Shown here: positions 1-64,000 of the stretch, one piece after another | How the letters are laid out: each line of letters opens with the position of its first letter | Numbering within the stretch: the first letter of the stretch is position 1 | NCBI GenBank assembly: GCA_001179505.1 | Contig: CDMY01000434.1 | Span: 1-64,000, forward strand | DNA: 64,000 bases | Source of the DNA: Vitrella brassicaformis CCMP3155 | Lineage: Eukaryota > Protista > Chromerida | Direction: 5' to 3' | Translations under genes and position numbers: made by a program | Notes under the pieces: generated by a model | What the model was told of the DNA's origin: nothing | Databases searched by the model: none | Seen by the model: the letters and a program-made list of their open reading frames with translations, nothing else

Positions 1-1378
1 TGCCCAACAGCTCGGCCACGTCGAGCCTGCAGCTGTCGATGTACACCTTCCTGGGCAAGCTGATGGGGGTGGCCATCCGCGGCCACCACTGCCTCAACCT
101 GGACCTGCCCTCGCTGCTGTGGAACCCGCTGGTGCACCAGACAGTCACCTTGAAGGACCTCGAGGCCATCGATGCACTCTGTGCACAGACGCTCGACAAG
201 GTGAGTGGAGTGAGTCGGGTGGTGTGTTGGTGTCATGCGTGTGTGCACCGGAGGTGGTGGTGCATCCTGTGTTGTGTCTTATGTCGTGTGCAGGTGGCGA
301 ATCTGGAGGGCGAGGGGGTGACGGAGGCGACGTTCCGCGACCTAATCCCCTACACCTTCACGACGACCTCGTCTGACGGGCGTGTGGTGGAGCTGCTGCC
401 CGACGGTGAGCACCGGCCGGTCGAGTGGCACACGCGGCACCTCTTCGTCAGCCTCACCAAGCAGTACAGACTCAATGAGTTCCAGCAACAGGTACACTAG
501 TCAGACAGAAAGGCAGCAAGAGGCAACGGGTCGGTCGTGTGGCATGCATGACCGTCCATGTGGTGGTGTGTGGTGTGGTGTGGTGTGGTTTGTGTTGGGG
601 TCAGATCCGTGCGATTCGCCGTGGGCTGCAGTTGGTGGTGCCGGTGCGGTTCCTGCACTTCTTCACCGGCAGCCAGGTGGAGCGGCTCGTCTGCGGCACG
701 TCGACCATAGACATCGACACACTCAAGGCGCACACGCGATACGTCGGATACTCGGTCCGTCCACCCACCCACACCACACCAGACACCACACACCACAGAC
801 GACACCCCGTCTGTCTACCCTTTTCTCATTTCACAATTGTACAGGCGACCGACCAGGTCATCCGCTGGTTCTGGGAGGTGATGGAGGGCTTCCCGCAGAG
901 GGAGCGGCAGCTGTTCCTCCGCTTCGCATGGGGCAGGTCGCGGCTGCCTCTGCGGTCTGCTGGGCAGTGGGAGCAGGAGATGGAGATACAGCGGCCCTAC
1001 CACCACGACAGACGGCCGCCCAGGTTCCATCCGGGGCCTCCTGGTGCCGCTGCGGCTGCTGGTGTGCCACACGTGGACGAGGGCGATGTGGGTGACGCGG
1101 GCGGACCGTCTTCATCCGCTGCTGGTGGTGGTGGTGGTGTGGCGCCTCGGCGCGAGGACACCATGCTGCCGTCATCACATACCTGCTTCTTCCAGGTGCG
1201 GACACCCGCACCTCACGGGCATTCATCACACTGGCTGAGTATGTGTGTGTGCTGTGTGTACCTCTGTGTGTGTCAGGTTGACCTGCCGGCGTACTCGAGT
1301 GCGGCCATCTTGCGGCAGAAGTTGCTGTACGCCATCACAGAGGGCATAGCCATCGATGCAGGTGGGGGGGTGTCATGA
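1..1378 (+). CDS. HECT-domain E3 ubiquitin ligase, 3' part (HERC-like; 5' end outside window). Exons approx <1-200, 294-491, 605-754, 845-1195, 1277-1378
   Basis: GT-AG spliced exons give MYTFLGKLMGVAIRG..LNLDLPSLLW, VELLPDGEHRPV, VERLVCG..IDIDTLKAHTRY, IRWFWEVM..ERQLFLRFAWGRSRLP and the catalytic LPSSHTCFFQVDLPAYSS..LRQKLLYAI, all canonical HECT motifs. Confidence 0.95.
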
Positions 1379-2191
1379 GTGAATGCCCAGCCAGAGGGGA
1401 AGGAGACACACACTTTCTCTCTCCCTCTCTCTCTCTGTGTCCACCACGCAGACCATGCCGCCCAGGACATCAATTGGGAGAACGTCACTTAGCCGACAGA
1501 CAGACAGACAGACAGACGGACAGACGGACGGACGGACGGACGGAACGGCCAAGTGCATGATACGGTATTTGTGTCTGTCGACCGATGCCCCCCGTGCGCC
1601 ATAGTACTAGCTAGCTCACATAGCTACATAGGTAGCGCGTCGAAGTGTGTGTAGGTGTAGGGTAGGCTGGCGGGCGATGGAGCGTTGTTTCTATGTGTGT
1701 ACATTACATTCATTAGTGTGAGCGGACGGGCATTTACCTGCCTGGGTGAGGGATTGTTCGTGCCGTATCGGGGGTATATCTATCTATCTATCGCATACCC
1801 ACCCCACCCCACCTTCTTGCATGCTCAGCTGCCCGTCTATCTGACCATCCATCCATCCATCAGGATACTTGCTGCTGTGTGTCTATTTATCGCACCCTGA
1901 TTGATTGATGGATGGATGGATGGAGGCCTTTAATGCCTGCATTGCATGCCAAAGCGTTTTTGAAACCCCGGTCTGGTTGGCCTCAGTGTATGTGTGTGGT
2001 GAGATGAGGTGAGATGAGATGAGATGAGGTGAGGTGAGGTTTGGATGGACCCAATCATGTCTACGTGATGTCTGTACGTTGGCGTGCCTGTCTGTCTGTC
2101 TGTCTGTCTGGGTGTGTGTGTGTTTGACCTTTTGCATCGATCAACCGACGAATAGTTGACACATCGATGTGTGTCCATTCACACCGCGTCA

Positions 2192-3481
2192 TCAATCAAT
2201 CAGCCGGCTACGCAAGGAGATGACCATGAGCAAGTAGCGACAGATCAACACGCTACATCGGTCCGTTTGAGCTACATTGGTCTCTGCCATTGGCTCGGTG
2301 CCGTGGCATCTAGCTGTCCTGCAGCCTCCTTCTCTTGGCCTCCCTCTCCACACCCTCACCTGACACATTGAGGCAGACATCACAGCCATGACGCACACAA
2401 GGAATGCATGTGTGTCGCCCTGATCTGGCTCCTCCCCTGCCCCCATCTCACCCTCTTCATCCTCCTGCTGCTGCTGGCGGCCGTCGCCATCGCCCTCGCC
2501 GTCGATGTCGTTAAACTCATCCTCATCCGCACCCTCCTCTGCACACACACACACGCCGATTCATCCGACCGACAGACCGAGGTGGGGGCGGCCGCCTGCA
2601 CACTCACCCTCATCAGCGACTTTCTCCTGTCGGTTGACCACCATATCTGCGATGGTGCTGCCCAGCGGGCCGCCCACCAGAGGGGCGGTGGCGGGCCGGC
2701 GGTCCTTGAAGGCAGCCGATGGATCACCTACTGGCGGCTCGGTGGTGACGACAGAAACAAACACTGAACAGCACACGTCAAAGGATGGCTCAATCACCAG
2801 AGGATCTCTGACCCGCACCCTACCTGTGTCCGTGTTGGCGAAGGTGCCGAGAGTGATCGATGCGACGAATGGGCTGTCGAACGGCGTCAGCAGCAGAATC
2901 CGAGCCTCTGCAGGGGGATCCCTATCGTCCCACCTGCTCGCCACGACGGCGGTGCACCGGTCGGGGGGCTGGTGGGGCGACTGGTTGAGGAGGCCGTGCA
3001 GCACACCGCCGTGAGCATGCCTGACGAGACCAACACATAACAGAGGGAAGAGGCCCTGATGGATGGATGGATCGTTGTGCGTCTGTTTGAGTGTCGTGTT
3101 TCCTGCGTACCGGTCCACAGCAACCCATGGCGTCTTGCCCCAATTCGCCACTGGAGACTCCGCCAGGATGACCCTCATGACGAACGCCGACGCCGAGGCA
3201 TCAGTGGTTTCCTCATCAGTCGTCCAACTGCCCCCCTGCCGGTCGATTGTGGATCTGACGGGGGGGTTGTCGTTGATGGCGTGTGTTTGGTATGCGTGGG
3301 CGGGGTGGAGGGGCGGGTTGATGTCCAGCTCGAAGCCCGGCTCGTCCTTGAGGGCACGCACACCGCCGCCCGGCTGGTCGAACAGCTCACAACGGCCCAA
3401 CTGGCCGCCGAAGTTGACGTGTCGTGTCTGCCGACCATCTTCCACAAACCAATCACACGCACATCCGCCAAATACGCCTAC

Positions 3482-3515
<34 letters not shown>

Positions 3516-3957
3516 CGATGAGTGCCACCCCCCCGCCCCACGCTCATCTGCCCACCTGTTTGCTATCGTGGCGCTGCAGGTCGGCCACAGCCACTGTGAT
3601 GGGCAGCTGGCAGTAGCCTTTCTGCGCCGCCAACTTCAGCGCATTGGTCACCTCGGTCCACTGCTGCGTCTCCACCAGCCAGATGGCCTTCAACACGAGC
3701 TTGGTCTCCAGCTGCAAATCGAATGCGATGATGCCGTCGAGCTGTTTGGCCGCCAGGCAGCGCCCCAGCCGGTTGCGGAGGACGGCAGCCGAGAAGTCGA
3801 TCTGCCTGAGGAATGTCGCTGCGCATCGGAGGCAGCCGACATCCCTCTGTTCGTGGAAGGCATCTCGCTCCTCGCGATGGATGAAATCTATCGCTTCGTT
3901 GACTCTTGTCGGCGGGATGGGCTGCCGGCTGCTGGGTACTGTCACATCATTCCCCAT
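2192..3957 (-). CDS. Hypothetical protein, probably a lineage-expanded family; about 4 exons, 3' end uncertain
   Basis: ORF segments 3957-3556, 3477-3111 and 3055-~2575 plus an acidic exon ~2536-2400 join at GT-AG sites flanked by (GACA)n/(CCAT)n introns; no recognisable domain. Confidence 0.6.
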
Positions 3958-4052
3958 TCTCCAATTCGATAATCCCCAAAATCCTGCCTCGCCGGAAGCG
4001 TTTCACGTAGTGCCCTCCCTGCGAGTGATCGGTGCATCTCGCCTTCAACGCT

Positions 4053-5835
4053 ATGACTGACGCTCCGACGGAGCAGCAGGAGGACATCCTCCTTCGCTTT
4101 CAGGTACACACGTGGCTCACTGATGCCTCCCTCACAGAGTGTCTGCCTGACACACTGTCAGGATATCACCCATGCCGAGAGGTCGCACTCCATCCGGCTG
4201 CTCGACTCCTGCAGCTGGGTCAGGGAGAGAGAGACGAAACATGCCCCCTCCCACTCGTTGAGCCTGTGTGCTTGTCGTGTGTGATTCGTCTCAGGATTTG
4301 GAGCAGGCCGTGTCGCTTCATCTCGCCAATGCAGAGATAGAGAGGCAGGAGACCGCACCCCTCATGGCAGGCCACCACAACAACCACAACCACAACCACA
4401 ACAACACCAACAGCAGCAGCGGCGCCAACCCCAGCGGACCAGTGGCGTCGTCGGTGTCCTCCACCGGCCCTCTGCTGCAGCCGCTCCTCACCGCATCCGA
4501 CCGACCGCCCGCTTCGTCAGTCAGCGCCCCCCCGCCCGGCGCACGCCACGATGACGACGCCGTGTCCACGCGCAGCTCGGTGTCCAGCTGGCTGTTCTCC
4601 CTCGTGCACCGTGCATTCGACACGGTCGTGAGTGTGGGCGGGTCAGTGCTGAGTTTCGTGTCGCTGTTCATCTTCGGCCCGCCGAGCACATCCTTCCCCC
4701 AGATGTTCCGCAAGAAGTACGGCAACGGACCCCGGTTCCTCCCGGGCAGCTTCGGGGCAGCCGTGGCCGACGCCAAGCGGCAGCTCAAGCTGCTGGTGGT
4801 GTATCTGCACAGCGACGACGCGGCGCCCACGGCCTCGTTTTGTCGAGAGGTGCTGGGCGACGAGTTTGTGCGGTCGATGCTGGATGAGCACTTCTTGGTG
4901 TGGGGCGATGAGCTGCGGCACCGGGAGGGCGACCGGGTGGCGCGGCTGCTGCGGTGCAGGAGATACCCACACATGAGCATCGTGCTGCCCGCCTCACTCG
5001 ACGAACTCAGACAGATCGCCATTATGGTGAGGAGGAAACGAGCAGCAGGGAACGAGGGAGGGAGGGAGGTGGCCCGCCATTCTCTCTGTCTTGTCCCCAT
5101 CTGTGTCCATATATCAATGTTCAGGAGGGCGAGATAAACCGCGACAATGTGGTGGCCAACCTGACGCAGTGTCTGGAGCACATGGAGCAGCACCGGGAGG
5201 AGATCAGGCGCAGGCAGGCACAGCACGAGCACGACCGCCTCCTCCGCGCACAGCAGGACGCCGAGTACGAGGAGTCTCTCCGACTCGACGCCGAGCGGGA
5301 TAAGGAGCGGCAGAAGCAGCGGCAAATAGAGATGGAGCGGGAGGCCAAGCTGCGGGCCGCCCAGGAGGCCGCCATCGAGCGGGCCCGTGTGCGCGAGGAG
5401 GAGCGCCAGGCCATCAAGCGCGAGAGGGAGGCCAAGGCCGACGCCTTCAGGAAGGAGGACGCCAGCTTCGCCGCAAACCCGCCGCCCAAGGCCACTTTGA
5501 CCAAGATCGCCCTCCGGCTGCCGAGCGGCGTGCGGGTGGAGCGGGACTTTTTGCGCAGTGCCACCGTAACGACCCTCTACGAGTGGGCGGGCGCCCTGCC
5601 CGCCCTCACGGCCGAGAGGAAGGGGGGTGCGGTGGACGTGCCAGTGAGGTTCATCCTGGGCAGCTCCTTCCCGAGCCGTCAGCTGGAGGCGGCGGGCACG
5701 CAGACGCTCGAGGAGATGGGCCTGTGTCCGAATGCCATGGTGCTCCTGACGCAGCTTGATGATCAGGACTCGGATGAGGAGGAGCTGGTGGACGCTGAGG
5801 AGGGCGGACAGACGGCTCCTGTGGCTGTGGTGTGA
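4053..5835 (+). CDS. UBX-domain protein, FAF2/UBXD8/Ubx2-like (UBA-like, UAS thioredoxin-like, coiled coil, UBX). Exons approx 4053-4103, 4162-4218, 4295-5026, 5125-5835
   Basis: N-terminal ILLRFQ|DIT..LLDSCSW|DLEQAVSLH (UBA-like); FRKKYGNGPRFLPGSFGAAVADAKRQLKLLVVYLHSDD..FCREVL (UAS); LRAQQDAEYEESLRLDAER coil; TKIALRLPSGVRVERDF..FILGSSFPSR..TLEEMGLCPNAMVLL (UBX). Confidence 0.92.
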
Positions 5836-6169
5836 TCATGGCCGGCACGGCGGCGGCAGAGTCGGGAGGTCGGGGGGCAGTGGGGGTGAAGCGTTTGTTC
5901 GTTTGTTTGTGTGTATGTGTGTCTGTCTGTCTGTCTGTCTCGTGTGTGTGTATGTGAGTTTTGATACTGAATGCGTGTGACCATGCGTGTCGACTGTTTG
6001 TGCCTGACTTGAGTGAGTGGACGATTCTTCTTTGCATCTCTCTCAGTATTAAGCGGAAGTCAGCGTGCGTATCCATGCAAGCACTCACTTGAGAATCTCT
6101 CACATACATCTCCATGGACAAGTTAAGGCACCACAGTCGATACGCATCCTCCCTCCCCGCAGCACTCAC

Positions 6170-7978
6170 TCACTGGCTGAGTGTCCTCCTCGCCCTCCCT
6201 CCCCGACCACCATTGCTCGCATGCTGGCCTCTCACCACGTTCCGCCCCCCTGGCCTTCTCCCTTTATCCATGATGGTTTGTGACGTCATCGCCAACACAC
6301 CTGTCCTCTTGTCCATCTTTTCGTGATTTGTGTCGAGTGAGGGCAGGGAGGGGAGGGACTCATATGGGGGCTGGGAGGAGACGGGGCGAGATGATGAGGG
6401 TGGTGCCGGTTTGGCTGCTCTGTCTTGGTGGTGCCTCGTGTCGAACGGAGACACGTCGTATAGGAAGTCTGGGCGTGCAGCCTGTGCTGCTGCTGCTGCT
6501 GCTGCTTGTGGTGCCTGTGGTGGTGGGGCCAGAAGAGAGTGACCTTCTTCTCTCAGGAACTCTTCAAGCATGCCGTGGATGGGCGTGTCATAATGGAAAG
6601 GGTCCCTGCAGCGCGTCAGCTGTCGTAGTTTCGCCTTCAGCTCACGATTCTCCTGCATGTCGACAGGACACAATCAGAACAGCAGTGACTTCCACATCAT
6701 TCTGTTTTGCCCTGCTCCTTGCCTGTGTCAGCTCATCGCAGAGCCGCATGTGGTACATCAGCCCTTCACGCGCAGACGCCACAGCCTGCCAAATGTCCCC
6801 ATTACCAATGCCGTCTGGCCATTTCTGTCTGAACGTCGGCGGCTGTTGCCTCGATGCGGGAACAGGAGAGGGAAAGAACGGCTGTATCCTTGTCTGTGGC
6901 CGCGGGGGCCTCCGTTGCTGCTGCTGCTGCTGCTGCTGCTGCGGTCTGCCAGTCTGCTTTGCGTCGGCGAGGATTGAGTGGAGGTGTTTGATGATGTCCA
7001 AGAGGGTCGGAACTTGGGAAGGTGGGAGGGAGAAAGCCAGGTCGTAGAGAAGCAAAATAACCTGGGAGATGGTCGATGGTTCAGCAGACCGGCCGCTGAG
7101 CCGAGCTGAAAGACACACATGCAGACAGGGAGACATGCACGTGGCGTGTCAGGCTCTGTCTGCCCACCTAATGCCTCAATGCCGGCGATCAGGTCACCGA
7201 TAGGAGGCTCCTCACGCACGTCGCGCGACAGCAGCATCCCCTTTGGCTGGCCCCCATCGCGTGTCGGCTCGATGAGGCCATGCAAGTCTTCCAGGAATCG
7301 CTCGAGGGTTGTCACATTATCCGTGTCTACATCATCTGCAGTTGCGCCGTGCACGGGGCTCACTTTGGCGGTGAACAACGCCCAGTAGCGTCGACAAAGG
7401 GCACTGCATCCACGAGACACACACAAACAATCACCCACCTTTCTGTTTATCGTCTGTTTATCGTGTATATCTCACACGATTGCTGCCAGCAGCGTCAAAG
7501 GAGACGGCCCCTCTTCTCTTGACACTGCCTCCTGTCCCGCCTTCTCAGTCGGTTGCCGGCTGCCATCATACACGGTCAGGGCATCACTCGGTGAGCGCCC
7601 CTCCCTCTCCCCAACAGGCGAAAGGCCCTGCCCATTTGGCGACCGGCTTACATCTTGAGAGGGCGACACGAACAGCAGAAGGACACGGTCATCTGCGTGC
7701 TGTGGCGAGATGGGGAGATGGGGAGACTCTGAGGGATCCGCAACAGCTACTGCAGCAGCAGCAGGATCATGCCTCTTGTCTTCGTGGTCCGGCGGTTCTG
7801 CTGCCGTCACTGCCGCAGCAATGAGAGGATGACCAGACTGGGTGTCCGGCGAGGTGGTTTCCTTTGTGTCCGCGCCGTCATCGTCATCCGTGTGGTGGTC
7901 CTGCTGGAGGAACGCCTGTCGTCCAAGCCATCCGAGGGGACCGGAAGCATGTGCTGCCTCTGCTGGAGCAGAATCCAT
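6170..7978 (-). CDS. Hypothetical protein with low-complexity and coiled-coil segments (several exons; boundaries uncertain)
   Basis: Successive minus-strand ORFs (7978-7472, ~7390-7150, ~7110-6680, 6660-6290) with coding-like composition (MQENRELKAKLRQL, LMYHMRLCDELTQARSRAK) separated by short introns. Confidence 0.55.
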
Positions 7979-8075
7979 AATTGTCGGTCACTGCGACTGG
8001 GGCGGCAGTCTGCCACTGCCTCGCGCGAGCCTGAGGCATGCAGTGGGGGCATGCCCCCAGGCTCAAGTGAGACGG

Positions 8076-9655
8076 ATGCAGCTCTCCCACCGCCTTCTGG
8101 CCATTACAGCGGCGCTGTTTCTGCTTGCCAGCAGTGTCTCATGCACCCCCTCGCTGCAGGCTTTCAAAAACAGTCCAGTCGAGACCAACCGACCCACTAC
8201 AGCTGCGGACAGCCTTTCCACCACCGGCAACAACCATGGCGCAGAAACAGCGGAAGCCAGAGAATTTCAGGAGGCAGAAAGGCCCCAGCATGCGCACATG
8301 CTGGGGCGATGGAGCAACCACAGTATCCTCCTGTTGCCGGTATGTTTGGCCATCTTGTTGGCGCTGGCATGGTGGTATCGCACATCCTGGCTGCCATGCG
8401 TCGCAGACAGGTAGGCGACCGAGCAAACGAGGGAGAGATGCATTGGTGGGGTAAGTGACTCGTGCTATCACTGCTATGTACGATAGGGTGTGGTGCACCT
8501 CGTGGAGTGACATTCCTTTGTTGGGTCCATATTTGCCCCGTCTGTGCGGCTGGTGCATCGAAGAAACTCACAACGTCTACCCACACAGCAACCTGAAGGT
8601 AGGTGCAATGCATATACACATACACATATATACACTCACTGTGTCTCTCCCTCCCTCTTTGACAGGTTCGTGTTCATTGCGTCAAGAATCTGCCGAGGTC
8701 GGTGCGGACAGCAACGATGTGATGCAGCCCGGCCTCTGTGTGTCTCCCGTCTCATTCGTCGTGCCGCGCCTCCTTTGTGTTTTGTCAGCTTGGATTTCCT
8801 CTCGAGCAACAAGGCCTACGTCTCGGTAGGGACCTACAGGGAGACACCGACAGAGACACCCGACACATAGGTGCAGTGCACGGATCTACACATAGATGGG
8901 ATGGGTCATCAGATTGCGTGTGGCAACAAGCCAGACCAGACGACCAGCGTTCAGATGGGATGTAAGCCTACCTTTAATAGATAAATGGCGTCAATTGAGG
9001 CTTCGCGACTCCTCATTGATTCATTCAGATTCATTCATCCGTTGGTTGCTGTCGATCGATCAGGTAATACAGAGTGGGAGGAGGACATTGTCGTGACCGT
9101 GCGGCCGGCCGACCGCTACCTCTATCTGAAGGTCATGAACCAAGGCTTCGCGCGCCACGAAACTATCGCAGAGGTGGGTAACACACATTTACCAACAGAG
9201 AGACAGAAAAAGGGAATCTCGCGGCCCACCGGCTGTCTCTTGTGCCTGTCGTCGTCTCTAGTGCCGCATTCCGCTGAAGCGAGAGGTGTACAGCATTCTG
9301 CAAAAGACCCCTGTCCTCAGACGTCGCCACTTTGAGCTCAACAACACAAAGGGACACGAAGGACACGCAGCGAGCGTCGAGCTCAGTTTCGGTGAGACAG
9401 GAGACAGACTGACTGACAGATGCGCACACGTCCGCGTAAAGGCTTCTGCATGTATATGTGTGTACAGAGGACAAGAGCATCGACATACATCTTCTTCCTC
9501 CGTCGCAACAGACTGTGTCTCGATCCCTTGACATGGACGGGGGCCCTCGACAGAGCACGGCCTCGTCTGGCGGGCCCGTGTTGGCCACCTACCAGCCGCT
9601 GCAGCAGCACGACGCAGAGAATCCTCAGGAATCGGGCTGGTTCGCCTTCTCGTGA
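8076..9655 (+). CDS. Signal peptide + single TM + cytosolic C2 domain protein (about 7 exons)
   Basis: Spliced product: MQLSHRLLAITAALFLLASSVSC (signal), ILLLPVCLAILLALAWWY (TM), then LK|VRVHCVKNLP|SLDFLSSNKAYVS|IACGNKPDQTTSVQMG|CNTEWEEDIVVTVRPADRYLYLKVMNQGFARHETIAE|CRIPL (C2 fold pattern); stop TGA 9653-9655. Confidence 0.75.
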
Positions 9656-9850
9656 CGGCCTGCCCAATGTGTGTGAGGACAGATAGGCACGCACTGGAAA
9701 TGGAGCACATATAGGAGGTGACGGATGAAACACATATACAGGATTCAAACGACTTTGTGGTCCATTCATTCGTCATAGACACATGGACAGAGCAGTACAC
9801 GCATCAATGGCTTATCTATCCGCAGACACGCATGAAGGTGCAATTGGTAG

Positions 9851-12800
9851 CTACAGTGGCGGCCCCCCACCCCCGGCCCCCCCTACGGAATATTGTGCTG
9901 CTCTACTGGAGGGCCGTGAGGGTTTGGTCTCGTACTGGATGACGTTGATGTCCAGCAGCGCCTGCAAGTCACCTTCGAGAGCCGATATCTGCGTCTGTAG
10001 CGACCCGATCTCCATCATAGTGGTGGCCGGACGGGGCGGCTTGTCCAATGTCAGTTGCTGCACACATGGACAAAGGGGAGACAGGTAGATGGACAGGAGG
10101 CAAATAGAGTGTCTTTGTGAGTGTGCCCCTCCTTGTCCCACACTGACCTGCGCGTCTACGAGCCCGGCGAGGAACATTTCTGGCACTCCTTCATGTCCGG
10201 CACGGCAGACGGGCCTCACGTCCTCGACGGACAGCTCGTCCTTCTCTGTTGTCACTGTCTGCCGAGGGAGGAAGACAGCCAGACAGACACACACACAGAA
10301 AGACACACAGGCAGACAGACAGACAGACAGGCAAATCGATCAATTGCCCCCGTGTTCGGTTGCATCGCACTTATTCACTGACTGACCTGGAGGACGGTGT
10401 GCCATAGTCTCTCTTGGTCGACCATCTCGAGCACCTCCTTCATCTCACGAGCCTTCTTGTTCAACTGCAGCTGCAGAGAGGATGCAGGGACAGACACACA
10501 TCGACAGTCGACAGTTGGGTGGAGACATCGATACGATTACACACTGATTGATTGATGTATTCTTACGATTTTCTTTTCGGTCTCGTGGTTTCTTGGCGTG
10601 AAGCAGCAGCAGAGCTTCGACCTGAGGAAGAGCAGCCAGTCGTTCTCCTTGTCCTCCACATGGTCCCGCTCCAACTCGTCCATTCTCTTGGTCCGGCTCT
10701 GATTACACACACGCACACACACGATGGCTGCCTCTCTCTCTCTCTGTGCGTGTGTGTGTGTGTGTCTCTCTCTCTCTCACCTGCACGAAGGCGTACGAGT
10801 CAGTGAGTATGGCAATGAACATGTTGAGCAGCACAAGCGTGACGATGCCGATCCACGCCGTCACATACAATGGCGTGGCGCCGGGCGAGGCGTTCTTGAG
10901 CGTCTCGTACTCGATGCCCTCCGTCAGCGTCCTCAGCAGGTACCCGAAGGCCACGTTCCAGGTGCGGAACTCAAACACCCGGGAGCCATACAGCCAGTGG
11001 CCGGCAAAGGTGAAGGCGAATGTGATGAGCACAAAAATGGCCTGCGTGCACGGGAGAGGGAGAGGAAGAGAGAGAGAGAGAAAGAGAGACTCAGGTCAGG
11101 TCACGCAGACCCATGAGGAGGGCGGGGAAGGGGGGTTGGCTTGCCATGAAAGGTATGATGTTTCCCATTGCGTGCGTGAGTACGTCCCAGATGAGCAACA
11201 TGCGCTGGTTGAGCTGCAGGAACTTGAAGAACTTGACAAACGAAAACACCACATTCACCGCAGCCATGTTGGCTGTACCGCACACACACGCATACGGAGA
11301 GCGCGGTGTTTGCTCGTTGTCTTTGTTTGTGTCCCCACCGCCCGCAGCCCACCCAATCCCACCCACCAGTGAAAGAGAAGACTTGTGTGAGCGTGTACAG
11401 GTCCTGGAACTTGTCCACCGACTGTTCCTTGAACGACACACGGTCAGGGCCAAAAGTGCCGATGTACCGCAGCCTGACAAACAAACGAACAGCCCAACAA
11501 CCACAACCCCTTCGTCACTCTCCGCTCATTCCCGCCACCACGTCATCATTCGCTCACCAGTAAGCCATGATGACGACAAAGAAAGTAAGGTTGGCGAGTT
11601 CGACCCAGTTCCAGAACGACTGTGCGTACCGCCATCCCTCCGTCCTCATCTCCATGCCCTCACGCCAGAAGTAGTACAGGAGGGCGAAGAAGAAGACGAG
11701 CTCAAGGAAGGCCCGGAAGCCGTCAATCGACGACGTGTACGGGTACAGACGGGCGCTGAAGATCTGTCATGCATTGCATAGATAGAGGAGCAAAGAGTGA
11801 CTGATTGCATTGCAAGTGTGTGTCTCGCCTAGCCGTGTCTTCCTTCCTGTGCATGTCAAGGTAAGGTACCTCAATGGACGGTATGAAGAGCCCCCCCGGT
11901 CTGATGTCGACCTTGAAGCGGGTGACGGTGCTCATGTCATAGGCGGGATTGTACGCTGAGGACCAAGGAGAGAACAAAAGGGCACAAAGCACGACTGCAC
12001 TGCATTCCTGCCTCTCTCCCCCTCTCCTTGTCTGTCTTACTGTTCATTTCGATTGCGATGCCGCGAGTATTCTCGTCGACCCATCGCTCGGCGACCAAGG
12101 TCTGCAGTATCTCCAGCGTCCGCGTGGCGTTGATCGGCAGGTCAACGTAGTAGCCCGACTTCTTGTACTGCTTGCCGTCGTCGTGCCGTCCCTCGAAGTA
12201 ATTGAGGTCGGTGCTCCAACGAGTGAGATCAGTGGTGGGGCGGTCCGCGTGCTTGTTGCCTGTCTGAGGACACACACAGAGGACACACACACACACACAC
12301 ACACGTGTGTCGGAGACATACGACAGACATCAGAGACATATGAGTGAGTGTCTTACGACAGCTGTGGCCGTGCCGTAGTCTCCCCAGCATGGTCGAGACA
12401 GCTCATGGTTATCTTCCTCAGTCTTGCAGCTGTCTGGAGTCAAACAGGCAGGCAGGCAGGCAGGCAGCCACAATGGGGGGACATTACATCCACACTTATA
12501 CAAATACATGCATGGGGTGTCTGTCTGTCTGTTTTTGGGCTTACCGCGTTCCACCCGTGACTGACGGAGCCTGATCGCAGTCTGCAGGCGATTGTACCTG
12601 GATTGCATTGAAAGGTCCATTCAGATACGAAGAAGGGGGGCGCGCGGGCCAGTGATTCGTGCACCCATTTGGATGGGTGAATGCACTTGTGGACTCGCCT
12701 GCCTACCTCATGACGGGCACATCTTCGTATTCGTGTGACCTGTTGCGCGGCTCCCCATTGTACCACTCACCCTCGAACACATTCCCTGCGCCACAAGTTG

Positions 12801-13495
12801 CACATTGATCTTCTCCCCTCTCTCTGTCTCTCTCTGCTTCGTGTGCGGGGTGTGTGTGCAGCCGACTGTGTGTGTGTGCGCGTCTCTCTGTGTTTGTCTC
12901 ATTCACCGTAGAAGACCTCGAACATCCAGACCCAGAAGTCCCCATAATTGGCCATGTCGAAAAACTGCACCGCACACAATCAATCAATCGGAACCCAAGA
13001 TTTCCTTTCTCTCTCTGTTTCTGGATGAGTATACACCTACCGTCTTCTCAAATCGCGGGCTGTCCATGTCGTCCTTTGCAATGCCCTCTGCGTTCATCCA
13101 ACACACACACAAACACCCTTCGCCCCTCTTTCGCTCTCTCTCCCCTTTCTGCCTGTCTGTCTGTCTGTCTGGCCGCCTGACCGACCTATGATTGCGTTTT
13201 GTATTTGGAAGGTCTGGTCGACCGGCCGTATGAGCATGGTGATGGTCACGAATATGGCGAGGAAGGTCGTGTAGAGCAGCCCCGAGTAGAACAGGCTGTT
13301 CCGCTTGGCCTTCTTGAACGAGTATATAACGCCGCCCAGCGGGATGCCGCCTGCGGTGGCTGCCTGCATCTCCGTATCCTCCTCATCGGCGTCGGGCTCA
13401 ACGGGAGAATGGCGGTCAGTCATCGTGATTTGTTGTGTTTGCGCGCTTTTGGGGGGCTTGGAGCTGAGCTCGCCGGCAAGGGATCCGCGCGACAT
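9851..13495 (-). CDS. Polycystin-2 (PKD2/TRPP)-like cation channel, many exons
   Basis: S1 LLYTTFLAIFVTITMLIRP; polycystin/TOP loop IRLRQSRV..LEILQTLVAERWVDENTRGIAIEMN, AYNPAYD; TMs ..AQSFWNWVELAN, VKFFKFLQLNQRM, FAFTFAGHWLYGSRVFEFRTWNVAFGYLLR, S6 IVTLVLLNMFIAILTDSY; C-terminal coil LQTQISALEGDLQALL. Confidence 0.9.
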
Positions 13496-13649
13496 TCTTG
13501 AGGTTGTTCTCTACATTTGATGGATTGGCACATCCACATGACATGGTCAGTGACACGCATCGTGCTCAGTGACACGCAGGGCGCCTCACTCACTGTCTCA
13601 TTGATCGACGGACGGAGACGCAGAGGGCGCAAAAATCCCATAGTCCATG

Positions 13650-13650
<1 letters not shown>

Positions 13651-13700
<50 letters not shown>
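13651..13700. repeat. Compound microsatellite (CA)n(GA)n, representative of very many simple repeats in introns and intergenic DNA
   Basis: Read directly; similar (GACA)n at 1495-1545 and 3481-3515, (CCAT)n/(GGAT)n at 41345-41370, (GGCA)n/(TGCC)n at 35690-35940. Confidence 0.9.
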
Positions 13701-13701
<1 letters not shown>

Positions 13702-13888
13702 TCTCACACACGTGCATGTGCACGTGAGAAGCAGGTCCACACACAGACACACAGATTCAGACCTATATATATCTTGGAGAGCCACACTCTCACGCACAAG
13801 TGAGGTGAACAGAGAGACACAGCAAGACAGCATGAACCCCTGGCCAGCTATACAGACGCTTTAGCAGCTTCTTCTTGCCGTGTCTTGC

Positions 13889-18232
<4,344 letters not shown>

Positions 18233-18283
18233 TGATTTTCCTCTCGGTCATCTCAACGACAACGGTGCCTGATAGTGGACACG

Positions 18284-21200
18284 ATGCTGAGGCTATTCAG
18301 CGGCCTTGATCCCAAGAACCGGTGCGTGGCCAAGGCCACCAACAAGTACGCAAGGAAAGAGTTAGCAGAGGGGCCTCGCCGCAGGCCGCTGGTGTGTTTG
18401 TATGTGATGGATGTGATTGACACATGTGGTTTTGCCCACACAATTCCTGCAGGCGTGTTGAGGGGGCCAAGCCCAAGTACTACCGCACCATCCTGATCGA
18501 GCTGTGGGGCAAGGAGACCGCCCAGCAATGCAGAGAGGCCTACCAATGGCTGTTCGACAGACTCATGGTCAGTGCTCAGCCAGCCAAGCAGGCCAAGCCA
18601 CAGCACACCACACAGTACAGTGCAATCAATCGAGCTCGCCCCTCTACTCTTCTTTTTCAGATTCGTCCAATCACTTCGGACCCTGTGGTGACCCTCAAGG
18701 TGCTGCTGCTGGTGCACAAGGTGTGCCAGCAGGGGCCCCTCGAGGCCGTCATGCAGAACCTCCCCATCAACCTGCTCGACAAGATACACGGCGCGTGGAT
18801 GGAGCCCTTCCCTGACAGCAGTAGCCACCCCCACCACACCCCCGACCTGCAGGGCAGCCAGAACCACATCATGATGCTCAACAGCAGCGGGGTCAGCAGC
18901 GGCCCGGAGGACGTGATTGTGGAGCGGATCGACTCGAACTCCAGTGTGCTCAGCACCAGCGACGACCAGAACCTCAAGGCGGTGATAGCCGAGTACAGTC
19001 GGTTCCTGCAGGCCAAGGTCAGCACCCACAGCAGGTGGGAGCTCTTCTTCCAGGGCAACTGGTCCATCGACCGCTACCTCGCTACCAACATGCTCACACT
19101 CGAGCAGGCCGCGCAGATCTACGACCCCACAATGTCACCCATACACCCAACCGTCCTCACCTCGCTGCTCGACCTGGCCCCCGCCCTCGCCCGCCTCAAC
19201 GCGCGGCTGATTGAGCCACCGCCGGACGGGGGTCAGCCCGGCTGCATTGGGTCGAGGTACTTCGTGCTGTATCTGGGGGTCATCACTGCCCTCATCGACG
19301 AGTCTTGGGCGCTGCTGTCGATCGCCACGCACATCCTCGGCCGTCTCGTGCTGAAGCTATACCCCTCCCGCACACCCTCTCCCTCCCCCAAGCACCAGAA
19401 CCAGCATCAGCAGCAACGGTCGCGGTCCTTTGGCCACGCCCGGTCCTCCCTCCGATTTGACATTGACAGTCTGATGATGGAGTCGACGGCTGCTGATGAT
19501 TTCGACTCATCCCCCAGCCAGTCGGCGGCCTCTCTCTTCGCGTCGACCAATCCGATGCCCCCATACCCCCCACAGCCACCCGAGACGTCGGCAACGTTTC
19601 CCTCTGGCGACGAGAGTGAAGCGTCTTTGCGGAGGCGGCGGACTTTGGCCAGCCTGCCGTCGGGGATATCTGAGGGGAGTGACAGTGAGGGCGGGTGGGG
19701 GTCGGTGACCGGCGACCAGCGGCGGAGCTTGGCTAGGGTGCTGCTGGCCGTCAAGGAGAGGTATCTCATGTTCGTTAGGACTGTCAGGGCGCTATCAGGT
19801 ACACACACACACACACAACAGACGATGCAGGGGCGCATCCGACGCACACGCCTTCTCTCCCTCCCTGTCGTGTGTCGATCGATCAGATTTTTGTCGTCGT
19901 TTCGAGAGTGTGTTTCCCGAGCTGGCGCACATGGCGTCGCCCCCCGACGTGGTGGAGGACCTCTTCTCCGACCTGCCCTCTCTCGTCAACCAGCCCACAC
20001 CCACCAGCCCTCGCACCTCACGCGCGTCAAGGGCGACGCCCATCGTACCCACCCCTCCCCCACAGCAAGCACGACCACAACAGGCCGCACGACAGCAGCT
20101 CTCGCCCAAAGAAGGCATGGCGCGCACACACTCGCCGCAGAGGGGTGACGCCGGTCGTGGTGGGGGCCGGTTCCCCGATTTCGAGCCGCCATCGCCGCGG
20201 GGTGTGGCTGCCCAGAGGGCTGATGAGGCCAAGACCGCCAGTCCGGCTGTGGGGCGGAGGGAGGGGGAGGGGGAGGCAGGGGAGCGCGACAAAAGGCCGG
20301 GGGATCACGCGGCGTCGGCATCGTTGCTGGGGCTGTCCCTGGCCCATCGGAGCCGGCACAACATCCCCAGTGCAGTCGTCAAGGCGTGCGACACACTCAG
20401 CGGGATAGAGCTGCCCAAATCGTCTGGTGAGAACAGGTTGCAAGGCCGACACACCGAGTATGCAATGTGCTTGCCATCCCTCTCTCCCCTCCCTGCCTCA
20501 GATCGTCTCTACCTGAACCCCTTCATCCCCGACCCCAACCAGCCCTCATTATCCGCCGATGGGCCGCCCGTCGAGGCCGGGAGTGCGTCAGAGGACGAGT
20601 TCGAGGACCTGTTTCTGCAATCAGACACCTCACAGCCACAGTCACAAGGCCCCTCCTCACCCAAACACCGGCCGACAACGGCGGTTGAGGATCTCATGGA
20701 TAGGGCGGTAACGAGTCCCACTCGGCCACAGCAGCCATTGCAGGAGCAGCAGAAGGAGCTGGGTGTGACGGCAGTGTCTGAGCAAGCGCCGCCGAAGCCT
20801 GCTGCATCACGACCCCCTCCGCCCCCACCACCTCCCCCACCCCCTGCCCACCCCTCGCTTGCAGCGCAAGCAGGCCACGTGCGGTCCTCATCTGCCGGCC
20901 CGGTGCCATCCGTGGCACCAGCACACGCCCCCCGACCTCAGCCACTGGAACAGCCTCCGCCCAAGAAGCGGGCGGCACCGGCTGTCTCTTCGCCGCCTGG
21001 TGTGGAGCCCAAGTTCGGCCCAGGTGTGCTGCTGCCGCTGCCGGACGGTCCGGTGGGGAGGGGGAAGCCCCCCGAGGGGACCTCGCAAACTGCGTCGCCC
21101 ACCCCTCTGTCGTCACCACGGCCGCCTCATGTGGAGGCAGGTCGGGGAGGTCGGCATTTGTGGGTGCAGCAACAGCAGAGGCTGCCAGATCTTGGTGCTC

Positions 21201-23396
21201 TGCAGCAGCAGCAGCAGCAGCATCACGTCAACAAGCAGGCGACGATGCCGGTTGGAGAGATCATGGCGGCCGCGGGTGGGGGGCACGGACACGGCAAAGC
21301 AGCAGCCGTCGACCACCCGGTGGGGCGTGCTGTGATGGCTCGGGCACCGACGGCGCCGCAGATCGTCAATATAAATGTGTCCCGTCCGCCACCACCAGCC
21401 CCCATCCCGCCCCTGCCCCTGCCGGTGCGTGAGGCGAGGCGCTACTCGCGGGGCTCCTCCCACAACCACAACAACCCCTTCTCGGGCTCGCAGCAGGTGT
21501 CAGCCGCCCCATCGTCACAGCACACGCCGGGAGTCCAGACGCCCGCAAGGCCGCTACACCCTGGCGGGCAGCAGCATCAGCAGCAACAGCAAGGCATCCA
21601 GGGGGTGTGGGCTGCTCAGCACCAGCATCACCACCAGCAAGGTGGGGGAGGGAGCCCCAAGCACGGCATGCAGCTGCCCCCGCCCCAGCCCCCCCAGGGA
21701 GAGCTGTTTCGCAACGCCTCCTACGGCGTGTTCGACCACTCGGCGCGTGCAGGGGGCGGTGGTCATGGCGCGGGCGGGTCACCAGCACCGTCCAACCCCT
21801 TCTTGCAGCAGAACTTGGCTTACATGGACCAGCACGCACCCTTTGGTGCGGGGCAGCGGCAGCGCCGCGCCAGCCAGCAGGAGATGCACATGCACCGCGT
21901 GTCGATGACCCCTCCTGCTGTCACGCCGCGGATGGGACAGACACCACACGCACACGTGGCCGCCGGACGAAACGCGGGCCTCATGCAAGCAGCCTTCCCC
22001 ACTCCCCCCAACGCACAGCAGCAGCAGCAGCAACAGCACCTTCATCACCACCACCATCACCACCAGCAGGCAGCGGCGCCGCAGCAACCCCACCATGCCC
22101 ACCCGCAGCCAAAGGGTGCGAGAGCGATGCCCCACCACGCACCGGCACAGGCAGCGCCCGACAGCCCCTCGAGCAACAACAGAGTGGCGCCGGAGTTGGA
22201 GGTCGATCCAAAGGAGATCCTGTACGAGCGGCTGCTGGGCCAGGGCGCCACAGCCAAGGTCTACAAGGGCAGCTGGCGGGGCACCGAGGTGGCCGTCAAG
22301 CAGCTGACGGTGGCCCTGCCCCTCAACAGCGACGACAAGGCGTGCACCGAGTTCAACCGGGAGATGGCCATTATGATGCGCCTGCGGCACCCCAACCTGA
22401 CTCTGCTGATGGGGGCGACCACTAAAAACCGGCCGCTTTGCGTAATCATCGAGTACTGCAGCGGCGGGACGCTGTTCGAGCTGCTACATGGGCAGCCACA
22501 GGTGCCGCTGACGTGGCGGCAGAAGATCAAGCTGGCGACGGACATTGCCAAGGGGATGAACTTCCTGCACACCTGCAAACCGCAGATTGTCCACAGGGAC
22601 CTCAAGTGAGCCAAGACGGAGAGATCGAGAGATGATGACCTTATTGGATGGATGGATGGAATCGTTCGTGTGTGGCAGGTCGCTGAACATCTTGTTGGCC
22701 GAGCCGGTCCGCTCGCCGTCAGACAATCCGCTTGCCAAAGTCTCCGATTTCGGTGAGTGAGCACACAGACACTCAGGCAGACAGACAGACAGGCAGGCAG
22801 GAGAGGAGCCGAGAGCACCTCCCTCCCTCCCTCCCTCCCTCTCTCCCTTGTGTGTCGTTCATTCAGGTCTGAGTCGCATCAAGCGTTCGGCGGGTTGGGG
22901 TCACATGACGGGCGCCGCGGGCACCTACCACTGGATGGCGCCGGAGGTCCTCACAAACCAACAGTACAACGAAAAAGTCGACGGTAGGCCCTGCCAAATC
23001 AAAGGACACGCAAACAAGCGAGCGATCGCATCTCTCTCTCTGTGTGTGTGTGTGTGTGTACTTTTATATGCAGTGTTCTCGTTTGGCATCGTGTTGTACG
23101 AGATCTGTTCGCGTCGCATCCCCTACGAGGAGCTCAACCTGCCGCCCGTCTCAATCGGCATCGCCGTCTCGAAGGGCGCCCGGCCCGACCTTAAGAGGAT
23201 CCCCATCGACACACCTGTTCAGATCAGGTGGGCAGGCAAGAAGGCGACACACGCGCAGCGCACAGCACAGCGGAGTGTGTGTGGTTCGTCCCATGTGTGT
23301 GTGTGCAGGCAGCTGCTGCAGATGTGTTGGGCGCCGAGTCCGGCGGATCGGCCGTCGTTCGAGACGGTCCTCGCCGTGCTCAAACAAGTCAGCTGA
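18284..23396 (+). CDS. ANTH (Sla2/HIP1-type) domain + long P/Q/H-rich linker + tyrosine-kinase-like (Raf/MLK-like) kinase
   Basis: N-term KATNK..GPKPKYYRTILIEL, VVTLKVLLLVHKVCQQGP, IAEYSRFLQAKVSTHSRWELFFQG; kinase LGQGATAKVYKGSWRGTEVAVK, FNREMAIMMRLRHPNL, HRDLK|SLNILL, KVSDFG|LSR, GTYHWMAPEVL, D|VFSFGIVLYEI, CWAPSPADRPSF. Intron 19799-19886 joins the two long ORFs in frame. Confidence 0.88.
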
Positions 23397-24256
23397 TGGG
23401 GGTGGGGTAGGGTTGCGTTGCGTTGGGTTGGGTTGGGTGTTCTGGGTGCGGTGGCGGTGATGCGCTGTCGAGTGAAGGTGCATAGGGGCTGGCTGCTCGG
23501 GACATGTAGTGTATTTGGCCGGGGGGGAATTGCGTGTGTGCATCCTTTTGTGTTGGCTGGTTTGCTAATGGAAAGATTGGTCTGGCAATGAAGGTGGTCG
23601 TGAGTGATGGTAGGTTGGCTGACACGAACACTTGCTCGCGCACAGTGACTGGGTGAAATGCGGTGTGTCCTCTGAGAGGAATGAACTTCAGCTGGCAGTT
23701 CGATGGATGCGACACGGAGCGACCGACGTCCATTTGCAACGGTCAGCGAACGAGTGACGGCTCACATCACACAGAAATGTACCACAGCATATTGTGAGAA
23801 AAAACCGTGTATCTAGTGTGAAGGACCCTTGAAAACCAGCGGCACACCGACCGACATATGAGCACGATGTGATGTGTATACCGACCATACCAGGTGGGCT
23901 CTCTCATCAACACATACACACCACAAACACACGCAATCCCTATCTGCCCTGCCTAGCCCCCACACATGAGTGGAATGCTCTGTGCCTGATACTGTAACTG
24001 TACAACGCATAAAATTGCCACGCCAGCCACCAATTAGGAATCCATGGTGAATTGCCCGTTTGTCTCCCTGTCTGTGCTCCGCCCTCCCTCCCTCCCTCCC
24101 TCCCTCCCTCACTCATCTATACTACAAGGCGGCCACAACGCATTTGCAGCAATCATGCACAACACAGTGTTCGTCAACCATCATCGGCCAATGGCACCAT
24201 TGTATGAAGCAGCCACAAGAAAGCGCAACACACACACTCAAGACACAGCGGGGCAG

Positions 24257-24287
<31 letters not shown>

Positions 24288-24481
24288 GACAGGAGAGGGA
24301 AAACCAGCTTTTAGCTGACTATGCTCTGGACACACGCATGACACACACACACACACATACCCACACGCATACGTCGTGGCAGCCGCCCTTTGTCCGAATC
24401 GCAGAGAGAGCGAAAAAGACAGAGCAAGCATACATTCGCACACACACAACAGAGCCTGTCGAGCCTGTCTGTCTCTAGTCT

Positions 24482-26128
24482 CTAGGGCGCCTCAGTGGGC
24501 GACTCCGGGGCCCTCACACCCGCCGGCGTGCTGCTCGGGCGGTTTCCCTTGGCTCCGATGGCCTGCCCAGTGTGCCACTGGGGCGAATAGGGTCCACTGC
24601 CGGTGACCACAGTGAGGCCGTGGGAGCTCAGCTTGGTGCGCACGACGTTGGGGGGGCTGCCTGGATGAGGTCCGTCGGGCAGTCCGTCGGCTGATGTCCG
24701 CTTTGCAGGTGGTGAGATGGGTGGCTGTGGTCTGATCCAGTTGACCTTGTAGTAGAAGGCCTCGTTGCCGTTGGACATCCGGAGGGTCGTCTTCTCAATC
24801 GCTATCGACAGCTCGTGCTCTTGCCTGATGCACTCAACGACGGAGGGATGCAGGGAGGGATGGATGGGGTGTGTGGTCATGTCATCTGTGTGGTCATCGG
24901 TGGGGGACTGCTCACTTACGCCATGTACGAGATGAGAAGCTCCCTCCTGCCAGCGATCAGCTCACACAGACTGTCGGAGAAGAAGGGCTCCACCCAACAC
25001 ACGGGGGGCGGGGCCTGCGGGGTGGCGGCAGCGGGGGGATGGCCGCCCACACCACGAGACGGCAAAGACGAGCCCCTCACGTGACACCTGGTATCGTCAC
25101 GCCCAGACAGACAGACAGACAGACAGACAGAGGACGGAATGTTTTCTCGACCCTCCAATCAGTCAAGTCGATGACTCCGTCATCCATCCATCCCATCACG
25201 TACCTGGCCACAATGTCGTCTCGGTGCACATCGATCTTGCCCCAGCCGAGTATCTGCACCGTCACCCTGTCCTCCTCCCGCGCCGAAGGGAACACCCCAA
25301 CCGCACACGCCTGCAGCGACACACCCATACCCGCACCGCCGCACGCCGACGCCTCACGATGGTGGTCCCTCTCACGCCGCTCCTCATCCCACCCCTCCCC
25401 TGCGCAATGCCTCGGCAGCCCACCGCCGTCCACGAACTGGCGGAAGCCTTTGAAGAGCACCGCTGCGAAATTGCGCAGGAGCGCGCGCATCTTCTGGTCG
25501 CCCCACCTCTGCTCCTGCGCCAGCTCCTCCAGCTTCCGGTCAGAGAGAGTTAGGGGTGGGGGCAGGGCGGCCGCTGTGCGACCGTTCTCGAGCAGCGCCT
25601 CGATATCAATGTTGTAGAAGTCGAGCTCTTTGAGCAGGTGGTCCTCCATCAGGTGAGGGGGGCAATACCAGGACCGGGAGCGGAGGATCTCCAACACGGC
25701 CTCATAATACGCACCCGACCTGCAAACACATGGGAGAGAGAGAGTCTGAGTGAGGACGGTGCCTCTGCGGCTGTTTGTGTGAGGGAGCTCTGCAGGGATG
25801 CCCACGCACCTATCGATGAAGTATGCGCCGCTCTCGTCGCGGTAGGCAGGAATGCGGCCACTCAGGAGGCCGACGAAGAAAGAATTCTGGGCCAAACCGG
25901 TCTGCACACAAACATAACCAGACAGACCCCACAGGCTACCAAATAGATGCCACCACCTTTTGCCTCCCGTGGTGTGCGAGTGACCTGCCAGCCTACCTGG
26001 AGTGTCGACGCGAGTGTGGTGAACTTCATCCCTCCGACATTCAGATGCACCAACGGAGATGGCGCGGGCGGCGGCGAGTAGTCGGGCGTAGACTGCCTCA
26101 CGAGCGATGACGACGAAGCCTCTTCCAT
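24482..26128 (-). CDS. BTB/POZ (KCTD / K+ channel tetramerisation-type) domain protein
   Basis: LVHLNVGGMKFTTLASTL|..SFFVGLLSGRIPAYRDESGAYFIDR|SGAYYEAVLEILRS..LLKELDFYNI is the classic T1-type BTB signature; later exons lack TM segments. Confidence 0.88.
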
Positions 26129-26341
26129 CTTCCAGACCAGCTGGATGGTCGTGCCATCAAAACCGTGATTCTCGTTCTCCCTCTTTCTCAAGCTGGCAAC
26201 GGTTTCAGGAAGCACCCTAGGCGGCCTTTCAGCTCGCAAGTGGCTTCGAGAGGGAGAAGAGAGCATAAGGGCCAGGCCATCAGCACAAGGACAAGGACAG
26301 CCATAAGAGAGCATCGGAGGAGCAGATCAGCAAAAGCCGCC

Positions 26342-29295
26342 ATGCGGTGGTGGGATCCGGCAGAAGAGGCTTCCGCCGTGAAGCAGTGTGCTGCTCAACG
26401 ACCAGGGAGAAGGAGGAGCCAGCAACAGCAGCAGCAGCAGTGGTGGCGTCAGAGTGCTCTCCAGCCGTCGAGCGGAGTAATGGTCATGTGCTTGTGCCTT
26501 GTGCAGTGGCTCTATCTGCCGCTGTGCGAGGGTGCCACACGGCTGGCGCGAGGGAGATTGCTGGGATTTGGTTCTCTTCCGACGCCTCGATTGGCCGCAG
26601 GCGTGCAGTGGAGGGAATGTCGACGCAGAGAGGGTGAGCGAATCATGACTGACAGAGAAACATAGACTGGATGTCTGTCTGTCTGTCTGGTGTTATTATC
26701 AGGTGGTCAGCCGCCTCTCCTCCGTCTTGCAGCGAAGAAGCGGTCTGTAGAGCCGCCTTCAGACGGGGACGACGAAGCAAAGCCGAAGAGCGCGAAAGCG
26801 GATAATGCTGATACAGCCCCCCCGTCGCTTACCCCCCTTGCTTCTCTTGGCGACATCGAGATGGACGTCGGCGATGCATCCGCTGCTGCTGCTGCGCCTG
26901 AGTCGGCCCCGAAAGCCAAGAAGTCTCGAGGCAAGAAGGCGGAGGCAGCGACGCGGTGGTTCCCGACCAACGATGAGGAGTGGAGGACAGAGGCCGCTCT
27001 CGCAGACTTGGAGACCAGAATGAAGGTGAGGGAGGGCGACTACACACAGGAGCGGGTGACTGACGTGCAGGTTGCTGGTTCAAATGTTCTTTCTGCCTGT
27101 CTGTCTGCAGCGTGCTTCGGATGAGGGCCGGTACACAGAAGCGGCGGCTTTGCGTGATGACATCTCAAAGCTGCACACAGACGAGTACCTCAGAGTCCTC
27201 GAGGCAAACAGACGATTCTACGCCGCGTAAGGAAGACACACGCCCGGCCAAGCGGCGCTTCACCCACACATACATTCCTCCCTCCCTCCCTCTCCCTCTC
27301 TGGATGTCTGTCTGTGTCTTGCGTCCGTCAGGTTCTCTTCCAAGTCGCTGCAGGAGATGCAGGCCGTGTGGATGAACAACAACATGATCTTGTGCTTCCA
27401 CCCCTCGTCGCCCAAGCCCATCAGCGGCTACGAGGCCATCATGGACTCATGGAAGCGGCTCTTTCACGCGACAAACAGAGACGGCGAGAAACAGCGGGTC
27501 ATCCAGCCGCACAACATCGCCGCTCGGGTGAGGGGCACTACTGCCTGGGTGACGTGCGAGGAGGTGGTCCTCAAGAAGGTCTCTGGCAACTCTTCCCCCG
27601 TGCCCACGGGGAGGCGTCTCATCGCCACAAACGTCTTCCACAAGCTAGATGGGAAATGGTCAGTGTCGCGAGCAAACGAGCGAGATTTACTAGACATGGT
27701 GCACACAAGTTACTTAGTTGGTTGTTTCTTCTTTGTCGGCTGCAGGCTGCTGGTGCACCACCACGCCTCTGCACCACAGAGGGTCCAAAGGCGCCAGCAG
27801 CAAGTGTGGGCTTCTGGCAACATATTCGGTGCACGCACACAAAACACACAGCCACACGGGCACACGCCAGGGATGCCATTCCTCACACACGCCCTCTGTC
27901 GCCCGTCCCGTCTGTGTGAATATCAGATTTATTCGACGGTGGCCAGGAGATGGAGGAAGAAGAGGACGAGTACGACGCCAGAGAAGACGCGGAGGGACCC
28001 GGTGAGTCAGACAGATGAGGGCAGCCAGGCAGGCCATGTAGCCCATGCCTTGGACGCATGTCTCTCCGTGATCACCATTTCAGATGACATGTTTGAGTTT
28101 GACACGGACGACCAGGAGCCGCAGCAAGTGAGGGTGATAGTGGGCGGCCCAGGGGCACCTCAGCAGCTGGGCGGCTTCTTCAAGCGGATCCTCATGGGCG
28201 GCCAGGAGGGCGGCGACATGATGTTCGACTCGACGGGCGACGACAACGGCAAGAAGGTACGTACGCACCTACCGACCGACACACGACGCCCATCAATGTC
28301 CTCGATGCTGTGTTGTGTTGGGGTGCGCTGTGTCGGGTGCAGGGGTTTGTGGCTCATCAGTTCTTCACCATCGACCAGAACGGCAACATCCGCAGCGCAT
28401 CCATAGACGACGGCGACAGTGACGATGAACAAGACGACACCAAAACCACCGGCGGCCAGCAGAACAAGAAGAAGAAGCGGGGGCAGAACAACAGCAGCAA
28501 CAACAGCCAAGTGACGCCCAACCTGGCGGCTGGGGGCCCTTTCTCCCTTTTCGACCAGGTGCTGGGCCTCCCGCCCGGGCCGGTGATTCGGCAGCAGCAG
28601 ATGGGTGGCCCATCAGGGATGCAGATCACTCCGCTGCATCAAATCATCAACGATATTGATGAGAATGAGTCACCCGAAGACGCTGCTGCCGCCGCTGCAT
28701 ACCAGACCCCCTCCATCTCACTCCACAACATCCCCCTGACCCGCGTCGAGCGCAACGGCAGCGTCGCCTTCGAGGCGCCACAGATCAGCCTGGCAGCAGC
28801 GCCAGCACCACCCTCCCCGCCCCCCACCACAACAGCAAAGGATTGGATCGATCTGTCCGACCTGACGCCGACACAGCCACAGCAGCCGAAGGTGGAGCCC
28901 TCCGTGACTTCCAAGGCCGTCAAGGCCATCCGTCGGCTGCACCGGCAATCACGGCTGTCTAACTTTGAGAAGAAGGTGCTGCTCAAGGAGCTGGTGGACG
29001 ACCAGGTGATTGCCAGGGTGGGGGAGGGGGCGTCGAGGGGGCAGAGAATCGATGTCGCCTATCGGTTGCTCGTCGAAGAAGCCACCAAGGTGAGAGGGAG
29101 GGGGCGTGGTGGCAGCTCCACACACACAAGACGGCAGAGGAGATGCATTTATTGCGTGTGCGCTTGTGTGTGTGTGGTGCGTTCCAGAATGGCACATCGG
29201 CTGAGGCGGAGGAAGCCGAAGACGACTTTCTTCAGCAGCTCCAGATGATCACAGCCGCGGCGAACCAGACCACCACCCCAGCCCACAATGAGTAG
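26342..29295 (+). CDS. UVR domain + SnoaL_3/NTF2-like protein with possible bipartite plastid-targeting N-terminus and extended C-terminus
   Basis: EGRYTEAAALRDDISKL (UvrB/C-like), DEYLRVLEANRRFYAA|FSSKSLQEMQAVW..CFHPSS..ISGYEAIMDSW..VRGTTAWVTCEE..IATNVFHKLDGKW|RLLVHHHAS, matching plant/algal UVR-SnoaL proteins; hydrophobic N-terminal segment VMVMCLCLVQWLYLPLCEG. Confidence 0.8.
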
Positions 29296-29700
29296 GGTAC
29301 GTCGATGTCTATCCCTGTGTCTTTGTTTGACGGGTTTTCCATTGCGTTGCCACCGTTCCATTCCGTTCCGTTTCGACCCACAAGGCAAGGCAAGGCAGGG
29401 AGGGAGGAGGAAGGATTGTGTGTGTGTGTATGTGTGAAAGCAGTGTGTGCATATCCAACCGAGATGATGAGATTTTTGCACGTCCGTCCCCGCTGTCTGT
29501 TTTGGCTGGCGATGCAGTCAGTGATGTCGTGACTGACGAAGATGTGAGACCCTTTTGAGTTTGGCATCTCTGTCTGTTCTCTTCCAACTGACCAACACGC
29601 TTTAAGCCTACACATATACACTAGTGCTGGCAACACCCGTGCGATCATGCGCAGCCCCTGGCCGCGTCTACACTCGGCTCGGCTCACCAGATGAACTGAT

Positions 29701-29735
<35 letters not shown>

Positions 29736-29791
29736 CACACACACACAAGGCCACTGACAAGAGTATGACAACGTTCGGGCATCTCGCGTGG

Positions 29792-30402
29792 TCAGGTACT
29801 GGCAAACTCCTGTAGAGTCTGTCGGGCTCTGTGCAGTCCTTCTGCCACATCGCCCTCAGCGACGCCCCTCTTGAGGAAGTGCACGGCGTTCTTGATCTTG
29901 GACACCACCATGTTGTTCGAGGCACGCAGCCTATCGAAGCTCCTGCGGTCCGACTTAAGGATCTTCCCTGCCATGGGTCAGAAGCAGTCAGGGCAGCGAC
30001 GCGAGAGGCAGTGGTTTGTGTACCGAATTGGTCTTTGGTGTGTTTGTCCATGCGGTTCGACGACATGATGTCGCTGAGCCCCTCTGATGTGTCCTTGTTG
30101 AGTGCTTTGGTCCTCTTCATGTTGGCCTCCAGCTTATGCTGGATGCTCTCCAGCTTCGTCACCATCGCCTCGGCCTGCGTGCACCGCAGCGGCGTGGGTG
30201 AGGAGGAGAGTTGACGCACGTGTGGCCCTCTTACCTCTTTCTTGTCTGCGGCTCTGTCCTTGGTCTGCGCCTTCGGCCCTCCATCGTGATGGATCTGCCC
30301 GAGACTCGACGCTGCTGAACCGAACCACAAGCTGGGTTAATGCATGCAAACTGAAAGATTTCTTCTCACGTGCTACCTGCTTGGCCTCCCACAACCAGCC
30401 AT
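29792..30402 (-). CDS. Small hypothetical helical protein (about 4 exons)
   Basis: MAGCGRPS|SLWFGSAAS..DKKE|AEAMVTKLESIQHKLEANMK..|GKILKSDRRSFDRLRAS..QEFAST*, joined at GT-AG sites; no domain recognised. Confidence 0.5.
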
Positions 30403-30547
30403 GAGGCCAGCAGCACCGAGAACGAAAGGAAAACCATTGGGAGACCTCCCGTATTTACAGCCTCCTGATGAGTTTTTCGCCCTGCCCTAAACACAATAAC
30501 CAAAACCAAAACAGAGCGTTAGCCTGTGATATCGCAAGCAGACAGAT

Positions 30548-31236
30548 ATGGTAAGTCGAGGGTGGCAACAGGGCATCGGGTTCACAGGCAGATCACTCAG
30601 GGCAACAAGCCAGACGTGACGTGGGAGTGGCAGAGTGTCCGCGTGGGATCTCATCTCACGGTGGCTGTTTGGCGTCGTGTTTCTGGCTGTATGTGGTTGA
30701 CTTGACTGACACAGGCGCGTGGAGCGAGCGGCAGTCAGGCAGCGACTTCAGCCAGCAGCGGCAAGGGCGGTCCAGCCACCACCATCGGAGGACAGCGCAC
30801 CACGCTCGCACGGTACACAAACAGACAGACTCGGACACACACACACAGCAAGACAACACGGATAGCGGCGGACACACGAGGAGGGAGGCGATGTTCATCT
30901 TTCTGGTCTCCTTGTCCCGTGTTGTGTTGGTGTGGGTGTAATGTCACTCACAGGCGCAACGTAGGTCGTTCGTCTGCTGTGGCGCCGAGCAGCAAGGGCC
31001 GCGGCGCCTCGTCCCAGGGCATCCTGCGGTTCTACACCGATGACGCACCGGGACTCAAAGTGTATGCGACCACAGCGAACGAACGCCCTCCACGCGATTC
31101 TGGGTTGGTTGATGTGTTTGTTGTATTGCTCAGTGGTCCGACGACCGTATTGGTGTTGTCGTTGGTGTTCATGGCGATCGTGGTTATCTTGCACATCATG
31201 GGCAAGACGCGAGCTGGCAGATACGAATCCGCCTAG
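30548..31236 (+). CDS. SEC61B: Protein transport protein Sec61 subunit beta. Exons 30548-30550, 30715-30812, 30954-31061, 31134-31236
   Basis: Spliced M|ARGASGSQAATS..TTLAR|RNVGRSS..QGILRFYTDDAPGLKV|GPTTVLVLSLVFMAIVVILHIMGK; the LRFYTDDAPGLK.GP..VLV.SL.F...V..LH motif is diagnostic. Confidence 0.96.
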
Positions 31237-31434
31237 AGGGAGGGAAGGGAACGAACCGCCACCCCAATACACACAAACGGCGGGAGAGGGGGAGGAGCGA
31301 AGGAGGGAGAGGTGGCGGGGGGAGAAGCAATAGTATCCCGATCGCACGATGGGTGCGTCCGTGTGCTCAGTTGCACACCGCGCCCCGTCGGCTCTCTTGG
31401 CGTTGCGTGCTTGTGCGATGTGATGTTTAATTAG

Positions 31435-31734
31435 NNNNNNNNNNNNNNNNNNNNNNNNNNNNNNNNNNNNNNNNNNNNNNNNNNNNNNNNNNNNNNNNNN
31501 NNNNNNNNNNNNNNNNNNNNNNNNNNNNNNNNNNNNNNNNNNNNNNNNNNNNNNNNNNNNNNNNNNNNNNNNNNNNNNNNNNNNNNNNNNNNNNNNNNNN
31601 NNNNNNNNNNNNNNNNNNNNNNNNNNNNNNNNNNNNNNNNNNNNNNNNNNNNNNNNNNNNNNNNNNNNNNNNNNNNNNNNNNNNNNNNNNNNNNNNNNNN
31701 NNNNNNNNNNNNNNNNNNNNNNNNNNNNNNNNNN
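31435..31734. other. Assembly gap (300 N)
   Basis: N run between the convergent 3' ends of SEC61B and MGMT, bordered by G-rich sequence. Confidence 0.95.
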
Positions 31735-32258
31735 GGGGGGGGTGCGTGTGAGCATAATTCACTGACGGACTCTGCATTGCATGGAGGGGGGAGGGGAGGG
31801 GAGGGGCGGGGGGGTGGGAGGGAGGGATGATCCACGCACATGTGCCCATGGCGCCTGTGTCACAACATAGACAGCCAGATCGATGGGTGGCTGTGGCTCT
31901 CTGGATTTTTGAATGGACCTTCCTTGCATTCCTTCCATGGTGTGTCGCTCGTCGTTTCAATTCAATGAATCAATCAGTTGACGGCCTCAAAAACGTCTGT
32001 CTGTCTTCACAATGAAGGGTCTGTCTATACAGTACAGCCGCACGAGCCTCGCCTCGCCTCGCCTCCTCTCTCGCATGCTTATCAGCCCATCACCAGATGC
32101 TCGCACGCATCCTTGCGGCGATGAGCATCACACGCGCGCAAGATGAAGCAACCAGGCAGAGGCACCGCAGCAGGCAGGCAGGCAGGCAGCACACATCCAC
32201 CCACTCGAAAACGTGCTGATGCCATGCCGCACATCACATTCCCCTCCTCTAGTCTAGC

Positions 32259-33054
32259 CTAGCCGTTCTTCTGTCTCTTCTTGGGCACATCATCGTTGCC
32301 ATGGTTGCCTAGGGAAAGCTGGCGCTTGTCCCCTGCCCTCACACCCGGCTGCCTGTCCTGCTCTTGTCTGTGGTCCTCCAGGGCGGTCTTGCCTGATCCG
32401 AGGTCGAAGAGGAACTCTTTTGGAATCCTGCTGTCGCGACTGCCCGGCGCCTTGTTGACCGTGACGCCCTCCTGCTGCAGTCGCCTGACCTTGTCAGGCA
32501 GATTGGGATTGTCGGGACCTGAACGGCCACCTGCAGACAACAGCCAGAGGTGAGGTGATCCAGGCAGGCAGGCAGGCAGGCAGGCCGGCAAGCGTTCCTC
32601 TTCCCCACCGAAGCCGCCGATGGTGAGGTCAGCGTTGACGACCCTGTGTCAGGGAACCGCCGGGGCGAACGGGTTTCTCTTCATCGCTGCACCACAACAC
32701 AGGTACCTCACGAGCACAGGACACAGAGATCCATCCCACCCATCCCCACTTCCACACATCCATCCCATCCCCCCAGTGCACCGCACCCACCTTACCTTGT
32801 CCAATAGCCTGGCCAGATCCACAGCCAACCGCCTCGCCCAGTGCCTTGTAGGTCGTCACCTTCCCCGCAGGCACACGCATCAGCGCCTCAAACACGCGCC
32901 GCTGGAATGGCGTGATGCGATGCGCAGACCAGTCAATAACACCTGGCGCACCATCGCCCTCATCCTCTGCTGCTATAGCCGCAGCGCTCGAGTGGCCGCC
33001 AGGCCCATCCTCAGCCTCCCCGGCCTCATCGTGGCCATCTGCACTGCGGCTCAT
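32259..33054 (-). CDS. MGMT: O6-alkylguanine-DNA alkyltransferase (MGMT/Ogt family) with in-frame TGA at the catalytic Cys (candidate selenoprotein). Exons 33054-32796, 32686-32609, 32530-32259; 202 aa, TGA is codon 99
   Basis: ITPFQRRVFEALMRVPAGKVTTYKALGEAVGCGSGQAIGQ|AMKRNPFAPAVP*HRVVNADLTIGGFG|GRSG..DKVRRLQQEGV; exon lengths 259+78+272=609 keep the frame through both introns. Confidence 0.9.
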
Positions 33055-33377
33055 GCTGTGCGGTGGCAGATCTAGACCGACTCCCAGACGGCGTGTTGGG
33101 ACTGGAGGTAGGCGCGCTCCTGTGAGCTGTAGACGAGGAGGGCGACGTGGAAACAGCACAGGTGCGAGCAGAGATGGATGGTGACGCCGAAAGCAGAGAC
33201 GAGGAGGATGATTCTGAGCCAAATTGGCATAGGCTGGCCCACGGAGCAGTGATGCCAGCCTTGTGCTTCGAGCATAAAGATGCCACGATCTTGGTAGGGC
33301 ATAGCGTGAAACCGCCTCCCAGCTCGCAACACTAAGGCAGCCTCAGACAAGCGAGCCGGCCGTTTGTGCACCTAACG

Positions 33378-34958
33378 ATGGCGACAGAGTCAGCTGAGCC
33401 CTCCACTTTGACCAACGGCGCGAAGGCTGCGGACGCAGATCCCTCCCAGGCAGCCGTCACGACCCAGGAGGAGCTGGACGAGAAGGTCAAGGCACTCGCA
33501 GAGGAGGTCAAGGTCAGCCACCACAACGCACATGTCAACTCGGGCGGGAGAGAGGCGGGCGATGAGATGAGGCAGCCGGGCACTGCGTGTGTCTCGCACG
33601 TGTGACGTGGGAGGGTGGTGGGGCATGGCTGGCGACAGATCTGCGTGTGTGCGGGTGCGGCCGGTGGGCACACCACACTCTCCCTTTGTGTGTCTGTCTG
33701 TGTGTGTGGCTCGTCAGGCGTTGCGCTCCGACTTGAATGACGTCAAGCAGAAGAGCCTGCGCAGCTCCCGCGAGGTCGGCCAGCTCAAAGTCGTCATCCA
33801 CGAGCTACACCAGCTACTCACAGTAAGCACAACATACGCCCACCCTACACACCACCCACACCACCCGTCCCTCACACCTCTCCTCCCTCTCTGTCGCGCC
33901 CTGTGTTGTTGTGTGTGTATCAGGGAAGCGTCCAGGGTCGTTCGAGTGAGGCAGCTGGGTCGTTGCCAGCTGAGGAGTCGCCCGAAGCGCAGGACCAGCA
34001 CGACGAGGACGGCCATGGCGGTGAGGGCGGTGGCGGCAACAGTGGGCGCCGACGGCGGCGAGGTCGCGGCACTGCTCGGCAGGACATTCAGCCCAAGGTC
34101 CCCCAAGTGCAGTGGAGGCAAAAGGGACTCGCTCACACGTAAGCCAAGGGAAGAAAGACGGAGAGATCCGATCCAGGTCGAATGCACTGCCATGTGCCTC
34201 CTCGGTTGGACGTGTGTGTACCTGGTGCTCAGTGATGAAGCTGCCGCCCCCAAGTCTCCCGAGGACGGCACCCCGGCCTCCCAGGCGGCCCGCGGCGACG
34301 AGAGCCATGGCGAAACACCCGAAGAGGGCGCCAAGGACGAAAACGGTACCCAACAACACAACACAACACAACACTTCGTACCATCACACACATCACCATA
34401 CCATACCTCCTACGTGTCTTGTCTTGCTGTTTATCAGGTCGGGGAGACCGTAGCGGCCGCAACCGTCGTCGCCACAACGGACGTCGTGGTGGCAGTGGCG
34501 CCAAGGGTGCCGGTGCGGCTGCTGACAAGTCCGCGTCGCCTGCCAACGCAGCTGGCAAGGGCGGAGCGGGCGGTCGCGCGTCGGGCAGTGCACCCGCCAT
34601 GACCGACCAGCAGCGGAAGGAGGAAGAGCAACTCAAGTGAGCAGAGCAGGGCGTGCCATGGGGTGGACGGCCTGTGTATGCCCTTATACTGTCTGAGTAT
34701 GTGTGTGTGTGTGTGTGTCCATCAGGGAGGTGTTCCGCAATGCCAACACGCCAGACGAGGTCAAGAACGCCATGCAGCGGGTATGCAACACAGTTACCTG
34801 CAAGGGAGAAGCCAATCAGAGAGAGGGTGTGGGGTGTGGCATGGTGCAACGCTTGCTTTTAGGCTCGTGAGTTGGATCTGAGTTATTTGGTTGAGTTGGG
34901 GGGGAAGAAGCTCAAGAAGGTGGAGGACGCCGCCAGCGCACCCTCCGGACCCGCATAA
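33378..34958 (+). CDS. Hypothetical protein with coiled coil and RG/GR-rich low-complexity segments (about 7 exons)
   Basis: EELDEKVKALAEEVK|ALRSDLNDVKQKSL..; GRRRRRGRG, GRGDRSGRNRRRHNGRRGG; final exon ARELDLSYLVELGGKKLKKVED..GPA* (TAA 34956-34958). Confidence 0.6.
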
Positions 34959-36705
34959 CACACACACACACACACACAGACATGCCATCGACAGTGCACC
35001 AACTACAGTCGTCCATTGCACACCGACAGACACACCGAGACATATGGCTACCTGGTAATTGATTGGAGAGACAGATGGAATGAGGCAGAGAGACGTCGAT
35101 GTGCGCGGTGTTTGCACCAGCACGTCCGTCTTGCTCACATCTTTCTGTTCCGTCCACGCACTCTCTCGTGACATGTGGTGTGTGGTGGTGTGGTGTGTTC
35201 GGTGGATGGGTCACGGTGTGTTGTGGTGTGGTGTGGTGTGGTGTGGCCGCTTGTCTCTCTCACTACTCATGGCTCGCTCTCCTGCCGAGCCCCCGTTTCT
35301 CTCTCCCTCCTTGCTCCTTATCCTTCCTTGTCCCTTGATTGCTCCCCCTTGCTGCTGACTGGGTGCCTTTACTGGGTGGGTGACGGCATGCACTCACTCC
35401 TTTGCCCCCCTGTCTGCTGTGCCATCCATCGTATGCATCGGTTGGTGTAAACGAGCGTGTTTGCAAATGGATGTCATGGCGACCGACCGATCGGTCTACC
35501 GATATATCAGAAAGGTCCGTGGCACGGCACGAGGGAGCGAGCCGTGTGCGGCGGATGGGTGGGCGGGGAACTGTATGTGTAAACCGACTGTGCGTTTTGC
35601 ACCGGTACTTCCGCCCGAAACCCGCGCAAGCAGGCCCGCCTGCACGCACCATGCACCTCACACGAGAGCGTCTCTGATGCACTCGACCGCTTCCTGCCTG
35701 CCTGCCTGACTCGATGCTCCGCTGCCGAGGTCTGTTCCCTTGACTGCCTGCCTCCCTGTTACTACGACGCTTCCTCTCTTGGTCTGCTGTGTGCCTTGCC
35801 TGCCTGCTTGCTTGCTTGCTTGCTTGCCTACCTTTCACCCTGGTGCCTGCCTGCCACCGACACAACCAACAGCACTCAACTGGCGTGTCTGTCTGTCTGG
35901 TCGGGACGAAAGGCAGACAGGCAGGCAGGCAGGCAGGCCAGCAGCGAGGCGGGCTGGGCTGCTGGGGTCGGGTGTGTGAGGTGCGGGTGGGGGGGTGGGC
36001 TTGCCCCTGCCCCGTCACGGACTGGCTTGATGTGGTGGATTGACTGACATGACGTGTGGGCCGCGCTTCTTGCTTCGTTGTGGGCCTTGTTACGCGTTCC
36101 CGTCGCGAAGGCCACACGGTGTCTGAGTTCCTCGATACTCAGACAACGAGTTGCTTTGGCGTCGGGAATGGATACCTGGCCTGCTAAGAAGAAGAGCCAC
36201 GCAAGCGGCAAGCGAAACGGATGCTGTGCTTCCTTCATGCAGTCACGTTTGTTTCTTTCTTACACATGAGCGGGAGTGCTTTCTACTCTACCCACCACAC
36301 ACGTGCCATGACTGTCATGACGACGGGCGGAGAGAAGAGAAGAGAACAGGCCTGCCTGCAAGGAAGGACCGAAAGGCGAGGTGCCGTTGCCGTCCGTAGC
36401 CCTCCGCGGGTCTCTCTGGGTGGATGGTGTGATTGATTGATACGTGTGTATGCTATGCTATGCGGGGAGGGAGACACAGACATAGACTTACATGATTCCA
36501 CCACCACCACCACCACCACCAAGGACTCACTCACTTGATGCAGTGCATGCAATGCTGTTTGGAGCTCAACCACCGTGACGCAACGCAGGCACAAGCTGGA
36601 AGGAAATGCACTCATTCAGAGTAGACGCACACACACACGAGCACTCCAGTGTCGATTCGTTCGAACAGACAGACAGACAGACAGACAGTCACACCCATCC
36701 ATCAC

Positions 36706-39700
36706 TCAGTCCTCGTCCATGGCATCGTTTTCGTCGTCCCCGCCCTCCTCCTCGCTCGAGCTGGCCTGGCTGGACCACACCTGATCGCTCGCCACACTCG
36801 AGCCATCCTCCTCCTCCTCGCCACCCTCACCCTCGTCTCCCTCCTGCTGCGCCTCGGCAGCCGCCTCAATGTCCTCCTGCACCACTGCCGCCAGCTGCTG
36901 CTCCTCGTCAGGCGGGAAAAACTGACACAGACAGACAGACAGACAGATCGACCGACACGCGTGTGGAAGGGGGTGGCAGGGCAGGGAGTGCAGTGTAGTC
37001 GGTAGGTACCTGCTCGAGGAATCTGAGTCCGTATGCCATGAGTGGGGTGAGCTCCACCACGGTCTTGTCGTCGATCCGCAGCAGCACCGTCTCCTCTGTG
37101 CTCTTCTTGGCCGGCCCGCCGCCCGAGACGATCGTCTCACTCGCCTCTTCGGGCGTGCCAGCTGCTGCTGCTGCCATCGCGCGGCGAGACGTCGTGAACT
37201 CCTGACAACACCAAACACACACACACAGCAACATGAGCCCATCCATCCATCCATGTGGGCGTGTGCACTCTGTCACCCGTTTGAACTCGTCCTGTTCGTG
37301 AGCCTTCTCGGTCTTGGCGCTCCTGAGTGCGATGACGTCCGCGGCGTCCTCCACCTGTGCGAGGGCCTTCTCGAATGCCTCGGCCTCCCTGACGCCCTCG
37401 ACAGGCCTCTTGGTGACGGCCACACCGCCCTCCTCGGCCGGCTGCTGGTCGTGCAGCACTCGCGTCTGGTACAGATCGCTGGTGTCGGCCAGTTTCTGAT
37501 CTCGTGGTGTGACAACAGACAGACAGAGAGATACAGAGAGAGAGGGTGAGGGTGGGTGTAAGGGTGGGGTGGGGGTGGTCGGCGCACTGACTGACCACGA
37601 GTACGTCTCTGACGTCCGTTTTGCTCATGAAGTCTGTGGTGAATTTGCCCTGGTCGACCACCACGTCGTCGAGCTGGCGCTTCTGCAGCTGCTTGCGCAG
37701 AATGTTCTCCTCGATGGTGTGCTCGCTGATCAGCCGGTAGATGTGGACGTCCCGCGTCTGACCAATACGGTGACACCTGCAGCGCACACACAGCACAGCA
37801 ACACACACGCATCCCTCTCTGCGGGGACTGGTCTGGTGCGTGGCGTGCCTGTCCATGGCTTGTCGGTCCATGGCGGGGTTCCAGTCGGAGTCGTAAAAGA
37901 TGACGGTGTCTGCGCCAGTGAGGTTGAGCCCGATGCCGCCGGCGCGTGTGGAGGAGATGAAGAGGAAGATCTTCCTGTTGGCGTTGAAGGTCTCGACGAG
38001 CCGCTGTCTGTTCTCGACCTTGGTGCTGCCGTCCAGCCGCACATAAGTGTGGCCGTGCAAGTTGATGAAGTCCTCCAGCACGTCCAGCATCTTGCTCATC
38101 TGCACCATGCATTGCATGCCATAAGAGACAGACACAGAGAGAGGTCCGTCCGTGTGCTGTGGATATGGGGGGGGGGGGGGGGGGGGGGGGNNNNNNNNNN
38201 NNNNNNNNNNNNNNNNNNNNNNNNNNNNNNNNNNNNNNNNNNNNNNNNNNNNNNNNNNNNNNNNNNNNNNNNNNNNNNNNNNNNNNNNNNNNNNNNNNNN
38301 NNNNNNNNNNNNNNNNNNNNNNNNNNNNNNNNNNNNNNNNNNNNNNNNNNNNNNNNNNNNNNNNNNNNNNNNNNNNNNNNNNNNNNNNNNNNNNNNNNNN
38401 NNNNNNNNNNNNNNNNNNNNNNNNNNNNNNNNNNNNNNNNNNNNNNNNNNNNNNNNNNNNNNNNNNNNNNNNNNNNNNNNNNNNNNNNNNGGGTGTCTCT
38501 GTCTGTGTGTGGGGTGGCTGGTGCACTGCACTGCACCTACCTGTGTGAAGAGCAGGCATCTGTGCCCCTCTTGCTTGAGCCGCTTGAGCAGCCCATCCAG
38601 CACCGTCAGCTTGCCGCAGTCCCACTGCAGCATCCGACGGTCGGGGAACGAACACAACAGACTGGTTTGCCACACACACCCACACACCCACACACCCACA
38701 CACACAACACAAGGGCAATAAGCCAAATGCATGTGCCTGTCGGTCTTTCTGTCGGGCGTACTTGAGTTGAATGGGGTGCAGCAGAGTGTCCCTTGAGCGC
38801 AGGAGCCTCGTTGAGACGGGCCTCAAGAACATCTCTGACCGCTGCACGTTGTCGCAACCCCCCGGGCCGGTCAGACTGACACGCGCGCACACACACAATG
38901 TCAATGTGTGTCGGTGTACCCCTCTCCCTCTCTCCCTCCCCGTGTCGTCTCTCGTACTGGAGTATCGGGGCTGTCGTCGTGACCTTGGGCACGGCGCACA
39001 AGGCATGACGCAGCATCGGCCACAACCTGTGTGAGCCCAGCACACACACACACGAGTGAGTGCCCGGAGGCCCATCCAGCCATCCATCCCCGTCAGCTCC
39101 CTCGCCGGCCGACGCACCTGTGCAGCACTTGCAAGGGTGTGGGACACATCTCCTTCAGGGCAGCCGTCATGTCCAGCAGATCCTGGCTCGACTTGGCACG
39201 CTCATGCACCAGCAACGCCGCTGTGTGCGGCGCCCGATGCACCCGGTCACTGTCACTGTCACCGTCACCGTCACCGTCACCGTCATCGTCATGGCCGTCT
39301 GGTCGTCTCCTCCTCCTTTGCTTGAGGATGCTCTTGACCATCTTGATGCAGTCGGTGCCGTAGACGACGTGCGCCTTGTCCAGCCGCTGAGTGTTGAGGG
39401 CGTTGTTCATGCGCCAACGGCCCTGCCGGAAGGCCACCTCACGGTGCTCGACGTCCTTCAGGGCCCTGAGCACAATGAATGCCATGCCCGAGATGCAATA
39501 TTTCGTGTGTGTGTGGTCGATTCCTTTCTCGTTACTGACTGTTCGATGAAGGGGTGTCTCGCATAGTGTGAGTTGAGCCTCCAGTGCTCCCTCACGAGCT
39601 GCGCCCGCATCTTGCCCAGCACGAACTCGTCCAACGGCGGCACACTCGCACTCCCCAGCCGCCGCCCCTCCTCGGGTGCAAACCCGAAAGGCGAGCCCCC

Positions 39701-41313
39701 GTCGCCATGGCAGCTGTCGACAGCTGGGGAGACGTCTACCTCCATCTCGACACCATTGGCCACACCCACGCCCACGCCGTGGTTGTCATTGGTGGGCTCT
39801 TCCTTGACCACCGGCAGTGGACGCTCGTCGACGGCCATCATGCTCATGCCGACGTCCTCCTCTCGCTTTGGGAACGGGGGAGGGGGAGGGGCCATGGGCG
39901 CAGGGCGGGACTGGCCGAGAGCCACAGGGGGGTTGAACAGACCATTGGCGGCGGACGGGTGATCAGGTGGTGCATGTGCAGGGGGGGCTGCCTCCGGTGG
40001 CTGCGGTGGCTGTGGCAAGAGGGACTGCCGTGCGCTCTTCTCCTCGGCCCGCTTCTTTTCCCGAAAAGCGCGGTCATCTTGCTTGAGCAGCGTCCAGTTG
40101 ACCTGCCTCGATTTGGTCTCGTCGTCCTCCGGCATGTCGCACGTGACCTGGTGGCAGTGGTCGCACCGCATCAGCTCGGCGTCGTTGGCGCAGAAGGTGA
40201 TGAGCTTCCGCTCCTTGCGGGTGAAGCGGCGCGAGTCGCCGAGGCAGCGCCACTTGTCGCACTTGATGCACTGGAACCACTCGATGCCGCCCACAAAGTC
40301 CTCCTCGGGACCGTCGTCCTCGTCGCTGTCACCGAGACCGAGACCCGAGTCTGCGGCCGCTGCTGGTGGTGGTTGTGACGCAGACGGCTGCTCCGGCTCG
40401 ACCTGATTCTTGATGGCGAGACGGCCACACCACACACACAGACACAGACACACGCAAAGAAAGATGCAAGCTGCACTCCTTCCCCGCCTCTCTCTGTCCA
40501 TCTGTCTGTCTGTCAACCTCTCTCCCTCTCACCTTGGCGTCATTCTTAAGCATGCGTGTGGCGACAGGCTGCATGAGGGCCTGCTGTTGCCCCCTCCCAC
40601 CCGCACCACCATCGATGGTCTTCCTCTTGCCCCGCAGCCTGTTGAGGAACGACCCCTGCAGGTTGGCACTCACATCGAGGGCCGACTTGCGCCGGGGAGA
40701 GGCCCCCGGGTGGTCGACGGACACCTGCAGGCCCGCGAGGGCGTGCTCGAAGGTGGCGTCGTCTGGGGTCCACTCGGCCGTGAGGGGGAGGGGGTACCGC
40801 AGCTCCTGGGCTCGGAGGATCTGCGTCTTCTCTGATGTGCACTCGGTGGTGAGGAGCGACCACACCGGCAAAGCGCTCTTCTCACTGTACCCATTTACCC
40901 AGAAGTGACCCACACACACACAGCGATGTGGTCTTGGGTTTCCCCGTGTATGTGTGTGTTTGGTTACTTGATTCGCTGCATGGAGGTCATGTTGTGCGGC
41001 TCGTCCCGCCAGAGGTGCATGAAGGAGGGCACGCGACACACCAGGGGCGAGTCGGGGATGAAGGGGCTCTCCACACCGCGGGGCTCGAACAGCTCGGGAT
41101 GGTTGCACACCTTACGCAGCTGCACACATGGTGAACACAACACACACACACATGTGGATGGATTGTGTTCATCGTGTGGGCGGCTGAGTGAGTCGGTGGT
41201 TTGGCTGACCTGCATGAGCACGTTCATCATGCCGATGAAGTCCGCACCGGTGAGGCACGACTGCGCCTGCCGGGAGGCCATGAACTCCTCGTATAATGCC
41301 TGTGGTCACATAG

Positions 41314-41344
<31 letters not shown>

Positions 41345-44300
41345 TGGGATGGATGGATGGATGGATGGATCGGCCTGATGCGTCATCATGTACCTTACCC
41401 TCTGTCGTTTTTGTAGCGAGCATCTGATGACGTGTTCGAACTTGGAGGGCATCTGCTGCTCCACGTCCTTCTTGAGACGACGCAGCAGAAAGGGGCGCAG
41501 CACCGCATGCAGCCGCTTGATGAGCCCCTGCTCCCCTGACACCTGCACACACACACACACACACACCTCCATCACGCACACACGAAAGCGCCCCACCCAC
41601 GTGTGTGTAGGTGTGGTGTGTACCTGTTGTTTCTCGATGGCGGCGGTGAGCGGGTCAGAGAACCACTCCTTGAAGTCGGCGTGAGACTCAAACACAGTCG
41701 GCTACACACACACACACACACAGAGAGAGAGAGGGAGAGAGCAATATTGTGTGTGTGTGTGTCGCGCCAACTAGCTCACCATGAGGAAGTGCATGAGCGA
41801 CCACAGCTCGAGGAGGTCGTTCTGCAGTGGGGTGCCGGTGAGCAACAGCCGCCGTGACGTGTTGAAGGTGAGCAGCGTCTGCCACCTCTGCGACTTGAAG
41901 TTTTTGATGTTCTGCGCCTCGTCCAATATCATGTAATACCTGCAATCAATACAATGGCCTCACAAGGCACAGCACAGCTCGGGCGGACACAATCTCTCCC
42001 AGTCTCTCCCTCTCCTCTCTGTGAGTGTGTGTCGGTGCAGTGCAGCGGGCGTACCATTGTTTCCTCCTGAAGACGACAGCGTCCTGCAGCACGAGGGTGT
42101 ATGACGAGATGCACACGTGGAATGAGTAGGGCTTAGACCAGCCCTGACGCTTGGCCTGACGCTCGCCCTTAGAACCTACACACACACACATACACCCCCA
42201 CACCCACACCATCCTTGTGTGGACGTTGTGCGTGTGTCCCTGTCTGCAGCGTACCGTAGTAGGTGAGCACCTTGAAGCCCGGGCACCACTTCTTGAGCTC
42301 CATCTCCCAGTTCAGCATCACAGAAGTCGGCACCACTATCAGATGAGGACCCCATATGCCCTACCAACCACACACAGCGATGCGGCCAAGCCCTCCCCCC
42401 CCTCCCGCTCCCTCTCCCGCCGATCTGCATACATACCTGTTCACAGGCCAGATGCGCGAGCAGTGCAATGGTCTGGATGGTCTTGCCGAGCCCCATCTCG
42501 TCCGCAAGTATGCCGTTGAGGTTCTTGTCGTGGAGCGTGGCCAGCCAGTGCAGCCCAATGTGCTGGTACTCGCGCAGCGGCAGCTTCAGCAGGAAGGGCA
42601 CCTGAGTCGACACCTGCGTCGTCGACAGCGTGTTGCCCGTCGGCTGCGCCATCCGCAGCTCCTCCGTCACGGTCTCGAGCGTCGTCTCTCCATGGCCACC
42701 CTTGCCGCCACTGCCGCCTCTCTTTGCAGCCTGGCCCATTCTGGCGACTGGCCAGCCTCCAGCTGAACCGTCTGGGCGTCTGCTGTCGGCCTCTGAGGGG
42801 GTGGGGGAGGGGGAGGGGAGCGGGGGAGAGGCGCGCCGCTGTGCCGGTGCTGGTGGTGCTGCTGGTGTTGCGGGTGAGGGCGTGGGTGTGGGTGACTCTG
42901 CTGCTGCCGGCTTGGGGCGTTTTGGGGGAGGCATCTCTGCGTCAGGTGCGGGGGGCCGTTTGATGGAGGGTGAGGGGGCTGACGCTGACGGCGTGGGGGA
43001 TGGCTCCAGCTGCATGGAGGAGGAGGACGGCTGCTCCTCCTCCTCCTCCTCCTCCCCCTCCCCGCCTTGCTCGTCGCTCTCCACTTGCTCGTCTTCTCCT
43101 TCTTGTTCTTCATCATCATCATCATCCAGGCCCTCACCCTCCTGAGCAGCACGGTACCTGATGACACAGACATACACAGGGAGGGAGGGAGGGAGGGAGG
43201 GCGAAACATTTGTGGGGTGTGTGGTTCATTCATTCATGTGGCCGGCCAGTGTGTTATAAGCTGATTGCTTATTGACTGACATGGCCATGAGTTGTTCGAT
43301 GGGCATGTCGGCCTCCGCCTTGAGGGCGTCGACCTCCTGCTTCTGCTCCTGATGGCTCATCACACCCTGGCCCTCCTCTTCTTCCAGAGTGGCCTCGTCG
43401 TCGACCTCTTCCTCCACCACATAATCTGCAACAAACAACACAGCACACACACGCAAACACACGCAGACAGAGGGGGAAGGACGGTGCTACAATCAATGGA
43501 GAGGTGTCGAGCGTTGGCTGGCTAGCTTACCGGCGTCGTCATCAGCGGCAGCTGACGACGATGAGGGTCCGCTGTCGGCTGCTGCTGCTGCCGGCTGGGA
43601 GGCTGCCAGGGGGCGTGCGCGTCTCGACCTCGTCACGGCCAGTGGCGGGGGCTTGGGGACGGCCTCTTGTTCCTCGGGGCCCTCCTCTTCTTTGCTCTCG
43701 CCCTCTTCCTGTTGCCCCTCCTGCTGTGGTGTGGTTGCGTCTTCCATGCCGGCGTCCTCTCCCTCTTCCTCGCTCTCCTCCTGTGGCTCTGACTCCTCCT
43801 CTCCCTGCCCATCGCCTTCAGAGGCCTGGCTGCGGTACCTGATACACAGAGAGATGGCACACACGCAGTGAGGGAGGGAGGGAGGGAGAGGTTCCTCATA
43901 TATCTCTGTGTGGCTAAGGGCTAACTACTTCGCCGAGTGACTGACGCACGCACATGGCGAGTAGTTGCTCGATGGGCATCTCGGCCTCATTGAGTAGGTC
44001 TTGCGCCTCCTGCGCCTCCCGCGCCGCGACTCCCTCCCCCTCCTGCGCCTCCTCCATCTCAATCGTCGCCTCGTCGTCCGCAGCCACATCACCGTACTCT
44101 GCCAACGACACGACCACACACAACATCACATCACATCGCACCGAGCTTGGCGTGTGGTTGGTACCTTTGGCGTCGTCGAGCTGGAACTCCTCGTCCGCTG
44201 TGTCCGCCGCCTCCTGACCAGCTGCAGTAGCACCAGCGGCCCTGCCCTTGGCGGGCTTGGACCCTTGCTTAGCCGCAGCTGCCCGCTGCTGCCTCTGGCG

Positions 44301-46240
44301 GGGAGACGACGCGCGTGCGAGGGGCTCCTCAGCCACTGCTGGTGGGGGTGGAGGGGGCATGGGTTCGGTGCCGATCTGGTCGATCTCCATTGCCGCCATG
44401 TCGCCGTGGCCTTCTGGTGGTGGTGCTTGGGCACTTCCCTCGCCCTCAGCCTCCTGGTCGTTGGCTTCAGCTCCGATGCCCGTGGCCATGTTCTTGAAGA
44501 ACTGTCCTGTCTGCTCGACCAGTCTGTCCAGCTGCTTGCTCCGCTCCTCGCGCAGCTGGTTCTGGATCCGTTGCTGGTGTCGCATCTTGACGATCTTCTC
44601 GCACAGTTTCCAGAAGGCGTCGACCTTCTTGGCCACGAAGGAGGCCTTCCGACGCAGCTCGCCCTCTTCGTCCTAACCAACCAGCCACACGAAGACTCAG
44701 TTCAGTGAGCGTGTTCGTGTGGCGCTGTCTGTCCGTCCGTCTGTCTGTCTGTCTGTCTGTTTGGTTCACTTACCACGAGAGCGGGGTTCCTCTTTTCGAC
44801 TTCCTTCGCCGCGGCGCGTGCGAGGGCTTTGAATTGCCGATACTTGTACTTTCGCTCGTCCAGGAAATCCTTGGCCATCCACTCCTAAACACACCCACAC
44901 ACACGTAGCGACACACACATGTACAGTCAGTGGCGTGGACGGCAGGGCCCTGCCGGCACCACTCTCCCTCTGCCTACCATTTCCTTGAGTAGGTCGTCCC
45001 AGCTGGTTGGCTCGGTCTTGGGCTCGTCCAGCTCCTTCTGCATCTTACGCACATCGACACTAAATAAAACACAGACAGACAGACAAACGCACATCACATC
45101 GACAGACAGACAATGTGTCGGCTGCGCGGCTGCTCGGCTGTCTGTCTGTCTGTCCGTCTGTGGCGTGATGTCCACTGACTGACTTGAAGATGGATCTGTC
45201 TTCATATTTCTTGCGTATGTCGCCCTTGAGCCCCAGGTCGGCGTGCAGCTTCTTCAGCTCCTGCTCCGCCTCCCGCTTCTTGGCGATCAGTGCCGGTACG
45301 TCCACCGTCACCTCCTCGCTGACTGTGGCCGTTGACGATGCCTGCACACACACACACACACACACAGATTGGTGTACTGCACGTCTTTTCTTCTCCCCGC
45401 CTCCCGCTGACCGCTTCATGGTGCATCATCTGTGGTGGTGCCGCCGCCGGTTTGACATCTGCAGGCAGCAGTGGCGGCCTCTTCGCCATTACCGGCACCG
45501 GCGCAACCACAGGCGCCGACACGGGCGCTGACACGGGTGCAGGAGGCGGCATCGGCGGGACAACAGCAGCAGCAGCCGGCGATAGCGATGGCCTCAACAG
45601 CGGCGCCATCGGGTGCTCACGCGGTCGGGATGGCGGCGCAGCCTTCACCGCCGGCACACGGATCGCCGGCACACTCTCGCCCCTCACACCCGGTGGCACC
45701 ACTGGACGAGCTAGAGGTGACACGAAAGGCCTTGACGGCGAAGCAGACGACTGGGAAGGAGACGTTGGCGGTAGCAGGGGTCCGAATGCTGGCCGGGTGG
45801 TGCGGAAATTCATGAACCCCCCGGGTGGGAGGAGGGGGTGGCGCAGCATGGGTGGGAGGGAGTGGGAGGGCGGTAGGCCGCTTGACGACTGGCCGCCCGA
45901 CGACATGGGCGCCAGCCCTCTCAGCGGCATCTGCAGCGGGACCGTTGCCGGTGGCTGGCCGTCGCGGCCAACAACCCCCGTAGGCGAAGCAGCGGCACCA
46001 GGACCACCGGTGCTGCAAATGCAAACCACACACAGGCAGACAAAAGCCCATTCAGAGTCAGATCACGCCGTTCGTTCGGAAGAGACCGACTCATCCAGGC
46101 AAGCACATGCAACACGCCCTGTGTGTTCTTGCTTACACGGATGTGTTGGGTCTGGCGAACATCTGTGGGTGGAGGCCTCGCGGCGGCTGGTGCTGCTGCA
46201 TCGGCTGCAGCCGAGGCTGACTCGGACCTCGCACATCCAT
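36706..46240 (-). CDS. SWR1/SRCAP/Domino-type Snf2 chromatin remodeler (HSA domain, split ATPase, CW-type zinc finger in the insertion); many exons, spans a gap
   Basis: HSA: [36 protein letters not shown]; [29 protein letters not shown]; [27 protein letters not shown]; [16 protein letters not shown]; LLTGTPLQN; [22 protein letters not shown]; [12 protein letters not shown]; [13 protein letters not shown]; [38 protein letters not shown]|CHRIGQ. Confidence 0.95.
38191..38490. other. Assembly gap (300 N) in a SWR1 intron
   Basis: N run preceded by a ~23-nt poly-G tract and followed by GGG. Confidence 0.95.
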
Positions 46241-46465
46241 CCTGAGGGACGGACGAGATCTGATGGCTCCTTCTACCGTCAGACGCTGTGTTGAGCGATC
46301 ATCCCATATCCCATCTTCTTTCCCTTTTCTTCTCTGTTGTGCGAGCTGAAGGAAAAGGTCGCCTCAAAGAAGGAAACTCCCAACTGCTGCTGCAGAAGGA
46401 AAACTGCATGCGCAGCGTGTGTGCCTGACGAGCACTGATCTTGCCGCGCAACCCATTGCCGAGCC

Positions 46466-49246
46466 ATGGCTGACATAGATCCACCTCTCACCAACGGCGC
46501 GCCGTCCTCGCGGCTCCCCCCCGGCACCAAGTGGGCTGACGTCGAGCGCGACGCGCCCGCCGACGTGGAGGCCGACGACGAGGAGGAGACCCCTTACACG
46601 CGTGTGCGGGGCGAGCGGCAGGCCAGCAGCCACCGAGTGGGTGGCGGGGGTGGCGGCAGGGGAGATCCGCCGCCTCAGGTGCAGTCCTTTCTGCGGAATT
46701 TCTACGAGGACGTCGAGGGCCGCAAGGTGGGCAACATCGAGAACGCCTACGAGGGGCAGTTCCCACGGCTGTCGGACCAGTACTACTCCAAGACGCGGTG
46801 GGTGGACCCTTCGTCTGTGAGCCGGTACTACGCCGACCAGGGTTTCGAGAAGGAGAAGGACGTCGTGCTAATCCTGTACAAGGAGCTCTTCTACCGGCAC
46901 CTGCACACGGTGGGCGGGCCGGAGAGCGCCGTGCGGGTGAGGGTGGAGGACCGCGAGGACTCCTGGGGCAACTACCGCGACCTCTTCGACTACTTCCTCG
47001 AAGTCGAAATGGAGAAAAAGTCTGTGTGGACACACACAGAGAGAGGAGGAGAGTGCGTGGGTCACTGTGTTCATGTCCGTGTGTTGGATGGATGGGTGGG
47101 TGGCCACAGGCCTGGTCGTGGCGCCCGCGGTCTGCAGTTCCCCTACACGTGGACCTTCGACATGCTGGACGAGTTCGTCTACCAGTGGTCGCAATTCAAG
47201 TTCTTCCACAACAAGGTAAGGTAACCTCACCATCAATCCATCCATCCCTCCATCCACCCACAACACGCACCCATCTCTCTCTGTCCCTCCCTCTTTGTAT
47301 GCAGACGAGTCAGGGCCGGAGCAAGCGCAGTGACGACGACGGCCGCATCCGGTTCCGCGAGATGGTTGCGTTGGCCGACCGGCACATATGGGACAGCGCG
47401 AGGGTTATCGAGTACCTGCAGCTCCTCGTCAACAAGTCGGGCATCAACCAGTACTTCAGACACAACAGAGAACGAGCAAGGGTACGTCAGGCGAGGCTTG
47501 GCGAACTACAGAAGGACGTCACACGAAGGATTCTCTCTCTCCCTCTCTCTCTCTCTCTGCGTGTGTGTGTGTGTGTGTGTGTAGGGTGATGATCGCATCG
47601 AGACTGACCTGGGCTTGCAGGTTGGGTACTTCGCCATTGTGCAGCTGCTGCGGTGAGACAGACATCTCTAACAAACAGACAGACAGACACACCTAACCAC
47701 CTTCTCACCCATCCCACCGCTATCTCTGTCTCTCTGTGTGTGTATTTTGACGTGATGGTTGAGTGCAGAGTCCAGTGTCTGGTGGGCGACTACAGGCTGG
47801 CCCTGCAGCAGCTGGACGAGTTTGACTTCAGCGGCGACTCGCTCTTCTACCGTGTCCCCAACTGCCACCTCAGCCTCTTCTACTACATGGGATTCTCGTA
47901 CATGATGCTCAGGTAAGTCGGTGTGGTGGGGCGGTGGAGGGGTGTGTGCTGCATGGCATGGTGTGGGGTGGGGTGGGTGCCATCGTCAGGCGGTACACCG
48001 ATGCTGTGCGGGTCTTCTCGCAAGTGCTGACCTTCCTGCACACCAAGTGAGAAAGGGCGACACACACACACACACACACCCGACACGCCACACACACGAT
48101 CACTCTCTGTCTGCCTGCCTGCCTGCCTGCCTGTGTGTGTGTGTGCCTGCCTTTCAGAAAGGACGACTACCTGCAGGGTACGGCGATGGGTCACCTGCTC
48201 AAGATGAAGGACCGCATGTACCAGCTGTTGCTGCTGTGCGTGTGCCTCCACCCCCACCGACTCGACGAGAGCATCAACATGTACCTCAAAGACAAACACG
48301 CAGACAGACACGCACGACTCCTCAAAGGTAAGGAAATAAGGGACACACACAACACACGACCTGCGGTGAGGAGAGGAGAGAGGGAGAGGGGGAGAGATTG
48401 TGTGTGTGTGTGTGTGTGTTGGGTTATTGGGTGTGTGTGTGTAGATGACGAGCAGGAGTACATCGACGTGTTCAACTATGCGAGCCCCAAGTTTGTGCAC
48501 CCCGGCTACCCGCCCTTCGACGACATGGACGACTACGACCCCACCGAACTCTCACGCACCCAGGTCGAAGTCTTCCTCGAGGTCAGTGCGGTGGACCCAC
48601 ACCCTCTCACACACATCACGTGACATGACCCACCCAATGCAATGCAGCCCAGCCCAGCCACCATTGTGTGGTGTGTGTGCATGTGTGTGTGTGTGTGTTA
48701 ATGCAGGAGGTCCGGCACCAGAAGCTGGTGCCCACCATCCGATCGTTCGCCAAGCTCTACACAGCCATCCCCATCCAAGTCAGTCAGTCTGGCGCCTCCC
48801 CCTCCCCCTCACTCTCGCCCTCACCCCTGCTGCTGCTGTGTGTCGATTCGATGGTTGGTTGGCTGAGTGCAGAAGCTGGCCTCCCTGATGGAGAAGAACG
48901 AGGACGAGATCCGCGAGATCCTCCTGTGCGTCAAGCACAAGGGCCGACAGCTGGTGTGGCGCAGCGGCCCGCCCTTGTCGGGGGAGGTGGTGACGATGGA
49001 GGAGGGCGTTGACTTCTTCCTCGACCACGAGATGATCCACGTCAAGAGCACCAAGATACACCACAACTACGTCCAGTACTTTGTCCACAGCATCCACACC
49101 TTCAAGGTCAGTGAGCATCACGCTGTTAGGGAGGGAGGGAGGGACGGAGGCAGAGGGACAATTTGCGGCTGTGTGTGTGTGTGTGTGTGTTTTAGGACAT
49201 GATCCGGTCTGTCGAGCACGGCCTGCAGAGGCGGGAGAGGGTCTGA
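46466..49246 (+). CDS. EIF3L: Eukaryotic translation initiation factor 3 subunit L
   Basis: YEGQFPRLSDQYYSKTRW, LILYKELFYRHL, SWGNYRDLFDYFL, WTFDMLDEFVYQW, LGYFAIVQLLR|VQCLVGDYRLAL, YYMGFSYMMLR|RYTDAVRVF, PKLVPTIRSFAKLYT..QKLASLM, DFFLDHEMIHV. Confidence 0.95.
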
Positions 49247-49986
49247 TCGACCCACCCAGAGAGAGAGGCACGCAGGCAGGCAGGCAGGCAGGCTTGTGTG
49301 TGTGTGTGTGTGTGTGGTGTGTGTGTGGCTGCCTGCCTGCCTGCCTACCTGCCGGCTTGTCTGCCTCCCTGTCGGGTTGATGTTGATGCGTACGTGGTGT
49401 GTTTTAACGGATGTCATATGGTGCGTGGGTGTGGTGTTTTGACATGTCCCTTGCTGGGAGGGACAGAGAGAGCGTCCTATGCTGTTGCTGCTGCTGGTGT
49501 GTGGCGATTGATGCGTCGTGTGATGTGGTGTGGGCGTCATCAGAGCGGAGTGTTAGACGTGGCGATGCCTCCATGCGGCCATTGGAGGCGTCACAACGTC
49601 TACCACTGCCACCAGATGGGCCTCACACGAACCACTCAGGCACGTCGCCGTCAAAACAAGAAAGAATACACTCACTCAGGGGAGGGCTTCGTGATATCCT
49701 CACATGGCCCTGGTGTCATGACATTTGGTGTTGCATCTCACCTTGATGGCCTTCAGCTGTCGCGCGTTTGGTGTCAGAACCAAACGAGCGCAGGTGGAGG
49801 ACATCGATGAGTCAGATTCGACACCAAGTGTCCATGGCCGTGTGAGAACCGACTTTGTCTGCTCAATGCGTGAGATGCCTGGCACGTCTGCACTGCAGAT
49901 CCACCGATGATCGAATCCGTTCGCGCGGAGATCTCCCCGATAAAGCTCGCATTGTAAGGAGGGACGGGCCGCCAGCGGGCGGGAAG

Positions 49987-51708
49987 ATGGGCCTTCTCGA
50001 CGAGTTGCGGCGTCTGCTGCGGCGCCTGTTCGAATGGATCCTCAGACAGATCACTGGTAGCTGAAAACCACATCACATACCAGTCAGCGAAAAGATGGCA
50101 TGGTCTTTGGTCATCTTTCAGGCCAATGTGAGCTCGAGAGACTCTCAAAGGTACGCTGCAGTGACGCACAATGGGTGATCCAACACGTGGATGGATGGAT
50201 CTGGGTGCTGCCTGCCTGTGTGCCTGTGTGTCTGTGTGTGGACACAGACGTTTGACCCGGTTCGTGTGGAGGAGTCGTTGAGGGCGTCGCGGCAGCTGCA
50301 TGACGTGGCGCAGAAGCTGCTCATCAGCAAAAAGGAGGAAGACCTGCAACAGGTGGGTGGGTGAGGTGGGCAGCTCCGTGTGCGGACAGGCAACAAGAGC
50401 ATGCTTTGTGTTGGGGTCACGGTCCCTCGCCCATTGCAGATGGTTGACGAGGTGCTCCGAATCAAGGGCGCGAGAGACCCACAAGGGTGAGAAAGAGACA
50501 AAGAGCGAGACTGAGTCTCACAGCTCCACGCATGGCCTCGTTGACCATCGACAGGTTCCGCATCGGTCTGCAGAGGAACTGCCAGGCCCTCCGGAACGTC
50601 ACTCGAGCATCCTACCTCATTACAGGTACTGACTGATTCCCACACAAACCATCCCACGTCTCATCTGACGCCATGCAGATCGGTGTCACGTGGGTTACTC
50701 CTCCGACAACGCCGACCACGAGGCCCTGCTGGACGAGCTGTGGCGGCTGCTGAAGCCCGGTGTGCAGCGGTCGGGGCGGGTCACGAAGGAGTGGGAGGAG
50801 CTGGGGTTCCAGGGGCCGGACCCTGCTACCGACTTCCGTGGCCTCGGTGAGTGAGTGAGATGGGACACATCACATGGATGGACGAATGGACGTCTGCTGT
50901 GTTTGGCTGTGATGTGAGTCCATCAGGCATTCTGGGCCTGGAGAACCTCGTGTAAGCGTGCAAGCAAGCTGATAAAAAGAAAGAAACGATGATTCTTCTC
51001 TCCATCCTGTCTGTCTGTGTGTGTTGTCTGGTCTGGTCTGTCTGCCAAACAGGTTCTTCGCGCGACGGCACCCGTCTGTGGCCCGGAAGCTGATGGTCGA
51101 GGCGGGGAAGCACCCCAAGTACTGGTACTTCTTTGCCGTGACCGGACTCAACATCACCGGATGGATGCGCGAGTGGCTTGAGGTGATCGAGATGCGGGCA
51201 GACAAACCAAACCACACACACAGCAACCGGGGGCAGCCGGGGGCACAGACATATGGGGTGTGGTGTGTGTGCCACATGTCTGTCAGAACCACGAGCGCAT
51301 CGCCTTCTACTTCTACCACGCCGACACACCTGAGCAGGCCTTCGAGACCTTCAACCACATCTATGGTCGGTCAGCCCAGCCAGCCACCCCCACTCACACC
51401 CCCACCTCTCCTGTCTCTCTCTCTGCGTGTCTCTGTCAGTGTATGTCTTTGCGTCGTTCCACCCCTATTGGTTTCGGTGCCAGCCCGCGTCCATCATGGA
51501 GTTCAACACCGTGGCCGACCGGTTCGTCAGCCAGCTCAGCTTCCCTGCCCTCCCGGCGCATGAGCTCACCACGGCAAGTACTGCTGCTGCTTCTGGTGGT
51601 GCTGGCGAGAGGGGTAGCGCGCCGAGGTCGGTTGAGTATGAGCAGGGCCATGTTTGGCATGAGCCAGAGGATGATAGGCCCACCTCGTCTAAGGCTCATG
51701 AGGAGTGA
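49987..51708 (+). CDS. ELMO/CED-12 domain protein (ELMOD-like Arf/Arl GAP)
   Basis: MGLLDELRRLLRRLFEWILRQITG|QCELERL; HEALLDELWRLLKPG..KEWEELGFQGPDPATDFRGL|GILGLENL; YFFAVTGLNIT; FHPYWFRCQPASIMEFN. Confidence 0.92.
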
Positions 51709-52051
51709 GGGAGTGAGGGACTCGGTGGTGTGCAGACAGACAGTCAGTGAATGGGTTTGGTGTACAGAGCTAGAGAGAGTCAGAGAGGACGGCATGGCTC
51801 CATGCGTGGGAGGGAGGGCGCATGTCATGTGGTTGATGTGATTGATAAAGCGTCATGGAGCCATCCGGTCAGTGTGTGACATCAAATCACTCACTCTCAC
51901 TCACCCTACACAGAAGGAAGGTGTCAGCCAGGCAGCCAGCCAGGCAGCGAGAAATGACATACACACGTCATCACAGCACAACACAGAACACACCACATGC
52001 AGGACGTCTGTCTACAAAAGACAGATAGACAGGCGCGTGTGCAGATGAACC

Positions 52052-52095
52052 CCACGAACCCTTAAGGTACATACCACGAACCCTTAAGGTACATA
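52052..52095. repeat. Perfect 22-bp tandem duplication (ccacgaacccttaaggtacata x2)
   Basis: Read directly at 52052-52073 and 52074-52095; each unit contains the palindrome ccttaagg. Confidence 0.9.
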
Positions 52096-52353
52096 GATGC
52101 CTAGAAAAGGTCATTATCTCACACCCACCCACACCACACCACACCACATGGCCCACGCGCGCAGCATGCATCTCACACACCTAACCTAGCCAGGACAGCA
52201 CTCAAGCCCCATAAAGGAAAGAAGGATTCACTCACTCCCACGCCCACCCACATGAAGGCGCACGAATGCATGGTTAGATGGATAAAACACGTACACACAC
52301 AGAAGGGTGGATGACGTCCTCCCTTTGATGTGAGTGATGCACACTTTTCTGTC

Positions 52354-55300
52354 TCATCCCCCACCCCCAACCCCACTGCCAGCATCTTCCTGCAGCACAT
52401 CAGCCATTGCAATGGCACCAGCCGGAAGGCTCTCGTTGGCCGCCGCCTGACCACCCTGATGTATTATGTCGTCCTGCCACTCGTCCACCAGGAGGTATCG
52501 CGGCCTGCGGTTGACGGCGATGAGCTGCGCGATGACGAGTGCGATGAAGGCGCAGAAAGTGATCAGGATGATGCTGCAGCAGCAGAACTTGATGCAGTTG
52601 TAGTTGTCAGGACCTACAGGCAGCACAGCCATCCACACACACGTGTCAGGGAGCGAGTGGGGCGTGGGTGGTGGATATATGTGTCGTGTCGATCGCCCCC
52701 TAGCCACCGATGAGCATCCTAATGAAGTTGAATGGCTGTCTGAAGGCCAGGGACCAGTCGAGCCGGTCGCGAGGCGGCGGCAGGTGGGGGTTCCGGTTGG
52801 GCTCGTTCCGGCCATCACCCACTGGCTCGCCGTCCGCTAAAGACTTGGGCACCAGCTGAACCTGCACCAACACACACACATGGGCTGGGCTGCTCTTCTC
52901 TCCCTCTCCCTCTCTCTGACTCTGTGTGTGTGTGTGTGTGCCTGACCTGCGCGTGAAGCGTTGCAGGTCGGTTCATGGGAGGCCGGCGCCATCGATGACA
53001 CCCCATGCGACGCGCACACCTGTCAGCCAGCGATATATCGGTGCATGCGCTGCTTCCTCGGTGGCTGATGGCTCGCCCAGCTCAGCTGGCTCACTTCTTC
53101 ATTCCGAGTGGGAAGAATCCCTTCTGTTTGGGCGCCTCGTGTCTGGGCGGCTCCTCCTGCGCGACCTCATATGTCGACAACACAGGCGCCTCGAGATCGT
53201 CTTCATCCTCATCTGCACCCCACACCCATCCCACCACACACACACACACGCCCACGCCCCACACATACCATTGACATGTGTCTGCGTGTGTGTGACTGAC
53301 TGACTGACTGACGGGATGAGATGGGATGGGCCGCTGACCTACCTTTAGGGAAGCATGGCCTGACTCGGTTGCCGTATGGCTGGGGGATGCAGTCGAGGAA
53401 GCAGCAGCAGACGAACTCGCTGATGACGCACCACGTCATGCGGACGCACGCCCCCAACTGACCCGCGTCAATCTGACACCCACACCACCAACGCACACAC
53501 ACAGAGGAGAGGTGTCCGGGTGTGGTCCATCCAATGTATTGCACACACACGTAGCACAGCACCGTGTCTTGCGCACCTACCTTTGACACAGGGGGTGGGC
53601 TGAATCTGACTTGCACGTTGAGGGCCGGCAGCGGCAGGTCTCCGTTGACCTGCCGCTGCAGAGCCACACGGCAGAGGTGGTCCAGCTCGTAGGACCGGGG
53701 CGCGTAGATGAGCTCGTCGGTGCTCAGCCTGACATAAATAACCACACGCACACACCCACACCCACGCCAACACACAGAGAGAGAGGGTGAGGGGTGTGGG
53801 AGGTGTGTGGGAGGTGTGTGTTTTTGCTGACTGACGTGTCAATGTCGACGAGTTTCACGACGAGCTCGACGTGATAGGCGGGGAGTGTGATGGGGAAGAG
53901 GATGCGGTAGTTGAAGTTGGCCATGTCCTGCGCGAACTTGTGCACGTCGGTGCGCTCGGAATAAGCCACGCGCCGGCCGTTGAAATGCGTCACCTGCACC
54001 CCCCACCCACACACCACCCACACACACCGCCCAGATGCACACACAGCTGGATGGATCGATCACGGCGCCCTTCCTTAGCCCGTGGGGGGGACACTTACGA
54101 TCAGAGTGACTTCGACAGTTACGTCGTTCCGCCTGGCGAGGTCCTTGAAAATGGTGATGTTCTCAACGTTCCACACCACCTGACACACACAGAGGTGTGT
54201 GTGTTGGGGGGGAGGGTGCGTGCGTGCGTGTGTGTGTGTGTGTGGGCGGACCATTCTGAGCTGGAACTCCTCTGTGCGGACGCAGTCCTCGATGGGTATC
54301 TCGTCATAGAGCGATGTCTCCTCCTCTGGCACCAAATCGACTATCGCCCTGCACACACACACACACACAGGGAGAGAGAGAGAGAGAGAGGGAGAGTCCC
54401 ATACAGCCATGAGAGCATCCCATGCACTCCGAGAATGTCTGTGTGTGTGTGTCTGTGCTGTGTGTCTGTTTGCGCGCCACGGCATACCTGAGAGTGCCTG
54501 TGGGCAGCCCCAGGTGCTGCGAGCTGCCCGACTTCAGCAGCGGGAGGATCTCGACCGGGAAGGGCCGCTTCGGCGCCAGGAATGCCCCTCCTCTGAACCA
54601 TAACAAACCACACACAACCACACCATGCCATCCATCCATCCATCCACCCCCCCCCACACACACACATACATCTCATGCGGCCCGACGGTCTGCATCTCTC
54701 GCTTATACGCCAGCCACCGGTCCTCGACGTCGATGCGCGCCTCCCCAATCAGCTCCTCCCCCATGGCCCTCCTATCAAACACCCGGACCCGCAGCTCAGC
54801 GTCCCCCGGCACCCTGGCCTGGAACACCACATGTCTGTAGAAGCTGGGGCTCGCCGTGTTGGTGCTGCCGCGGGGCATCTGGGCTGTCGCTGTCGTCGTT
54901 GTGGTGTCGCTGCTGGTGTCGGTGCTGCGGTACTCCTGGCTGCCTAGCGAGGCCACGAAGAACGGGCTCATCTGGGGCGAGGGGGTGCCCTCCATGCTGA
55001 CGAGATTGCGCGCCGAGAGGACGTAGAGGTGCACTGCTAGGGGCTCGCTGTGCCACAGCTTGTCCAGGGGCACCGTGCCCGCCAGAAGGGCTTTCTCCGG
55101 AAGGGGTGTGAGGGAGTCCTGGGTGGACCGGGCGGACATCACCTTTGCTACTGGCGTCTTAGTGCCAGACGGCCTTGCGGTTGTGCCAGCAATGGGTAGC
55201 TCGGGTGTGTCCTCGTTGACAGCCTCACCGCCCTCGACGCCGTCGGCCTTCTGCTCTTCCACCGTGATGCTCCCTGCGGCATACACGTGTGTGCTGATGG

Positions 55301-57638
55301 CGGTTGTGCGAACGGGTTGATACCTTTGAGTTGACCGATGGACTTGCGCGCGTCGCCCCAGAAGAGCCTGTGGTTGAGGTTGATCAGCGGCACCGCGCCC
55401 ATCGCGCCGAACCAGTCCACCCCCCGCCCTGCGCCCAACACACAGACACAGAGGCGTTCACCTCAATCCCCATCTCTCTCTCTCTCTCTCTGTCTCTTTC
55501 TGTTTGTGTGTGTGTGTGTGGCTAAGAGTGGCTGGCCGGCTGACCGGCCTGCGGTCGGTCGAACCCCTCTCTGCGCATGATGCGTCTAAGCCGCAGCACA
55601 AACTGCCCCACGCGTACGCGGATTGGCTTCTCGTGCCCGTTGGCCACCTCACAACCCACAAGCATCTCCTACACACACACACACACACACACATCATGAT
55701 GTGCATACGAGGGTGTCCGCGTGTCGCCTCTGTCTCTGTCTCTGTGAACGACTCACTCACCCGGACAGCCTGCGGGACGAAGCCAACGGTCTCTGGTATG
55801 AGATTGACGCGGCTTCCCCCTCCAGCCGATGCGCCCGCCCCCCCGCCCACACCGCCCCCCCCGGCACCACCGGAACCGCCCAGAATGGCCNNNNNNNNNN
55901 NNNNNNNNNNNNNNNNNNNNNNNNNNNNNNNNNNNNNNNNNNNNNNNNNNNNNNNNNNNNNNNNNNNNNNNNNNNNNNNNNNNNNNNNNNNNNNNNNNNN
56001 NNNNNNNNNNNNNNNNNNNNNNNNNNNNNNNNNNNNNNNNNNNNNNNNNNNNNNNNNNNNNNNNNNNNNNNNNNNNNNNNNNNNNNNNNNNNNNNNNNNN
56101 NNNNNNNNNNNNNNNNNNNNNNNNNNNNNNNNNNNNNNNNNNNNNNNNNNNNNNNNNNNNNNNNNNNNNNNNNNNNNNNNNNNNNNNNNNGCATGGCCCG
56201 TCTCATCGCCTGTGCCATGAGCTTCTTCTGCCTCTCGTGCTCGTGCTGCACCGCCCGCCACTCGACCTCCTTCCACCGCTCGGTGATGGTGCGGCGGACG
56301 TAGTAGGCGCCCTCGTGGGGGTCGCGGATGTCGAAGGACGGGACCGCTATGGGGTAGAAAAGCTTGTCGTCGCAGTTGCGGACGACGCAGACGGGCTCCC
56401 CTTCCTTGGCGAACTCGGACTGGGAAGAGCGCCAGACCACCTCGCCCTCGATCAGAGATTTCAATGACTGGTGGGGGAAGACACACCCACACACACAGAG
56501 AGGGAGAGAGAGAGAGAGAGAGTGGTGGTGAAGGGGTGGTGGTCTTGTGGTAGGGTGGGTTGGGTTACAATCATGGTAAACGACTCGCGCAGGATCCTCC
56601 GGTCGCTCGGGTCGCGGATTAACATCTGACACCACACAGACAGACAGACAGACAGACATAGAAAGCCGTCCACCCACCCCTAGACGCCACANNNNNNNNN
56701 NNNNNNNNNNNNNNNNNNNNNNNNNNNNNNNNNNNNNNNNNNNNNNNNNNNNNNNNNNNNNNNNNNNNNNNNNNNNNNNNNNNNNNNNNNNNNNNNNNNN
56801 NNNNNNNNNNNNNNNNNNNNNNNNNNNNNNNNNNNNNNNNNNNNNNNNNNNNNNNNNNNNNNNNNNNNNNNNNNNNNNNNNNNNNNNNNNNNNNNNNNNN
56901 NNNNNNNNNNNNNNNNNNNNNNNNNNNNNNNNNNNNNNNNNNNNNNNNNNNNNNNNNNNNNNNNNNNNNNNNNNNNNNNNNNNNNNNNNNNCCTGCAGCC
57001 GTGCCACAATGTGCGACCCCGGTATCCGGTCAGAAATGACGTGCCCCACCGGCCTGACGAAGGTCCGGTTGAACTCCCACTCATAGAACCCCAGCGACTT
57101 GGAGGCCACCATGGGCCTGTGGCTGGGGGTCCCTGCCGACGTCCGCATCCAGTCGGGGACGTGGATGTCCCGCACCGACGACCGCCGATAGCCCCCACCC
57201 AGGCCCCGCAGCGCCCGGCTCACGAGAGACGACCCGCTTCTCTCAGAAGCACTGTCTTTGTCAGCACCAGAGGCCGGCCTGATGGATGGATGGAATAAAT
57301 GGGAAAGAAAGAGAGAGAGATGCAATGAAAGTGTCCTCTGTGCCCGCCATGCCGTACCATCTGTCATTGGCGACGTTTTGGTCGAGTATGGCAGCGGCCG
57401 ACATGAAAGGGTCGACGGGCGGGCCGCCCTGCAGCTGAGCGGTGGCGGGCGCGGGCCTGCTGGCGTTGGGTGCGGGCTGAGGGGAGGGCGCGGGGTACTG
57501 GCCGTATCTTGTGGGGTCGATCGGCTCGTCCTCGGGATCTGGCGCCGAGTGTCCATAACCGTAGTCATTGGGGTTCACCTGCACACAGACAGAGACAGAG
57601 ATGCATGGGTGTGTTGTGTTGTTCTTGTGCTGTGGCGG

Positions 57639-57670
<32 letters not shown>

Positions 57671-60600
57671 CCCTTACCCTGAGTATAGGGTTCTCGAAAG
57701 GAGTGTCGGCTTCAAGCGGGTTGTTGGCGTAGAAGTCGCCCGCGTTGAAGTAGAACGTCTCGGTGCGGCCCAGATCGTCCTGTGTGTCAGTCACATCACA
57801 CACCACACACCAGACACAGACACATCAATCGAGAGCCACCATACGATATGGATTGGTTGGGTGGTACCCACCTACCGTGATGAAGAATATGTCCTGGTCC
57901 CTCAGGTGCCTCCCAATGAAGATGTCTTCATCGTACATGAGCTCGCCCTCCATCTCACTAAACACATCCACCGTCACCTCATAGGTGCTCACCGCCCGCT
58001 TGACCCTCAGCCTCGACAGGCGACTCCCCCCCGCCCCCCGCACCACCCTCACCCCCTCCCCTCCCCCTCCCCCGCCCTCTCTCACGTCGCCCGCCATCAC
58101 GGCAGCCCGTTTCTCGGGCACCACAGGCAAGCCCGCCTTCTTGCCGGTGAAGAAGCAGAGATCCTCCAGAGTGCCGCCTTCTTTGGCATGGTGAAGGTAC
58201 CCCTGCAGTGGGAGGGAGAGGGTGCCGAGGTCCTTGGTGCCGCGGAGGATGGTCCAGGTGTCGGTGCGGAAGCGGAAGGTGACGTCTGGGAGGATGGCGT
58301 GGGGCTGGCTCGTTGTGGGGTCGACCAGGTAGGGGAGGGGGGGCGACCGGAACGGCGGGAGGTCCAGCCGCAGACCTGACAGACAGACACGCAGAAGGGA
58401 TGAGGGTGGGAGGCATCCATCCCTCCCTCCTTCGATGTGGACCATCTCACCCAGGAATCGGTGTGGCGACGGGATGATCACAGGGTCGTTCGCGCCGCCG
58501 CCCATGCGGCTGACGTTGCTGCTCGACACGATCGACGGCCCACCGCCCCCGCCTCGTGCGCCAGGGGGCGAGAAGAGCTGCAGCTCGTCGAGGTTGTCGA
58601 GGGTCTCGGTGTGGCCGAGAGCCAGCCTGCGGAACTTGGTTTTGAACTCCCTGAACTCGTCTCGCGTTGGGGGGTCGGTCTTGATCTGCAGCTCAGGCAG
58701 CTGGGTCTCGTCCATGCCCACCTCTGTCTCGCCGCACCACGTCGACACGAGCAGCCTGCATTAGCAAATGGACGAATGGATGGATGGAGGAGGAGTGAGT
58801 GTGTGTGTGGGGGTGGGTCGCTTAGCTTACTTGGGTCGAGTCGGCGCCTGGTCATCCGGCACCCGCCGGACGCCCAGCAGGTCCAGCCGGAAGCGATAGT
58901 ACCTGTCCTCCTCACCCATAGTAATCGGCCGCACGGCGTACTCACAGTCGACCCCTTTCCTCCTTTTCTTCCCCCTCTCCCTCTGCCTCTCCTTCTCCCT
59001 CCTGGCACCATCCTGCTGCCCAGGCCCAATGCACGAGTAACCCAGCGCACAGAGGATCTTGGTCCTCTGGCGCCATGCCGGCCTGTCCGCCGCAGAGAGG
59101 TCCAGGGGTGGCTCGTCGGTGAAGAGGTACCACATGGGTCTGTGGGCTGAGTTGAGGTGCCGGTCGCGGAGGCCGGGGTGGAGGGCGGCGTCGGCATACG
59201 AGCTGGCCTCGGTGTCCAGCACGTTGGGCGTCCACTCCACCGTCTGCAAGGGACACCACACCACACCACACCGACACAACAGAGATAGATGCCTCCATGC
59301 CTCTCCCTCCCTCCCTCCCTCCCTCCCTCTCTGCCTCACACCCACCTGGCCGATCTTCTCGAATGATTCTACGAATCCGACATCCCTGTCCTTCAGCTGC
59401 AGCACCACCGGTGGCAACGGCAGCGAGCAGTCAACCAAACAGGATGACGGCACCCCGCCCGCACCACCAGTGGCAGCACCACCACGGGCCCTAACGGGGC
59501 TGGGATTGGGGGGGATGTAGACAGAGATGGGGACTGCCGTGCGGTGGAGGAAGGACGGGTTCATGGACTTGGGTATCTGGTCTCGAGCGGGCCAGACGGT
59601 CTTGTCCTCGACGAGGATCTCCCACATGGGGTCGACCAGGCCGTCCTCGTCCATGGGGGGGATGTTCCGGCCCTGCCACACACACACACACACACACAGG
59701 GAGAGAGATGCACACATAAGAGTGAGTGATTGATTGCCACACATGGATGGAGAAGTGTCTGTTACCGTTACCTGAAGGATGTCGGCGTGGAGCCAGACCT
59801 CTTTCACCGCCTCCCTGGCCTCCCTCTCGTGGTAGATGGGCAGCATCCCGCCCTCGTCCTCCTCAACCACACCACCACTACCACGAGCCCCACCTCCCGC
59901 ACCAGAAGCAGAAGGCACGAACATGCCACACAGCGGAGGGCCGTGGCCCGGGGCCGCCTTGGCGCCGTTGTCCTGCTGCTGCTGCTCGCGGTCGTGGTCG
60001 TGTTGGCCATGCTCATGCTCGTCCTCGTTCCACTGGTCGTCTGAGGCCTTGTCGATGTCGGCGTCGTCGAAGTAGGCCCGGCCCTCCTCTAGAGAGAGGG
60101 CGGCTGGGCGGGGGAGCCCCACTGCTGCTGCTGCTCGGCGATGCTGAGCGACGGATGGGAAACACACAAAGAGAGACAAGTGCTCCACCCCCCCTTCCAT
60201 TCACCCCCCCCTCGCACCCACACACCTGCTCTCTCTGCGCAATGGTCTTGAGAGGCACCAGCCGGGCCCACCCCAACACACACCCCGCGAAGTTGCTCTG
60301 GATGGCGCTCTCGGGCGTGGCCACGACGCTCTGGTCCCAGTGCAGCCGACACCACCTGGGCGACGGCGAGCCGTCACTCATCAGAGGACCGTACTGGCCG
60401 CCCGACTGCGCACGGCGGACATTGAAGTCATCGCCGTCATCTCCGCGGAGGGAGCCGATGTCAGACTGGCGGTCCTCCTCCTCTTCGTCGACATTAGACT
60501 CGTGGTCCGAGTCGAACGCTGCGGATGACGAGCGGCGCTTCCTCGACTTGCGGTCTGCGAGAGAAAGAGAGAAGAATAATATGCGGGGGTGGCTTTGTCT

Positions 60601-61873
60601 GTCTGTCTGTCTGTGTGTGTGTGTGTATGTGTGTGTCGTGGGTGTTTGTCGGGGGTGCTGGGAGGGGGGAGGGTTCATCAACCATACCGTGGAGGTCGAG
60701 TCGAGCGAAGATCTTGGGCGGCTGCCACTCCTGGCCACGCACCTGACCACACACACACACAAAGAGATACAGCTACAGCTACATGGCTGCGCCATGGTGC
60801 GGTGCTGTGAGCACTTTCCACTCCACCGACCCACCTACCTTGATGTAGATGTAGACGTACTGCACCTGGGGCAGCACGGTGAGGTCGCGCGACACCCGCT
60901 GCACCCACGCGATCCTGTCCCCAAACGGGTCGCCCGTCGGCTGCTCCCACAACTCAGAATCGTCAAACACGCTGCTGCCGTCCTCGCCGTCCTCACCCTC
61001 ACCATCCTCATCTTCGTCACTCTCTTTGTCCGTCTCCTGCCCCCCCGCAGCAGCAGCAGCAGCAGCGACTTGCTCAGGCGTGTCAGGGGCGTCCATCGCA
61101 CTGCGTGCTGTGTCCACAGGGGCCGATCGGGACCTGTGTGTGGCCGGGCTCGCCACACGAGCGGTGTCAGGGGGCCGGGAGGGAGGGGAGACAGAGGGGG
61201 AGGAGGGCGATGGGGAGACGGAGGAGGCCCCCGCACCACCAAAGATGCTCAGGCGGCCGAAGGTGTCGGCGAAGGACGACCGGCGGCCGCGTTGTTGGGC
61301 TTGCTTGGCGCGTTCCTGGGCCTGTCTGCGCTTGGTCCGGTCCTGGATGAACTGCTTGTGCCGTTTGGCGCGCTCCGCCTCGCGGGCGGCGTTGGCCTCC
61401 ACTGCGGCCTTGACGTCGTCGGTCGAGTAGAAACGGAGCACACCTAACCACCCCACATGACACGGGAGAGGAAGGTGTGACAGGCGCGAAGCGCGAAGTT
61501 CTTCCTGACGGTGTTGTGTTACCGTGTTGGTTGACTCTCCCAGGGAAGGTGAGGATGTCGCCGGTCATGTCAGCCGGGTCGTACTCCCCCAGGTCGCCCT
61601 CCTCGCTCTCCACCCACAGCTGCCCCTTCTGCGTGCGGCGCATCGACCGCTCGAGCATCCTCTCGAACTGTGTCTTCTTCTTGGGCATGGCGTGGGGCTT
61701 GGGAATGGCGCACCCGGCCACCTGCACCGTCACGAGCACCTCCTGGCCGCGAAAGGCGGGGTCCGTTATGTACAGGCCGCGGAAGAGGCGCACCTCCAGA
61801 CGCATCGGGGTGGTGTCCTGGTGGACAGAGAGACAGAAACGAGTACATGGATGGATAGATGGTCGGCGACTCT

Positions 61874-61908
<35 letters not shown>

Positions 61909-64000
61909 TGCGTGTGTGTGTGTGTGTGTGTGAATGGCACATCGGTGGGGGGCCAGTTGCGCTTCCTGGATGGCCGTCGAGTGTCCCATGAGAGGCAGAG
62001 GGATCCCCTGTAGGTGGACGGCGGGACGATGCCGCCCCGGATCATGGCCAGCTCGTGGTCGGGGCGGGAGGAGTGCACGCAGCCCCCATACAGATGGTAC
62101 CATTGCTGCACGGAGGCAGGGGAGGGAGAGGGTGGGGGTGGGGGTGGTTCTCTTTGTGAGTGTGTGTATGTGTGGTGTGTGGTGTGTTGTGTGTGGTGTG
62201 TGGTGTAGTGTGGTTACGCGTTTGTTTGGCCTGATTGACCAGAGCGCGAGGGACCCGATCAGCTCCTCCATCTTCATCGGGCCCATCGAGTCGTCATCCA
62301 ACAGGTCTATCTGCTCAAACAGACAAACCCACCACATGCTTCCACGATGCCTGCCTGTCTGGCTCCCTCCGTCACTCAGCTCGTTCCTTACCTCAATCTT
62401 GGTCCGCTGCTCCCCTCTAATCTGTATCTGGATGGGCTGCCAGGCGACCCTCCGCTGCATCTTGACCAAGCGGGCGGTCTCGGCGCGGTCGCGACCGATC
62501 GACACACTGACGAATGGATAGCGAACACACACATGGATGCGCTGTGTGCGTGTGTGGGGTGGGGGAAGAGGGGGAGGGGGAGGGGGAGGGGAAGGGGGGG
62601 AGCACCCACCCACTCTGACGCTTACCGGAGGAAAGGGTCGCACAGCCGGCCGACCATGGTCTTGCTCCAGGCCTTGTCCATCTCGGGCAGATTGTCAGCT
62701 GACACCCACACACACCCACACCCACACCCACACACACATGTGTGTGTGCTTGTGTGGTGGTGGTGAGTGTTGGCTGGCTGGCTGCCAGACTGACTGACTG
62801 ACCGTAGGCGTAGAGCCAGAAGGGTTTGGGTGCGGAGCCCTTGCCCCCCGCCCACACCCCTTTGCTCCGGGGCGGGGCCTTGATGTCGTAGACGTACTTA
62901 TGCGGGCCGTCCTCAGACACGTACAGGTCAATCTGATTTTAAGACCGATCGGACCGACAGACGTGTCGATGGATAGGTGACGACATCTGATCTGGATGGG
63001 TGAACGGTCACGTCTGTGACGTACCATGAGCTGGGCAGATCCCCTCTCGTGGATGCGGTCGAAGGCCACGCCGACCATCGCACGGACCTCTTTGCTCTCC
63101 TCTGATGTGATCACCGACATACCACATTTGCCACACACACCACACCACACCCTCTCAGCCGTCGGCTCACCGAGTTCCGCCTCGACCACGTCGAGTGTGT
63201 CCTCCCAAGCGCCCAGCAGCTGCAGCAGCGGCGTCTCGCGCACCCCAATGCCGCCCTGGTGCTCCTTATCGTCAAGCCAGTTTGTCCACTCCACCCTCTC
63301 CTGGCTCCCAACGCTGTACCGACGGCTGTCGGAGCGTGTCTTGTCACCACCCTGCTGCTGTTGGTGGAGGGAGGCCAGCCGGTCTGGCGGGGAGAGAGGC
63401 ATCGGGGGCGACTCGAGATCGAGGTTGAGGCCGCCGGCTGATGCTGCTGCTGGGTCGGCTTCTTCTTCTGCAAACAGAGAGAGAGAGGGGAGCAGAGAGA
63501 GAGAGAGAGAGGGAGAGGGACGTCCACCTCTGTGTGTGTGTGTGTGTGTGTTCGGGGAGGGGAGGGGAGGGGAGGGGAGGGGGGGGCTACCCACCTGGCA
63601 TCGTCACCGTGTGGGCGAGACCACCCCCACCACCCCCACGGGCGGCGTTGTCGGCCTTGATGCTGAGCAAGGACCACTTGAACTTGCGCATCTGCTTCCT
63701 CTCCTCATGTTTGATCTTCTTGAGCTCTTGGGCGTGGTCCCGCATCCGCTGCCGCTCCTCCTGCCGCCGCTGTCGCTCCAGGAACTGGGCCTCGCGACGA
63801 CGCTCACGGGTACACTGGTCCAGAAGGGCTGGAGACATGCAGAGATCCACAGAGAGAGGGAGAGAGGGAGAGAGGGAGGGAGAGAGAGAGATTGGGGGGC
63901 GGGAGAAGGGGTGATGTGTGTGCGCGTGCCTTCTGATGCGGTGAGTATTTCGACTCTGAGTTTGTATGAGAGCAGCCGGGCGCGGTCGGCGTCGAACTCA
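52354..64000 (-). CDS. Ferlin (multi-C2, C-terminal TM), 3' portion; 5' end outside window; spans two gaps
   Basis: C2 modules: RLCDPF|VSVSIG..IDLLDDD; WYHLYGG..PSTYRGSL; GRNIPPMDEDGLVDPMWEI..PPVVLQLKDRD; LYVLSARNL..ELRVRVFDRRAMGEELIGEARIDVEDRW; TDVHKFAQDMANFNYRILFP (ferlin TDVH..NFN.R motif); C-terminal TM IILITFCAFIALVIAQLIAV. Confidence 0.9.
55891..56190. other. Assembly gap (300 N), apparently within or next to a ferlin exon
   Basis: N run flanked by open coding frames (..AQAMRRAM / AILGGSGGAG..). Confidence 0.9.
56692..56991. other. Assembly gap (300 N) within the ferlin locus
   Basis: N run. Confidence 0.95.

Follow-up and report, generated by a model that had tools for sequence, protein, structure and literature searches.

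A three-exon gene on the minus strand of the 64-kb window (the whole stretch of Vitrella DNA that was analysed) very probably encodes a genuine selenoprotein, in which selenocysteine (Sec) at position 99 would take the place of the MGMT nucleophile. The Sec insertion, the repair activity and a Sec machinery (tRNA-Sec, SPS2, PSTK, SepSecS, eEFSec and SBP2) in this genome are predictions. The observations are the gene structure, an in-frame TGA in DNA-type and RNA contigs, the homology across this TGA, and a SECIS-shaped fold of the RNA. A preliminary description had proposed a eukaryotic Sec-containing alkyltransferase at this locus. The proposal is supported by the TGA in the reads, the splicing, the conservation after the TGA, and the SECIS candidate in the 3′ UTR.

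The features of the gene are as follows.

ATG 33054 to TAG 32261-32259, minus strand: MGMT/Ogt-type alkyltransferase gene, three exons
33055..33284, minus strand: 5′ UTR, minimum extent (RNA contigs reach 33284 in run X7 and 33272 in run X9)
32796..33054, minus strand: coding part of exon 1 (translation, RNA splice joint 32796/32686, PF01035 match)
32687..32795, minus strand: intron 1, 109 nt, GT..AG (joint in the X7 and X9 RNA contigs; plus strand CT..AC, 109 skipped)
32609..32686, minus strand: exon 2, 78 nt, (A)MKRNPFAPAVP-TGA-HRVVNADLTIGGF(G) (contigs of X7, X9, X1 and X3, 0 differences)
32649..32651, minus strand: in-frame TGA, codon 99, predicted Sec (alkyl-accepting Cys position of the PCHRV motif)
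32531..32608, minus strand: intron 2, 78 nt, GT..AG (RNA pieces 32605-32686 and ..-32526 adjacent in X7 and X9)
32259..32530, minus strand: coding part of exon 3, TAG stop at 32261-32259 (translation and homologue alignment)
31984..32258, minus strand: 3′ UTR, about 275 nt, minimum extent (X7 RNA contig end at 31984)

Contigs of four public runs were aligned to positions 30800-33500. The runs represent at least three samples and at least three studies, their contigs were assembled independently, and two of them (X7 and X9) are labelled as RNA. Spliced RNA contigs of 1114 nt (X7) and 987 nt (X9) were detected, with 0 differing letters against the window. Their blocks lie at 31984 (X7) or 32099 (X9) to 32526, at 32605-32686, and at 32796 to 33284 (X7) or 33272 (X9). 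In the mRNA of both runs, the two introns are removed and the TGA is retained in exon 2. Intron-containing contigs over 32598-33500 were obtained from X1 and X3, also with 0 differences. GTGG occurs at both ends of intron 2, so that its junction is ambiguous by 4 nt. RNA depth is zero across 31346 to 31982.

Both introns keep the frame, and the spliced coding sequence of 609 nt (202 codons) contains a single in-frame TGA, at codon 99. On the minus strand, exon 2 reads CG ATG AAG AGA AAC CCG TTC GCC CCG GCG GTT CCC TGA CAC AGG GTC GTC AAC. Thus, the preliminary description was correct in its reading of exon 2, in the position of the TGA (32651-32649) and the other coordinates, in the GT-AG introns and in the frame. 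The reads gave TGA in the DNA-type and RNA contigs of all four runs, and TGC, TGT or TGG in none of them. The locus is transcribed and spliced as predicted, and the TGA stays in the mature transcript.

The N-terminus encoded by exon 1 is acidic and of low complexity, and the MGMT DNA-binding domain begins after it (ITPFQRRVFEALMRVPAGKVTTYKALGEAVGCGSGQAIGQ). Exon 3 encodes the end of the MGMT domain (GRSGPDNPNLPDKVRRLQQEGV), followed by a tail of 65 residues with a basic KKRQK terminus; no family match to this tail was found in Pfam. The part before the TGA matched PF01035 with 48.5 bits (cutoff 27) over residues 49-98 and profile positions 1-51 of 81. This match stops exactly at the TGA, that is, at the residue before the active-site Cys. 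With the NCBIfam model TIGR00589 ‘ogt’, the same part scored 41.7 bits, which is under the whole-protein cutoff of 46.4 because half of the domain is missing from the pre-TGA part.

A HMMER scan of 1.84 billion representatives yielded 2041 relatives, and a protein word-index search yielded four relatives only. The spliced product, with X at the TGA, was aligned with 12 of the closest homologues. The TGA column is Cys in all 12 homologues, and the hallmarks HRV, GGFxG, K, L and EG follow in register after the TGA. When near-invariant columns were defined as those identical in at least 11 of the 12 Cys homologues, the Vitrella sequence matched 22 of 23 upstream of the TGA and 11 of 12 downstream. 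Downstream of the TGA, 103 codons are open. As judged from this alignment, there is no sign of decay after the TGA, and the conservation is as strong as before it. The same column counts bear out the earlier observation that family homology continues past the TGA.

The active-site motif reads P-[TGA]-H-R-V. A literal Cys is absent, and a nucleophile stands at this position only when Sec or Cys is inserted at the TGA. N91, Y69 and E133 all fall in near-invariant columns. By motif counting, we take their human counterparts to be N137, Y114 (recognition region) and E172 (C-terminal helix), respectively. In human AGT, N137 and E172 are active-site residues (PMC4150793). The arginine finger of canonical AGT (human R128) occupies the space that the flipped base vacates. 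Its column is taken by Gln82 in Vitrella, and Gln is likewise found there in 9 of the 12 closest Cys homologues. In the bacterial homologue P0005, the Gln of the same column aligns with Arg of the M. tuberculosis OGT. Gln82 is, by this comparison, a trait of the short subfamily and not a mark of decay. Given Gln82, the protein may not act on the same substrate as classical MGMT.

The protein is of a short type that consists of the C-domain only. Its closest relatives have 110-165 residues and are bacterial and protist proteins (Platysulcus and Andalucia). P0005, which lies in a dense bacterial gene context, is 72% identical over the query segment. Relatives with solved structures are M. tuberculosis OGT, archaeal MGMT, human AGT and ATL proteins. 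The gene encodes a short MGMT/Ogt-type alkyltransferase with a predicted alkyl-transfer activity. Among the best 150 of the 2041 HMMER matches, the product of this gene is the only one that terminates where Sec would stand. Since no truncated Sec-type orthologue was found in this way, no related eukaryotic orthologue was available for SECIS covariation or for a Sec/Cys pair among close relatives.

The preliminary description reported no SECIS. In the follow-up analysis, a candidate was found in the transcribed 3′ UTR, and its parts are located as follows.

32069..32143, minus strand: candidate type II SECIS (minimum-energy fold and sole descriptor match)
32127..32131, minus strand: 5′ side of the SECIS core, G-UGA-U
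32081..32084, minus strand: 3′ side of the SECIS core, U-GA-U
32113..32114, minus strand: unpaired AA of the SECIS, in a 4-nt bulge GCAA, 13 nt past the core UGA

The candidate starts 127 nt past the stop codon and about 440 nt past the UGA in the mRNA. The hairpin lies inside the X7 RNA contig, and the X9 contig ends within it, at 32099. In helix I, UCUUGCGCGC (32143-32134) pairs with GCAUGCGAGA (32078-32069) by 9 pairs with 1 mismatch. The internal loop is small, with GUG (3 nt) facing AA (2 nt). In the predicted fold the two core sides face each other, and they can form a U.U/G.A/A.G/U.U quartet. Helix II comprises 10 uninterrupted base pairs between GCUCAUCGCC (32126-32117) and GGUGAUGGGC (32094-32085). 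Beyond it stands a mini-stem of 6 bp (GGAUGC/GCAUCU) with the 6-nt loop GUGCGA (32112-32095), and no unpaired bases are found opposite the AA bulge. When folded without constraints, the whole UTR and three nested sub-windows all give this hairpin in their minimum-energy structure, where it is dominant. All elements of a type II SECIS are present in the hairpin as modelled.

A SECISearch-like descriptor was then composed, that is, after the candidate had been seen, with (A/G)UGA, a helix II of at least 8 pairs, AA at 9-13 nt and a helix I of at least 5 pairs. On both strands of the window (128 kb), it matched 32143-32069 alone. First-order Markov shuffles gave 1.24 descriptor matches per 128 kb, which corresponds to about 0.003 per 275-nt UTR. 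At the quality of the candidate (helix II of at least 10 pairs and helix I of at least 8 pairs), the shuffles gave 0.007 matches per 128 kb, or about 1e-5 per UTR, and these stricter figures are post hoc. The Rfam SECIS covariance models (cmscan, E<=10), whose sensitivity for GUGA-type elements is uncalibrated, gave no match in 30500-34000 or in 32050-32170 (121 nt). No AUGA was found in the 3′ UTR when the spliced mRNA was searched, and GUGA stands there instead. G in place of A before the UGA is a documented SECIS variant: in Chlamydomonas, Ostreococcus and sponges, most SECIS elements have the pattern GUGA_AA (PMC3473315).

We consider it unlikely that the locus is a transcribed unitary pseudogene, in which a recent change of TGC or TGT to TGA was fixed in the cultured lineage and left a fragment of 98 residues only. 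UGA is otherwise a stop in the genome, as at the end of the UBX gene, the public prediction P0001 ends at the TGA, and Rfam reports no SECIS. Because the sampled runs do not differ from each other, the population data are compatible with a recent event; for the same reason, the four runs give no information on selection. However, such a pseudogene would have to carry by accident a complete SECIS-shaped hairpin in its 3′ UTR, for which the chance is about 0.3% or less, and to have kept 103 open codons past the TGA with 11 of 12 family-invariant positions. The mutation would also have had to strike exactly the codon at which Sec replaces Cys in other organisms. The transcript depth, which is comparable to that of the neighbouring genes, is weak evidence against gross decay.

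Read-through or recoding of the UGA without selenium is a very improbable explanation. By this account, near-cognate Trp, Cys or Arg would be placed at the UGA, giving a low level of a Cys enzyme or of an ATL-like (Trp) damage sensor together with the truncated product. The UGA is followed by C, and this is the leakiest stop context in eukaryotes. The ATL proteins are also C-domain-only proteins like that of Vitrella, and Atl1 (3gva) is among the structural relatives. Nevertheless, read-through does not need a SECIS, yet one is present, and read-through usually proceeds at an efficiency of a few percent. Every run gives TGA and not TGG, and the codon lies in the context NPFAPxVP-x-HRV, as it does in the active Cys enzymes. 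An assembly or sequencing error with a true codon of TGC, TGT or TGG is refuted by the TGA with 0 differences in the contigs of four runs, spliced RNA included.

The preliminary description also stated that TGA ends other genes here. This stands for the UBX gene, which is plausibly ended by the TGA at 5833-5835, with the profile complete to 81 of 82. It is less secure for the HECT region: ahead of the TGA at 1376-1378, the profile match extends no further than position 281 of 306, and this TGA follows a GT and may lie in an intron. A reassigned genetic code was rejected for the 64-kb window, because the UBX gene ends in TGA. No tRNA genes were detected within the window.

If the gene encodes a selenoprotein, as we propose, its product would be a nuclear O6-alkylguanine-DNA alkyltransferase of 201 residues, which consists of the C-terminal domain only and carries Sec99 encoded by UGA. 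By analogy with all eukaryotic selenoproteins, the type II SECIS with its GUGA core would recruit the SECIS-binding protein and the Sec-specific elongation factor, and the ribosome would insert Sec at the UGA instead of terminating. Following the chemistry of the family, the protein would bind DNA via its helix-turn-helix and flip out the alkylated guanine. A permanently deprotonated selenolate would then take the alkyl group in a single, self-inactivating transfer, as can be supposed from the family chemistry and from the engineered AGT C145U.

The novelty of the Sec form that the preliminary description implied does not hold: this form was already listed for prokaryotes (PMC1976440, PMC2398784) and, as ‘MDP’, for algae (PMC7539508). 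Among the algal selenoproteomes (2020, BMC Genomics), MDP is one of 42 listed families and not among the three novel ones; it is related to DNA repair, and its noted homologues include both Cys and non-Cys forms (PMC7539508). Like the Vitrella gene, MDP is a eukaryotic algal MGMT homologue with a UGA-encoded Sec and a 3′ UTR SECIS (PMC7539508). The Vitrella gene fits MDP by definition, in a comparison by description and not by sequence. The MDP paper contains no biochemical characterisation, and neither Vitrella nor Chromera is named in the accessible parts of its text and supplement (PMC7539508).

In prokaryotes, a Sec-containing methylated-DNA-protein-cysteine methyltransferase was listed as a family by Zhang and Gladyshev in 2007 and 2008, from an Olavius symbiont and GOS tables (PMC1976440, PMC2398784). 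These proteins have Sec for the same catalytic Cys in the same PF01035 domain, whereas the Vitrella gene has two spliced introns and a eukaryote-type 3′ UTR SECIS.

The engineered human AGT C145U, with Sec at 145, is active in vivo and protects E. coli from MNNG (Haruna et al. 2014, NAR, PMC4150793). Loss of Asn137 is tolerated by this form but not by the Cys form, in keeping with a selenolate that requires no activation (PMC4150793). Both AGT C145U and the predicted Vitrella protein have Sec at the alkyl-acceptor position and an Asn eight residues before the nucleophile (N137 in human, N91 in Vitrella). In contrast to the Vitrella gene, AGT C145U is artificial and was obtained in E. coli through UAG suppression and an engineered EF-Tu (PMC4150793). 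It comprises both domains of the full-length human protein, arginine finger included, whereas the Vitrella protein is natural, has the C-domain only, and carries Gln.

The Vitrella protein shares with the canonical Cys enzymes MGMT, Ogt and Ada-C (PF01035, TIGR00589; 1eh6, 1sfe, 1mgt and 4wxc) the helix-turn-helix DNA-binding domain, the NP..(I/V)P-x-HRV active-site loop, the GG(F/Y)xG turn and the K..L..EG C-terminal helix. It differs in its predicted Sec nucleophile, the lack of the N-terminal domain, Gln for the arginine finger, and long N- and C-terminal extensions that are unmatched. The ATL proteins (S. pombe Atl1, 3gva; V. parahaemolyticus, 2kif) are also C-domain-only proteins, of about 110 residues, and are detectable as sequence relatives. 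ATLs have Trp or Ala at the nucleophile position and perform no alkyl transfer. The Vitrella codon, in contrast, is TGA with a SECIS and not TGG.

Thus, Sec-MGMT is already known as a family, and the Vitrella gene is a new, probably misannotated member of it. The misannotation had been anticipated in the preliminary description: the public prediction P0001 has 98 aa, and should be corrected to 201 aa with U99. With this gene, a DNA-repair enzyme joins the selenoproteome of a chromerid; chromerids are the photosynthetic sister lineage of the apicomplexan parasites. In the literature searched, no selenoprotein work on Vitrella and nothing relevant on Chromera was found. For natural Sec-MGMT, the same literature contained rows in selenoproteome tables only and no biochemistry. 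With a transcript-supported gene model and a defined SECIS, the Vitrella gene is a convenient candidate for studying the value of selenium to a single-turnover enzyme. Beyond that, it is an expected member of a published family.

Other natural Sec forms were sought by a DNA pattern scan with NPFAPxVP-TGA-HRV. Matches were found in one Desulfobacterales genome (L006) and in five metagenome contigs. L006 and the metagenome loci L002 and L005 are bacterial, about 70% identical to each other, and share the motif NPFAPEVP-UGA-HRV. In these three loci, a short self-complementary ACCGG..CCGGU repeat, recognised by eye only, follows the UGA where a bacterial SECIS would lie. L001 and L003 are eukaryote-like contigs of low GC (30-32%). 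The Rfam SECIS families gave no match in loci L001-L005 (cmscan, E<=10), and the SECISearch-like descriptor gave none near the genes of L001 and L003.

The Vitrella protein is 51-57% identical to Cys forms, 35-44% to other Sec forms, and 37-39% to the bacterial Sec forms. A tree of 19 sequences was poorly resolved; the Sec forms stand in four separate places, and the best tree needs four changes. The Sec forms may nevertheless have a single origin. The recoding signals and systems for Sec in bacteria and in eukaryotes are not interchangeable. Therefore, at least the bacterial and the eukaryotic changes from Cys to Sec were probably independent of each other.

A wider reading, which we put forward tentatively and with slightly less than even confidence, is that Sec was acquired several times, each time independently, at the suicide nucleophile within a single short, mostly arginine-finger-less MGMT subfamily: in Desulfobacterales, in a low-GC eukaryote-like organism, and in a chromerid. 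The last would be the first alveolate case, with a GUGA-type SECIS. If this is true, selenium recurs in an enzyme that is used once, and its benefit would lie in reaction rate, pH independence or substrate range and not in turnover. These proteins would then be a natural counterpart to the engineered AGT C145U.

Two further observations concern the low-GC eukaryote-like organism. Its gene is a fusion of MGMT with DUF3253 and contains two in-frame UGAs. In L001 and L003, a conserved AUGA..UUCUUGAG hairpin with bulges was seen by eye.

The MGMT-DUF3253 fusion gene, with TGA at the catalytic Cys position of its MGMT domain, was detected on two metagenome contigs found by the DNA pattern NPFAPxVP-TGA-HRV. 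Both contigs (L001 and L003) are eukaryote-like with low GC (30-32%).

L003:11671-12309, plus strand: MGMT-DUF3253 fusion gene
L001, pattern match at 947-981, minus strand: MGMT-DUF3253 fusion gene

The domain joined to MGMT is DUF3253 (PF11625, E=3e-16). The gene possesses two in-frame TGAs; the first is the one at the catalytic position, and the other is located directly before 'PSEVAR', at position 22 of the DUF3253 profile. In the long ORFs adjoining the fusion gene on L003, no in-frame TGA was detected, and Cys is encoded by TGT or TGC. Thus, the code is not reassigned. The product of this gene is a candidate two-Sec fusion protein. A hairpin (AUGA(Y)AGC ... UUCUUGAG) common to the two contigs is found about 50 nt past the stop of the gene, and its stems show compensatory differences (AAUCAA/UUGAUU versus AAUAU/AUAUU). 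This hairpin was matched neither by our SECISearch-like descriptor nor by Rfam.

The same pattern was found in another metagenome contig (L004; 4.8 kb, GC 45%).

L004:3837-4277, plus strand: MGMT-like ORF, catalytic codon TGA (VRNPFAPLVP-TGA-HRVV)

Upstream of the motif, unrelated sequence appears to stand in place of the usual helix-turn-helix segment. In the tree, this ORF has a very long branch.

The Vitrella MGMT gene and its surroundings in the window contain the following features.

32804-32806, minus strand: Gln codon in the arginine-finger column, codon 84 from ATG 33054
32560-32590, minus strand: (GCCT)n microsatellite (gcctgcctgcctgcctg), intron 2
32170-32190, minus strand: (GCCT)n microsatellite (gcctgcctgcctgcctg), 3' UTR
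30953-31284, downstream of the MGMT gene: short, well-expressed spliced transcript (RNA-run contigs)
539-1378, plus strand: HECT-domain ORF (profile match)

The Gln is Gln82 if the Sec codon is set as residue 99 and positions are numbered backwards from there. Among the 12 closest Cys homologues of this short MGMT subfamily, 9 have Gln at this position in the alignment as well. Base flipping or substrate choice in the subfamily may therefore differ from canonical AGT.

Many contigs from all four sequencing runs break or branch at 32169-32190; thus, the (GCCT)n repeat is dispersed genome-wide. In the downstream transcript, 31062-31133 is a plus-strand intron of 72 nt with GT..AG ends, and RNA coverage between this transcript and the MGMT gene (31346-31982) was absent in both RNA runs.

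The preliminary description took the HECT gene to end in TGA. The profile match stops at position 281 of 306, and the sequence gcag|gtgggg lies before this TGA. Therefore, the TGA is probably intronic and not the stop of the gene.
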